The notes: generated by a model not told the origin, from the letters alone. 64,000 bases of DNA from an uncultured Clostridium sp. (GCA_946500615.1 CAMMWP010000004.1:4585-68584); one strand, 5' to 3'; positions 1 through 64,000 are shown, counted from the stretch's first letter. A program made the numbers and translations.

Positions 1-8100: not shown

Positions 8101-10486
8101 GTATGAAGTAATGGGAACCATGCCGGCAGAAAATGGTACAGGTGCTTATGCAAATGGAACAGATGTATATTGGGTAGCTAATGCTGCCTTAGTTAGAGGA
8201 ACATATAGTTTTAAAATATTTAGTCATGAAACAGCACACAATCAAGATGGATATTACTTTTATGAAGGAAATGGAAGAAGAAGTGGTACAGATGGAGAAG
8301 ATCATGCTGATGCTAATATTGCCCAAGATTTAGGAGATGGATCAGTAGTATTTAATATAAGGGAAGATTTATCAGTAACAGCAGATGATTCGAATAATCT
8401 AAAATTGAATAGTATAAATGGAAGTGATAAAATTTATCATTATTATAAAGAAATGTTTGAGACATATTATGTGTTAGATTATTTAACAGGACAAGCATTT
8501 TTACAATTAACACCGGAAGAGCAAGCAAAAGTTGCTGTTCAAGTGACCTATCAAGCACAAACAAATTATGAAGATGGTGGTGCAGGAGTTACATATAAGA
8601 GAATAACTGCAGAAGAATTTAAAAATATGAAGCTGAATGATATGGAAGGACTATGGGATAATGGAATTGCGTTAAGAGGAACTGGAACAATACCAGGAAG
8701 TGGCTCATATGGAGGAGATACACATTATAGTATTTATTGGTATCAACCACATAATAATAACGGAAGACCAGATTCTTATACATTTAAGCGTTTAGGATTT
8801 GAAATGCTTGGAATAGGTGGATATTCAGATGGATATGTAACTTACCGTTCAACAAAGAGTAGTAATGACTTAGATGCTTTAAGAAAAATAACGAAAAATG
8901 ATACAATTACTTGGAAACAATATAAAATGAATAGATATGAAACTGTTAAACAAAACTTAAAAAATATTCCATATTTTAATACACAAGATGTTATTGAAGC
9001 ATATAAACAAGCACTTCAACAAGATGCACAAAATGGTAATTTAAATAAAGTAAATGCTTTAAGAAGAACATTATATGGAACTGTAAAAAGAGCAACAAAA
9101 GATTTTTCAACTGGAGGAATTTATGCTAGTGGAACAGAAATAGAAATTTCATCTGCTGAGCAACTTGTTAAGGTGTTAAATTCAGCAGAATGGGGTAACT
9201 ATAAACTAGTAAAAGATATAGATTTTTCAAATATCAATACCGCTGAAAATGCATATATTACCAAAGTATTTGTAGGTAGATTGAATGGAAATGGGCATAA
9301 AATCAAAGGACTTCAAAAAACATTATTTAATCAAATAACTTATGCACAAATCCAAAATGTAGTAATAGAATCTCCTAATTATGATTCACAGGTAACAGCA
9401 ATTATTGCAAATACTGCTAAAAATAGTGTATTAAATGATGTGGTTGTAAACGAAAGTAATATTAGTTTACCTTTTGCAAAGACCATAAGCGGATTGCTAC
9501 AAATTTTAGGAGACACTAAAGTTAATATTCATAATAATGAAATCACTACAATAGAGGATTTATTAAAGATTTCAGATGAAGAAAATCCTTTGAACAAGAA
9601 AAAAGTTTATGAACTTAAAAATGATTTAGATGCAAGTTCTATAACAGGTGTAAATGCTATTATAACAGGAACATTTGAAGGAACGATTAATGGAAATGGG
9701 CATACGATATCTAACTTAAAAGTACCACTGATTTCTACATTAACTGGAAATGTAAATAACTTAAATATAGAAGATGTAGAAATTAGAAAGTCTGGAACCA
9801 ATAATATTGCACCATTAGCTGGAGAAACACGAGGTGCTACAATAAGTGATATAAAGGTTAACAATGTGACCATAGAAGGAAGAGATAATACTTCAGCTCT
9901 TGTTGGTAAAGCAAGTAGCAATACCAATTTTAATAGAGTTTCTGTAACAAATATACATGTAGAAGCATCAAATTATTATGCGGGAGGTATTATTGGACGT
10001 TCTTATGATAGCAAACTAAAAGATATTTTAGTATCAGGAACTTTAGAGGTGACTCATACACATAATGGTGGTGTAATAGGGGCTTTAAATAGAGACACAC
10101 TAGAAAATATATATGCTGATGTTGATGTCACAAGAATACGTGAAGGTGATGCTAGAAACAAAAATGCAGGACTATATGGAGCAATGGAAGCAGGAGCTAT
10201 CAGTATAAAAAATGTTCTTGTTGTAGGAGATATGTCAGAAACATTATATAAAGTAACACCTGCTACAACAGAAGGCGAAATAAATAGTATAGAATCATAT
10301 TTTACAAATGTATATGAGTATGAAGATAGCACAGGTATGAATAATAGTGATGTATCTAATGTTATCAAAAAAACAACTAGTGAAAATTTAAAAGATATGA
10401 ATTTCTATACAAATGTAATGGGATGGAATTCAGAAGTATGGGACTTTTCAAATGTAACATCTGGTGGTAGTCCAATGTTAAAGTAA
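2108..10486 (+). CDS. Giant cell-surface zinc metallopeptidase, M26 (IgA1-protease/ZmpB)-like, with N-terminal cohesin, internal LPXTG, dockerin, tandem Ig-like modules and GLUG-type blocks
   Basis: Uninterrupted 2792-codon ORF with an RBS. It has a signal peptide, a cohesin-like module, LPYTG at aa 205-209 followed by two hydrophobic helices, and two dockerin Ca-binding repeats. Four tandem two-domain modules and three blocks opening with xNGNGHxIxNL follow. HETAH lies at aa 2040-2044 (nt 8225-8239), with a Glu 20 residues after the second His. Confidence 0.85.
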   Translation: MKIKGICILIATFIIVIFHQLPVLAVENFEADLVTDSVEVKKGEEINVTLNFKNYQEINKGINSYQARLEYDTTIFETVDTTDFQMLNAWEEFLYNPENQEFIAIKKAGSKSDEAILTLTLTAKQDITPQETIIKVKDIVASEGKKDIYIDEAQVAIQVIKEQDTQKPGNIEGDKPNSGDNNPNGESGNIKDETSNNGGIATDKLPYTGSSILTSWLLIVIEILVIIAIITYIKMKKIDKKINKKGKILFTILATGIITAQLVGTIYAVTQKGELNDDGAINYKDVSLLEQHLIALNTLPEEKQPNADMNADRKLTVTDLTLLVQKIENTLDYEVDITSNMDNYYPQKNEEIELKFSAFVSYDAKIEEVTINGQMYPVENEPNTTNYVVKVKAQASSGIQEFKFTKAKLNVGKEVQIDYIEKIDVLKEKPSIQNYQVTEIIEEAKLKVSFDIKDMDNSLTSAKIQLFEENKDTPIKEEIAKIGNNEFVLDLEENKTYILNIYISYNLDTDQLTEHEQDNTGISLETKELKLNIDYKFELSNIKLYNEEGQEVDQYSKNEPIIVGFTSTNATKFLPEYVVINGKKYEVTSTENNTYKVKIDGIDQTGEYELKVEEVILENGKTFTIENNHTINVKIQKEKPEVQNVKIEEQESGIKVVFDIKDTDNTILTKKVVIKNANGDKIFEKEIQNNTFNEICQIPNDLTTKYIIEVIADYDITTDNSALQTNQVLYSQEITAKERAVIGNVTLSKVQLEKNENVTINYEITTNKTSNIEKLTVNNIEAIVTKGTNGIYSVTIPVGDIAGIQEVKLSKIIFDDGTQISTSNLQEIEVLKSVPTVENYQAEDDYDNTKVNFDFELKDEDNSFISGYVQLVTLDNQVKEKQEITSTGTQHFSLPVQEKEEYTFQVVVTYARNEDKAQMITDKVLLEKPIQMIVDYELKITNIQTKNQNSETKYFDRDENIQVVFTSTNATKFIPEKVQINGKQYGLTNLGNNQYKTVVNAIQNVGLVELKIEKVWMNNTKELEVEENNITKVEILKIVPTVKYFEYDETQEGKVTAKFEIVDNENAMTNAKVVVTDITGKIYEKNDLKKGQNEITFNLTSSEEYTVKIFADYDLDGNYIETGANEYQNIEIGKEELQILVELIELKDIISVQLYNKTADTVEEVTQLNVNNFDESQYIAKVTMKELPVFYAEIEQGIVEEGEFKLVLKYDNVVQYDEDTKSNKIKVTFGEVRDNTVNNLKFEDIIEIIQKNPTAEINLTNDLDAANISVSTATYFQNFKGIINGNGHTVKNLAKPLFNELENAEISGLILENAKVSGNSGILANYATETHINNVHIKHSTMQAGHVNGTGGLIGKAENKTIIEYCSANNIKVSGSKRVGGMVGFLSSNSEINNCYIQGTVVSTSDAVGGIVGQSTGAIKIQNTYSNIEMQNTESYANAGIIGYAGGDTVTLINNISLADGNKGTRVIGTTTRYTNSSKNNYEIEESVLASNNNNDKVKVISKDDIDEAFFKETLNWDNETWRLENVNADKLPTLKNSDPCDELNKKEIVTPENVNAYIPDIARLRKMSNYDTKKEIAYHNMNLLIPFYDARLYVEYGNRIDENNILNRQKIKMIIPYDSSDKMIVGINTENYNKIAKIRLIFEDEQTQDYTVEFKKKLEDVAAYTINELNIGYTYNQFILNTNINTVNEIISQAKTLDYKTQIQTVTPEDESRIYVDYYNKYAKNELEQAIMYIISNEPEYNLYLDNEILKQKVKQDMTENSRLEKIVYTYNYFDKWYNMEIGGISLTDVIFFNVHNVNKDKTIIDLVNATISQGENARKTNNSVGFFNNVIKSELENKNIGQFIEYFVKVLAGYDNANDWFTDNFKGMIKEVGIEGKEVKYRAWELMKVRNHLILPIMSMPDQETLYIVSVPTQILIGSLNRYNDYVTGNMQLMQQAIDKYAEYIGNFYGISSNFIKNADNILNAHVHIQYDTRFGFASSGSQYAGTTEDPVIKWVYEVMGTMPAENGTGAYANGTDVYWVANAALVRGTYSFKIFSHETAHNQDGYYFYEGNGRRSGTDGEDHADANIAQDLGDGSVVFNIREDLSVTADDSNNLKLNSINGSDKIYHYYKEMFETYYVLDYLTGQAFLQLTPEEQAKVAVQVTYQAQTNYEDGGAGVTYKRITAEEFKNMKLNDMEGLWDNGIALRGTGTIPGSGSYGGDTHYSIYWYQPHNNNGRPDSYTFKRLGFEMLGIGGYSDGYVTYRSTKSSNDLDALRKITKNDTITWKQYKMNRYETVKQNLKNIPYFNTQDVIEAYKQALQQDAQNGNLNKVNALRRTLYGTVKRATKDFSTGGIYASGTEIEISSAEQLVKVLNSAEWGNYKLVKDIDFSNINTAENAYITKVFVGRLNGNGHKIKGLQKTLFNQITYAQIQNVVIESPNYDSQVTAIIANTAKNSVLNDVVVNESNISLPFAKTISGLLQILGDTKVNIHNNEITTIEDLLKISDEENPLNKKKVYELKNDLDASSITGVNAIITGTFEGTINGNGHTISNLKVPLISTLTGNVNNLNIEDVEIRKSGTNNIAPLAGETRGATISDIKVNNVTIEGRDNTSALVGKASSNTNFNRVSVTNIHVEASNYYAGGIIGRSYDSKLKDILVSGTLEVTHTHNGGVIGALNRDTLENIYADVDVTRIREGDARNKNAGLYGAMEAGAISIKNVLVVGDMSETLYKVTPATTEGEINSIESYFTNVYEYEDSTGMNNSDVSNVIKKTTSENLKDMNFYTNVMGWNSEVWDFSNVTSGGSPMLK

Positions 10487-10614
10487 TGTATAAAGTAAAA
10501 ACAACTAATAAAAGAGAATAAATATAATTTAGAGATGTCTCAAAAAAATATTAAAATCGAGATTCAACACATTTTTACATTTTTCATACTATATAATATA
10601 GGAGGAATGTAGAA

Positions 10615-11157
10615 ATGTGTTGTTGTCATGATGTTTGTAGAACAATAAAAGTATTATCAACAATCAATGTTATCATTTTCATAAGCATCCTAATTTTATT
10701 GATTGTTGTATTTATCAATAATGGAAATATGAATAATAAAGATATTTTAGTAACTGTAGCAAGGTCGGGAGATAATACACAAGTAGGAGATGCAATTATT
10801 AATTTTGGAGAAAATCAAATTGTAGAAGGAACAGCATTAAGCCATGAAGCAGGAACTAGTCAAATTCAAATAAATGAAAATGGAATTTATCAAATCTCTT
10901 ATCAATTAGAGGGAATTGACCAAGGGGCTTCAACAAGATTTAATTTTAATGCAATTCTTTTAGTGAATAATGTGCCTTTAACAGATACTCTAAATGAGGG
11001 AGCAGTTCTTAGTGAAGATATTGTAAATAATCGTTATACTCTCACAAGTACAGTGATATTGAGATTAAATGCAGGAGATGTATTGCAACTTGGTGCTTTA
11101 TCATTTGAAAATGTAACATACCCAAATGCACGTATGGATATTGAAAAGATTGGATAA
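10615..11157 (+). CDS. Membrane-anchored protein with a C1q/BclA-C-terminal-like domain (tentative)
   Basis: RBS AGGAGG. The N-terminus is MCCCHDVC, followed by one TM helix. A ~130-aa domain follows with GIYQISYQL, LLVNNVPL and LNAGDVLQL patterns, reminiscent of BclA-C/C1q-TNF jelly rolls. Confidence 0.55.
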   Translation: MCCCHDVCRTIKVLSTINVIIFISILILLIVVFINNGNMNNKDILVTVARSGDNTQVGDAIINFGENQIVEGTALSHEAGTSQIQINENGIYQISYQLEGIDQGASTRFNFNAILLVNNVPLTDTLNEGAVLSEDIVNNRYTLTSTVILRLNAGDVLQLGALSFENVTYPNARMDIEKIG

Positions 11158-11166
11158 ATAAAAATG

Positions 11167-11203
11167 CCGTTTAGTAAGAGATAGCACTAAATGGTATTTT
11201 TTT
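11167..11203 (+). terminator. Rho-independent terminator
   Basis: CCGTTTAGT-N10-ACTAAATGG hairpin followed by TATTTTTTT, directly after the stop at 11157. Confidence 0.65.
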
Positions 11204-11204
11204 A

Positions 11205-11420
11205 TACAATAGGAAACAATATGAAACTTTGAATTTTGCAACTCAAAGTGAAAACAAATGAGTTTTATTTTCAAAGAAAGTCATGCTTTCCTATTGTATT
11301 AAAAACGCTTTGCACAACAGATGCACACAATTTTACTTACATAAAATTGGTGCAGAACAAATTTACGGAAAGCCAAAGAGAAAAATTAAAGATTGTACAA
11401 ATATTAAGGCTTTCCGATTT
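11205..11420 (+). repeat. Family-B intergenic repeat (ATAGGAAA hairpin family) carrying a ~70-bp insert in its hairpin loop
   Basis: TACAATAGGAAAC ... TTTCCTATTGTA arms flank a ~70-bp insert. The shared tail follows (AAACGCTTTGCAC..CACACAATTTTACTTACATAAAATTGG..) and then a CGGAAAGCC/GGCTTTCCG hairpin. It is related to the copies at 25031, 26042, 56738 and 60271. Confidence 0.75.
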
Positions 11421-11531
11421 GTTTAGTAGTTTAAGATGTTACCATTCAGAAATTTAGGTGATATTTTATTAAATTATAGACAAAAGTGTTTTTTTTATAG
11501 TATTATAATAATATAAATTGATAGGGTTTAG

Positions 11532-11865
11532 GAGAAATTAGATATAGAACCAATAGGAAGTGAATTTAGGAAAAACGTTTGGAAAATACTTTGTAATATT
11601 CTTTATGGAGAAGTGATTACTTATAAAAATATCGCAAAAGAAATTGCAAAACAAAAAGGAATAGATAAAATGTCAGCACAAGCAGTAGGCGGAGCAGTAG
11701 GCATAATCCAATTTCTATCATTATTCTATGCCATAGAGTAGTGGAAGTAATGGAAGTTTAACTGGATATGCAGGAGGAATAGAAAAAAAGATATATTTGC
11801 TCAAGCATGAAAATGTCAACATGGAAAATCTATTTGTGCCAAAGAAAGGAACAGCATTATCATGA
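11532..11865 (+). pseudogene. ogt: Decayed methylated-DNA-protein-cysteine methyltransferase (Ogt/MGMT C-terminal domain)
   Basis: It reads FRKNVWKILCNILYGEVITYKNIAKEIAKQKGIDKMSAQAVGGAVG. It then needs two frame changes (~11702 and ~11743) to continue HNPISIIILCHRVV..SNGSLTGYAGGIEKKIYLLKHE. There is no usable start codon, and the PCHR Pro is replaced (LCHR). Confidence 0.75.
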
Positions 11866-12170
11866 ATAAAGTATTAAAAGAAGAATTGATATATTTAATT
11901 CTTTCAATTGTGGGAGAGATACCAGAGGGAAATGTAGCAACCTATGGGCAAATTGCTTCTTTAGCGGGAAAACCGAAAAATTCTCGTTTAGTTGGAAAAA
12001 TATTAAGCATGTCTGAATTTTATGGGAAATATCCATGTCATAGAGTGGTAAACCATAATGGAAGAATAGCACCATGTTTTGCAGAACAAAAAATGTTATT
12101 AGAAAATGAGGGTGTAACGTTTAAAGATGAAACACATGTTAATATAAAAAAGCATAAGTGGGATATGTAA
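11862..12170 (+). CDS. MGMT-family DNA-binding/alkyltransferase protein
   Basis: 102 aa with IPEGNVATYGQIA and YPCHRVV (PCHR active-site motif). The ATG overlaps the stop of the upstream ogt relic (ATGA). Confidence 0.75.
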   Translation: MNKVLKEELIYLILSIVGEIPEGNVATYGQIASLAGKPKNSRLVGKILSMSEFYGKYPCHRVVNHNGRIAPCFAEQKMLLENEGVTFKDETHVNIKKHKWDM

Positions 12171-12216
12171 AATAAAAATTTATACATAAGATAGAAATCA
12201 TTGAAAGGAATAGAAT

Positions 12217-12414
12217 ATGGATAAATTAGAGAGATTTGAAAGAGCACTTTCTGATATTATGAAGGAATATGAAAACTTAGGAAAAGAATTGGAAAAGTTA
12301 AGAAATGAAGGAAAAACGAAAACAACAAAATTCAGAGAGTTATTAGGAAAAAAATTAGTATATAGAATGATTATTGTGATTTTTAAACGTTATGATTTAA
12401 TTGATGAATCATAG
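12217..12414 (+). CDS. Small coiled-coil hypothetical protein upstream of the ABC-F gene
   Basis: 65-aa ORF with RBS GAAAGGA. I recognise no family. Confidence 0.4.
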   Translation: MDKLERFERALSDIMKEYENLGKELEKLRNEGKTKTTKFRELLGKKLVYRMIIVIFKRYDLIDES

Positions 12415-12456
12415 CATATAATAAAAAATTGATAAAAGGATGAAATAGGAGAAAAC

Positions 12457-13947
12457 ATGTCTTTAATTAATATAAAAAATGTAACATTTGGTTATGAAGG
12501 AAGTATAAAATATATATTTGAAAATGTATCATTTAGTATAGATACAGACTGGAAACTAGGATTAATTGGCAGAAATGGAAAAGGGAAAACCACTTTTCTA
12601 AACTTATTATTAGGTAAATATAACTATACAGGAACTATTTCCAAAAATGTGGAATTTGACTATTTCCCATTTGAAGTAAAAGATAAAGAAAAAATGGCAA
12701 TAGAAATTGTACAAGAAATAGTACCAAATGTAGAGGATTGGGAAATCATCAAAGAATTAAGTTTACTAAATAGTGATGCAGAAATTCTTTATAGAAATTT
12801 CAGTGTATTGAGTGGTGGAGAACAAGTAAAAATTCTTTTAATTAGTCTATTTTTAAAAGAGAATCATTTTTTGCTAATAGATGAACCTACTAATCATTTA
12901 GATATAGAAACAAGAAATCATCTGGTAAATTATTTAAATAAGAAAAAAGGATTTATTTTGGTATCTCATGATAGGGACTTTTTAGATAAAGTTGTTAATC
13001 ATATTATATCTATCAATCATACCAATATTGAAATACAAAAGGGGAATTATTCTACTTGGAAAGAAAATAAAGATAGACAAGATGCATTTGAAATGATGCA
13101 AAATAACAAATTACAAAAAGATATCAACAGATTGGAAGTAGCATCTAAAAATACTGCTAAGTGGTCAAATGAAGTAGAAAAATCAAAATATAAAACAATT
13201 CACACAGAATCTGCAATTGATAGAGGCTATGTAGGACATAAATCTGCTAAAATGATGAAAACCTCAAAGGTTATGGAACAAAGAATCAACAAAGCAATAG
13301 AAGAAAAAACAAATTTATTAAAAAATGTTGATAGAATGGACAGCTTAAAAATTGTACCTATTGAAAGTAGGAAAAATCAATTAATGGTATTCCATAATTT
13401 ACAAATACAATTTAATCATGAACCTATATTTTCCCCTGTAACATTTGAAGTAAAAAATGGAGATAGAATTGCCATTACTGGTAAAAATGGTGTAGGAAAG
13501 TCAAGTATTATAAAATTGATGATTGGTAACGATATATCATATACAGGTGAGTTTAAAATAGCAAATGATTTGAAAATTTCATATGTGTCACAAAGTACAG
13601 AAGATTTGAAGGGCGATTTAAAGACATTTGCTAAGGATTCTAAAATAGATGAAACTGTTTTCAAAGCCATGCTATCCAAAATGGGATTTTCTAAACTGGA
13701 TTTTGATACAGATATTGCAGGAATGAGTGAGGGGCAAAAAAAGAAGGTGTTAATTGCTAAAAGTATTTCAGAATCTGCTAATGTCTATATTTGGGATGAA
13801 CCTTTAAATTATATTGATATTTTGACAAGGGTTCAAATAGAAGAGGCAATTTTAACATATAAGCCAACATTGGTTTTTGTGGAACATGATGAGACGTTTA
13901 TTAAAAATGTAGCTAATAAAGTTGTATATGTGGATAGTGAATTGTAA
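12457..13947 (+). CDS. ABC-F ribosomal protection protein, Lsa-like (lincosamide/streptogramin A/pleuromutilin resistance type)
   Basis: 496 aa with two ABC cassettes and no TM domain (GRNGKGKTT, LSGGE, LLIDEPTNHLD; GKNGVGKSS, MSEGQKKK, IWDEPLNYID). A charged interdomain linker joins them. Length and collinear motifs match Lsa(A) as I recall it. Confidence 0.8.
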   Translation: MSLINIKNVTFGYEGSIKYIFENVSFSIDTDWKLGLIGRNGKGKTTFLNLLLGKYNYTGTISKNVEFDYFPFEVKDKEKMAIEIVQEIVPNVEDWEIIKELSLLNSDAEILYRNFSVLSGGEQVKILLISLFLKENHFLLIDEPTNHLDIETRNHLVNYLNKKKGFILVSHDRDFLDKVVNHIISINHTNIEIQKGNYSTWKENKDRQDAFEMMQNNKLQKDINRLEVASKNTAKWSNEVEKSKYKTIHTESAIDRGYVGHKSAKMMKTSKVMEQRINKAIEEKTNLLKNVDRMDSLKIVPIESRKNQLMVFHNLQIQFNHEPIFSPVTFEVKNGDRIAITGKNGVGKSSIIKLMIGNDISYTGEFKIANDLKISYVSQSTEDLKGDLKTFAKDSKIDETVFKAMLSKMGFSKLDFDTDIAGMSEGQKKKVLIAKSISESANVYIWDEPLNYIDILTRVQIEEAILTYKPTLVFVEHDETFIKNVANKVVYVDSEL

Positions 13948-14059
13948 TAAAATTAGTAGATAATATTGTAAAAAAACCTTGTTTTTTCCTTTTTTTCATG
14001 ATATAATAATACTCGTGAGATAAATATAAGCCAATTAAAAAGCAAAGTATATATATTAA

Positions 14060-14275
14060 AATATTTATAAGAGAAAATGGTCATAGGCTGGGAACCATTA
14101 AATATCATATATAGAAAATTCACTTTTTAGGTCCTTTTTTGAAATGTCAAGAGTAGAAAAGGGCGGTTGCACCGTTAAAACTATAAAGAGGTTAGTATAA
14201 ATCATACTAATAAATTTAGGTGGTACCACGAATGATGACCATTTCGTCCTAAAACAGGAGGAAATGGTCTTTTGT
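14060..14275 (+). promoter_or_regulatory. T-box leader (Phe specifier UUC) with terminator/antiterminator
   Basis: Stem I element GGTCATAGGCTGGGAACC. The specifier context is GAAAA-TTC-ACTTTTTAG (TTC at 14119-14121). The T-box sequence AATTTAGGTGGTACCACG lies at 14213-14230. Terminator GACCATTTC..GAAATGGTC plus TTTT lies at 14238-14273. An extended -10 (TGATATAAT) sits at 13999-14007. Confidence 0.85.
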
Positions 14276-14317
14276 AATACAATAATAAGATTAAATTTTA
14301 AATAAAATTTATAAAGG

Positions 14318-14659
14318 ATGTTGATAAGTATGAAAAGAGAAGGAAAATGTCTTGAATATTATTTTGATTCAAAAACATTTACCAAAGACGAATTAATAAA
14401 AAATATAGAAGATGCAAAATCAGAATTTCCAAATAAAAAAGTAGAAACAGACTTATACTTAAATGAATGGGGTGTATATATTCTAAAAATCAATTTCAAA
14501 GATAAAATAGAATATGTCAGTCATCTAAAAGAAAAGCGAAAAAACAAAAAAGTATTACTTCTCACAGAAAAAAATAAAAAAATTAGTGAAAAAAGAACTT
14601 CTATATTAAATAAAAAATATGGTCAATATAAAGAAACAAAAGAATATCGACCAATATAA
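14318..14659 (+). CDS. Hypothetical Lys-rich protein between the T-box leader and pheS
   Basis: 113-aa ORF. An alternative ATG at 14330 has better spacing from AAAGGA. I recognise no family. Confidence 0.45.
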   Translation: MLISMKREGKCLEYYFDSKTFTKDELIKNIEDAKSEFPNKKVETDLYLNEWGVYILKINFKDKIEYVSHLKEKRKNKKVLLLTEKNKKISEKRTSILNKKYGQYKETKEYRPI

Positions 14660-14677
14660 AGAAAGGATGAGCAAATA

Positions 14678-15697
14678 ATGAAAGAGAAAATTGCAAAAAT
14701 AAAAGAGAATTCTATTAAAGAAATTTCAAACACTAAAGATTTAAAAGAGCTAAATGAATTAAGAGTAAAATATTTAGGAAAAAAAGGAGAATTGACACTT
14801 ATCTTAAGAGGGATGGGAGGATTATCTCCAGAAGAAAGACCAATGATTGGAAGCTTAGTAAATGAAGTAAGAGAAGAGATAGAAAATTTAATTCAAAGTA
14901 AGGAAAAGGAATTTAATGCACAAGAACTTTTGAGACGATTGGAAAATGAAAATATAGATGTTACTGAACCAAGTAAAAAAGTTAATTTAGGGTCATTACA
15001 TCCGATTACTAGAATTATAGAAGAGGTTGAAGAAATTTTCTTAGGAATGGGATATGAAATAGCAGATGGACCAGAAGTAGAAAAGGCAATATATAATTTT
15101 GATAAATTAAATACACCACCAGATCATCCAGCAAGAGATGTGCAAGATACGTTTTATATTACGGATGACATAGTATTAAGAAGTCAAACATCACCTGTAC
15201 AAGCAAGAGTAATGGAAAACAAAAAGCCACCAATAAAAATTATTTGTCCGGGAGCAGTATATCGATCAGATAGTGTAGATGCAACACATTCGCCTGTGTT
15301 CCACCAAGTAGAAGGATTAGTGGTTGACAAAAATATATCTATGGCAGATTTAAAAGGAACACTAGAAATGTTTGCTAAAAAATGCTTAGGAGAAAACACC
15401 AAAATACGTTTTAGACCACATCACTTTCCATTTACAGAACCATCCGCAGAAGCAGATGTATCATGCTTTGTATGTGGTGGTAAAGGATGCAAAGTATGTA
15501 AAGGAGAAGGCTGGATAGAATTATTAGGATGTGGGGAAGTTCATCCAAATGTCTTAAGAAATTGTGGTATAGACCCAGATGTTTATTCAGGATTTGCTTT
15601 TGGATTTGGTGTAGAAAGAATTGCTATGGCAAAATATGGAATTGAAGATATGAGATTATTATTTGAAAACGATATTCGTTTTTTAAAACAATTTTAA
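14678..15697 (+). CDS. pheS: Phenylalanine--tRNA ligase alpha subunit
   Basis: 339 aa with [25 protein letters not shown] and [13 protein letters not shown] motifs. Confidence 0.97.
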
Positions 15698-15772
15698 ATA
15701 GAACGATAAGGGTGTGCCAATCGTTTAGATATAAAAATTGATTAAAAATTTAATTAATTAAGGAGTGTTGAA

Positions 15773-16108
15773 ATGGGAATGTTTAATTTTAAAAAAGGGA
15801 AAAAGCAACCAAAAGTATATACTTTAGCAGAAGCTATGGAGCTTGTTGCAAAAAATCCGAAACTTGAACCGGTTCCACTAACAGATGATGTAATAAGAGG
15901 ACCTTATACAGTTGTAGAAGCAGAGGAAAGAAGAGAAGAACTTGAAACATTAAAAGCAGAAGTAAGAAAAAATAGTAATTTTAAAGAAAGAAAAGATGAA
16001 TTTATGAAAGAAATACATGGCAATGGAGAATACGAAAAAATTCCTTATGATATTGGTATGAGTCATAGCGATAGACCGGGAAGAGTGATTAGAGATTATA
16101 CATTATAA
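15773..16108 (+). CDS. Hypothetical protein inserted between pheS and pheT
   Basis: 111-aa ORF with a strong RBS (AAGGAG). I recognise no family. Confidence 0.5.
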   Translation: MGMFNFKKGKKQPKVYTLAEAMELVAKNPKLEPVPLTDDVIRGPYTVVEAEERREELETLKAEVRKNSNFKERKDEFMKEIHGNGEYEKIPYDIGMSHSDRPGRVIRDYTL

Positions 16109-16135
16109 TGTGAAAGAAAGGAATGATATAAAAAC

Positions 16136-18550
16136 ATGAAAGCAAGTAGAGAATGGTTAGAAGAATATAGTGATATAGATGTAGATACAATAAAACTAGG
16201 AGATATTTTAACAATGACAGGTTCTAAGGTAGAAACCATAGAACAAAAAGGAAATAATATAAAAAATGTAGTTGTTGGAAAAATCTTAGAAGTTACTAAA
16301 CATCCAGATGCAGATAAATTAGTAGTAACCAAGATAGATGTTGGGAATGGAGAAACACTTCAAATTGTGACAGCAGCACCAAATATAAAAGTGGGAGAAA
16401 CAGGACAAATTGTGCCTGTTGCAAAAGACGGAGCAGAGTTACCAAATGGGGTCACTATCCATACAGGAAAATTACGTGGTGTAGAATCACAAGGTATGAT
16501 GTGCGGGATGGAAGAATTAGAAATTGATCCAGCTAATTATCCAGATAAAGTGGTAGACGGAATTTTTATTCTAGACAACAAATATGAAAAAGACTTGGGT
16601 AAAGATTTCGTAGAAGTATTAGATTTAAAAGAAGATATTATTGATTTTGAAATCACACCAAACAGACCGGATTGTTTGTCAATTGAAGGACTAGGAAGAG
16701 AAACCGCAGTATCTTTGGGAAAATCATTTAAAAATCCTAGAAAAAATATAGATGAACTAAAAGTCGAAGATAAAAAAGAAATTGAAGGGTTAAAAGTAGA
16801 CATTACAGCACCGGACTTATGTTATCGATATATTGCAAGAGTTGTAAAAAATGTAAAAATTGGACCATCCCCAAAATGGATGATTAGAAGATTAAATGCT
16901 TGTGGTGTGAGAAGTATTAATAACATTGTAGATATTACTAACTATGTAATGTTAGAAATGGGGCAACCAATGCATGCATTTGATATTAATTCTATTGAGG
17001 GAAAACATATTACAGTAAGAAGAGCAAAACACAATGAAAAAATTACAACTTTAGATGAACAAGAAAGAGTATTAGATGAAAATGATTTAGTGATTGCTGA
17101 TGATAAAAAAGCAGTAGCAATTGCAGGTGTTATGGGAGGATTGAATTCAGAAATTGAAGATGATACAAAAACGGTTGTATTTGAATCAGCTATATTTTAT
17201 GGTGGTGCTGTTAGAAAAACAGCCAAAAAAGTAGCACTAAGAACAGAAGCATCTTCTCGTTTTGAAAAAGGATTGTCACCAGAAAATGCTTTAAGAGCAG
17301 TAAATCGTGCAGTAGAATTAGTAGAATTGTTACAAGCAGGAGAAGCAATTGATGGAAAAGTAGATGTATATCCAACAAAACAAAAAATTCATCAAATAAA
17401 ACTAGATAGTGATAGGATTAATCAATTATTAGGTACCCATATCTCTAAACAAGAAATGATTGACATCTTAAATAGTTTAGATATAAAAGTTGAAAAAGAC
17501 ATGGCAACAGCACCATATTTTAGAATGGATGTAGAGCAATTGGCAGATCTAGCAGAGGAAGTATTAAGAATCTATGGGTATGACAAATTAGAAACAACAT
17601 TAATAAAATGTGATACAACTTTAGGTGTAAGAAATAAAGAACAAAAAATTGAAAAGAAAATACAAGAAGTACTTGTCAACAGTGGATTATCAGAAATATA
17701 TACATATGGATTTTTAAGTGAAAAAGATTTGGAAAAGTCAAATATCAGTGATACATTAAGGAAAACAGCAATTACAATTCAAAATCCGTTAAGTGATGAA
17801 TATAAATTAATGAGACCATCTACTATACCAAGTATGTTACAAATATTAGTCAATAACATTAATAAGAAAAATCAAAATGTACGATTATTTGACATTTCAA
17901 GAAATTATAGAAATATGAATGCTGAAGTAGAAAAAGGAGAAGTACCTTTACAAGAAAATATTCTAACAATTGGTATGTATGGAGAAGATGTTGATTTTTA
18001 TATCTTAAAAGGAATTGTTGAAAATGTTTTAGAAGCAACATATATCAATCATTATGATGTGGAAAAAGAAATAAATAACAAATCATATCATCCGGGTAGA
18101 TGTGCCAATATAACAGTGGGAAGAGATGTTATTGGTACTTTAGGAGAAGTGCATCCTATTGTTTTAAACAATTATGATATTGAAAAAAGAGTGTATTTGG
18201 CAGAAATTAATATTACGAAATTAGAGAAATATTCAAGAAATAATAAAAAATATGTCGAAGTTCCAAAATTCCCAGCAGTGGAAAGAGATATTGCCATTAT
18301 TGTAGATGAATTTGTTGAAGTGGGACAAATTGAAAAGATAATTATCAAAAAAGCAAAGAAATTGTTAGAAGGTTTAAGTTTATTTGATATTTATAGAAAT
18401 GAAAAATTGGGAGAAAATAAAAAAAGTGTAGCATATGCTTTGACTTTTAGAGATAAAAATAAGACATTAAGTGATGAGGAAGTGAATGCTACGATGACAA
18501 ATATTATTTCAGAGTTAGAAAAAACGTTGGGAGCAGAATTGAGAAAATAA
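16136..18550 (+). CDS. pheT: Phenylalanine--tRNA ligase beta subunit
   Basis: 804 aa. It has an N-terminal tRNA-binding domain (VVGKILEVTKHPDADKLVVTKIDVG), B3/4 and B5 domains, and a C-terminal FDX-ACB-like domain (KSVAYALTFRDKNKTLSDEEV). Confidence 0.97.
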   Translation: MKASREWLEEYSDIDVDTIKLGDILTMTGSKVETIEQKGNNIKNVVVGKILEVTKHPDADKLVVTKIDVGNGETLQIVTAAPNIKVGETGQIVPVAKDGAELPNGVTIHTGKLRGVESQGMMCGMEELEIDPANYPDKVVDGIFILDNKYEKDLGKDFVEVLDLKEDIIDFEITPNRPDCLSIEGLGRETAVSLGKSFKNPRKNIDELKVEDKKEIEGLKVDITAPDLCYRYIARVVKNVKIGPSPKWMIRRLNACGVRSINNIVDITNYVMLEMGQPMHAFDINSIEGKHITVRRAKHNEKITTLDEQERVLDENDLVIADDKKAVAIAGVMGGLNSEIEDDTKTVVFESAIFYGGAVRKTAKKVALRTEASSRFEKGLSPENALRAVNRAVELVELLQAGEAIDGKVDVYPTKQKIHQIKLDSDRINQLLGTHISKQEMIDILNSLDIKVEKDMATAPYFRMDVEQLADLAEEVLRIYGYDKLETTLIKCDTTLGVRNKEQKIEKKIQEVLVNSGLSEIYTYGFLSEKDLEKSNISDTLRKTAITIQNPLSDEYKLMRPSTIPSMLQILVNNINKKNQNVRLFDISRNYRNMNAEVEKGEVPLQENILTIGMYGEDVDFYILKGIVENVLEATYINHYDVEKEINNKSYHPGRCANITVGRDVIGTLGEVHPIVLNNYDIEKRVYLAEINITKLEKYSRNNKKYVEVPKFPAVERDIAIIVDEFVEVGQIEKIIIKKAKKLLEGLSLFDIYRNEKLGENKKSVAYALTFRDKNKTLSDEEVNATMTNIISELEKTLGAELRK

Positions 18551-18551
18551 G

Positions 18552-18602
18552 AAATATAGAATATAAAAATTGTGTTATGATTTTTATATTCTATATTTTT
18601 GT
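18552..18602 (+). terminator. Rho-independent terminator of the pheST operon
   Basis: Perfect 19-bp stem AAATATAGAATATAAAAAT / ATTTTTATATTCTATATTT followed by a T run, starting 2 nt after the pheT stop. Confidence 0.85.
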
Positions 18603-18764
18603 TTATATATTAGGAAAGTCATGCTATCTAGAACATCACTTCGGTCTGGCAATTGTGCAGTTTCTAAAAGGGAAAAATCAATCTGTCTCCAATTTTCCGA
18701 ATTTAACAAAAGTAGGAACTTATAAAATGTTTTTGCATATACTTTATTATTAGAGGTGAAAAAA

Positions 18765-19212
18765 ATGGCATATTCAGATAGAGAATTAATTGCTAGAATT
18801 GTTCAATGTGAAGCACGGAGGAGAAGGAGATAATGGAATGAAAGCAGTAGCAAGTGTCATTCTGAATAGAGTAAATGTATCAGAAGGAGAATATGCAAGA
18901 ATATCACAAGGAGGAAGCATTAGAAATATTATATTTCAACAAGGACAATTTGATTGTGCAACAGAAACACTATTCAACCGATATAATCCTCAAAATATAT
19001 ATAATATGAATCCAACAGAAGAACATTATTACATAGCTGACTGGGCACTATCGGGTAATCGATTAAATGAAATAGGGGAATGTTTATGGTATCTGAATCC
19101 TTTTAAGCCCAACTGTGATAGTACTTTTCCGAGAAATGGATCTGGAACATTTCACACAAGGCTGGGAGAACACTGCTTTTATCGTCCAACAAGTCAATAT
19201 GCGAATACTTGA
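18765..19212 (+). pseudogene. cwlJ: Spore cortex-lytic enzyme CwlJ-like (Hydrolase_2 family), interrupted by a 1-nt frameshift near 18813
   Basis: The ATG at 18765 (RBS AGAGGTG) gives MAYSDRELIARIVQCEA and then runs into a stop at 18831. The +1 frame continues GGEGDNGMKAVASVILNRV...GEHCFYRPT, the CwlJ/SleB catalytic-domain pattern. Confidence 0.75.
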
Positions 19213-19293
19213 GAGTTTTGTGAAACATAAATATAGATATGCTATTTCATTAAGATATCAAAATTAATTATTTATAGAAATAGGAGGGTTCTT

Positions 19294-19623
19294 ATGGGAG
19301 ATGAAAAACAAGACAAAAGAGAAAATAGAAATGTAACAATCAATCAAGATTCACCAGAGATTTTAACAAACGCTATTTATACACCAGCTTTTTTACGAGA
19401 ACAGATTGGAAAACTAATGAGAGTTGAATTTTTAATTGGTACAAATAATTTGGTGGATAGAATTGGCATACTAGAAGATGTGGGAGCAAGCTATATTTTA
19501 TTACGTTCTCTAGAAAGTGATACAATAACCTATTGTGATATTTATTCGATTAAATTTGTTACGATATCTAACAGAAGAATTAATAATTTTATGAATGGAG
19601 GATATTATAATTATTTTCAATAA
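19294..19623 (+). CDS. gerQ: Spore coat protein GerQ-like (CwlJ partner)
   Basis: 109 aa. The FLREQIGKLMRVEFLIGTNN..GILEDVGASYILLRS...YCDIYSIKFVTI pattern resembles GerQ/YwdL. It lies adjacent to cwlJ, as in bacilli. Confidence 0.6.
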   Translation: MGDEKQDKRENRNVTINQDSPEILTNAIYTPAFLREQIGKLMRVEFLIGTNNLVDRIGILEDVGASYILLRSLESDTITYCDIYSIKFVTISNRRINNFMNGGYYNYFQ

Positions 19624-19707
19624 AATGAAAGATTGAAATTGAAATAATATTGTGATAAGATATATTATGTATCCCAATAGTGGGGAAAAAATTTAGGAGG
19701 TAATAAT

Positions 19708-20529
19708 ATGCGGAAGGAAAGATCAATAGTAGACAAATATACATGTATAGACACAGTTCTATACAATTCATCGAATTTGCTACTTATTGAAACAAGGAGA
19801 AGTAAAGAGAACATTGCATACATGCTGTGTGATGGTATGTCTATGAGTATGGATAAAAAATATAATATTCCCGTTAAATGGGATCCTTATATGACAATTC
19901 CAACCATAGAGGGGTATCCAGAACTAAAAGGAGATCTCATAATGATATACTTCCCATTTGAATGTGCAGGCTTAAAAGAGGCAGGCTTAGAACTAGCAAC
20001 TTACATCAATGATAATATGAAGAAATATGATCAAATAGTTCTTATAGGGCATTCTAAAGGGGGCGTGTGTCTGGCTAATATTGCCAAATGGCTAGAAAGA
20101 AGAGTCTATATGATTTTAATTTCAGCTCCATTTTTAGGTACTAATATGGTTAACAAAGACAAAGTGAGAAGAAGGTTAACTATGCCACTAGAATATAAAA
20201 TCTATGAACGATTTTATAATCAACATAAAGTGGATTTAGACCTTGCTCTGGATTCGGAATTTTTGAGAGATTGCGATTATTCCGGTGTAACAAGACATCG
20301 GTGTAAAAATGTGATTTCTGAGACACGAAATGTTTATACTTTTATGGATTTAGGGTGTAAATATATTAATCATCGTATGTTTTATGCACATGGCGATGGC
20401 TTTGTAACAGTATCTACGCAGGAAATACTTAGCAGGCTATATAAAAATGTTGAGACATTATATATCGATGCATCGCATATGAATTCTCTAACAAGATATT
20501 TATCCTTTGATAATAAGTATATTATCTAA
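19708..20529 (+). CDS. Alpha/beta-hydrolase-fold protein (lipase/esterase-like)
   Basis: 273 aa, strong RBS AGGAGG, nucleophile elbow LIGHSKGG. Confidence 0.6.
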   Translation: MRKERSIVDKYTCIDTVLYNSSNLLLIETRRSKENIAYMLCDGMSMSMDKKYNIPVKWDPYMTIPTIEGYPELKGDLIMIYFPFECAGLKEAGLELATYINDNMKKYDQIVLIGHSKGGVCLANIAKWLERRVYMILISAPFLGTNMVNKDKVRRRLTMPLEYKIYERFYNQHKVDLDLALDSEFLRDCDYSGVTRHRCKNVISETRNVYTFMDLGCKYINHRMFYAHGDGFVTVSTQEILSRLYKNVETLYIDASHMNSLTRYLSFDNKYII

Positions 20530-20531
20530 AA

Positions 20532-20575
20532 AATTATGCCGACGGGGAAATATTTTCCCTTTCGGCATAATTTGT
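20532..20575 (+). terminator. Rho-independent terminator
   Basis: AATTATGCCGACGGGGAAA / TTTCCCTTTCGGCATAATT stem-loop followed by TTTG, right after the stop at 20529. Confidence 0.8.
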
Positions 20576-20634
20576 GTCCAGCTGAAACCTAATAAACACG
20601 AATTTTTAAAAAACACGAATTTTTAAAAAAAGTA

Positions 20635-20663
20635 TTGACAAATCAAAAAAAATAGTGTAAAGT
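20635..20663 (+). promoter_or_regulatory. Sigma-A-type promoter candidate for ylxM-ffh
   Basis: TTGACA (20635-20640), a 17-nt spacer, then TAAAGT (20658-20663). It is preceded by a tandem duplication AACACGAATTTTTAAAAA x2 (20594-20630). Confidence 0.5.
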
Positions 20664-20697
20664 ATATTAGCATTACATTTTAAAGGAGTCGTTATTT

Positions 20698-21045
20698 ATG
20701 GAGAAAAATGTAAAAATCAGTATATTATGTGATTTATATGGAAAATTATTAACTGAAAAGCAATATGAATTCATAAATGACTACTACAATAACGACTTGT
20801 CTTTATCAGAAATTGCACAAAACAATGAAATCACAAGACAAGCTGTTAGAGATATCATCAAAAAGGGGGAAAAAAAGCTTTTTGAATATGAGGAAAAGCT
20901 ATTGTTTATGAAAAGGATGTTAAAACAAGAAAAAAAGATTGAACAAGTTTTATCAGAATTGACAAAGATTCAAAGAGAATCTTCTGATGAACAAGTAGCG
21001 GTTGTATTGGAGCATATCAAAAAAGAATTAAATTGTTTAGTTTAA
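20698..21045 (+). CDS. ylxM: YlxM/UPF0122 putative DNA-binding protein (SRP operon)
   Basis: 115 aa with LTEKQYEFINDYYNNDLSLSEIAQNNEITRQAVRDIIKKGEKKL (sigma-70 region-4-like HTH). It sits directly upstream of ffh. Confidence 0.85.
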   Translation: MEKNVKISILCDLYGKLLTEKQYEFINDYYNNDLSLSEIAQNNEITRQAVRDIIKKGEKKLFEYEEKLLFMKRMLKQEKKIEQVLSELTKIQRESSDEQVAVVLEHIKKELNCLV

Positions 21046-21079
21046 AACATTTTAGATTTAGATGAAAGGAATGGTACAA

Positions 21080-22433
21080 ATGGCTTTTGAAGGATTATCT
21101 TCTAGATTGCAAGAAATTACAAGAAAAATTAGAGGAAAAGCAAGAATTACAGAATCAGATTTAAAAGAAATGTTAAGAGAAGTAAAGCTTGCCCTATTAG
21201 AAGCTGACGTTAATTATAAAATTGTAAAAGATTTTATAGCTACCATTCAAGAAAAAGCTTTAGGTCAAGATGTTTTGAAATCATTAACACCGGGACAACA
21301 AGTTGTAAAAATTGTAAAAGATGAATTAGTAGAATTATTAGGTGGACAAACGAGTCAAATCAATTTCACACCAAATCCACCGACTATTATTATGTTAGTT
21401 GGTTTGCAAGGTTCTGGTAAAACAACAACAGCAGGAAAATTAGCAAATATACTTAGAAAACAAGGCAAAAAACCATTATTGGTTGCATGTGATGTATACA
21501 GACCAGCTGCTATTAAACAATTACAAGTAGTTGGTGCACAGCTAAATATACCTGTTTTTGCAAATGAACATTCAAAAGATGTTGTACATATTGCAAGGCA
21601 AGCACTATCTGTTGCTATGTCAAAATTGAATGATGTAGTAATTTTAGACACAGCAGGTAGATTACATATTGATGAAGAATTAATGCAAGAATTAAAAAAT
21701 TTAAAAGGAAACATTAAACCACATGAAATTTTGCTTGTTGTAGACAGTATGACAGGTCAAGATGCAGTAAATGTTGCACAAAGTTTCAGTGATAATGTTG
21801 GAATTGATGGAATTATTCTGACAAAATTAGATGGCGACACAAGAGGTGGTGCAGCGCTTTCTGTTAAAAAAGTAACAGGAAAACCAATTAAATTTGCAGC
21901 AACTGGAGAAAAGCTAAGTGACATAGAAGTGTTCCATCCAGATAGAATGGCTCAAAGGATTTTAGGAATGGGAGACATTTTAGCCGTTATTGAAAAAGCC
22001 GAAGAATCTTTTGATATGGAGCAAGCAGAACAACTAGAAAAACAGATGAAGAAAAAAGAGTTAGATTTAGATGACTACCTAGCACAAATTAGGCAAGTGA
22101 AGAAAATGGGATCTTTTTCATCATTGTTAAAATTAATTCCGGGAATGAGTCAGATAAAAGATTTAAAAGTAGATGATAAAGAATTTGGTAAAATAGAAGC
22201 TATTATTTGCTCAATGACAAAAGAAGAAAAACGAAATACCAAATTATTAAATGCAAGTAGAAGACAGAGAATTGCAAAACGGAAGTGGAACAACCGTGCA
22301 AGATATTAATAAATTTATCAAATCCTTTGAGATGACACAAAAAATGATGAAGCAGATGAAAAATAACAAAGGTGGCATGAAAAGGTTATTAAATGGAATA
22401 GATGAAAATGCATTAAAGAATTTCAAATTTTAA
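21080..22433 (+). CDS. ffh: Signal recognition particle protein Ffh, interrupted by a 1-nt frameshift near 22280
   Basis: MAFEGLSSRLQE.., GLQGSGKTTT, DTAGRL and TKLDGDTRGG motifs. After ..ASRRQRIAK the frame derails to a stop at 22309. The +1 frame (22281..22433) continues GSGTTVQDINKFIKSFEMTQKMMKQMK, the normal Ffh M-domain end. Confidence 0.9.
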
Positions 22434-22551
22434 GTTGTTATTACATTTTTAAATTTATATATAAAAATAAAGTGATTAGAGGGAAGACAAAAATCAAAAA
22501 AGAGATTTTTAAGTCTGTTCCTATAATCCCGATTTTAGGAGGTGAACCCAA

Positions 22552-22785
22552 ATGGTAAAAATAAGATTACAAAGACAAGGAAAGAAAAAAGCTCCATTTT
22601 ATCATATCGTAGTTGCTGATTCAAAAACATCTAGAGATGGAAAAATAATAGATCAAGTAGGAACATATAATCCTATGACAGATCCAGTTTCTATTGTATT
22701 AGATAAAGAAAAAGTAGAAAAATGGATAAAAAATGGTGCAAAACCAACAGATACTGTTAAGGCTTTAATTCAAAAAGCAAACTAA
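22552..22785 (+). CDS. rpsP: 30S ribosomal protein S16
   Basis: [24 protein letters not shown].., 77 aa, RBS AGGAGG. Confidence 0.97.
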
Positions 22786-22835
22786 TCATATAATTTCTTT
22801 AAACAAAAAAATAAGCAAATTAGTTGGAGGAAATT

Positions 22836-23066
22836 ATGGAAGAATTTTTAAGAATTATAATTTCAAATTTAGTGGATAATCAAGAAGCAATTGAAATACA
22901 TGCAATTGATGATGAAAAATCTATTACATTTGAAGTAAAAGTAGCCCAAGAAGATATGGGAAAAGTAATAGGAAAACAAGGTAGAATTGCACAATCTATT
23001 AGAAATGTTATGAAAGCTGTTGCAAATAAAGAACATAAAAAAGCATCAGTAGAATTTATAGGATAA
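22836..23066 (+). CDS. KH-domain RNA-binding protein (YlqC/UPF0109)
   Basis: KVIGKQGRIAQSIRNVM (GxxG KH motif). The ATG at 22836 follows GGAGG. The ORF-track TTG at 22824 overlaps the RBS. Confidence 0.85.
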   Translation: MEEFLRIIISNLVDNQEAIEIHAIDDEKSITFEVKVAQEDMGKVIGKQGRIAQSIRNVMKAVANKEHKKASVEFIG

Positions 23067-23079
23067 TAGGAGAATCAAT

Positions 23080-23586
23080 ATGCTACCAAATCTACAAATT
23101 GGTCAAATCGTCAATACGTTTGGAATTAAAGGAATGGTAAAAGTAAAACCATTTACAGATGATATTAGAAGATTTGATGAATTAAAAAACGTATATGTCG
23201 AAAGAAAAGACAACCAGATGGAATATGAAATTGAAGAAGTAAAATATCATAAAGATATGGTATTGATAAAGTTTAAGGGTATAGATAAAATAGAACAAGC
23301 AGAATTATTACGAAATAGTTATTTAAGTATTTCTAGAGATTCTGTAGAAGAATTAGAAGAAGGAAGATACTATATTGTAGACATGCTTGGACTAGAAGTA
23401 TATACGGATGAACAAATTTTATTAGGAACTTTAGAAGATATATTCAATACTGGTAGTAATGACATATATGTTGTAAAAGATGAAAAAGGAAAACAAATTC
23501 TTTTACCAGCTATACAGGATGTAATCAAACAAATAGATATAGAGAATAAAAAAATGATTGTGCATTTACTTCCGGGACTAATATAG
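23080..23586 (+). CDS. rimM: 16S rRNA processing protein RimM
   Basis: IGQIVNTFGIKGMVKVKPFTDD.. N-terminus plus a PRC-barrel-like C-terminus. Conserved rpsP-rimM-trmD order. Confidence 0.92.
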   Translation: MLPNLQIGQIVNTFGIKGMVKVKPFTDDIRRFDELKNVYVERKDNQMEYEIEEVKYHKDMVLIKFKGIDKIEQAELLRNSYLSISRDSVEELEEGRYYIVDMLGLEVYTDEQILLGTLEDIFNTGSNDIYVVKDEKGKQILLPAIQDVIKQIDIENKKMIVHLLPGLI

Positions 23587-23598
23587 AAGGAGTATTTT

Positions 23599-24273
23599 AT
23601 GAAATTTGATGTTTTAACATTATTTCCAGAAATGTTTGAAATATTAAATCAAAGTATTATTGGAAAAGCTATTGAAAAAGATTTGATACAGATCAAATTA
23701 ACAAATATCAGAGATTTTTCAAAAGATAAACATAAAAAAGTAGATGATACACCTTATGGTGGTGGTGCCGGAATGGTAATGAAACCAGATGTAATATATG
23801 ATGCATATCAATCTATTAAAGATGAAAATGCTAAAGTCATTTATATGTCACCACAAGGAAATTTGTTAAACCAAAAAAAGGTAGAAGAATTGTCAAAAGA
23901 AAACCATTTAATTATACTTTGTGGGCATTATGAAGGAATAGACCAAAGGGTACTAGATAAGATTGTAGATGAAGAGATATCGATAGGAGACTATGTTTTA
24001 ACAGGAGGAGAAATCCCAGCAATGGTGTTAATTGATAGTGTTAGTCGATATGTAGAAGGTGTTTTAAAAGAAGATTCTATAAAAGAAGAAAGCTTTTCAA
24101 ATGGGCTTCTAGAGTATCCACAATATACAAGACCAGAAGTCTTTGAAGGAATGAAAGTTCCAGAGGTATTACTTTCAGGGCACCATGAAAATATAGAGAA
24201 ATGGCGAAAAGAAAAGTCTTTAGAAATGACAAAGAAAAAAAGACCAGACATATTAACAAGGGAAAAACTTTAG
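23599..24273 (+). CDS. trmD: tRNA (guanine37-N1)-methyltransferase
   Basis: [40 protein letters not shown] and GDYVLTGGE motifs. Confidence 0.97.
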
Positions 24274-24385
24274 TAAGGTCATAAGTAAAACATAAGGGGA
24301 GGTGACATTCCTTAACCCAAGTGGAGATGACCTAAAAGTAAGGTGTGTCCCTTAACATTAATTAAGAAAAGGAGGAAATTCTAAA

Positions 24386-24967
24386 ATGGATATTATAAAA
24401 TCAATTGAGCATGAACAATTGAAAAATAAAATACCAGAATTAAAAGTTGGTAACACAGTAAAAGTACACGTAAGAATAAAAGAAGGAAACAAAGAAAGAA
24501 TCCAAGTTTTTGAAGGAATCATTATAAAAGTACAAGGTGGAGGCGTTAATCAAACATTTACTGTAAGAAAAAATTCTTATGGTGTAGGTGTTGAAAAAAC
24601 ATTTTTAGTACACTCTCCATTAGTTGAAAAAGTAGAGTTAGTAAGAGTAGGTAAAGCAAGAAGAGCAAAATTATACTACCTAAGAGATAGAGTAGGTAAA
24701 GCTGCCAAAACAAAAGAACAAATTGGAGCAAGAATTGAAGATAGAGAAATTACTATCAAAGAAGATTTAGTAGAAGAACCAGCAGTTGAAGAAGCTCCAG
24801 AAGAAGCACCAGCTATTGAAACAGAAAATGTTGCTGTTCAAGAAACAGTTGACACAGTTTCAGAAGAAGTTGTTGAAGATGTTAAAGAAGTAGAAGAAGC
24901 TAAAGTTGAAGAAGTTTCTGGAAAAGTTGAAGAAACACCAGCAACTGAAGAAGATAAAAAAGTATAA
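24386..24967 (+). CDS. rplS: 50S ribosomal protein L19 with a ~80-aa acidic C-terminal extension
   Basis: The L19 core ([45 protein letters not shown]) occupies the first ~113 aa. A Glu/Val/Ala/Pro-rich tail follows, up to aa 193. Confidence 0.93.
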
Positions 24968-24973
24968 TAAATA

Positions 24974-25030
24974 AAAAGATGAGCTAGTGAACTTTATCTC
25001 AAAAAGTAGAGTTCAGAGTCTCATCTTTTT
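24974..25030 (+). terminator. Rho-independent terminator after rplS
   Basis: AAAAGATGAG ... CTCATCTTTT outer stem with an inner TGAACT/AGTTCA stem, followed by a T run. Confidence 0.75.
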
Positions 25031-25190
25031 CTTGAATAGGAAAAATCGAGTTTTTCCTATTCAAGAACATCGCTTCGCTCTAACAATTGCACACAAATTT
25101 TACTTACGTAAAATTTGGCGCCGAACAATAACGCGGGCTTTAAAATGTTATAGATAGAGAAAATGTTTAAGAAAGCCCGCTATTGTTCTT
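25031..25190 (+). repeat. Family-B intergenic repeat (compact copy)
   Basis: Hairpin 1 is CTTGAATAGGAAAAATCGAGTTTTTCCTATTCAAG, followed by GAACATCGCTTCGCT. Hairpin 2 is CAAATTTTACTTACGTAAAATTTG. Hairpin 3 is AACAATAACGCGGGCTTT..AAAGCCCGCTATTGTT. About 80% of positions match the 60271 copy by eye. Confidence 0.8.
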
Positions 25191-25203
25191 TATCAGACAA
25201 ACG

Positions 25204-25956
25204 CTAATAATCAAACATATCTTCCATAGTAAAGATGCCAGTATTTTGTTTAACAATAAATTCAGCAGCTCTTAAAGCCCCCTCAGCAAAAACATTTCTA
25301 GAATAACTAGTATGCTTAATTTCGAAAGTTTCAAAATTACCAATAAATTGAACACTATGTTCTCCAACAATGTTTCCACCTCTAATAGAAGACATGCCAA
25401 TTTCATGCTTATCTCTTTTTTCATGTTTATCATGTCTGTTATACTCACAATGAAGTGTATCTCCCAAAGATGCATTAATACTATCTGCTAACATTTGAGC
25501 AGTACCACTTGGGCTATCGACTTTTCTATTATGATGTGCTTCTATAATTTCAATATCTGTATTTTTCAAAAGTGGTGCAAGCCAAGAAACCATTTTTTTC
25601 ATAATCATAATATCAAAAGACATATTAGCAGATTTAAAAATAGGAATCATTTTACTTGCTTCTTCTATAATTTTATTTTCTTCCTCTGAAAATCCAGTTG
25701 TTGCAATAACCATTGGTACTTTATTTATTTTTGCATAATTTAAAATAGATAAAGTTGCAACAGGGAGAGAAAAATCAATAATTACATCAGGTCTTACAGA
25801 AATTTTTTCCACATCTGTAAAAATAGGAAATTGAGAATCAGAATAACTAACTTTATCGAATCCACCAATTACTTGCATATTTTCACTTTCGTTTACCAAT
25901 TCGCAAACGACATTTCCCATTTTTCCATTACAACCATTTACAAATACATTTAACAT
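25204..25956 (-). CDS. dapB: 4-hydroxy-tetrahydrodipicolinate reductase
   Basis: NGCNGKMG N-terminus and IEAHHNRKVDSPSGTA signature, 250 aa. Confidence 0.93.
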   Translation of the reverse strand: MLNVFVNGCNGKMGNVVCELVNESENMQVIGGFDKVSYSDSQFPIFTDVEKISVRPDVIIDFSLPVATLSILNYAKINKVPMVIATTGFSEEENKIIEEASKMIPIFKSANMSFDIMIMKKMVSWLAPLLKNTDIEIIEAHHNRKVDSPSGTAQMLADSINASLGDTLHCEYNRHDKHEKRDKHEIGMSSIRGGNIVGEHSVQFIGNFETFEIKHTSYSRNVFAEGALRAAEFIVKQNTGIFTMEDMFDY

Positions 25957-26041
25957 TTAATACCTCCATAATTTACAAAATTTATCATCCATAACTTGTT
26001 ATCTAATTTGTCCAATTTTTAATTATAAAAAACGCTTTGTT

Positions 26042-26160
26042 CTTGTATAGGAAAACTCGAGTTTTCCTATACAAGAACATCGCTTCCTATAACAAGCTAG
26101 TAGTAGCATGCAAATAGTTTACTCTTTACATAAGTCTACATGCTATGCTTGCTATGCAAA
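26042..26160 (+). repeat. Family-B intergenic repeat (divergent tail)
   Basis: CTTGTATAGGAAAACTCGAGTTTTCCTATACAAG followed by AACATCGCTTCC, then a TAGCATG..CATGCTA hairpin. It lies between dapB and dapA. Confidence 0.7.
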
Positions 26161-26165
26161 GTTAT

Positions 26166-27044
26166 CTAATTTAGCTTATTTAATTCTTCAATTAATATTT
26201 GTTCTTTATCACTACTCATTTTAGTAAGTGGCAGTCTAGGAATTCCAAAATCAAAACCAATATAATTTAAAGCAGACTTAACTGGGATAGGGTTAACCTC
26301 TGAAAACAAAGCTTGTATCAAAGGCAAAGCATCTAATTGCATTTTAGTAGCTTTTTTAATATTTCCATCAAAAAAGTTTTGAACCATATCATGTGTATAT
26401 TGTGGTTTTACATTTGATAAAACAGATATGACACCAAGCCCACCCAAAGATAAAACGGGTAATATCTGATCATCATTTCCCGAATAAATATGTAAATGAT
26501 CTCCACATAAATGTGCAATTTCTGCTACTTGAGATAAATTACCACTTGCTTCTTTGATGGCAACAATATTATCAATTTTAGATAATTCTAAGCAAGTTTC
26601 TGGTAAAATATTAACACCTGTTCTACTTGGTACACTATATAAAATGATTGGCAAAGAAACATTTTTAGCAATGACTTTATAATGTTCGATTAATCCTTTT
26701 TGTGTACATTTATTATAATAAGGCGTAACAATTAGAAGTCCATCAACGCCCAAAGCTTCTGCTTTTTTAGAATTTTCAATAACTTTCATAGTATTATTGC
26801 CACCTGTACCTGCAATAATCGGTACTCTTCCATTTGCTGTTTTGACAGCACAAGAAATTGTAGCATCTTTTTCTTCTTCTGTCATAGTAGAAGATTCTCC
26901 GGTAGTTCCACACACAATAATAGCATCTACGCCATTTTGAATTTGAAAATTAACAAGTCTTTCAAATTCTTTAAGATTGACACCGTTTTCATTAAAAGGT
27001 GTACTGATAGCTGTTCCACAGCCTTTGAATAGAATTTTTTTCAT
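26166..27044 (-). CDS. dapA: 4-hydroxy-tetrahydrodipicolinate synthase
   Basis: GTTGESSTMTEEEK, YNKCTQ and AIKEASGN (Schiff-base Lys) motifs, 292 aa. Confidence 0.95.
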   Translation of the reverse strand: MKKILFKGCGTAISTPFNENGVNLKEFERLVNFQIQNGVDAIIVCGTTGESSTMTEEEKDATISCAVKTANGRVPIIAGTGGNNTMKVIENSKKAEALGVDGLLIVTPYYNKCTQKGLIEHYKVIAKNVSLPIILYSVPSRTGVNILPETCLELSKIDNIVAIKEASGNLSQVAEIAHLCGDHLHIYSGNDDQILPVLSLGGLGVISVLSNVKPQYTHDMVQNFFDGNIKKATKMQLDALPLIQALFSEVNPIPVKSALNYIGFDFGIPRLPLTKMSSDKEQILIEELNKLN

Positions 27045-27201
27045 AAAATCACCTAATTCTTATATAATAATAGATAAGAAATATATTTATATTTTTTATA
27101 CATTGCCATTATATTATAAAAATGGGAAAAAGAGAATAGAAAACATAAAAATTCTAATATTTAAATCGTAACAGTACCCGAAAACAGGAACCTTTATGAC
27201 T

Positions 27202-27290
27202 TATATATTAGAATTTCTTAAACGGCAATTGGAGGGTAGCTGAGAACTTTAAAAATATACTATTACACGTATCCTCAGATGAAAAGACAG
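27202..27290 (+). repeat. Family-C intergenic repeat
   Basis: TATATATTAGAATTTCTTAAACGG...TTTAAAAATATACTATTACACGTATCCTCAGAT. It is collinear with the copies at 29634, 38934 and 43682. Confidence 0.7.
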
Positions 27291-27318
27291 ATATCTATAA
27301 GTTGTTATACAGCATTCA

Positions 27319-27861
27319 TTAAAATCGTATAATCAGTAAACTTAAAAATACATAAGCATAACGAAAAGCCTTTTTCATAAACATTTTAGACTTTAAAACT
27401 TTTAAAGTCTCAGAAGTAGCGCAATACTTATCAACAAAAGTTAAAATAAGACCTTCTATAGAAGTAGGAAATTTCATGGTCACTGGCCACATGTGAGTCA
27501 TAATCATATCTTTTTCTTTTTGAGTTAAATCAAACAATTTGCTAGCATTTTCGCAAGCAAGTTTACCATGTGTAAAAGCATGAAATCCTTTTCTATCTGG
27601 TTGTCTAATTCTCCAATCATATAGAAATAAATCATGTAACATACCAGCTCTTGTGGCAGATACATAATTTAACTTATATTTTTTACAAATTAGATAACAA
27701 TAATAAGAAACCATATAACAATGGTCAAAGCAAGTTGTTTCATAATGTTGCCTATAATTTTTCATTTCTTGTACAGTTTCATTATTTATGATATCGTTAA
27801 TGATAGTTAAAAATTCTTGATTACTGATAGGGGTATCAAAATCATTTACAATTTTTTTCAT
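27319..27861 (-). CDS. HD-domain phosphohydrolase
   Basis: FDHCYMV..., AGMLHDLFLYDW (HD motif). The second ATG (27861) is better spaced from AAGAGG than the ORF-track start at 27867. Confidence 0.75.
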   Translation of the reverse strand: MKKIVNDFDTPISNQEFLTIINDIINNETVQEMKNYRQHYETTCFDHCYMVSYYCYLICKKYKLNYVSATRAGMLHDLFLYDWRIRQPDRKGFHAFTHGKLACENASKLFDLTQKEKDMIMTHMWPVTMKFPTSIEGLILTFVDKYCATSETLKVLKSKMFMKKAFRYAYVFLSLLIIRF

Positions 27862-28006
27862 ATACATTACCTCTTAATATCTTATGTTCTGGTAACATGA
27901 AGCGTTATTTAAAAGTCAAAATGATTTCGTCACGCCACTTACATGATTCCATAATTTTATTGTAGCATAAAAAACCAAAATAGTAAATGAAATTTTTCTT
28001 AAGATA

Positions 28007-28035
28007 TTGAACACTAAAGTAAATTATATTATAAT
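28007..28035 (+). promoter_or_regulatory. Sigma-A-type promoter candidate
   Basis: TTGAAC (28007-28012), a 17-nt spacer, then TATAAT (28030-28035), upstream of the 28093 gene. Confidence 0.55.
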
Positions 28036-28092
28036 ACTTGTAATTTAATATGAGATAAATCAATATACAAAGAGGAAGGAACGAGGTTAAAA

Positions 28093-29634
28093 ATGAATCC
28101 ATTATTATTGGGAATAGGGTCAATGTTTATATGTTTAGTAGTATTGTTAATTGTCATGATATTTATCTATATAAAACATAATAAACATGGTGGAAACAAT
28201 GGAAGCGAAGGTACTGCTTCAAATCGAAATGCTTTAAATAGTAATTTAAGTATTGGGGAAGACGAAAAACATGATGAATTTATAAAATCTATACAAGTTG
28301 TTAATGACGAAAGAACAATTTTGGGAACAGTTATAATAAACGGAATTCGTCAAGAAGTTTCTATGGAAAAAGAAGGAGACGGATATATATATTACTTAGA
28401 AAATGAAATCATTGGAGGATATGATCCAGATGTCATGGGAGATAATTTAATTGTTTTTAGAGAAAACACTTTAGAAAATGAACTTTCTGAACAAATAAAA
28501 GATGCGATCGAACAAGTAATTGATGATAATAAGGAAAAAATAGAAAAACAACAAGAACAAGAAAAAAGTAAAGAAAAAATTAGAAGTAAAAATGTTTATG
28601 AGCAAGAACTAGGATATCAAAAGACAATAGGACAAGAAAATAACAAGAAAAGGCAAATTGACATACAAGACATACAAAAAAGAAAACAGGAAAATCTAAA
28701 ACAGCAACGAGAAACAGAAAAACAGCTAAAATCGAAACAAGAGAAAGTAGAAAACAAAGTAAATGATATTAATATAAAACAAGAAGTTGATATGGATACA
28801 AAGGCAACAGATATGGATACAATTGGAAAAAGATTAGAAGAAGCAGGAAAAATAAAAGGAGAAGAAAAAGAAGGTAAATTAGCTTTTGTCGAATCAGATG
28901 ATTTAAAAGACTTAAAAAACGAAAAGGGAGAAAGTTTACAAGGACATTCATCAAGATATGAAGCCGTTTTAGTGGATAAAAAAGGAAGAGTGAGAGATTT
29001 AAACCTAGAAAATGATACACAAGAAGGAACCAATCCAATGGAACATAATTATCAAGTAAAGCAGAATAAAAATGAAAATGTGGAAAAAGGCGATGTATTA
29101 ACAAGGTTAAAAATACAAGGAAAAGAAACTATTGGGATAGAAAATGGTCAATATGGAGAAATAGAAGTGTATCACTCTCATGATAAAACAATTGGTGGAG
29201 AAGGCGTAGAAGGAAATAAAAGCTTAGATAGGCAATTAGAAACAAAAAATTCAAAAAATGCAATAGAAGGACCAGATCAAGCAAGTCAAAAATTAGCACA
29301 AAAATACCAAGATGGATATCGTTCCGTAGAGGAGGCTTATCAAGAAGCAGAACAACACGAAGATATAGCTGGAGAGCCATGTGATGAATTGGAAGTAGAA
29401 GATATTGATGGAGATCCTAATACGGTATCTCATAACCATACAGATGAAATTATTGCGCGATTAATGCAAAATGGAGAAATTAGCGATAAATTTACGGAAA
29501 GAGAAATTAGGCAAAGGGTTGAGAGAGAATGGAACCAAAAAGAAGAAGATATGAGCAAAGAGGAATTTGAAAAAAATATAGAGCAAGATATTGAATTAGA
29601 TGCTGGAAATATGCGTGGCGAAAGAGGATTTTAA
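28093..29634 (+). CDS. Membrane-anchored, highly charged (Lys/Glu/Gln-rich) hypothetical protein
   Basis: 513 aa, one N-terminal TM helix, and a long low-complexity charged middle (EKQQEQEKSKEK..KQQRETEKQLKSKQEK). I recognise no family. Confidence 0.6.
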   Translation: MNPLLLGIGSMFICLVVLLIVMIFIYIKHNKHGGNNGSEGTASNRNALNSNLSIGEDEKHDEFIKSIQVVNDERTILGTVIINGIRQEVSMEKEGDGYIYYLENEIIGGYDPDVMGDNLIVFRENTLENELSEQIKDAIEQVIDDNKEKIEKQQEQEKSKEKIRSKNVYEQELGYQKTIGQENNKKRQIDIQDIQKRKQENLKQQRETEKQLKSKQEKVENKVNDINIKQEVDMDTKATDMDTIGKRLEEAGKIKGEEKEGKLAFVESDDLKDLKNEKGESLQGHSSRYEAVLVDKKGRVRDLNLENDTQEGTNPMEHNYQVKQNKNENVEKGDVLTRLKIQGKETIGIENGQYGEIEVYHSHDKTIGGEGVEGNKSLDRQLETKNSKNAIEGPDQASQKLAQKYQDGYRSVEEAYQEAEQHEDIAGEPCDELEVEDIDGDPNTVSHNHTDEIIARLMQNGEISDKFTEREIRQRVEREWNQKEEDMSKEEFEKNIEQDIELDAGNMRGERGF

Positions 29635-29715
29635 ATTTTTAAAACGAATCCAGCCACATTCGAACTCTTAAAAATATACTATATAGTTGTCTCTCAGATT
29701 AAAAAGACTGAAACA
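29634..29715 (+). repeat. Family-C intergenic repeat (5'-shortened, abuts the stop codon)
   Basis: AAAACGAATCCAGCCACATTCGAACTCTTAAAAATATACTATATAGTTGTCTCTCAGAT. It starts at the TAA of the 28093 gene. Confidence 0.7.
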
Positions 29716-29759
29716 GCAACCAAAAAATATTAAAAAAATATGAAATTTTGTTAAAAAAG

Positions 29760-29788
29760 TTGCAATATTTTGCCATTAATAGTATAAT
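29760..29788 (+). promoter_or_regulatory. Sigma-A-type promoter candidate for the glycosyltransferase cluster
   Basis: TTGCAA (29760-29765), a 17-nt spacer, then TATAAT (29783-29788). Confidence 0.6.
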
Positions 29789-29842
29789 GTAAAAGGTAGT
29801 ATAATAATATATAGAAAGTATTATTAAAAGAGAGGTAAAAAA

Positions 29843-31105
29843 ATGGATTATTTATATATACTAAGAGAAGCTTTAGTATGGACAATAACAATATTTTGGT
29901 TATACCAAGTTGTCATTAGTTTATGTTCTTTAATAAAATTAAAAGACAAACCATTAAAAGTAAACAAAGAACACAAATTTATGGCAATTATACCAGCACA
30001 CAACGAAGAAGCAGTTGTTGGAAATTTAATAGAAAGTTTAAAAAACCAAACATATAACAAAGATTTATATGATATTTATGTAATAGCAGACAATTGTACA
30101 GACAATACAGCCCAAATTGCAAAAGAAGCAGGAGCCATTGTATATGAAAGATTTGACGAAACGAAAAAAACAAAAGGATATGCTTTAAACTGGTTTTTAC
30201 AACAAAAAATTAAAGAAAATGCTCCATATGATGCGTTCTTTGTATTTGATGCAGATAATATTGTTGATAAAAATTTCATAAAAAACATGAATAAAAAACT
30301 ATGTCAAGGAGAAGATGTTGTACAAGGATATAGAGACATAAAAAATCCAGCTGATAATTGGATAACCGCAGGATATGCAATCTTTTATTGGCAAATGCAT
30401 AGATTTTATCATTTAGCTAGATATAATATAGGATTATCACCATTATTAAATGGTACAGGATTTATGGTAAAATTTGATGTTATCAAACCACAAGGTTGGG
30501 ATACTGAAACATTAACAGAAGATATAGAATTTTCACTAAAAAGAATTATAAAAGGGAAAAAACTAGGTTGGGCAACAGATGCAATTGTATATGATGAACA
30601 ACCAACAGGTTTCAAACAAAGTTGGTCACAAAGAAGCAGATGGACAGTTGGTCATATCCAATGTATAAAGAAATATACAAAGGATTTAGCCATTGCTGCA
30701 AAAGAAAATAAAAAAATGATAAACATTGACGGATTATTATATATTGTAGGAAGTATTCCCATGTTTATTATCACAATCACATTATTATTAACAAACTTTA
30801 TTATGTATAATTCAGCATCTATTACAACAGCAGAATTAATTAAAAATGTATTATTCTATTTAGTGCCAACATTTATATTACCAATATTGGTAGGAATATT
30901 TGCTATGTGGCTAGATGGAAGAAAAATAAAACCAATGGCAAAAGGATTAGTTTGTTATCCACTATTTTTACTAACATGGATATTTATCAACTTTAAATGT
31001 TTATTTATCAGAAACACATCATGGGAAAAGATTAACCATGTAAGAAGTATAAAAATATCAGATGTTTCTAATAGCAAAACACAGACAGAAAAAGAATTAA
31101 TTTAA
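29843..31105 (+). CDS. Processive family-2 glycosyltransferase (membrane-embedded beta-glycan synthase type)
   Basis: 420 aa with an N-terminal TM helix, IIPAHNEE, IADNCTDNT and FDADN motifs, and QRSRW (aa 263-267, nt 30629-30643). C-terminal TM helices follow. Confidence 0.85.
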   Translation: MDYLYILREALVWTITIFWLYQVVISLCSLIKLKDKPLKVNKEHKFMAIIPAHNEEAVVGNLIESLKNQTYNKDLYDIYVIADNCTDNTAQIAKEAGAIVYERFDETKKTKGYALNWFLQQKIKENAPYDAFFVFDADNIVDKNFIKNMNKKLCQGEDVVQGYRDIKNPADNWITAGYAIFYWQMHRFYHLARYNIGLSPLLNGTGFMVKFDVIKPQGWDTETLTEDIEFSLKRIIKGKKLGWATDAIVYDEQPTGFKQSWSQRSRWTVGHIQCIKKYTKDLAIAAKENKKMINIDGLLYIVGSIPMFIITITLLLTNFIMYNSASITTAELIKNVLFYLVPTFILPILVGIFAMWLDGRKIKPMAKGLVCYPLFLLTWIFINFKCLFIRNTSWEKINHVRSIKISDVSNSKTQTEKELI

Positions 31106-31228
31106 TAGTTAAGTATAAATATAAGTGGACGTTTACATGTTATTAAAATGACAATAAAAATGTTCCACTTATTATTTATATATTAGGAAGTCCGCACAGA
31201 ACAAATTAAAATAATATAGGAGAAAAAA

Positions 31229-32749
31229 ATGGAAAAATTAAAAAATATCAACAAAAAATATATACATATGGGAATCATTATATTGGGAATTATATTTATA
31301 ATATTATCAGCTTTTCATGAAAATATATGGTTTGATGAAAGTTATTCTGTAGCCATTGCGAAACACAATTTTAGTGAAATATGGACAATTACAGGAAATG
31401 ATGTTCATCCACCTTTATATTATTGGATGTTACATATTGTATGGATGATTTTTGGAAACAATGTGATAGCATTTAGATTATTTTCTGTTCTAGCAATTGC
31501 CATACTAGGAATTTTAGGGTATACACATATTCGAAAAGACTTTGGAGAAAAAGTAGGGATGTTATTTTCTTTCTTAATATACTTTTTACCAGTTATGTGT
31601 ACATATAGCCAAGAAGTTAGAATGTATTCATGGTCTTGCTTAATTGTCTCACTGCTAGCCATTTATGGATATCGATTATATAAAAATATAAAAGACAAAA
31701 AAGAATTAAAATTACAAAATAAAAATCTGATTATATTTGGAATTTTTAGTATAATGGCATGTTATATACATTATTATGCACTAGCAGTAGCAGGAATTGT
31801 TAATTTCTTCTTATTGATATATTTGATTAAAAATAGAAAAGATCATACAAAGATATTAAGAAATTTCATTATATTAGCAGTTATACAAGTGATATTGTAT
31901 ATTCCGTGGTTATTATATCTAAAAGGTCAAGTAGCACATGTAGGTGGTGGCTTCTGGATATCTTTTGGAATTAGTACATTTGTTGAAATACCAAGTTTTC
32001 AGTTTAGAAGACAACTAGATACCAATTTTGTATTTGATGCCAATACAATCATTGCACTAGTAGTAGCATTAGCTATGTATATATACATGGGATATAGGAT
32101 GTATAAAGCCAAAAAAGAAAAAGAAGAAATGAGACCGGGAGTATTTGCTTGGTTATTATATATTTTTGTTATCCTAGCAGTTATTATCATATCTCTAGTA
32201 ATGAAACAATCTATCCTATTTGCAAGATATTTATTAGTCATTACAGGTTTGTATGCATTTGGATTAGCATTTTTTATGGCAAAAGAAAAAAGAAAATGGG
32301 TTACCATTGCGATTTGTACAATTATTCTGATTCTAGGATGTATCAGTAATGTGACAAACATATTCATCAATTATGATGATAGTAATATGAAACAAATTGC
32401 CTATTTAAAAGAAAACATTCAACCAGAAGATATAATTGTGTATTCAAACATAGGTAACGGTGGTGTCATAGCAGCCTTTTTCCCTAACAATAAACAATAT
32501 TTCTATAATGGTGGATATTGGGATGTAGAAGAAGCATACAAAGCCTATGGACCGGGAATGGAAACCATATATCATTATGAAGATATCGTAAAAGATTATC
32601 ATGGAAGAATTTGGCTAATAGATTCAGAAAATTGTGGATTATATAATGAATTTCCAAAAGAAGGAACACGAACAATTGTAGAACCACAAGAGTTCAGAAC
32701 AAAATATCAAAATTATATTTATACAATTGTTTTATTAGAAAAAGACTAA
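31229..32749 (+). CDS. Polytopic GT39/GT83-like glycosyltransferase (PMT_2/ArnT-like)
   Basis: 506 aa with more than 10 TM helices. The first loop has FDESYS...DVHPPLYYWMLH, typical of lipid-linked-sugar-dependent transferases. Confidence 0.75.
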   Translation: MEKLKNINKKYIHMGIIILGIIFIILSAFHENIWFDESYSVAIAKHNFSEIWTITGNDVHPPLYYWMLHIVWMIFGNNVIAFRLFSVLAIAILGILGYTHIRKDFGEKVGMLFSFLIYFLPVMCTYSQEVRMYSWSCLIVSLLAIYGYRLYKNIKDKKELKLQNKNLIIFGIFSIMACYIHYYALAVAGIVNFFLLIYLIKNRKDHTKILRNFIILAVIQVILYIPWLLYLKGQVAHVGGGFWISFGISTFVEIPSFQFRRQLDTNFVFDANTIIALVVALAMYIYMGYRMYKAKKEKEEMRPGVFAWLLYIFVILAVIIISLVMKQSILFARYLLVITGLYAFGLAFFMAKEKRKWVTIAICTIILILGCISNVTNIFINYDDSNMKQIAYLKENIQPEDIIVYSNIGNGGVIAAFFPNNKQYFYNGGYWDVEEAYKAYGPGMETIYHYEDIVKDYHGRIWLIDSENCGLYNEFPKEGTRTIVEPQEFRTKYQNYIYTIVLLEKD

Positions 32750-32768
32750 AATAGAAGGAAAAATAAAG

Positions 32769-34121
32769 ATGAGAAGAAAAGGGAATATAAAAGTCTTTAT
32801 CATGAATATAGCAACCCTTATCATTTTAGGGCTTGCTATATATTTCGCATATCAATTTTATCAAAGTAACAATTTTAATGATTTTATACGAAGTGAAGCA
32901 AACATCAATGCTTCAGAATTTAAAAGGGACGACAAGGAAACATATTCTAACACAAGAAGTTATAAAATAACTTCAAATGAATTTAATGACGCTATGTTTT
33001 CAAAAGAAGTGAAAGTAGAAAAAAATACACCTTATAAAGTAACATGTATGATAAAAACAAAAGATGTAGAGTCGCAAAAGAATGTATCAAGCGTAGGTGC
33101 ACAAATTGCTATATCTGACTCAGTAGAAAGATCAGTAGCAATTTGTGGAGACAACGACTGGCAAGAAGTAGAATTTATATTTAATTCTAAAAATAGAGAG
33201 ACAGTAGATATTGCTTTTCGATTAGGAGGCACAGGAGGATATGCAAAAGGAGAAGCATGGTTTTCCGACTTTAAAATTGAACAAGGAAAAGCAGAAGAAG
33301 ACAGCAATTGGAATTTTGCTTGCTTCATATTTGAAAACACAAATGTCAATATAAATCATAAAGAAATTGATATACAAGTAACGCAAAATGATATAGAAGA
33401 TATCAAAAATACCATTACCAGATTTGAAGATTCATGTGCGCAATTATCAGAAGGAAAAATGATGGCAAAATGTGATATATATGAAGTACAAGCACCAATT
33501 ACCTCTTTATCTTATGATGAAGAATTTGGGTATTATGTTGCACCAGAAGATATAGAAAATCAAATAAAAGACGTCATTAACCAACATAATTATGACCATA
33601 TATTTGCTGTGGTAAGATTGGGAAATGAAGAATATGAAAATGATATAGAAATAAAAGACTGGATTGGATTAGGTTCAATGGATTATTATGGTATAGGATT
33701 TTCCAATATACGACTACCAAACAGTTCAAAAAGTTACGTATATAAGTATGATAGAAGAGTAAATCAATTTCCAGAAGAAGTATTTTTGCATGAATTTTTA
33801 CATTCACTAGAAAGAACGGCAAAAGAATATGGATATAACATTCCAGAATTGCACGATTACAAAGAATATGGATATGAAAACGAATATTTAGTTGGACAAA
33901 AAGAATGGTATAAAGATTATATGAATCAAGAAATATATACCTCAAATGGAAAAATAGGATTGCCAGACAATATATACATGTTAAAACCAGCTAAGAAATC
34001 TAATTTTGACTATGCCTTTGAGCTTACAGTATATCAAGAGCCACAAAATATCATTGAAGAAATTAGAGGAATTTTTAACAATCTGTTTAGAAACATAAAA
34101 CTTATATTGGGAAAGGCGTAG
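32769..34121 (+). CDS. Membrane-anchored protein with a CBM-like beta-sandwich and a C-terminal HExxH-containing domain
   Basis: 450 aa, N-terminal TM helix. A CBM4/9-like segment is present (TPYKVTCMIKT..GAQIAISD..WQEVEFIFNS..AWFSDFKIEQ). HEFLH lies at aa 341-345 (nt 33789-33803). Confidence 0.6.
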   Translation: MRRKGNIKVFIMNIATLIILGLAIYFAYQFYQSNNFNDFIRSEANINASEFKRDDKETYSNTRSYKITSNEFNDAMFSKEVKVEKNTPYKVTCMIKTKDVESQKNVSSVGAQIAISDSVERSVAICGDNDWQEVEFIFNSKNRETVDIAFRLGGTGGYAKGEAWFSDFKIEQGKAEEDSNWNFACFIFENTNVNINHKEIDIQVTQNDIEDIKNTITRFEDSCAQLSEGKMMAKCDIYEVQAPITSLSYDEEFGYYVAPEDIENQIKDVINQHNYDHIFAVVRLGNEEYENDIEIKDWIGLGSMDYYGIGFSNIRLPNSSKSYVYKYDRRVNQFPEEVFLHEFLHSLERTAKEYGYNIPELHDYKEYGYENEYLVGQKEWYKDYMNQEIYTSNGKIGLPDNIYMLKPAKKSNFDYAFELTVYQEPQNIIEEIRGIFNNLFRNIKLILGKA

Positions 34122-34183
34122 GTAGTGTCCAATTAGATGTCCAATTAGGTGTCCAATTAGGGACGTTTCTGTTTGGACATTTA
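34122..34183 (+). repeat. Family-A repeat (tandem TGTCCAATTAG 12-mers plus a GGACGTTTCTGTTTGGACA hairpin)
   Basis: Three tandem 12-mers, then TGTCCAA-N16-TTGGACA followed by TTT. It starts immediately after the TAG stop at 34119-34121. Confidence 0.8.
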
Positions 34184-34204
34184 ACACAAATATAGGGAGG
34201 AATT

Positions 34205-35227
34205 ATGAAAGTATCAGAATTTAATTATCATCTACCAGAAGAATTAATTGCACAAACACCCATAGAAAAAAGAGATGAATCTAGATTAATGGTTTTAAAT
34301 AGAGAGGCACAAACAATAGAACATAAAACATTTAAAAATATTATTGAATATTTAGAGCCGGGAGATTGTTTAGTAAGAAATAATACAAAAGTCATACCAG
34401 CTAGAATTTATGGAAAGAAGGAAACAGGTGCAAATGTAGAATTTTTATTATTAAACAATATAGAAGGAGATATATGGGAAAGTATTGTAAGACCGGGGAA
34501 TAAGCTTCACGTGGGAACAAAAGTCATATTTGGAGATGGGTTATTAACTGCTGAAATTTTAGAAATCATGCCGGGAGGAACAAGAAAGGTAAAATTTACA
34601 TATAAAGGAATATTTAATGAAATTCTAGATAAAATCGGTTTAATGCCATTACCTCCATATATTCATGAAGAATTAAAAGATAATAACCGTTATCAGACAG
34701 TATATGCAAAATATGATGGATCAGCAGCAGCGCCAACAGCAGGACTACATTTTACACCAGAATTGTTACATAAAATAGAAGAAAAAGGTATAAAAATTGC
34801 CAATGTAACATTACATGTGGGAATAGGAACGTTTAGACCAGTGAAAGAAGAAACAGTGGAAAATCATGAAATGCACACAGAACATTTTTATATAAAACAA
34901 GAAGATGCTGAAAAAATAAATGCAACCAAAAAGAATGGGAAAAGAGTGATTGCAGTTGGAACCACTTCTTGTAGAGTACTAGAAACAATTGCAAATGAAA
35001 ACGGACTTGTGAAGGAAACAGAAGGAGATACCAATATATTTATTTATCCAGGATATCATTTTAAATGTTTAGATGGACTAATTACGAATTTTCATTTACC
35101 ACAGTCTACCTTGTTAATGTTGGTTTCAGCATTGGCAGGAAAAGAGTATATCATGAAAGCATATCATGAAGCTGTGAAAGAGAAATATCGCTTTTTTAGC
35201 TTTGGGGATGCTATGTTTATTCAGTAA
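34205..35227 (+). CDS. queA: S-adenosylmethionine:tRNA ribosyltransferase-isomerase
   Basis: [41 protein letters not shown] and [10 protein letters not shown] motifs. Confidence 0.96.
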
Positions 35228-35240
35228 ACAAGAAATATAA

Positions 35241-36374
<1,134 letters not shown>

Positions 36375-36385
36375 GAGGGATACAA

Positions 36386-37837
36386 ATGAATTTAATAGAT
36401 GAAGATTTTAATCCAAAGAAGGAAGTAGACAAAACAAAAAAAATTACAAGAATGATTATTATAGCAATTGTTTTAGTTGTTATTTTAATTATAGCGATAT
36501 TTTCATATATGTTGTATCTAGAAAAATTAAAATTAGAAGTCATAGTAAATGGGCAACAGAATATAGAGATAACGAACTCATTTGTATTTGAAAATGATGG
36601 AACAATATATGTGCCAGTTAGAAAAATGGCTTCCTATTTTAGTTATAGTTCTTATAGTGGAGAATATACTAATAAATCAGAAGATTCTAGCAAATGCTAT
36701 GTTGAATGTGAGGGAGAAGTAGTCAATCTTACTTTGAATTCTAATAAAATATACAAACTAAGTTTACAGAATATGGATAATAATTATACATATATTTATA
36801 TGGACAAGCCTGTAAAAGCAATTAATGGAGAATTGTATGTTACAACAGAAGGTATGCAAAAAATATTTAACACAACATTTGACTATAATCAAGAAACAAA
36901 TACAATATCGATTTATACAATGCCATATTTGATTAGTTTAAATTCAAATATGATTTTAAATTATGGATATACAGCAATTAGCGAACAATTTGAAAATCGC
37001 AAAGCAATTATACAAGGAATGCTTGTTGTTACAAACGATAAATATGTGGGAGTGATTAACGCAAATGATGGTACAGAAATATTAGAATGTAAATATGATG
37101 ATATCACTTATCAAGAAACAACAGGAGACTTTATTGTAAGTAGTAATAATAAATACGGTATTATTGGTACAAATAAGGAAACAAAAGTAGATATTTCTTA
37201 TGATAACATTTTATTAATGGATTATGATGCTGGATTGTATCTTGTAACCAAAAACGGAAAATATGGTGTAATAGACTTAGAAGGAAATAATGTTATTTAT
37301 GCAGAAAATGATCAAATTGGTATAGATATTTCTAATTTTTCAGAAAATGATTTGAAAACAGGGTATATATTGGTAGATAATTTAATACCAGTTCAAAAAA
37401 ATGGTAAATGGGGATTATTTGATAAGAAGGGAAAACAAGTTGTTAACTTTGAATATGATAGTTTAGGATATATTGCAAATAATAGTAGAGAAGCACTTAA
37501 TTTATTAGTAATACCAGACTATGATGTTGTTGTAGCTTGTTTAAATGATAGATATACATTATTGAACAAATTTGGGGAGCAAACATTTAAAGCCTTTGTA
37601 GATGATATTTATATGACAGTAAGTGGAGGCGAAAAGAGCTATGTAATGATTGCAAACAACAAAAACTATGATGTAGAAGACTACTTAGATAGATTAGGTG
37701 TAAAACCTACAAATAAAAAAGATGAAGAGGAAGAAGAAGAAACAGACACAAATACTATTAATATACCAAGTGATGAACAACAAAATCAACCAGAAGAAAC
37801 ACAACCAGAAGAAGTACAAGAATCAGAGGAGCATTAA
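36386..37837 (+). CDS. Membrane-anchored WG-repeat (KWG) protein with an acidic C-terminal tail
   Basis: N-terminal TM helix and a stalk-like segment (TIYVPVRKMASYF). Repeats are of the type GKYGVIDLEGNNVIY and GKWGLFDKKGKQVVNFEYD. The protein ends in DEEEEEETD..PEETQPEEVQESEEH. Confidence 0.65.
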   Translation: MNLIDEDFNPKKEVDKTKKITRMIIIAIVLVVILIIAIFSYMLYLEKLKLEVIVNGQQNIEITNSFVFENDGTIYVPVRKMASYFSYSSYSGEYTNKSEDSSKCYVECEGEVVNLTLNSNKIYKLSLQNMDNNYTYIYMDKPVKAINGELYVTTEGMQKIFNTTFDYNQETNTISIYTMPYLISLNSNMILNYGYTAISEQFENRKAIIQGMLVVTNDKYVGVINANDGTEILECKYDDITYQETTGDFIVSSNNKYGIIGTNKETKVDISYDNILLMDYDAGLYLVTKNGKYGVIDLEGNNVIYAENDQIGIDISNFSENDLKTGYILVDNLIPVQKNGKWGLFDKKGKQVVNFEYDSLGYIANNSREALNLLVIPDYDVVVACLNDRYTLLNKFGEQTFKAFVDDIYMTVSGGEKSYVMIANNKNYDVEDYLDRLGVKPTNKKDEEEEEETDTNTINIPSDEQQNQPEETQPEEVQESEEH

Positions 37838-37843
37838 CAAAAA

Positions 37844-37883
37844 AGAGAATATTTATTTAAAAAAGTAAATATTCTCTATTTTT
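37844..37883 (+). terminator. Rho-independent terminator
   Basis: Perfect 12-bp stem AGAGAATATTTA / TAAATATTCTCT followed by ATTTTT. Confidence 0.8.
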
Positions 37884-37970
37884 GACCAGTCGTACTAATA
37901 GAAAAAAAATGAAAAATGATATATAAATAAATGAGACGCTAAACAGATGTAAACGGAAAAGAGGTATTTT

Positions 37971-38915
37971 GTGAATAATATAAAAATAGTAGCAAATAGT
38001 GCATATTTTCCCAAAAAAGAAGTAAAAAATAACGAGTTGGAAAATTACCTAAAATTAGAAAAGGGATATATAGAAAAAAGAACAGGAATAAAAAATAGAT
38101 ATTATGCAACAAATGAAAAAATAGAAGATATGGCATTAAAAGCAGTTCAAAATATGATAGGTCAATCTGAACAGAATATGGACATTCATCATATAGATTT
38201 GATTATTGTAGCAACAACAAGTACGGATATACTAATGCCGGGAATTGCAAACTATGTTCAAAAAATGTTAGATATACCCCCATGCATGTGTATCGATATA
38301 TTAGCAGGATGTAGTGGATATATTAATGCTTTAGATATGGCTAAAGCCTATATAGATTGTGGAAAAATCAATAAAGCACTAATTATTGGGGTAGATAAAC
38401 TTTCAAGTGTGATAGATGAAAAAGATATGGGAACAGCAATTGTTTTATCAGATGGAGCAGGTGCGACATTGGTAGAAAGGGATGTCAACCATTCTGCTTC
38501 AAAGCTTTATATATCTCATATCAAATCTGAAGGTGCACATAACGAAATATTAACCTATCAATATGGAAAAAAGTTATATATGAATGGAACAGAAGTATAT
38601 AAATATGCAGTGACAGAAACAGTAAAAAATATGAATGAATTGTTGGATAAAGCCAAATGGACATTAGATGATGTTGCCTATATCATACCACATCAGTCAA
38701 ACTTAAAAATTATGAAAGCGATTGCATCTAGATTGCATGTTGGTATGGATAAAATGTATACCAATATACAAACAAGAGGAAATACTTTTTGTGCAAGTAT
38801 ACCGATTGCTTTGTATGAGATGCAAAGAGAGCAACGACTAAAAGTAGGAGATAAAATTATTCTGCTAGGATATGGTGGAGGATTAAATACTGGTAGTATT
38901 TTAATGGAAATATGA
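37971..38915 (+). CDS. fabH: 3-oxoacyl-ACP synthase III
   Basis: GTG start after AAGAGG. LAGCSGYINAL (active Cys), IPHQSN and GNTFCASIP motifs. Confidence 0.93.
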   Translation: MNNIKIVANSAYFPKKEVKNNELENYLKLEKGYIEKRTGIKNRYYATNEKIEDMALKAVQNMIGQSEQNMDIHHIDLIIVATTSTDILMPGIANYVQKMLDIPPCMCIDILAGCSGYINALDMAKAYIDCGKINKALIIGVDKLSSVIDEKDMGTAIVLSDGAGATLVERDVNHSASKLYISHIKSEGAHNEILTYQYGKKLYMNGTEVYKYAVTETVKNMNELLDKAKWTLDDVAYIIPHQSNLKIMKAIASRLHVGMDKMYTNIQTRGNTFCASIPIALYEMQREQRLKVGDKIILLGYGGGLNTGSILMEI

Positions 38916-38933
38916 TAGCTTAAATCAAAAATT

Positions 38934-39030
38934 TTATATAGAATTTCTAATATTCTCCAATTACATTCGTAATTTCATAAAATTTTATATACGGTATCTC
39001 AAACTTCATAAAAGATTAGATTGCATATAT
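38934..39030 (+). repeat. Family-C intergenic repeat
   Basis: TTTTATATAGAATTTCTAATATTCTCCAATTACATTCGTAATTTCATAAAATTTTATATACGGTATCTCAAAC. It begins 18 nt after the fabH stop. Confidence 0.7.
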
Positions 39031-39113
39031 ATGGAGAAATTTTTATTTAAAATTAAGGCAAATATACTATTATACAATAAAAGAATTAATTTAAAAGAAA
39101 GGATGAAGAAAAA

Positions 39114-40043
39114 ATGAAAAGAGCATTTTTATTTCCGGGACAAGGAGCACAAGTTGTTGGAATGGGAAAAGATATTTATGAAAAGTATGATGAAGCAAAG
39201 AAAATTTATGAAGAGGCTTCAAATATTTCTGGAATAGACATCAAGAAACTTTGCTTTGAAGGGCCAGAAGAAGAATTAAACAAAACAGAAAATACGCAAA
39301 TTGCTATATTAACAACAAGTCTTGCAATACTAGAAGTATTAAAGGCAAAAGGAATACAAGCAGATATAGCGACAGGTTTAAGTTTAGGAGAATATGGCGC
39401 TTTGATTTATTCAGGCATTATTCGTTTTGAAGATGGGATTAAACTAATACAAAAAAGAGGTTACTACATGGGAAATTTATTACCAAATGAAACCTATGCT
39501 ATGGCAGCTGTTATTGGTTTAGATTCAGAAAAAATAGAAGAAGTTTGCAAAGAAATTTCCAAAAAAGGAAAATTTATTGTTGTGGCAAACTACAATTGTA
39601 AAGTTCAAACTGTCATTTCTGGAGAAGAAGAAGCTATTGAAAAAGCAACAGAGATGCTAAAATCTATGGGAGCAAAAAGAGTGCTAAAATTAAATACAAG
39701 TGGACCATTTCACACGATAAAATTAGAAAAAGCAAAAGAAGCTTATGAAAAAGAATTAGAAAATGTGAATTTTCATGTGAATGAAGAAATAAAGGTCATA
39801 AAAAATATTGATGGTACATATTACCATAAAGGAGATAACATAAAAGAAATTTTAGCAAATCACATTATTAGTCCAGTAAGATTTGATAAAGCCATTCAAT
39901 TAATGGAAGAAGAAAAAGTAGAAGAATATGTTGAAATTGGACCGGGAAGAACATTAACAGGATTTATAAAAAAGGAAAATAAAGAAGCAAACACTTACAA
40001 TATTAGCAATTTAGAAACTTTAGAAGCATATTTAGAAAAATAA
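39114..40043 (+). CDS. fabD: Malonyl-CoA:ACP transacylase
   Basis: FLFPGQGAQ, GLSLGEYGAL (active Ser) and GPFHT motifs. Confidence 0.95.
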   Translation: MKRAFLFPGQGAQVVGMGKDIYEKYDEAKKIYEEASNISGIDIKKLCFEGPEEELNKTENTQIAILTTSLAILEVLKAKGIQADIATGLSLGEYGALIYSGIIRFEDGIKLIQKRGYYMGNLLPNETYAMAAVIGLDSEKIEEVCKEISKKGKFIVVANYNCKVQTVISGEEEAIEKATEMLKSMGAKRVLKLNTSGPFHTIKLEKAKEAYEKELENVNFHVNEEIKVIKNIDGTYYHKGDNIKEILANHIISPVRFDKAIQLMEEEKVEEYVEIGPGRTLTGFIKKENKEANTYNISNLETLEAYLEK

Positions 40044-40137
40044 ACGATATATATATGTTTTGTCACATATGTGCTAAAATAAATTTTGAATAAAAAGTAA
40101 TCAAAAATGAAATATTTTAAAGAAAGGATGAATCAAA

Positions 40138-40878
40138 ATGGAAGGAAATAAAACTGTATTTGTCACAGGAGCCTCAAGAGGAATAGGAAAAGAAGTAGCC
40201 TTAAAATTTGCAGAAAATGGATATAATGTTGTAATTAATTATGTTTCAAACAAAACAAATGTTGAAGAATTAAAAAAAGAGTTTGAAAATAAAGGAGCAA
40301 AAAGCCTAATCATGCAAGCAGATGTAACAGATGTAGGTGCAATAGAAACACTTGTAAAAACTGCAATAGAAGAATTTGGAAGTATAGATGTGTTAGTAAA
40401 CAATGCAGGTATTACAAGAGATAATTTATTAATGAGAATGAGTGAAGAAGAATTTGATAAAGTGATAGAAATTAATTTAAAAGGAACTTATATTGTAACA
40501 AAAGCAGTTACAAAATATATGATGAAAAAAAGAAAAGGAAGTATTATCAATTTAGCATCTGTTGTAGGAGTGGCAGGTAATGCAGGACAATGCAATTATG
40601 CAGCTTCAAAAGCGGGAATTATCGGATTTACAAAAAGTATTGCAAAAGAATTGGCCTCAAGAAATATTCGTTCAAATGCAGTAGCACCGGGATTTATAGA
40701 AACAGACATGACGGCTGTTTTATCAGATGAAGTAAAAGAAAATATATATAATCAAATCCCATTAAAAAGAATGGGAACGGCTAAAGAAGTAGCAAACTTA
40801 GTCTATTTCTTAGGATCTGATGAGAGTGACTATATGACAGGTCAAGTGATTAATATTGATGGTGGAATGGTAATGTAA
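40138..40878 (+). CDS. fabG: 3-oxoacyl-ACP reductase
   Basis: VTGASRGIG, NNAGI and YAASKAG motifs (SDR), 246 aa. Confidence 0.95.
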   Translation: MEGNKTVFVTGASRGIGKEVALKFAENGYNVVINYVSNKTNVEELKKEFENKGAKSLIMQADVTDVGAIETLVKTAIEEFGSIDVLVNNAGITRDNLLMRMSEEEFDKVIEINLKGTYIVTKAVTKYMMKKRKGSIINLASVVGVAGNAGQCNYAASKAGIIGFTKSIAKELASRNIRSNAVAPGFIETDMTAVLSDEVKENIYNQIPLKRMGTAKEVANLVYFLGSDESDYMTGQVINIDGGMVM

Positions 40879-41003
40879 AAACAAATTGAAAGCAGTATCT
40901 TGCACATTTTTGATACGAAATTCAACCTTCGACATACAAAAAGTATGCCTTCAGTTTGAATTTTGTATCAAAAATGCACAATATACTACTTTGAATTTGT
41001 TTT
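40879..41003. repeat. 125-bp imperfect palindrome filling the fabG-fabF spacer
   Basis: Left arm AAACAAATTGAAAGCAGTATCTTGCACATTTTTGATACGAAATTCAA. The right arm reverse-complements to AAACAAATTCAAAGTAGTATATTGTGCATTTTTGATACAAAATTCAA. The centre contains CATAC-N5-GTATG. Confidence 0.8.
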
Positions 41004-41075
41004 AAAACAGACCAATCAAAAATATCTTGTACTTGAAGATTAAATGGAATATAGAAAAAGAAAGGAAAGAAAAAA

Positions 41076-42317
41076 ATGGAAAGAAGAGTTGTAATTACAG
41101 GTTTAGGAGCAATAACTCCAATAGGAAACAATGCAAAAGAATTTTGGGATGGAATCAAAACCGGTAAATGTGGAATTGATGAAATAAAAAGTTTTGATGC
41201 GACAAACTTTAAAGTAAAATTAGCGGCAGAATTAAAAAATTTTAATCCAGAAGATTATTTTGACAAAAGAGAAGCAAAACGATTAGATAAATTTTCCCAA
41301 TATGCTATGATAGCTGCCAGAGAAGCTTGGAAAGATAGCGGATTAGACAAAGAAACTGAAAATATGGAAAGAGTAGGAATTATTATTGGATCTGGAATTG
41401 GAGGAATTAAAACAATCGAAGTAGAAAACGAAAAATGTATTACAAGAGGGCCCGATAGAGTGTCTCCTATGTATATTCCTATGGGAATTTTAAATATGGC
41501 AACAGGTAATGTAGCAATTGATATAGGAGCAAAAGGAGAGTCTATGGCTATGGTTACAGCATGTGCATCTGGAACACATTGCATTGGAGAAAGTTTCAGA
41601 ATGATAAAACATGGATATCAAGACATTGTTTTGACAGGAGGAACAGAAGCAGGGATTACACCTCTTAGTATAGCAGGATTTACCAATATTAAAGCTTTAA
41701 CAAAATCAGAAGATAAAAGTAGAGCAAGTATTCCATTTGACAAAGAAAGAAGTGGATTTGTTATGGGAGAAGGTGCTGGTGTTATCATATTAGAAGAATT
41801 AGAACATGCCAAAAAAAGAGGAGCAAAAATATATGCAGAAATGGTTGGCTATGGTGCTACATCTGATGCTTATCATATCACATCTCCTGCACCAGAAGGA
41901 GAAGGTGGAGCAAGAGCGATGAAACTTGCTATGGAAGATGGAAAAGTAAAACCAGAAGAAATTACATATATTAATGCACACGGTACATCAACACATTTAA
42001 ATGATGCTTGTGAGACACAAGCTATCAAAACAGCTTTAGGAGAAGAAAATGCTAAAAAAGTAATGGTAAGTTCAACTAAAGGACATACAGGACATTTATT
42101 AGGTGCAGCAGGTGGAATAGAAGCTATTGTATGTGCAAAAGCAGTTGAAGAAGGATTTGTGCCAGCGACTATCAATTATCAAGTTCCAGATGAAGCGTGT
42201 GATTTAGATATTGTTCCAAATGAAGGTAGAAATGTAGAAGTAAAATATGCAATTTCTAATTCACTAGGATTTGGCGGACATAATAGTAGTATTTTATTAA
42301 AAAAATATGAAGAATAG
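41076..42317 (+). CDS. fabF: 3-oxoacyl-ACP synthase II
   Basis: TACASGTH (active Cys), NAHGTST and GHLLGAAG motifs, 413 aa. Confidence 0.96.
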   Translation: MERRVVITGLGAITPIGNNAKEFWDGIKTGKCGIDEIKSFDATNFKVKLAAELKNFNPEDYFDKREAKRLDKFSQYAMIAAREAWKDSGLDKETENMERVGIIIGSGIGGIKTIEVENEKCITRGPDRVSPMYIPMGILNMATGNVAIDIGAKGESMAMVTACASGTHCIGESFRMIKHGYQDIVLTGGTEAGITPLSIAGFTNIKALTKSEDKSRASIPFDKERSGFVMGEGAGVIILEELEHAKKRGAKIYAEMVGYGATSDAYHITSPAPEGEGGARAMKLAMEDGKVKPEEITYINAHGTSTHLNDACETQAIKTALGEENAKKVMVSSTKGHTGHLLGAAGGIEAIVCAKAVEEGFVPATINYQVPDEACDLDIVPNEGRNVEVKYAISNSLGFGGHNSSILLKKYEE

Positions 42318-42359
42318 AAGCATTTCATCATTTTAAAAGTATAATTATGAATTATGAAT

Positions 42360-42557
42360 AAAGATGATATGATTTAGATTTCATAAATTCTTCGGTTCAA
42401 TACGATAATTAAGAATTTGTAACATCATATATTGAGCCTCTTTCACTCAGACCCTCACTATGTGAGTACCGTGAACATTCCTCAATATATGATTAACAAA
42501 TTCTAAAATATCTCCAATCACATTCAAAATTTATTCAATCTAAATCATATCATCTTT
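42360..42557. repeat. ~200-bp palindromic element made of two inverted family-C-like arms
   Basis: Exact 21-bp termini AAAGATGATATGATTTAGATT / AATCTAAATCATATCATCTTT. The arms stay complementary inward. The right arm (..AATTCTAAAATATCTCCAATCACATTCAAAATTT..) matches the 38934 family-C copy. Confidence 0.8.
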
Positions 42558-42667
42558 ATAGAGATAAAAAGTTATATGAAATTACAGATTTTATAATAAA
42601 TTAATTATTTAGTACTTTTCAAATTAAGAAAAATGATGTAAAATGAAAACAAAAACGGAGGTAGAAA

Positions 42668-43129
42668 ATGGATTATAAAGATATTAAAAAATTAATGGAT
42701 GACATGGGAAATTCTAAGCTAGAAGAATTAGAAATCGAATTTCCAGATGGTGTAAAAATAAGCATGAAAAAAAGTGAAAAAAGAGAAGTTATAGTAGAAC
42801 CACATGTAATAGAAGCAAGTGCACCAATTTCTGTTCCTGTAGTAAAACCACAAGAAGAAAAAGGAATGGTTACCATAGAAAAAAAGGAAGAAAACTATAA
42901 AGTAATAAAATCACCAATGGTAGGTACATTTTATGCAAGTTCATCACCAGACAAAGAACCATATGTAAAAGTAGGAGATAAAATTTCAAAAGGGCAAGTA
43001 GTATGTATCGTAGAAGCCATGAAATTAATGAATGAAATTGAATCTGAATTTGATGGTGAAATCGTAGAAATTTGTGTAAAAAATGAAGATGTTGTAGAAT
43101 ACGGAACCCCATTATTTAAAATTAGATAG
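42668..43129 (+). CDS. accB: Biotin carboxyl carrier protein of acetyl-CoA carboxylase
   Basis: C-terminal biotinyl domain with VEAMKLMNEIE. 153 aa. Confidence 0.92.
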   Translation: MDYKDIKKLMDDMGNSKLEELEIEFPDGVKISMKKSEKREVIVEPHVIEASAPISVPVVKPQEEKGMVTIEKKEENYKVIKSPMVGTFYASSSPDKEPYVKVGDKISKGQVVCIVEAMKLMNEIESEFDGEIVEICVKNEDVVEYGTPLFKIR

Positions 43130-43177
43130 TGTCCAATTAGCTGTCCAATTAGGGACGTTTCTTTTTGAGACATTTTT
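43127..43177 (+). repeat. Family-A repeat
   Basis: TAG-TGTCCAATTAG-C-TGTCCAATTAG-GGACGTTTCTTTTTGAGACATTT. It begins at the accB TAG stop. Confidence 0.8.
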
Positions 43178-43249
43178 ATGTAAACAACAAAATGATATAT
43201 TCTACCAAATGAAAAAGATAAATGATAATATGGAAGGAAAGAGAATAAC

Positions 43250-43672
43250 ATGTTAAATAAAGAGCAAATTAAAGAGATTATTCCTCAAAGGGAACCATTT
43301 TTAATGATAGATGAAGTGGAAGCATATATTCCGGGAGAAAGTGCAGTAGCTTATAAGAATGTAAGTGAAGATGAATATTATTTTAAAGGCCATTTTCCGG
43401 GAAATCCAATTATGCCGGGTGTTTTGATTGTAGAATCATTAGCACAAACTGGTGCAGTTGCGATTCTTTCGATGGAAGAGAATAAAGGAAAGAATGCACT
43501 TTTTGGTGGTGTTGATAAATTAAGATTTAAAAAACAAGTGGTTCCAGGGGACAGGTTAAAATTAGAAGTGAAAATTATTAAAAGAAAAGGACCTATTGGG
43601 GTTGGAGAAGCATTAGCAACAGTTGATGGTAAAGTGGCAGTAAAGGGAGAGTTAACTTTTGCAGTAGTATAG
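43250..43672 (+). CDS. fabZ: 3-hydroxyacyl-ACP dehydratase
   Basis: [30 protein letters not shown] motifs. 140 aa. Confidence 0.95.
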
Positions 43673-43681
43673 ATAAATCAT

Positions 43682-43775
43682 TATATATTAGAATTTCTAA
43701 AACGATTCTGTCGCATTCGAACGTTAAAAATATACCATATGGCTATTCTCAATTAGAAAACTGAATGGTACTATT
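43682..43775 (+). repeat. Family-C intergenic repeat (fullest copy)
   Basis: TATATATTAGAATTTCTAAAACGATTCTGTCGCATTCGAACGTTAAAAATATACCATATGGCTATTCTCAATTAG. It begins 10 nt after the fabZ stop. Confidence 0.75.
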
Positions 43776-43802
43776 CTTAGTTATAGTAATAATACAACAA
43801 AT

Positions 43803-43848
43803 AAAAAATGATTATAGCATACATATATTTTATCTATAATCATTTTTT
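43803..43848. terminator. Bidirectional Rho-independent terminator (fab operon / XRE gene)
   Basis: Perfect 15-bp stem AAAAAATGATTATAG / CTATAATCATTTTTT with A/T runs on both sides. The right arm overlaps the XRE gene stop. Confidence 0.7.
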
Positions 43849-44107
43849 ATGCTTCATAATATTGATCTGTGTTATCATATAAATCTTCTAAAGTAATACC
43901 TAAAACTTTACAAAAAGCCAAAGCTTCAAAGTCTTTTACTGTTTTTTTGCCATATTCAATTTCATAAATATCACAAATATACATTGTAACACCAATTAAA
44001 TCTAATTTTTTACAAATTTCTGGTTGTGAAATTTTTTTTAATTTTCTGTATTTTCTTAAATTTTTTCCAATAATATTTAAATTCCCATTTAATGTTTTTA
44101 CCTTCAT
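43847..44107 (-). CDS. XRE-family helix-turn-helix transcriptional regulator
   Basis: IGKNLRKYRKLKKISQPEICKKLDL.. (HTH_3-like). The ATG at 44107 is 5 nt from GGGAGG. The ORF-track GTG at 44113 overlaps the RBS. Confidence 0.8.
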   Translation of the reverse strand: MKVKTLNGNLNIIGKNLRKYRKLKKISQPEICKKLDLIGVTMYICDIYEIEYGKKTVKDFEALAFCKVLGITLEDLYDNTDQYYEA

Positions 44108-44391
44108 GAGCACCTCCCATAAGTTAAAGATAACTGATTTAACTTATATTTTATAGCAAAATTCACTATTATATTACAGGTTGAAACTGTAAATATTACA
44201 AAAATATTTCTAAACAGTGACAAATTAGATACATTTTTTTAGAAAACTTGAAAGTGATCTACAGGATGTGGTATATTAAAAATAAGAAAGCAACAGGATG
44301 TAGTATAAGTTTTATGAAAATGAATGTAATTTTAAAATATAAATTTTCATGAAGCAGATGATATTAAATCAAAAGAGGAGGAGCTTATAAG

Positions 44392-45969
44392 ATGAGTTTT
44401 TTTAAGGGAAGGCTATTATCAATAACAAGAAAAACAGAAGGTATTACTTTAATAGCCCTTGTTATTACAATAATTGTATTATTGATTTTAGCAGGAGTAA
44501 CAATAGTGACATTAACAGGAGAAAATGGAATATTAACAAAAGCAACTGAATCAAAGAAAGAAAACGAAAAAACAGAAATAATTGAAAGAATAAAATTAGA
44601 TGTAGTTGCTAAACAAGCAGAAAATTTAGGAACTATTTCACAAGAAGAGTTAATAGAAATTTTAAAAAAATATGGTACATTAATAGATAAGAACACATTG
44701 ATTACCACTAAAGGTAATTATGAAATATTAGTTTCTGATATATATAATGGAAATATTGAAGTTTCAATTGTAACAACACCACTAGAGAATTTTGAATACA
44801 CTTTAGATAACGAAAATAATATTGTAACTTTAACTAAATATATAGGAACAGAATCTAATATATATGTTCCAGCAACATATACAATTAATAATGTAGTATT
44901 TAATACTATGCTTTTTGCTAGTTTTTCTTCTCAAAGTTCTACTTTCTCTGGTAATGCTAATATTCTTACTATAGAATTTGAAGAAGGCGTTTCAACAAAT
45001 GAAATGAGTTATATGTTTGCAAACTGCATAAATTTGCGTTATATTAAAACTTATCCTGAATACAATGGTATTTGGTGGACTGGTGTATTTTATAATGATA
45101 CTAATTTAATTAGCGCTCCACAAATTCCAAATGATATTGAAAATATCAGAATAACAAATTTTTATAATAAATGTATAAATCTTTTAGGAAATTATTCAAT
45201 GCCAGAGAACTATGACAGTAATTATAGCACAAATGTATTTGGCGAATGTATAAACATTAATAAGAATATAAATGTTGTTTGGTTTGGCGATAGTATTACA
45301 GCAGGTACAACTACAGGGGGGGAATCTTTTGTTTCATATTTGCGTGAAGATTTAGAAGATACAGGAATTTCAAACTATGCAATAGGAGGACATACATTGA
45401 GCTATGGTTACGATCAAAGTGATAATGCTATTTCTGAATCGATAATAACTGATATTAGCAAAATGGGAATTCATGAAAATGTAGATTATGTATTTATTTC
45501 AGCAGGAACAAATGATTTTGCACATAATTCAACACGTAGACCATATGGAACATACAGATTTGCAGATATAGGAACTATTAATGATAATACATCTTCTACT
45601 ATTATGGGTGCAATCAATAATATTAGTACAATTGTAAACAAAAAATTTCCTAATGCTACTTTAATATTTACAACACCTATTACAAGGTCGGACTATGATA
45701 TTGAGGGTGCACTAGCATCAGATGGTAGTGTTTATACAGTTCATCTTAAAGATTATGTTGATGCTATAAAAACATTTTGTGATTCAAAAGGAATATCTTA
45801 CATTGATTCTTATACAGAAAGTGGATTAATAGTGACTGAAGATTCCTGTGATGGTACACAAAATTATATGAATGATCAGACACATCCTACGTTAAAAGGA
45901 CAAAAGGTTTTAGAACAATATATTCTAAATAAGTTAATCACGGATTATGGTTTCACTTCCAATAATTAA
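44392..45969 (+). CDS. Secreted/anchored protein: pilin-like N-terminal leader, BspA/DUF285-like repeats and a C-terminal SGNH (GDSL) hydrolase
   Basis: Leader GITLIALVITIIVLLILAGVTIVTLTGENGILTKATESK. The middle has MSYMFANCINLRYI-type repeats. SGNH blocks are VVWFGDSITAG, AIGGHTL, ISAGTNDF and DQTHPT. Confidence 0.8.
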   Translation: MSFFKGRLLSITRKTEGITLIALVITIIVLLILAGVTIVTLTGENGILTKATESKKENEKTEIIERIKLDVVAKQAENLGTISQEELIEILKKYGTLIDKNTLITTKGNYEILVSDIYNGNIEVSIVTTPLENFEYTLDNENNIVTLTKYIGTESNIYVPATYTINNVVFNTMLFASFSSQSSTFSGNANILTIEFEEGVSTNEMSYMFANCINLRYIKTYPEYNGIWWTGVFYNDTNLISAPQIPNDIENIRITNFYNKCINLLGNYSMPENYDSNYSTNVFGECININKNINVVWFGDSITAGTTTGGESFVSYLREDLEDTGISNYAIGGHTLSYGYDQSDNAISESIITDISKMGIHENVDYVFISAGTNDFAHNSTRRPYGTYRFADIGTINDNTSSTIMGAINNISTIVNKKFPNATLIFTTPITRSDYDIEGALASDGSVYTVHLKDYVDAIKTFCDSKGISYIDSYTESGLIVTEDSCDGTQNYMNDQTHPTLKGQKVLEQYILNKLITDYGFTSNN

Positions 45970-46112
45970 ATATCCTACACTAGCTTATATACTAAATTTC
46001 TTGTACCTCGAAATGGTCCGAATGAATAGATTTGAGAAAATATAAAACCTCATGTATAATATAATTATGTAACTTGATAGTTGCAAATATATTAAACAGG
46101 AGGTTTTTTGAT

Positions 46113-46698
46113 ATGACAAATGAGCAAATAATAAACAAAATGAAAGATGACATGAAAATGAGAGGATTTTCGCACTGGACAGAAGAAAGTTATTTAGGGA
46201 AAACAAAAGATATAATGAAATATTTTAAAAAAACAATGGAAGAAGTAAAAATAGAAGAACTAAGGAATTTTCTATCAAAATACTTAATAGAAGAAAGAAA
46301 ATTATCAGAACGAAGTGTAAATTACTACAATTTTGTAATAAGATTTATGTATGAAGTAACAATGGATAAAATAATAAATAAGAAGCAATTAGCAATGTAT
46401 AGAAAAAGGAGAAAAATGAAAGATGTGCTAACAAAAGAAGAGTTAAGCACTTTTTTTAATGCCTGTGAAAATTACATGTATAGAACAATATTTATGATGA
46501 TATATGGAAGTGGACTAAAAGTATCAGAGGCAGTAAATTAAGAGAAGAAGATATAGATAGTAGAAAATGAGAATATTTGTAAGAGCAGAAAAAGGAGGAA
46601 AAGATAGGTATATAGTATTACCAAAAACAAGTTTAGAAATGTTAAGAAAATGTTACAAAATGTACAAGCCCAAACATCCAGAAGGATATATTTTTTAA
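46113..46698 (+). pseudogene. Tyrosine recombinase/integrase relic (frameshifted, catalytic half missing)
   Basis: An N-terminal SAM-like domain (MRGFSHWTEESYLGK..ERSVNYYNFVIRFMYEV) runs to GSGLKVSEAVN and then a stop at 46540. The +1 frame continues LREEDIDSRKMRIFVRAEKGGKDRYIVLP..GYIF and ends at 46698. The HxxR and Tyr boxes are absent. Confidence 0.8.
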
Positions 46699-47211
46699 AA
46701 TGTATATTGACAAAGATAATATTAATGATGGGATTTATTTTGATTTATTTACAAGAATTCAAGTAAAAGAAGATGAAAGTCAAGAATTAAGAGAGTGTGT
46801 ACAAGATTTAAATACTAATATAGTAATAGCAAATGGAATTATTGGTAACGTAACGAAAGAAGGGTTTCTAGAAGGCGGAGACATAATTCAAGGAATAAAT
46901 CTTAACTGGACAAAAAACAAAAACTAGCATATGTACATTATAAAATGGGAAAATTAGTTTCTTATGTTCCTAATTTTAATTTTAGTGGTAGATATGTCAA
47001 TGCTCCAATTTCAAATGATACAAGAAATATTTGTAAATCTCTTGTGAACGGGAACAGGTATGTAATGGAATAGTATCAATAAATAGAAATATATTATCTA
47101 GAATACGGCAGTTATAAAATTACAAATATAAGGATATTAGCATTATATAGTTATTTAGGAAAAATAGTAAATGAAAATACGAAAAAAGAGAAAAAGAATG
47201 AATTTTACAAA

Positions 47212-47240
47212 TATAAAAAGGCAGGGAAACCTGCCATAAA
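47212..47240 (-). terminator. Rho-independent terminator of the GLUG-repeat gene
   Basis: GGCAGG-GAAA-CCTGCC hairpin. On the - strand it is followed by TTTTTAT, 8 nt after the stop. Confidence 0.75.
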
Positions 47241-47247
47241 AAGTTTA

Positions 47248-48804
47248 TCATTGCCATTCTAGTATTGGGTATCCATTATTTATATTTCGTTTATCTTCTT
47301 GCCAGTTAATTCCAAGTACCGTATAGAGTTTTTTCATATCATTACTTGTTTTTACTTCTATTCCGGTAATATTAATATCGTTTGCATTATTGACAATGTT
47401 TTCTTCATAGTAATTATTATTTATTTTTATTGCTCCTATTTGTTGACCGATAATACCACCTATTTGATTATCAATTCCATTAACATTACCAGTATTATAA
47501 CAATTATAAATTTCTGCATCTTCGATTGTTCCAATTATTCCTCCTGCAATGTTTCCTTCAGTTTGAATTTGTGCTCTATTATAAGAATCAATTATTATTG
47601 AATTACTGTAGTTTTTTCCTACAATGCCACCTGTACATGTGTTAATTCCTTTAACATTACCCAAATTAGTATTATAACATAATTTTATAATGGAAGAATA
47701 GTAGCAACTTCCTGCAATTCCACCACAGTATCCCAAACCTACAACATTAGCATTATTATAGCATTTTTCTATATTACTATTATTTTGGTTTTGACCTGCA
47801 ATTCCTCCTATATGAGAACCTGTACATTGAATAACAGCATTGTTATTACAATTTTTTATAGTTGCATTATCAGTATTAATCCCTACAATTCCACCAGTAC
47901 TATTATTACCAGTTATAGTATTTGTATTATAGCAGTTTGTTACTAAAGTATTAGAAAAAGAACATCCAACAATACCACCTCCAAAGCTACATTTAATTAT
48001 ACTATTATTGTAGCAATTAGAAATAATTCCACCATTATATAGATAGCCACAAATTCCACCCGTGGCACTTCCACCAACGATGTTATTATTTAATCCTATT
48101 CCCATATTTAAGATTTTTCCATTATTAACTAAGCCAAATAATCCTTGTGCTTTATCTGATGTATTTATATAGATTCCATTAATTTCATAATTTCTGCCAT
48201 CAAATACTCCACTAAATGGTTTATTTGTTTCTTTATTAGGAGAAGAATTTTCCATTAGATATAATCCTATCGGTTCCCATTCTTCATTTATATCTAATGT
48301 AATATCATTCCCTAAATATACATACCAACCTTCATAAGTATTACCGATATTCACATCATCCCTAAATGCTTTTAATTCGTCATAGGTACTTATTTTTAGC
48401 ATTTTACTTTGCTCTATTATTTCTCCAGTTTCATCTACATAATACATTCTTTTAGTATCATTCATATTTATTAAAAAACTTCCATCTCCATTATCTGTAA
48501 CTGTAAAATCTTTATTATTTCCAAATTGTTGTTTTATAGCATTTTCTAATTTTACTTTATCTATTTCTAATGTATTAGCATCTTCCATTCGACTTGATGT
48601 AACAGCTAACACCAAACTTTCTTTTTCTTGTGATTCTTCTGTTTTATTTTTTGCTTCTGTTGCTCTAGTTAAAATTCCGTTATCTCCAGTCAAAGTTGCA
48701 ATTGTTACACCTGCTAATATTAACAAAACAATTATTGTAACGACAAGAGAAATAAGAGTAATACCTTTTTTACCATATTTTAATGCTTTTCCTAATTTTT
48801 CCAT
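47248..48804 (-). CDS. Secreted/anchored protein: pilin-like N-terminal leader plus GLUG-motif beta-helix repeats
   Basis: Leader GITLISLVVTIIVLLILAGVTIATLTGDNGILTRATEAK. The C-terminal ~300 aa are repeats of GGI(V/A)G..N(C)YN. FSGVFDGRNYEINGI opens the block as in the giant peptidase. The ATG at 48804 is preferred over the TTG at 48825. Confidence 0.8.
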   Translation of the reverse strand: MEKLGKALKYGKKGITLISLVVTIIVLLILAGVTIATLTGDNGILTRATEAKNKTEESQEKESLVLAVTSSRMEDANTLEIDKVKLENAIKQQFGNNKDFTVTDNGDGSFLINMNDTKRMYYVDETGEIIEQSKMLKISTYDELKAFRDDVNIGNTYEGWYVYLGNDITLDINEEWEPIGLYLMENSSPNKETNKPFSGVFDGRNYEINGIYINTSDKAQGLFGLVNNGKILNMGIGLNNNIVGGSATGGICGYLYNGGIISNCYNNSIIKCSFGGGIVGCSFSNTLVTNCYNTNTITGNNSTGGIVGINTDNATIKNCNNNAVIQCTGSHIGGIAGQNQNNSNIEKCYNNANVVGLGYCGGIAGSCYYSSIIKLCYNTNLGNVKGINTCTGGIVGKNYSNSIIIDSYNRAQIQTEGNIAGGIIGTIEDAEIYNCYNTGNVNGIDNQIGGIIGQQIGAIKINNNYYEENIVNNANDINITGIEVKTSNDMKKLYTVLGINWQEDKRNINNGYPILEWQ

Positions 48805-49363
48805 AATTAAATCAATTCCTTTCAATTTTTCTTTAGATTTTCTGAAATTATATTACTATACCTGTAAAACAATTGAAGTAAAAATAGGTGCATATCTATT
48901 TTGCTTTTTAAGATAAATATCTTGCAAAGAAGGTTGCAAATATGAATAAGCTAAGAAAAATATTTTAATTGATGTATTGAATATCTGTTTTTTTAAAATC
49001 CATCTTGAGTTATAATTACATTTTTTCTTATAAATTCATCTAATTTTTCTTCTAAATTATTATTTGTATTTTCTATCATTCGTATTACCCTATTTCATTA
49101 ATAATCTATAAATATGTATTTTTATTATTTTATCAATTTCTTTCATGGTTATACTACATTTTATAGAAATTTATAAAAAAATAAAACTATTAAATATGGT
49201 TAAGTATTAATTTATTATCATAGTTGAAGAAATAAGGTGCAAATAATCAAAAAACATATTCTACTTTTCAGAAATTTTATATTTATTATAGTGGTTATAC
49301 AACCAATAGTCAAGTATCCTATGAAAATTATATAATATTTTTATAAATTTTTAGGAGATAAAT

Positions 49364-49615
49364 ATGATAAAATTAGATATAGAAAAGGGAATATATTTGT
49401 TTAAATTGGAAAATATTTTGAAAGAGAGAAATATTAGTATAAATAAATTAATGAGAGATACAAATACAGATTTTAAAGTTTTAAAAAGAATAATGACAGG
49501 TGAGTTAGTAAGATTTGATATATTTGTTATAGCAAGATTATGCGATTATTTGAATTGCAGAATTACAGATATAGTTGAATATATTCCAAATAAAAATAAA
49601 CCGCATTTTCAGTAA
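49364..49615 (+). CDS. Small XRE/YozG-type helix-turn-helix regulator
   Basis: 83 aa: LENILKERNISINKLMRDTNTDFKVLKRIMTGELVRFDIFVIARLCDYLNCRITDIVEY. Confidence 0.75.
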   Translation: MIKLDIEKGIYLFKLENILKERNISINKLMRDTNTDFKVLKRIMTGELVRFDIFVIARLCDYLNCRITDIVEYIPNKNKPHFQ

Positions 49616-49771
49616 GTTTGCCTTTTTTTCATTTGATTAATTTTTTCTTTAGCTTGTTTTTTCCAAGTTTCAAAATCTTAAGCAAGTTTTTTATTGTCTT
49701 TATTTTTCCTAACTTGCATAAATTTTTGTTGATAAGTTTTTCTATATTCTCTCATAGCCTTATTATATACT

Positions 49772-49964
49772 AAGCAAAATACTATACCAGTATTATTTAC
49801 TACAGGTGCTAGTGAAAGAAACAAAGTATTAAATATATATGACCTTGTAGGAAATGTAGGCGAGTGGAATTTGGGACATGTTATATCAAATAAATTATCA
49901 GTGGGATTTATTCAGCTCTACAGGTAGTAATGCCTATTATGGGTTCCGTGTAGTTGCACTTTAA
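49772..49964 (+). pseudogene. C-terminal fragment of an FGE-sulfatase (SUMF1)-type domain, frameshifted
   Basis: It reads ..NIYDLVGNVGEWNLG.. (compare the GLYDMxGNVWEW signature). After a frameshift it reads ..STGSNAYYGFRVVAL-stop (GFR ending). No N-terminal part or start codon is present. Confidence 0.6.
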
Positions 49965-50077
49965 AATGTGACTTTTGTGTCAAGAATTATTGCGGCGTTT
50001 GCCCCCAAAAAAAGGGGCTTGTCAAGATAATTGTAAATTTATGTTTATGAGTTAATAAAAAAAATCCTTCCAAAAAC

Positions 50078-50105
50078 TTGTAATTTTCAAGATTATTGAT
50101 ATAAT
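50078..50105 (+). promoter_or_regulatory. Sigma-A-type promoter candidate for pfkA
   Basis: TTGTAA (50078-50083), a 16-nt spacer, then an extended -10 TGATATAAT (TATAAT at 50100-50105). Confidence 0.6.
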
Positions 50106-50141
50106 ACTATATGGACATGACAAGTGAAAGGGAGGATTTTT

Positions 50142-51284
50142 ATGTTAAAGAAAGTAGCAATACTAGCAAACGGTGGAGATGTATCAGGATTTAATGCAGT
50201 AATCAGAGCCATAAAAAAAACATGTGAAACAAATGGAATAGAATGTTACGGATATATTGACGGATACAGAGGGCTAGTAAAAAATAATTATGTTAGATTA
50301 GATGGAAATGAAATTGCTTCAGGTATTTTGCCAAAAGGAGGGTCTATTATAGGATCTTCAACAAATGCCATTGTTTTTCATTACAAAGTAGAACATGAAG
50401 ACGGAACAGTAACATATGAAGACTTATCAGATCAATGTGTAAAAAATGTAAAAGAAGCAGGATTTGACTGTATCTTTACCTTAGGTGGAGATAGTACGCA
50501 AAAATCAGCAAGAGACTTATTCCTAAAAGGAATCAATACAATTGGTGTACCAAAAACAATAGACAATGATGTAGCATGTACAGATATAACATTTGGCTAC
50601 AATACAGCTGTGCATGTAGCAACAGAAGCAATTGATAGACTACACACAACAGCAGAAACACATGACAGAATTATGGTATTAGAAGTTATGGGAAGATTTG
50701 CAGGCTGGATAGCTTTAGAATCAGCCATTTCTGGAGGAGCAGATGTTGCATTAATTCCAGAGATACCATATGATATCCATAAAGCAGCAGAAGCAATTAA
50801 TAAAAGAAAAGAACAAGGTAAGAGATTTAGTGTAGTTGTTGTTTCAGAAGGCGCACATCCAAAAAATGCTGAACAAACAACACATTCAGCAGAAGGAATT
50901 GATAATAAGGCAGGAATCAGTGTAAAATTTGGCGGAGAAGGAAATAGAGTTGCTAAAGAACTTCAAGAATTAACCGGATTAGAATCAAGATGTACAATTT
51001 TAGGATATATGCAAAGAGGAGGAACACCAACAGCATATGATAGAGTATTATCTACAAAATATGGTGCAAAGGCAGTAGAACTTGCAATGGAAGGAAAATT
51101 TGGCGTTTTAACTGTTATAAAAAATGGAAAGTTAGATTGTGTGCCATTAGAAGTTGTTGTTGGAGAAAATAAAGAAATTGGAGCTGTTCAAGGTGGTACA
51201 GCAGAAAGTAATGTGAGATATGTCACAATGGATGATGAATTAGTAAAAACTGCAAGAGATATCGGAATTTGTTTAGGCGATTAG
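50142..51284 (+). CDS. pfkA: 6-phosphofructokinase
   Basis: ILANGGDVSGFNAVIRA, LGGDST, PKTIDNDV and MGRFAGWIA motifs. The ATG at 50142 follows AGGGAGGA. Confidence 0.9.
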   Translation: MLKKVAILANGGDVSGFNAVIRAIKKTCETNGIECYGYIDGYRGLVKNNYVRLDGNEIASGILPKGGSIIGSSTNAIVFHYKVEHEDGTVTYEDLSDQCVKNVKEAGFDCIFTLGGDSTQKSARDLFLKGINTIGVPKTIDNDVACTDITFGYNTAVHVATEAIDRLHTTAETHDRIMVLEVMGRFAGWIALESAISGGADVALIPEIPYDIHKAAEAINKRKEQGKRFSVVVVSEGAHPKNAEQTTHSAEGIDNKAGISVKFGGEGNRVAKELQELTGLESRCTILGYMQRGGTPTAYDRVLSTKYGAKAVELAMEGKFGVLTVIKNGKLDCVPLEVVVGENKEIGAVQGGTAESNVRYVTMDDELVKTARDIGICLGD

Positions 51285-51318
51285 GGACAATTAGGGACGT
51301 TTCTGTTTGGACATTTTT
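51282..51318 (+). repeat. Family-A repeat (short copy)
   Basis: TAG-GGACAATTAG-GGACGTTTCTGTTTGGACATTTTT. It begins at the pfkA TAG stop. Confidence 0.75.
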
Positions 51319-51332
51319 GTTCGAAAGGAACT

Positions 51333-51384
51333 GAATAAACCCAGATAGTTAAACTTTTTTTGTTTGATTATTTGGGTTTATTAT
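51333..51384 (+). terminator. Candidate terminator after pfkA
   Basis: GAATAAACCCAGATA ... TATTTGGGTTTATT stem (one mismatch, ~20-nt loop) followed by a T-rich stretch. Confidence 0.5.
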
Positions 51385-51595
51385 TTTATACAAAATGTTA
51401 AAAAAGCTCGCTATGATTCTCTTTAATTTTAAATGATTTTTATAGTACACTTAAAAGAAGAAATATGCTATAATATAGACATAAGAGGGAAGCAGGTTAG
51501 CAAAATTTAATTAAATTTTCTCTTCCTTAAGGAGATGTTTTGAGAAATCAAGGCATCTCCTTTATTACATTTTCATTACATTTTGATAACTTTTA

Positions 51596-51624
51596 TTGAG
51601 ATAAAAAAATATTATTGGTATAAT
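51596..51624 (+). promoter_or_regulatory. Sigma-A-type promoter candidate for the FIST gene
   Basis: TTGAGA (51596-51601), a 17-nt spacer, then TATAAT (51619-51624). Confidence 0.6.
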
Positions 51625-51657
51625 TTGGGTATAATAAAATACGAAGGAGGAATCATT

Positions 51658-52824
51658 ATGTTAAAATCAAATGTAGCATGGAGTACAAATGAAGACAGTT
51701 ACACACAAGGAAAAGAAACAGCTAAAAAGGCGGTTGTAGATTTAGTACAAACAAAAGTCGCATTTTTATATACATCTGTAGACTGTGATGTCAAAAAAGT
51801 ATTAGAAGGAGCAAAATCTGAACTAGGAACAGCACCAATCATAGGATGCACATCAAGTGCAGGAATCATTGTACCAGATGGATTCATTACATCAGACAAT
51901 GGATTCACAGGAATATTAGCTTTAGGAGATCCAGACACAGAAGTAGGAGTAGCAAGTTCAGAAAGAGGAAAAGACCCAAGAGAAACAGGAAGAAAAGTAG
52001 CAATAGAAGCCATGAAAATGGCAGGTAGAACAGACGCACCAGCATATTTCTATATGGTAGCTTCTCCAGCAGAAGAAGAATTTTATATCAAAGGAATAGA
52101 AGATGTCATTGGAAGAGTACCTGTATTTGGAGGAAGTGCGGCAGACAACACAGTAGAGGGAAAATGGAGTATTTATACAAATGACAAAATATTTGCAGAC
52201 GGTGTTGCAGTTGCATTTTTCTATACAGATAAAGAAATGAAAAATGTATATACAGGAGAATATCATGAAACAACCAACTCAGGAGTTATCACAAAAATAG
52301 AAGGAAATAGAACATTAGTAGAAATTGACGGAACACCAGCAATTAAAAAATATGCTTCTTGGACAGGCAAAAAAATGAAAGATTTAGAAGCAGATAATTT
52401 ATTAGTATCAACCATCACAGAACCTTTAGGGGTAAAAGATAGATTAGGAGATTTAATTGCCATTCGTCATCCAATGTATGGAAATGAAGATGGATCTATG
52501 AATATAGGAGCAAACTTAGCAGTTAATACAGCAGTCATTCAAATGGAAGCATCTGTTGATGAATTAATTGATTCTACTGGAAAAACAATGAAAGAATTAA
52601 ATAAAGAAATGAATGGAGATGCAGGAGCATATTTATTAGTTCATTGTGGAGGAAGAAGATTAGGAATTGGAGATAGAATTGATGAAGTGGCAAAACAATT
52701 AAAGAAAGAAGCGAAAGGTGTACCTTTTATGACAATATTTACATTTGGTGAATATGGTGTAAAAGATCATGGAGCAAATACAACAGGAGGTTTAATGCTA
52801 TCATTTACAGCATTTGGAAAATGA
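51658..52824 (+). CDS. FIST-domain (FIST_N/FIST_C) putative ligand-sensing protein
   Basis: 388 aa from the ATG after GAAGGAGG. Patterns such as IIGCTSSAGII, VFGGSAAD and LVHCGGRR are typical of FIST proteins. This call comes from memory of the family. Confidence 0.6.
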   Translation: MLKSNVAWSTNEDSYTQGKETAKKAVVDLVQTKVAFLYTSVDCDVKKVLEGAKSELGTAPIIGCTSSAGIIVPDGFITSDNGFTGILALGDPDTEVGVASSERGKDPRETGRKVAIEAMKMAGRTDAPAYFYMVASPAEEEFYIKGIEDVIGRVPVFGGSAADNTVEGKWSIYTNDKIFADGVAVAFFYTDKEMKNVYTGEYHETTNSGVITKIEGNRTLVEIDGTPAIKKYASWTGKKMKDLEADNLLVSTITEPLGVKDRLGDLIAIRHPMYGNEDGSMNIGANLAVNTAVIQMEASVDELIDSTGKTMKELNKEMNGDAGAYLLVHCGGRRLGIGDRIDEVAKQLKKEAKGVPFMTIFTFGEYGVKDHGANTTGGLMLSFTAFGK

Positions 52825-52956
52825 AGAGCAGGGAAAAAACCACAATCCAATGAAAATTATGAATGTACAATTGAAAATTACGTAACGAAAGACGGAAACA
52901 GCATAGAGATAGCTGTTTGTAAAAATAAGAATTTTAATATAAAGGAGGGAGCATCA

Positions 52957-54390
52957 GTGAAAAATTTAATCGGATATGAATGGAAAGAAGCTTCAAATGG
53001 AGCCAAAATAGAGGTTGTCAATCCAGCCACACAAGAATTAATTGATACTGTACCAAATGTAACAGAAGAAGATGTAGATACTGCTGTAAAAGTAGCAATG
53101 GTAGAACAAAAGAAATGGGAAAAGGTATCTATCTATGAAAGAGCAGAAATTTTATATAAATTTGTAGATTTGGTAGAACAAAACAAAGAAAGATTAGCTG
53201 TTCTTTTATCAAATGAAACAGGAAAACCAATTAAAGAAGCAAGAGGAGAAATTGCAAATGTAAGAATTGGTACAAGAGGATTTATTGAAAAAGCCAAACA
53301 CTTATATGGCGAAAGTATTCCAGCAGGAACAGAAGCCGGACAAGAAACAACAATGCAAATAACTAAAAGATATCCAATTGGTGTAATTGCTGCCATTATA
53401 CCATTCAATTTCCCAAGTGATTTATTCTGTCAAAAAGTGCCACCAGCATTAATGATGGGAAATAGTATTATAGTAAAACCATCAAACTATAACCCATTAA
53501 CATTAATCGAATATGTAAAATTGATGATTGAAGCAGGTGTACCAGCAGGATGTATACAAATATTAACAGGAGACGGACCAACAGCAGGTCAAGCATTGGC
53601 AAGACACACAGGCGTTCATCTTGTATCATTAACAGGTGGAACAGCTGCCGGAATACAAACAATGGGAACAGCTTCAAAAAATCTAACACATGTTATGTTA
53701 GAATTAGGTGGGAATGATGCATTTATTTTCTTAGAAGATGGAGATATGGATTTAGCAGTAAAAGAAACCATTTGGGGAAGATTATATAATGGTGGACAAG
53801 TTTGTTGTGCAAGTAAGAGATTTCTCATCCATAATTCTAGAAAGCAAGAATTTATAGATAGAATGAAAGAAGTGATTTCTAATATGAAAGTTGGAGACCC
53901 AATGCAAGAAGATACAGATATGGGACCAATGATTAATATCAATGCTGCAAAAAGAATAGAAGAACAAGTCAATCAAATGGTAGCAGAGGGTGCAACAATT
54001 GTATGTGGAGGAAAAAGAGAAGATGCTTACTATTATCCAACTATTTTAGATAATGTGACAAAAGATATGGAAGTAGCAAAAGACATGGAAATCTTTGGAC
54101 CAGTTATTTCTGTTATTGGGTTTGATGATGTCGAAGAAGCCATTGAAATTGCAAATCAATCTTCATATGGATTATGTGGTTGTGTAATTTCAAAGGATTA
54201 TTCAAGAGCAATGAAAATAGCAGATAAACTAGAATGTGGAGGAGCAGTTGTAAATGGTGCAAGCTTCTATCGTTCATTTGAAATGCCATTTGGAGGATGG
54301 AAACATTCTGGAATTGGTAATGAAGGTGTTTTGTCAACATTACAAGAAATGTCAAGAGTAAAAACAATTGTATTAAAAAATATATTATAA
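52957..54390 (+). CDS. NAD(P)+-dependent aldehyde dehydrogenase
   Basis: GTG start after AAGGAGGGAG. Motifs FNFP, VKPS, LELGGND (catalytic Glu), GQVCCASKR (catalytic Cys) and EMPFGG. Confidence 0.9.
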   Translation: MKNLIGYEWKEASNGAKIEVVNPATQELIDTVPNVTEEDVDTAVKVAMVEQKKWEKVSIYERAEILYKFVDLVEQNKERLAVLLSNETGKPIKEARGEIANVRIGTRGFIEKAKHLYGESIPAGTEAGQETTMQITKRYPIGVIAAIIPFNFPSDLFCQKVPPALMMGNSIIVKPSNYNPLTLIEYVKLMIEAGVPAGCIQILTGDGPTAGQALARHTGVHLVSLTGGTAAGIQTMGTASKNLTHVMLELGGNDAFIFLEDGDMDLAVKETIWGRLYNGGQVCCASKRFLIHNSRKQEFIDRMKEVISNMKVGDPMQEDTDMGPMININAAKRIEEQVNQMVAEGATIVCGGKREDAYYYPTILDNVTKDMEVAKDMEIFGPVISVIGFDDVEEAIEIANQSSYGLCGCVISKDYSRAMKIADKLECGGAVVNGASFYRSFEMPFGGWKHSGIGNEGVLSTLQEMSRVKTIVLKNIL

Positions 54391-54503
54391 AATGTGATTG
54401 TTCAGATAGGGTATTTAGTAGTTTTTGGGTTGTTTTAACTAGAACAACTCAAAAACAAATGCATATCTTAAGATACAACTAAAAAAGAAAAGGTGAGAGT
54501 AAA

Positions 54504-55145
54504 ATGAATAAAAAGAAGATAATGATCATTTCAATATGTGCCATAATTGCATTCATTATATTAGGAGTAGCCATATATTTTATAACTAGAAATGTAACAG
54601 AAAATGCCAATGAAAACAAATTATCAAAAATGTATGATAAAATGATGGAAAAGGAAACTTATGCAATTTCATTTAAGCTAGATGATAATAACCACTATAC
54701 AGTTTCTAGAAAAGGTAACATGGCAAATATTGACCTATATCATGATGGAAGTCACACAACAAACATTGTAAGAGATGGAAATACAATTTTATTAATGCAT
54801 AATACACAAAGATATTATACTTATCAAAATAATGAAATGGAGCTTACAGAATTATCAAATGAACTAGACGAAATACTTCAAAGTCAAGAGCCACAAAAAG
54901 GAGAAGAAGAAATTAATGGAAAAAAATACAAATATGAAGAATATCAAGGTGTATTATATTTTTTAATGAATTCAGATTCAGTTATATCAAAAGAGAGTGC
55001 AATCACAAGATTTTATTTTAAAGGTAATGAATTAAAATATATTAAAACCATGATGGGAGAAGAAACAGAATTGCTTCAAGTAGATGTGTCTTATGATGTA
55101 GATAATAATATATTTGAAATACCAGAGAATTTTCAAGAAGGATAG
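54504..55145 (+). CDS. Membrane-anchored hypothetical protein
   Basis: 213 aa with an N-terminal TM helix. I recognise no family. Confidence 0.5.
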   Translation: MNKKKIMIISICAIIAFIILGVAIYFITRNVTENANENKLSKMYDKMMEKETYAISFKLDDNNHYTVSRKGNMANIDLYHDGSHTTNIVRDGNTILLMHNTQRYYTYQNNEMELTELSNELDEILQSQEPQKGEEEINGKKYKYEEYQGVLYFLMNSDSVISKESAITRFYFKGNELKYIKTMMGEETELLQVDVSYDVDNNIFEIPENFQEG

Positions 55146-55221
55146 AAAAAAAGAAAAATAACGGACGATACAGTTATAAAAGGTCCGTATTTTCTACGCA
55201 ATTTAAGAGGAGGAATTTATA

Positions 55222-56385
55222 ATGTCAATGAAATTTGTTTTAAATGAAACATCATATTTTGGAAAAGGAGCGAGAGAAGAACTTGCAAACGAAATACAAA
55301 AAAGAGGATTTAAAAAAGTATTTTTAGTAAGTGATAAATCTTTAGTAGAAGCGGGTGTAACAGCTAAAGTAGAAGAAGTATTAAATAAAGCCAATATACC
55401 ATATGATGTATATGATGAAATAAAACCAAATCCAACCATTAAAAATGTAACAGACGGTGTTGAAGCATGTAAACAATCTGGAGCAGATTTAATTGTTGCT
55501 GTTGGTGGAGGTTCAAGTATAGATACTTCAAAAGGAATATCCATTGTTATGACAAATCCAGATAGAGCAGATATTAAATCATTAAATGGTGCTTCAGACA
55601 CAGTAAATAGAGGAATGCCAATTATTGCACTTCCAACAACAGCAGGAACAGCAGCAGAAGTTACAATCAATTATGTTATCACAGATGAAGAAGCAGAAAT
55701 CAAAATGGTTTGTGTAGATCCAAATGATATTCCCATATTAGCCATCATAGATTCAGAATTAATGGCATCAATGCCAAAAAGTTTAGCAGCAGCAACAGGT
55801 ATGGATGCATTAACACATGCTGTTGAAGGATATATCACATTAGCACATAATGAAATGTCAGATATGTTTCATATGAAGGCAATTCAAATGATATTTAAAT
55901 ATTTAGCATCAGCAGTTAATGAGAAAAACGAAGAAGCCATTGAAATGATGGGAATGGCACAATATATTGCAGGTATGGGATTCTCAAATGTAGGACTTGG
56001 AATTGTCCATTCAATGGCACATCAATTAGGTGCTGTATATGATACACCACATGGAATTGCTAATGCAATGTTATTACCAACTGTTATGAGATTTAATGGA
56101 GAAGACCCAGCAACTGCACAAAGATTTAGAGAAATCCTAATGAATATCGGAAGACCAGATGCAGAGCATTTAAATGACCAAGATGTGATTAATACATTTG
56201 TATGGATGATTTCTGAATTAAGTAAAGCAGTAGGAATTGATACGAAAATTACAGATTATGGTGCGAAAGAAGAAGATTTCGAAATGCTTGCTGAAAAAGC
56301 AATGAATGATCCTTGTAAACCGGGTAATCCAAGAGAAGTAACAAAAGAAGATTTTATAGAATTATATAGAAGAGCAGCTCAATAA
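55222..56385 (+). CDS. fucO: Iron-containing alcohol dehydrogenase, lactaldehyde reductase (FucO)-like
   Basis: Collinear with E. coli FucO as I recall it (LNETSYFGKGA.., AVGGGSSIDT, LPTTAGTAAEVTINYVITDEE, GMGFSNVGLGIVHSMAH, CKPGNPREVTKEDFIELY). Confidence 0.88.
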   Translation: MSMKFVLNETSYFGKGAREELANEIQKRGFKKVFLVSDKSLVEAGVTAKVEEVLNKANIPYDVYDEIKPNPTIKNVTDGVEACKQSGADLIVAVGGGSSIDTSKGISIVMTNPDRADIKSLNGASDTVNRGMPIIALPTTAGTAAEVTINYVITDEEAEIKMVCVDPNDIPILAIIDSELMASMPKSLAAATGMDALTHAVEGYITLAHNEMSDMFHMKAIQMIFKYLASAVNEKNEEAIEMMGMAQYIAGMGFSNVGLGIVHSMAHQLGAVYDTPHGIANAMLLPTVMRFNGEDPATAQRFREILMNIGRPDAEHLNDQDVINTFVWMISELSKAVGIDTKITDYGAKEEDFEMLAEKAMNDPCKPGNPREVTKEDFIELYRRAAQ

Positions 56386-56484
56386 GTAACATAAAATTAT
56401 AAAAATATATCACTTTTTTATAAAAATACTTGTAAAATCAAAAAAAATATGCCATAATAATACCATAGTAAAAAACAATAAAAA

Positions 56485-56735
56485 AGAGGAGTAAGTTTAC
56501 ACATATTTTCAGAGAATAGAAGTCATAGGCTGAAAACTTCTTAAATCATGGTAAGCTGAAGGTAGCTTTTTTAGTTGATATTTTGAAATAAAAAGTAGAA
56601 TATCCGTCTAAGCAACGTTATAAGCTTTAATGAGATGTATAATTATTTTGAGTTATAAGAAACACTAATAATTATATAATTAAGGTGGTACCGTGAATAA
56701 AATTCGCCCTTATGTTTTTAGCATAAGGGTTTTTT
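56485..56735 (+). promoter_or_regulatory. T-box leader (Val specifier GUA) with terminator
   Basis: Stem I AGTCATAGGCTGAAAACT. Specifier context GAAG-GTA-GCTTTTTTAG (GTA at 56562-56564). T-box AATTAAGGTGGTACCGTG at 56678-56695. Terminator GCCCTTATG..CATAAGGGT plus TTTTT at 56706-56735. Confidence 0.85.
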
Positions 56736-56737
56736 GT

Positions 56738-56856
56738 GGTATAGGAAACAGTTTTTTTGAAAATAAAACTTATTATTTATTTTCACTTTGCATTGCGAAA
56801 TTTAAAAATTGCATAGTGTTTCCTATACCAAAAAACTAGCGTTGCACAGAAAAATC
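56738..56856 (+). repeat. Family-B repeat with loop insert in inverted orientation
   Basis: GGTATAGGAAAC ... GTTTCCTATACC arms enclose a ~68-bp insert. That insert is the reverse complement of the insert in the 11205 copy (TTTGAAAATAAAACT..TTTTCACTTTG..). The tail AAAAACTAGCGTTGCACAG follows. Confidence 0.75.
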
Positions 56857-56926
56857 TTTTTATCAGATATTAAATTAAATGAATGATCGATTTGGCATGT
56901 CCAAACGTTCAGAAAAGGAGGAAAAT

Positions 56927-59587
56927 ATGAACGATAAGTACAATCCAAAAGACTTTGAAGGAAAGATATATGAAGAATGGGAGGAAAAGGGATATTTCAA
57001 ACCTAGCATGGATAAAACAAAAGAAAGTTATTGCATTATGATGCCGCCACCAAATGTTACAGGAAAACTACATATGGGGCATGCATTAGATGATACAATT
57101 CAAGATATATTAATTCGTTTTAAAAGAATGCAAGAATATAATACACTATGGCTTCCAGGAACAGACCATGCAGCAATTTCAACAGAAATGAAAGTTGTTG
57201 AAAAACTAAGAAATGAAGGAAAAACAAAACAAGAGTTGGGAAGAGAAAAATTCTTAGAAGAAGCATGGGAATGGACGAGAATTTATGGTGGAACCATAGA
57301 AATGCAACAAAAAAAATTAGGATGTTCTTGTGATTGGGATAGAAAACGTTTTACAATGGATGAAGGCTTATCAGATGCTGTTTTAGAGCAATTTATTAAT
57401 TTATACAACAAAGGGTTAATTTATAAAGGAAAAAGAATGATTAACTATTGTCCAAGTTGTAAAACTTCTATATCAGATGCAGAAGTAGAATATAAAGAAG
57501 AAGCTTCTCATTTATGGCATATTCGTTATCAAATAACAGGAGAAAAAGACAGGTATATTATTGTTGCCACAACAAGACCTGAAACCATGCTAGGAGATAC
57601 AGCAGTTGCTGTTCATCCAGAAGATGAAAGATATAAAGATTTAATCGGAAAAACATGTATATTACCAATTATGAATAAAGAAATTCCAATTATAGCAGAC
57701 GAATTTGTTGAAAAAGAATTTGGAACAGGTTGTGTAAAAATCACACCAGCCCATGATATGAATGATTATCAAGCAGGTTTAAGACATCATTTAGAAATTG
57801 TAGAAGTATTTGACGAAAACTATAAAATGGGTAACTTAGTTCCAGAATACAAAGGAATGGAATTAATAGATGCAAGAAAAGCAATTGTTAAAAAGTTAGA
57901 AGAAATTGGTGCTTTGGTAAAAACAGAGGATTATACACATAATGTTGCAAAATGCGAAAGATGTAAAACAACCATAGAGCCAAAGATATCAGAGCAATGG
58001 TTTGTTTCTATGAAAGAACTAGCAAAAAGAGCAGCAGATTCTGTAAGAAATAATGAAGCAAAGTTTATTCCTAAAAAATATGAAAAACAATATTTTAATT
58101 GGTTAGATAATATACAAGATTGGTGTATTTCAAGACAATTATGGTGGGGACATCAAATACCAGCATATTATTGCGAAGAATGTGGACATATTAATGTTGC
58201 AAAAACCCTACCTACAAAATGTGAAACATGTGGAAGTACAAAATTACATCAAGATGAAGATACCTTAGATACATGGTTTAGTTCTGCATTATGGCCATTT
58301 TCAACTTTAGGTTGGCCAAACATGGAAACAGAAGATTATAAAACATTTTATCCAACAAATGTATTAGTTACAGGATTTGACATTATTACTTTCTGGGTAT
58401 CAAGAATGATGTCACAAGGATTAGAATTTACAGGCCAAGCACCATTTAAAGATATATTAATTCATGGAATGGTACGTGATAGTCAAGGAAGAAAAATGTC
58501 TAAAACATTAGGAAATGGAATAGACCCAATTGAAATTATTGATGAATATGGAGCAGATAGTTTACGATTTGCTGTTATATCAGGAACCACCATGGGAAAT
58601 GATATTCGCTATATGCCAGAAAAGTTAGAACAAGCTTCTAACTTTGCAAATAAAATATGGAATGCTGCTAAATTTATCATACATTCATTAGCAGATGAAC
58701 AAAAAGTAAGAGAATTTTGTTATGAAGTATATGAAAAAAACAAAGCATACAATCCAGATTTACTTGAAATAGAAGATAAATGGATATTAAACAAATTAGA
58801 CAAATTAGTAGATGAAGTAACAAGAAACATGGAAAACTATGATTTAGGTGTAGCATTAGATAAAATCTATGGCTTCATTTGGAACGAATTTTGTGATTGG
58901 TATATCGAAATGATAAAACCAAGAATATACAGTAACGATGAAAGCACAAAAATTGCAGTTAGTGATGTATTAAATCATGTATTTAGCACTTGCCTAAAAT
59001 TACTACATCCATTTATGCCATTTGTTACAGCAGAAATTTATAAAAATTTAATTTGTTTTGGAACAAAGGATATCATTGTATCTAAGTGGCCAGAAACAAA
59101 AGAAAAATTTGTTTTTGATCAAGAAGAAGCTATGATAGAAAAAATAAAAGAAATTATCGTAGAAATTAGGAATGTTAGAAATACAAAAAATATCCATCCA
59201 AGCAAAAAATCAAAATTAATGATTGTCAGTTCAGAATATGAAAAAGAATTAAAAGAAGTAGAAGACATTTTATTAAAATTAGGTTTTGCAGATGAAGTTA
59301 TCATACAGAAAGATTATACAGATATTCCAAAAGATGCGATTAAAATTATTACAGATGGAATAGAAGTGTTTATTCCATTAGAAGGTCTAATTGATTTAGA
59401 GGAAGAAAGAAAAAGATTACAAGAGGAAAAGAAAAGGTTAGAAGGCGAAGTAGCAAGATGTGAGAAAATGCTATCTAACCCGGGATTTATAAATAAAGCA
59501 CCACAAAGTAAAATTGATGAGGAAAAAGCAAAATTGGAAAAATATAAAGAGATGTTAGAAAAAGTTAAGGAAACTTTAAAAAGTTAA
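56927..59587 (+). CDS. valS: Valine--tRNA ligase
   Basis: PPPNVTGKLHMGH (HIGH), KMSKTLGN (KMSKS) and a C-terminal coiled coil. The ATG at 56927 follows AAAGGAGG. Confidence 0.97.
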   Translation: MNDKYNPKDFEGKIYEEWEEKGYFKPSMDKTKESYCIMMPPPNVTGKLHMGHALDDTIQDILIRFKRMQEYNTLWLPGTDHAAISTEMKVVEKLRNEGKTKQELGREKFLEEAWEWTRIYGGTIEMQQKKLGCSCDWDRKRFTMDEGLSDAVLEQFINLYNKGLIYKGKRMINYCPSCKTSISDAEVEYKEEASHLWHIRYQITGEKDRYIIVATTRPETMLGDTAVAVHPEDERYKDLIGKTCILPIMNKEIPIIADEFVEKEFGTGCVKITPAHDMNDYQAGLRHHLEIVEVFDENYKMGNLVPEYKGMELIDARKAIVKKLEEIGALVKTEDYTHNVAKCERCKTTIEPKISEQWFVSMKELAKRAADSVRNNEAKFIPKKYEKQYFNWLDNIQDWCISRQLWWGHQIPAYYCEECGHINVAKTLPTKCETCGSTKLHQDEDTLDTWFSSALWPFSTLGWPNMETEDYKTFYPTNVLVTGFDIITFWVSRMMSQGLEFTGQAPFKDILIHGMVRDSQGRKMSKTLGNGIDPIEIIDEYGADSLRFAVISGTTMGNDIRYMPEKLEQASNFANKIWNAAKFIIHSLADEQKVREFCYEVYEKNKAYNPDLLEIEDKWILNKLDKLVDEVTRNMENYDLGVALDKIYGFIWNEFCDWYIEMIKPRIYSNDESTKIAVSDVLNHVFSTCLKLLHPFMPFVTAEIYKNLICFGTKDIIVSKWPETKEKFVFDQEEAMIEKIKEIIVEIRNVRNTKNIHPSKKSKLMIVSSEYEKELKEVEDILLKLGFADEVIIQKDYTDIPKDAIKIITDGIEVFIPLEGLIDLEEERKRLQEEKKRLEGEVARCEKMLSNPGFINKAPQSKIDEEKAKLEKYKEMLEKVKETLKS

Positions 59588-59604
59588 TTGAGGAGGAAAA
59601 AGAT

Positions 59605-59811
59605 ATGGCAAATTGGGTATGCCCTAAATGTGGGAATAATGATTTTGAGGAAGATCAATTTCAATCAACTGGAGGAAATTTTTCTAAGTTATTTGATGTT
59701 CAAAATAAGAAGTTTATTACAGTTACTTGTACTAACTGTGGTTATACAGAGTTATATAAAGCAGAGACTTCAACAGGCATGAATGTATTGGATTTTTTAA
59801 TGCGTAAATAA
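59605..59811 (+). CDS. Zinc-ribbon domain protein
   Basis: 68 aa with CPKCG...CTNCG pairs. RBS GAGGAGG. Confidence 0.75.
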   Translation: MANWVCPKCGNNDFEEDQFQSTGGNFSKLFDVQNKKFITVTCTNCGYTELYKAETSTGMNVLDFLMRK

Positions 59812-60014
59812 AAAACTTTTTGCAAGGGACTATTAAAAAGGAGCATTGTCAATATAGAAATTTGTTGATAAGCTCTTTTTTGCAAAAAACTTGAAAATAG
59901 CAAAATATTATGGTATATATATTAACTTATTTTTTATTCCTGTTCTAATAAAGGGCAGATTAATATATAGCAACACGGAAACAAATTAGATAGACAATTG
60001 TCAAGGAGGAAGAA

Positions 60015-60161
60015 ATGGGAAAGTTAGTAGGCTATCTAATGGGATTGGCAGTAGCCGCAGCTTCATTGATAACTGCCATAGAAGGGATAACATCATTTGA
60101 TACATTTCTCATTGTAGCTATAATCTTCACTGTTGGTGTGGCACGAGATGATAATGACTAA
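60015..60161 (+). CDS. Small (48-aa) two-helix membrane protein, below the ORF-track size cut-off
   Basis: RBS AAGGAGGA 5 nt upstream of the ATG. Sequence MGKLVGYLMGLAVAAASLITAIEGITSFDTFLIVAIIFTVGVARDDND. An extended -10 promoter (TTGAAA-17-TGGTATATA) lies ~100 nt upstream. Confidence 0.55.
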   Translation: MGKLVGYLMGLAVAAASLITAIEGITSFDTFLIVAIIFTVGVARDDND

Positions 60162-60270
60162 AGAGAAAGGAGGTTAGTTATATTTCAAACTAATCTTCTT
60201 AAAATGTGTACTATCTTTTTTTAGCTCTTTTAAAACAAAAGCCCTGTGGTGTGTTCCATGGGGCTTTTGT

Positions 60271-60420
60271 CCTTAAATAGGAAAAATTAAGTTTTCCTAT
60301 TTAAGGACGTCGCTTTGCTTTAATGATTGCGCACAAATTTTACTTAAGTAAAATTTGACACCGAACAATAAAGTGGATTTTAAAATGTTATATATAGCTA
60401 ATTATAGGCGTTATTATTCT
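60271..60420 (+). repeat. Family-B intergenic repeat (compact copy)
   Basis: CCTTAAATAGGAAAAATTAAGTTTTCCTATTTAAGG, GACGTCGCTTTGCT, CAAATTTTACTTAAGTAAAATTTG, ..TTTTAAAATGTTATATATAG. Its right end overlaps the stop of the deacetylase gene. Confidence 0.8.
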
Positions 60421-61211
60421 CCTCTTAAATCATAAAAATTCTGAAAGATATATCCTTGTTCCTTTAAATAGTGAATAGAATCTTTTAAAACAAGATGTGT
60501 TTCATTTACATCAGAAGTATCATGCATTAAAATAACCAAAGTATCTTTATTTTTAGAAGATGTTTTCAAATTGTTCAACAACTCTGCATGAGAATATTTT
60601 TTCTCAGAATCTTTATTTAAAGCGTTCCAATCTATATAGGTATAACCTATATCAGAAAGTTGTTTCACATATTCCTGTTTTTTATTTTTATAAATAGATG
60701 CCATAAATCCATTGGGAAATCGAAAAACATGTGAAGAATAATTTTCAATACCAATAGCCTTACCAATTTCTCTATCAGTTGATAAAATCTCATTTATGAA
60801 ACTATCCAAACTAGCATATAGTTTATCATTATGATGGCTATAGCCATGATTGGCAATATAGTGACCTTCATCATATGCACGCTTCACAAGTTCTGGATGT
60901 TCTTTTACTTGTTTTCCAATAACAAAAAATGTTGCTTTTACATTTTCCTCAGCTAATATGTCAAGAACTTTAGGTGTAGAATTAACATTAGGTCCATCAT
61001 CAAAAGTCAAATAAGCAATTTTTTCTTTTTGATGAATAAGGTTAGAAATTTTATTTTCAAAAGTATTTTCTTCAAAAGCACTAGTAGGTAAGACATTCAT
61101 ATATAAGTAGGAAAAGCAAAATATCAAAAAACTAAGTACACATATAGTGGTTATGAATACAGAAAGGAGAAATGTATTTTTAATCACAACGATTTTCATA
61201 ATTATCCTCAT
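60414..61211 (-). CDS. Polysaccharide deacetylase (NodB-type; peptidoglycan/spore-cortex deacetylase-like)
   Basis: N-terminal TM helix, LTFDDGPN, HGYSH and LMHD motifs. An alternative start at 61199 is better spaced from GAGGA. Confidence 0.88.
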   Translation of the reverse strand: MRIIMKIVVIKNTFLLSVFITTICVLSFLIFCFSYLYMNVLPTSAFEENTFENKISNLIHQKEKIAYLTFDDGPNVNSTPKVLDILAEENVKATFFVIGKQVKEHPELVKRAYDEGHYIANHGYSHHNDKLYASLDSFINEILSTDREIGKAIGIENYSSHVFRFPNGFMASIYKNKKQEYVKQLSDIGYTYIDWNALNKDSEKKYSHAELLNNLKTSSKNKDTLVILMHDTSDVNETHLVLKDSIHYLKEQGYIFQNFYDLRGE

Positions 61212-61221
61212 AATCTAAGTT

Positions 61222-62688
61222 TTATCTTAACAGATTAAACCAACTAGAAAATACCTTTGTACTCATGGTTGCAATATCCATCTTATTAACAGAAACTTGA
61301 GAAACCAAATTTACAGTTGATAATACCTCCCCATCTAAAGAAAAAGAGACTTCACCTACTTTTTGGCCACTAGCAATAGGGGCTGAAATATTTTTGTCAA
61401 TTGTTACAGTTTGTTCAATATTTTTTTCACTACCTTTGGCAAGTAATATACCAGCATTATTTTCTAATACGACAGGAATAGTGGATTGTATACCTTTATC
61501 AATATTAACTGTTTGTATCAGATCTCCAGCATTTCCAAAACTTTGATAAGAAAAATTATTAAATCCATAATCTAATAATTTTTGTGCTTCTGAAAATCTA
61601 ACCTTAGTAGAAGGTGCTTTCATAATTACGGCAATTAAAGATAAGTTATCACGTGTAGCACTTGCAGACAAGTTATATAAAGCAAGAGAGGTAGAACCTG
61701 TTTTTAGACCAGTAGCACCATTATAATTTTTGATTAATTTGTTCGTATTTGAAAGTTGTGTTTCACCATTTCTTAATGTATCCATCCAAATGGTTGTATA
61801 ATTTGTAATTTCGGGATAGTTATTCAATAATTCTCTAGACATAATGGCAATATCATAACTAGAAGATACATGGTCATCTTCATCTAAGCCATGACAATTT
61901 TTAAAAGTGGTATCACTCATTCCTAGTTCATGAGCCTTATCATTCATCATTTGGACAAAAGCCTCTTCTGATCCAGCAATATATTCAGCCATTGCCACTA
62001 CACAATCATTTGCAGAATTAACACAAATGGCTTTTAGCATTTCATCAACAGTTAAAGTTTCTTTTGTATCCAACCATATTTGTGATCCGCCCATAGAAGC
62101 AGCATGTTCACTACAAGGAACAGCATCTGTTAAAGATATTTTTCCAGAATGAATTGCTTCCATAATTAGTAGAATACTCATAACTTTCGTAACAGAAGCA
62201 GGTCGTAACTGTTCATGAATATTATGGGCATATAAAATTCTACCAGAAGATTGCTCAATTAAAATGGCAGATGCAGATTCTAGATTCAAAGAGTTGTCAT
62301 CTGTAACTTCAGTTGTTGCGTTGGTAAGTAAAGAATTTTCCTCTTCTGAAACAGCAGAAGTATTTAAGCTTGTATTTGTTGCATTAGAAGTATTTGTTAC
62401 GTTTGTGCTATTAGAAGAATTTACTTTGGTATTTGTGGTATTAGATGTACTGTTTGTAGATAACATATTCATATTTTGAGGATTTACATTTGAATTTGTT
62501 ATATGGTTTGAATTAGAAGTATTAGACGAACTTTCTATTACATTTAAAGTATTTGCATTACTTGACCAGACATACAAAGAATCATCTGTTGCCAAAACAA
62601 CTGATGTGTAGGGTATAAAAATAGAAACAATCAGAAAAATAATAAGGAAATATTTTAATTTCATTTTATGCATATATTTGTCATTCAT
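61222..62688 (-). CDS. D-alanyl-D-alanine carboxypeptidase (S11, DacB/DacF-like) with an Asn/Ser/Thr-rich N-terminal insert
   Basis: SVTKVMS (SxxK), NSAND (SxN) and LKTGST (KTG) motifs, plus a C-terminal PBP5_C-like domain. The ATG at 62688 is 5 nt from GGAGG. Confidence 0.9.
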   Translation of the reverse strand: MNDKYMHKMKLKYFLIIFLIVSIFIPYTSVVLATDDSLYVWSSNANTLNVIESSSNTSNSNHITNSNVNPQNMNMLSTNSTSNTTNTKVNSSNSTNVTNTSNATNTSLNTSAVSEEENSLLTNATTEVTDDNSLNLESASAILIEQSSGRILYAHNIHEQLRPASVTKVMSILLIMEAIHSGKISLTDAVPCSEHAASMGGSQIWLDTKETLTVDEMLKAICVNSANDCVVAMAEYIAGSEEAFVQMMNDKAHELGMSDTTFKNCHGLDEDDHVSSSYDIAIMSRELLNNYPEITNYTTIWMDTLRNGETQLSNTNKLIKNYNGATGLKTGSTSLALYNLSASATRDNLSLIAVIMKAPSTKVRFSEAQKLLDYGFNNFSYQSFGNAGDLIQTVNIDKGIQSTIPVVLENNAGILLAKGSEKNIEQTVTIDKNISAPIASGQKVGEVSFSLDGEVLSTVNLVSQVSVNKMDIATMSTKVFSSWFNLLR

Positions 62689-62856
62689 AAAAACCTCCAA
62701 GTGTTTTTATATATTAGGAAAGTTATACTGACTTTCAATATATAAAAATAATTTATTTAAATATATGATAAAAAAATGAAAAAAGAACTATATTTCTTTT
62801 TCTTGACAATATTTCAGAATAAAGATAAGATAAAAGAAATAAAGGGGGAATCAAAA

Positions 62857-63576
62857 ATGCCAACATGGGCGATTCATTTGGCAACAGCCAAAAAAATAAG
62901 TGAAAAGATAAATATAAATAAAAATATATTTACATTTGGAAATATACTGCCAGACATTCCAAATGGTTATGTTATAAAAGAAATAGCACACCATATATCA
63001 CATGCAAGGACACATTTTGAAACAGATATCTTAATCGTTGAACATAAAGAAAAAAGATATAATTTAAAAACCTTTGTAGAAAGATATAAAGAAAAATTTT
63101 CTAATCCACTCATATTAGGGTATTATGTTCATCTATTAACAGATTATTATTGGAATGATAAAACATATGGGGAACGCGGGATCTTTGATGGAGAAAAAAA
63201 TAGAATCGGCTTAATTTTAAAAGGTGGAGAAAGAATATTATGTAGTAAAGAAACAGCAAGACAAATAAAAACACAAGATTTTAGAATATTCTCTCAATAT
63301 ATCTATAACCACCATTTAGCAGAAGAGATACGATATCAAGAAGAGATAAATACATATTTGCAAGAAGTAGATTGGATGAAAATAGAAAAAACAGATGTAG
63401 AAAAAACGATACAATATATAAATGACAGGTGTATAGGAAACATTCCAGTAATAGAAAAAGAAGAAGATATAGAATATAAAATATATAGTGAAAAAGAAAT
63501 GTTAGAACTATTAGATGTATCTGTTACATTTATTCTAAAAATGTTAGAGAAACATGCAAGATATCTATTAAAATAA
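62857..63576 (+). CDS. Hypothetical protein (His-rich, possible metal-dependent hydrolase)
   Basis: The ATG at 62857 follows AAAGGGGGA. MPTWAIHLATAKKI.., HHISHARTHF, YYVHLLTDYYWND. The family is not firmly recognised. Confidence 0.5.
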   Translation: MPTWAIHLATAKKISEKININKNIFTFGNILPDIPNGYVIKEIAHHISHARTHFETDILIVEHKEKRYNLKTFVERYKEKFSNPLILGYYVHLLTDYYWNDKTYGERGIFDGEKNRIGLILKGGERILCSKETARQIKTQDFRIFSQYIYNHHLAEEIRYQEEINTYLQEVDWMKIEKTDVEKTIQYINDRCIGNIPVIEKEEDIEYKIYSEKEMLELLDVSVTFILKMLEKHARYLLK

Positions 63577-63621
63577 TAAAAAAACACATAAAAAATGTTA
63601 GAAATAGAAAAGGGGGAGAAT

Positions 63622-64000
63622 ATGGAGACTATACTATTAGTAGAAGATGATAAAAACATCTCTAATACAGTTTCTTATTATTTGCAATCAAAAGGATATG
63701 GTATTTATACAGCAAAAACGGTAAAAGAAGCAATTGAGAAAATGAGATGTCATGCGTATGATTTATTATTACTAGATATTAATTTACCAGATGGAACAGG
63801 ATATGATGTATATCAAGAAATGAAAACCATACAAGAAATTCCAACGATATTTTTAACAGCATTAGATGAAGAAAAAGATATTGTGAAAGGATTTGACTTA
63901 GGAGCAGATGACTATATTACAAAACCATTTCATGCAGGAGAGTTATTATCTAGGATAAAAAATGTGATAAGACACAATCTAAAAAAAGAAAAACAAGAAA
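63622..64000 (+). CDS. Response regulator (receiver domain; 3' end beyond the window)
   Basis: The ATG follows AAGGGGGAG. ILLVEDD, LLLLDINLPDGTG, IFLTA and ADDYITKPF motifs. The ORF is open to the window edge. Confidence 0.85.
   Translation, partial: METILLVEDDKNISNTVSYYLQSKGYGIYTAKTVKEAIEKMRCHAYDLLLLDINLPDGTGYDVYQEMKTIQEIPTIFLTALDEEKDIVKGFDLGADDYITKPFHAGELLSRIKNVIRHNLKKEKQE

Follow-up and report, generated by a model that had tools for sequence, protein, structure and literature searches.

The analysed DNA is a 64-kb window, taken as one strand, from an uncultured chicken-gut Clostridia bacterium, in which a spacer of 6.47 kb separates fabZ from pfkA (Table 1). The G+C content of this interval is 18–29%, compared with 30–37% in its flanks. 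Homology between species stops on the left side at the fabZ stop codon and restarts on the right at 50044–50058 in nearly all the sister loci compared. All features that an earlier note on this DNA had listed were found where it had placed them or close by.

Table 1 Features of the fabZ–pfkA interval and its flanks, in positions of the window
Feature	Position	Strand	Basis
fabZ, left conserved flank	43250–43672	+	NCBIfam FabZ, E 7.9e-50
Terminator-like hairpin in the fabZ–XRE1 gap	43788–43863	.	Inverted repeat
XRE1, small HTH regulator, divergent from the leader gene	43847–44113	-	Weak HTH_3 and HipB/Y4mF-type matches
3.3-kb segment (XRE1, SGNH gene, IS relic, remnant) absent from one same-species haplotype	43851–47174	.	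L004
Conserved control region	44114–44391	.	Five-species alignment, repeat search, promoter scan
Leader + small helical/beta module + degenerate BspA-type LRR + SGNH/GDSL hydrolase, 525 aa	44392–45969	+	HMM, translation, alignment
Palindrome TTACAATAATTGTA in leader codons (V)ITIIV	44463–44476	.	Junctions in L098, L092, L120, L119, L117, L029
Truncated IS91-family element: left terminus + frameshifted integrase-like accessory ORF	45986–46701	+	DNA identity to L092/L098
Remnant with short ORFs 46700–46927 and 46945–47073	46702–47174	.	
Leader + GLUG-repeat protein, 518 aa from ATG at 48804	47248–48804/48825	-	Glug, E 2.6e-20
GLUG gene upstream region with relics of two small ORFs	48826–49197	.	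Pairwise alignment with L102
XRE2, HTH_26 regulator	49364–49615	+	Pfam HTH_26, E 1.5e-15
Last ~55 codons (169 bp) of 362-aa DUF6076 backbone gene, Tn4451-like mobilisable element	49596–49764	-	Metagenome copies
Frameshifted, probable C-terminal fragment of FGE-sulfatase-type (lectin-fold) leader-family protein	49796–49964	+	Translation, alignment to L085
Hairpin GCCCC-N8-GGGGC (50001–50018) flanked by two TGTCAAGA... direct repeats	49978–50033	.	Sequence
Conserved pfkA promoter/RBS block, right edge of the variable interval	50044–50141	+	Flank homology
pfkA, right flank	50142–51284		

Genes and gene remnants between fabZ and pfkA

The HTH call of XRE1 was weak (HTH_3 20.6 bits, cut-off 23), and XRE1 was 94–95% identical in four sister species by tblastn. 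The control region contains a palindrome (TTACAGG..CTGTAA), direct repeats ACAGGATGT(G/A)GTATA and, in the promoter scan, a promoter-like TTGAAA-18-TATATT; XRE1 may repress or otherwise control its neighbour via the ACAGGATGT repeats. Homology to the window is unbroken from fabZ to ~44315 in L014, L020 and L031, and the four sister species with XRE1, the operator region and the leader start have other C-terminal modules. Since XRE1 and the leader adjoin the fabZ flank without a break in three sister species and also occur in the fourth, XRE1, the operator region and the start of the leader gene look, from these alignments, like a resident module rather than cargo.

The protein of the first leader gene matched Lipase_GDSL_2 well above the cut-off (E 2.4e-15, 58 bits against 32.9), and the catalytic blocks of an SGNH/GDSL hydrolase (GDS, G, GxND and DxxH) can be read in its translation as WFGDSITAG, AIGGHT, SAGTNDF and NDQTHP. 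Its middle region (residues ~130–290), which the earlier note had called BspA/DUF285-like, gave no Pfam LRR_5 or DUF285 match up to E 5, so that the call failed at the HMM level; it was upheld by homology, with 40% identity to P0004 over residues 8–335. As LRR_5 lies at 207–320 of P0004, we regard the region as a degenerate LRR copy. The second leader gene encodes three GLUG stretches (71.8 bits, cut-off 20.5) and is followed by a terminator at 47220–47235. The leader-coding stretches of the two genes form an inverted 166-nt repeat in the window, 73–77% identical in DNA.

The remnant between the IS91-family segment and the GLUG gene showed no Pfam match and no relative among the loci compared. 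The fragment near pfkA is too short for Pfam, in which it had no match. It aligned with residues 407–436 of the leader-FGE protein of L085 (47% over 30 residues; FGE-sulfatase domain at 382–479), and its end, ..YYGFRVVAL, resembles the end of that protein, ..ITGFRVVLYMK; this alignment supports the suggestion that the piece is the tail of a third leader-family member. The hairpin with the TGTCAAGA repeats that follows was seen only at the locus of this species, being absent from empty sites and not found at any other locus compared, and it probably served the lost FGE-type gene as its terminator region.

The leader family had 7,602 matches, and some sources name relatives ComGC or PulG pseudopilin. 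Its consensus is K-G|ITLIALVITIIVLLILAGV..LTGxNGIL, followed by a small helical/beta module and then by an exchangeable C-terminal module; sister loci with different modules support the proposal that the family is modular with swapped C-terminal domains. K-G|ITLIALVITIIVLLILAGV was found in both window proteins and in 59 aligned relatives, with G, T, L and I near-invariant, and the SGNH protein reads G|ITLIA. As in a class III signal, a short basic leader ending in Gly precedes a hydrophobic alpha-1N of ~21 residues, and the best PDB sequence match of the leader was the N-terminus of the MshA pilin, in register. At +5, where Glu was looked for, the SGNH protein has Ala and the GLUG protein has Ser. 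Pfam N_methyl (PF07963) stayed below its gathering score in the GLUG leader (17.4 vs 21.2 bits) and did not match the SGNH leader. As modelled by AlphaFold (pLDDT 75), the N-terminal module consists of helices 16–42 and 47–77 and three short strands, and Foldseek of this model against PDB gave no pilin match (best E 1.5).

We read the leader as a putative Glu5-less, type-IV-pilin-like signal. On this reading, cleavage at G|I would leave the proteins as adhesins or enzymes that are carried by type IV pilins or anchored in the way these are. A possible, though clearly less probable, explanation is that the leader acts as a plain signal-anchor that stays uncleaved, or as a Sec signal, by which the proteins would be membrane-tethered or secreted enzymes and adhesins with no link to a type IV filament. 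The missing Glu5, the sub-threshold N_methyl score and the absent pilin fold match are in its favour, as is the ORF list of the 64-kb window, which shows no pilus genes near the leader genes. Against it stand the short basic segment, the invariant Gly and the ~21-residue hydrophobic helix in register with the MshA prepilin, together with the ComGC/PulG annotation of relatives by public sources; moreover, Glu5-less minor pilins exist, such as those of the GspK type.

Relics of two mobile elements

The tyrosine recombinase relic (Phage_int_SAM_4, E 2.5e-10) has two frameshifts, a Lys in place of the first catalytic Arg (GLKVSE vs GLRVSE), and lacks residues ~196–285, which hold HxxR and Tyr in intact 285-aa relatives; hence the R..HxxR..Y set of a functional enzyme is not present in an open frame. 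Its description as frameshifted and without its catalytic half was accurate, but a role for it as the integrase of an integrative element is not supported. The segment 45986–46701 shows 85–88% DNA identity to the left terminus of the IS91-family element found in L092 and L098, which rules the relic out as the island integrase and identifies it as an IS91 accessory ORF. The intact 285-aa relatives have the RHRY motifs, and a Zn_Tnp_IS91/Y2_Tnp (Y2, HUH) transposase gene follows them; both transposase domains and two distinct ends were found in L092–L098 and L140, not in the window. As nothing but the accessory ORF and the left end is left in the window, where the transposase has no trace, we refer to the segment as an IS91-family relic. 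It had excess depth in metagenomes (assembled contigs only).

In silico excision of the 2,385-bp IS91-like copy in L098 restores the leader ORF. The order of an XRE gene on the minus strand, a leader-LRR-GDSL gene and an intact IS91-like element was also found at another locus (L140/L141), and these two co-occurrences suggest that one-ended transposition of the element may have carried the neighbouring SGNH gene along.

The second relic lies on the pfkA side. Copies of the DUF6076 stump, 84–95% identical, occur in 27 metagenome loci; in those examined they form the 3′ end of a gene of ~362 aa, and the depth of the stump reached up to ~80x baseline (assembled contigs only). The DUF6076 gene is linked to Mob_Pre, an HTH_36/DnaD-like gene and a Resolvase+Recombinase+Zn_ribbon+DUF4368 recombinase. 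The window at 48618–49197 is collinear with the cargo of L102, L100, L104 and L126, which also includes a leader-GLUG gene. Upstream of the window's GLUG gene, an 89-aa minus-strand ORF of the intact elements is left as a relic within 48826–49197, and of their 66-aa CopG-like ORF the start alone is left (48942–48956), the alignment with L102 showing a 367-bp deletion at 48957. XRE2 stands where L102-type elements have a 62-aa ORF.

A large serine recombinase, Mob_Pre and attL/attR are present in L119, L117 and L102; in the window neither an attL nor an attR element end survives. Since only the DUF6076 stump and collinear cargo were found, with no element ends, we class this part as a Tn4451-like relic. 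Judged by these two pieces of sequence, the true integrative relic of the interval is a Tn4451-like mobilisable element with a large serine recombinase. In L119, a 9,141-bp copy of the element splits a leader gene, whose joined flanks give a 429-aa leader protein, and its right junction recurs in L117 and, just upstream of pfkA, in L029.

Intact elements of both kinds are inserted in other genes of the family at one leader codon, ITI|IVL, at the palindrome TTACAATAATTGTA, and in silico removal of either kind restores intact leader genes. Perhaps, as a tentative reading, the conserved leader-coding DNA with its palindrome at ITI|IV is a shared landing pad for two unrelated elements, which would drive the exchange of pilus-displayed adhesins and enzymes. 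If so, each insertion would silence the resident family member and bring another, all paralogues in the genome could act as attachment sites, and fabZ–pfkA and similar hotspots would be element graveyards; the serine-recombinase element carries a leader-family gene itself, and the IS91-like element adjoins one that it could co-mobilise.

Variation among relatives and proposed history

We compared 18 sister loci having fabZ and pfkA together. Nine (from 9 species) have an empty site, with 91–479 bp from fabZ to pfkA and no leader gene; in 8 there is a leader gene or a pair of leader genes, whose modules are GLUG, LRR_5, DUF285 or unknown; and one has an unrelated membrane protein. Occupied and empty states are interleaved in the flank-gene tree. 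In another strain of the same species (L004), 43850 is joined directly to 47175, and run X10 had zero depth over 43923–46091 (assembled contigs only, which hide minor variants). The 16-nt loop (43818–43833) of the hairpin between fabZ and XRE1 is inverted in L004, with an opposite-strands joint in run X10. The window and L037 have XRE1, the leader start and the IS relic in common, and differ in the C-terminal module lying between them.

We consider the interval to be an island because of the empty sites in sister species and the deletion variant within the species, and both agree with the earlier note, which had described it as accessory and decaying. Of the two marks expected from related genomes, the empty site was found and att repeats were not: the repeat scan detected no att direct repeats bracketing the fabZ–pfkA interval, and the sole recombinase fragment, rather than being a cognate integrase, is part of an IS. 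Relics of mobile elements are present, as had been claimed. That they are what remains of a single integrative element was only partly right as an interpretation, because the interval appears to be a mosaic that includes a second, unrelated element relic.

It is likely, we think, that in this genus-level clade of uncultured gut Clostridia the fabZ–pfkA spacer serves as a hypervariable slot for one large leader-gene family, that remains of two kinds of mobile DNA lie in this fast-changing surface-protein slot, and that in the window the slot forms a mosaic of three layers, namely a resident module, a Tn4451-like wreck and an FGE-type tail. The first layer would comprise XRE1, the operator/promoter and a leader gene ending in a degenerate BspA LRR/SGNH esterase, then the truncated IS91-family element. 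The second would be what is left of an element with a backbone of large serine recombinase, Mob_Pre relaxase and DUF6076, namely the 169-bp DUF6076 end and a cargo of the leader-GLUG gene, small-ORF relics and XRE2 in place of a small ORF. The third would be what remains of a leader-FGE-type gene, namely its terminator and final ~55 codons. The serine-recombinase element would have integrated in the leader of a resident FGE-type gene beside pfkA, as in sister locus L029, and one later deletion would have taken the recombinase end and most of the FGE-type gene. As neither attL nor attR is left in the window, this order of events is a reconstruction.

A history in which one integrative element, brought by the tyrosine recombinase relic, was the source of all the cargo and has been decaying where it inserted is favoured by the grouping of an integrase fragment, pseudogenes and low G+C within one interval that relatives have as an empty site. 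It is nevertheless largely refuted, and we consider it very improbable: the integrase fragment comes from an IS91-family element of 2.4 kb that itself encodes a Y2 transposase, XRE1 and its promoter adjoin fabZ in three sister species with no integrase, a second, unrelated relic is present, and flanking att repeats were not found.

A different possibility is that the relics are incidental and that turnover is mainly by homologous recombination of imported DNA through the fabZ/pfkA flanks and the leader-coding DNA. In most occupied sister loci the leader genes differ although the flanks are identical, and no mobile-element trace is seen; the differing C-terminal modules of the window and L037 fit it, as does the inverted leader repeat of the window. 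However, leader repeats of only 73–77% DNA identity are a poor exchange substrate, and the breaks in L029 and L027 are element-linked and lie exactly at the leader palindrome. As the main process, homologous recombination therefore seems doubtful to us, although it is compatible with the three-layer mosaic and the two do not exclude each other.

Comparison with known systems

Modular type IV pilins, such as PilB (vWA module) and PilC (lectin module) of Streptococcus sanguinis, are reported to comprise more than 1,200 proteins in 264 architectures (Raynaud et al. 2021, PMC8179133). The leader proteins likewise join a short pilin-like N-terminal carrier to a bulky module, here SGNH, GLUG, BspA LRR, DUF285 or FGE-type. 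Unlike those pilins, they have Ile at +1 and Ala, not Glu, at +5, do not reach the InterPro/Pfam N-methylation motif, and have a small module with no pilin fold match; their pilus display is a prediction, and their genes occupy a hypervariable slot, apparently distant from any pilus locus.

Tn4451/Tn4453 are mobilisable transposons with the large serine recombinase TnpX and the Mob/Pre relaxase TnpZ (PMC3158075, PMC5704250). Similarly, L119, L117 and L102 encode a Resolvase+Recombinase+Zn-ribbon+DUF4368 recombinase and Mob_Pre on a site-specific element of ~9 kb, whereas its target is the leader-coding DNA of a pilin-like multigene family and its cargo is a member of that target family, not a resistance gene. 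Compared with the intact transposons, the window retains just cargo and a 169-bp backbone stump.

The IS91 family and ISCR are rolling-circle elements with one-ended transposition (PMC13181058). The intact relatives of our relic resemble them in having a Y2 HUH transposase that begins with a Zn finger and, upstream, an accessory ORF that overlaps or abuts the transposase gene; their insertion is sequence-specific, inverted repeats are lacking, and an ambiguous ATA is all that could be read as a target duplication. These relatives differ in that their accessory ORF encodes a tyrosine-recombinase homologue of 285 aa in place of Orf121, and in that the target is a palindrome in coding sequence, not the CTTG/GTTC tetranucleotide; the present element is known from sequence alone, and the window has only its left third.

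Finally, a pneumococcal prophage splits the pilin gene comYC (Croucher et al. 2016, PMC4774983). There, as here, the 5′ coding part of a pilin-type gene serves as the attachment site and the gene is disrupted. Unlike comYC, the target of the elements described here occurs in dozens of paralogues per genome and is used by two unrelated element types, one of which brings a replacement gene from the same family.

The interval between fabZ and pfkA

The host DNA has a low G+C content and belongs to an uncultured gut Clostridia bacterium, with its closest public records being chicken and human gut MAGs labelled "uncultured Clostridia" or "Clostridium sp. CAG:354"; the runs containing window sequence were chicken gut metagenomes. 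We fetched 80 pfkA-centred loci, one genome per species, and found fabF-accB-fabZ within 10 kb upstream of pfkA in 18 of them. The fabZ-pfkA spacer measured only 91–479 bp in 9 of the 18, where the fabZ stop runs directly into a conserved pfkA promoter block (starting at 50044–50058 in the window), and one further spacer held an unrelated membrane protein. The other 8/18 contained one or two genes of the leader family, whose proteins share a type-IV-pilin-like N-terminus, with other C-terminal modules: GLUG in loci L026 and L031, BspA LRR_5 in L013 and L014, DUF285 in L049, and modules without an assigned type in L012, L013, L014, L020 and L037. In the topology of a quickly built tree from the flanking genes, occupied and empty states were intermixed. 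In the same species, contig L004 and metagenome run X10 join 43850 to 47175, and are therefore without XRE1, the SGNH gene, the recombinase relic and the 46702–47174 remnant. The earlier note had proposed an island here, and the empty sites in 9 sister loci together with the same-species deletion variant uphold it; the locus is real, decaying and hypervariable, and could be used as a strain marker in gut metagenomes.

The feature inventory of that note was also borne out by ORFs and HMM matches, as listed in the table. Two domain calls held by homology but not by direct HMM test: the BspA/DUF285 part of the SGNH protein, of which residues 8–335 align with P0004, a protein with an LRR_5 domain (LRR_5 at 207–320), and the FGE-sulfatase fragment, which aligns within the FGE-sulfatase domain of a leader protein from locus L085. 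The 46702–47174 remnant had neither a Pfam match nor a tblastx relative, and the SGNH gene was found in none of the RNA runs.

Features of the fabZ-pfkA interval and its flanking genes
Feature	Position	Strand	Description	Evidence
fabZ	43250–43672			ORF and HMM
XRE1	43847–44113	-	regulator	weak-scoring HMM match
SGNH gene	44392–45969	+	SGNH/GDSL-domain protein, 525 aa	ORF and HMM
Tyrosine-recombinase N-terminus			broken	ORF and HMM
GLUG gene	47248–48825	-	GLUG protein, 518 aa	ORF and HMM
XRE2	49364–49615	+	HTH_26 regulator	strong HMM match
FGE-type fragment			frameshifted	reads ...NIYDLVGNVGEW...YYGFRVVAL*
Hairpin			GCCCC/GGGGC with flanking repeats	sequence
pfkA	from 50142			ORF and HMM

Rfam over 43000–51000 detected no non-coding RNA and ARAGORN detected no tRNA over the window, thus no tRNA-type att site was identified. 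The right direct repeat of the hairpin shares ATAATTGTA with the leader core, a 9-mer occurring 4 times in the window with both strands counted; the sequence after ATAATTGTA in this copy is not leader sequence, which leaves att scars as no more than a possible reading of the repeats. A DGR was rejected, as no template-repeat copy of the FGE fragment was present in the island.

At 49164–49353, 28-nt imperfect inverted repeats with a 13-nt perfect core, AAATTTATAAAAA, enclose 134 bp holding an 11/12 promoter match (TTGACT-17-TATAAT) directed at the GLUG gene. Neither an invertible promoter at these arms (49164–49191/49326–49353), the best candidate, nor an invertible segment at the arms 44141–44173/44313–44345 was retained, since the 12 runs and the same-species contigs showed no inverted form; contigs may hide a minor orientation. 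The leader-coding stretches 44438–44603 and 48602–48767 form a 166-nt inverted repeat, 73% complementary and 4 kb apart, and no variant was seen in which recombination between them had exchanged the two C-terminal modules between promoters.

Around the interval, the fab cluster (37971–43672), compared with loci L016, L017, L022, L025 and L032, ends at accB-fabZ, and pfkA directly follows fabZ in the empty-site species; therefore accC, accD and accA lie outside their usual place in this clade. In L030, L033 and L036, from slightly more distant species with 95–96% identical PfkA, pfkA is not located after fabZ, so the fabZ-pfkA junction itself is a clade-specific rearrangement; there, pfkA is preceded by an operon encoding small membrane proteins and by a TrmL-type methyltransferase-like gene of 167 aa, both recognised by eye only. 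A stretch of ~80 nt right after the fabZ stop (43682–43775) is ~80% identical to 29634–29712, right after the stop of the gene ending at 29634, the two representing a small post-stop repeat family. The 16-nt loop (43818–43833) of the fabZ/XRE1 terminator hairpin (43788–43863) was reverse-complemented in contig L004 and run X10, reflecting either flip-flop polymorphism of the hairpin or an effect of the assembler.

A probable resident module and two element remnants

The earlier note had read the interval as the remnant of an integrative element, in which the tyrosine recombinase relic would be the integrase. A read-through search with this relic returned 1,667 relatives, the best being 83–91% identical, many of them 285 aa long and the majority on very short contigs. 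Intact relatives carry the motifs GLRVSE, HSLRHG and MEYIH; the window copy reads GLKVSE, has two frameshifts and ends at about residue 195. In all fetched contexts, a 343–372-aa Zn_Tnp_IS91/Y2_Tnp transposase gene lies directly 3′ of the intact integrase-like gene, and the DNA at 45986–46701 is 85–88% identical to the first third of this 2.4-kb element, left terminus included. Metagenome contig depth over the same stretch was 3–6x that of its neighbours, with many variant letters, as expected for a multicopy element. The relic is therefore a truncated IS91-family insertion sequence and not the integrase of the island, a caution that an insertion sequence may be the source of what looks like an island's "integrase relic".

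IS91-family elements transpose by a rolling-circle mechanism with distinct oriIS and terIS ends and no target duplication, and their one-ended transposition takes adjacent DNA along in 1–14% of events (PMC13181058). A different chromosomal site (L140/L141) shows the order XRE(-), leader-LRR-GDSL and IS91-like element again, there with the IS intact. In L037 and L047, the gene ahead of a shorter relic of this IS is a different leader gene. These few cases fit co-mobilisation linked to the IS, or the exchange of a cassette lying between leader and IS relic.

To the left of this relic, XRE1 is 94–95% identical in L014, L020, L031 and L037, and nucleotide homology to the window is unbroken from fabZ to ~44315 in L014, L020 and L031. 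Across 5 species, the control region of ~250 bp keeps a palindrome (TTACAGG..CTGTAA), two ACAGGATGT(G/A)GTATA repeats and a promoter-like TTGAAA-18-TATATT, and the genes downstream of it differ; a promoter scan found promoter-like sites no more numerous than in shuffled sequence. We read this left layer, from its sequence, as a probable resident regulator-operator-leader module with exchanged 3′ cargo. XRE1 also shows a weak match to HipB/Y4mF-type antitoxins, and a HipA_C-like kinase gene lies in the island of two sister species (L037:6047–7234 and L047:1244–2431); a search of the window for a remnant of the L037 gene found none.

In the right half, depth over 49596–49764 rose up to ~80x baseline. 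The repeat at 49570–49790, which was identified by metagenome scan only, matched nothing in plasmid or phage collections, and a 27-nt core of it had no exact match in viral contigs; the scan returned 33 loci, 27 of them with an 84–95% identical copy. Each copy in the loci examined forms the 3′ end of a DUF6076 gene (~362 aa) that runs on the opposite strand. The genes linked with it encode a Mob_Pre relaxase, an HTH_36/DnaD-like protein, a protein of 165 aa and a large serine recombinase (Resolvase, Recombinase, Zn_ribbon and DUF4368 domains). Judged by this gene content, the element is of the Tn4451 type of mobilisable elements, in which it has its counterpart (PMC3158075, PMC5704250). In L102, L100, L104 and L126, Mob_Pre and DUF6076 are separated by a leader-family gene; that of L102 encodes a GLUG protein nearly the same as the window's over its first 70 residues. 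The region 48618–49197 is collinear with the L102-type cargo region except for a 367-bp deletion at 48957, and XRE2 is at the position of a 62-aa ORF in these loci. Given the collinear cargo and the DUF6076 3′ stump, the right half is therefore the wreck of a Tn4451-type element, although the end sequence of the serine-recombinase element was searched for in the window and not found. The single element gives way to a mosaic made up of one module that looks resident and the wrecks of two elements. Elsewhere, leader genes within serine-recombinase elements (L099, L105 and L123) read ...LLILAR and then go out of frame, which places a frameshift directly after the leader; pseudogenes, sequencing errors and a switch are the candidate explanations.

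We infer the whole order of events as follows. A leader-FGE gene would once have adjoined pfkA, and its leader would have received a serine-recombinase element in the way seen in L029. The abutment at 49764/49772 may then have come from a deletion that began within DUF6076 and reached close to the FGE gene's 3′ end, with the old terminator hairpin remaining after it. The left side may have arisen through the IS-linked co-mobilisation or cassette exchange suggested by the few cases.

The leader family and its DNA as an insertion target

With the N-terminal 130 residues as a query, 7,602 proteins matched among 8,000 scored candidates (>7,600 database clusters); the names that some of them bear at source are ComGC, PulG pseudopilin or type II secretion system protein. 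GDSL, LRR_5 and FGE-sulfatase are among the Pfam domains at their C-termini, the majority of the proteins having none. This very large family dominates the variable surface repertoire of widespread, uncultured small-genome gut Clostridia of chicken and human. As in class III signals, the leader shows Gly(-1) and a hydrophobic alpha-1N, and it aligns in register with the MshA prepilin; it lacks Glu5 and scores below the N_methyl cut-off, and the modelled N-terminal module had no pilin match in PDB. Pilins that carry grafted modules are an established class (PMC8179133), so the leader proteins plausibly work by analogy with them. If they are Glu5-less modular pilins, the grafted-module concept would extend to enzymes such as SGNH esterases, and the rule that Glu5 is needed for assembly would be challenged.

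In locus L119, a whole 9,141-bp serine-recombinase element sits inside a leader gene, with the left flank ending ...GITLIALIITI and the right flank starting IIVLLILAGV...; joining the flanks in silico gave an open 429-aa leader protein. The same right junction was found also in L117 and, at the fabZ-pfkA hotspot itself, in L029. There (L029:503–1433), a truncated leader gene whose stub is 1.1 kb upstream of pfkA adjoins the C-terminal part of a TnpX-like serine recombinase with Recombinase, Zn ribbon and DUF4368 domains, an element caught integrated at this hotspot. The IS91-like element occupies the same leader codon, with both junctions in L098 and the right one in L092/L093 and L120, and its in silico excision restored a 205-aa leader ORF. 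The target site is a palindrome in the leader codons, TTACAATAATTGTA, intact in the window at 44463–44476. Upstream of pfkA in a sister chicken-gut species (L027:6261–9600), we observed a DGR pair (bAvd and RVT_1 reverse transcriptase) with a 1782-aa Fn3 protein, both leader 3′ stubs starting at the ITI|IVL codon.

The link between leader DNA and mobile elements offers a concrete, testable mechanism for C-terminal module shuffling between strains. The components are of known kinds, and a similar insertion into the start of a pilin gene is that of pneumococcal comYC (PMC4774983). What is new is that two unrelated elements have a common target, the conserved DNA that encodes the leader in a multigene pilin-like family, and that one of the two carries members of the leader family as cargo.
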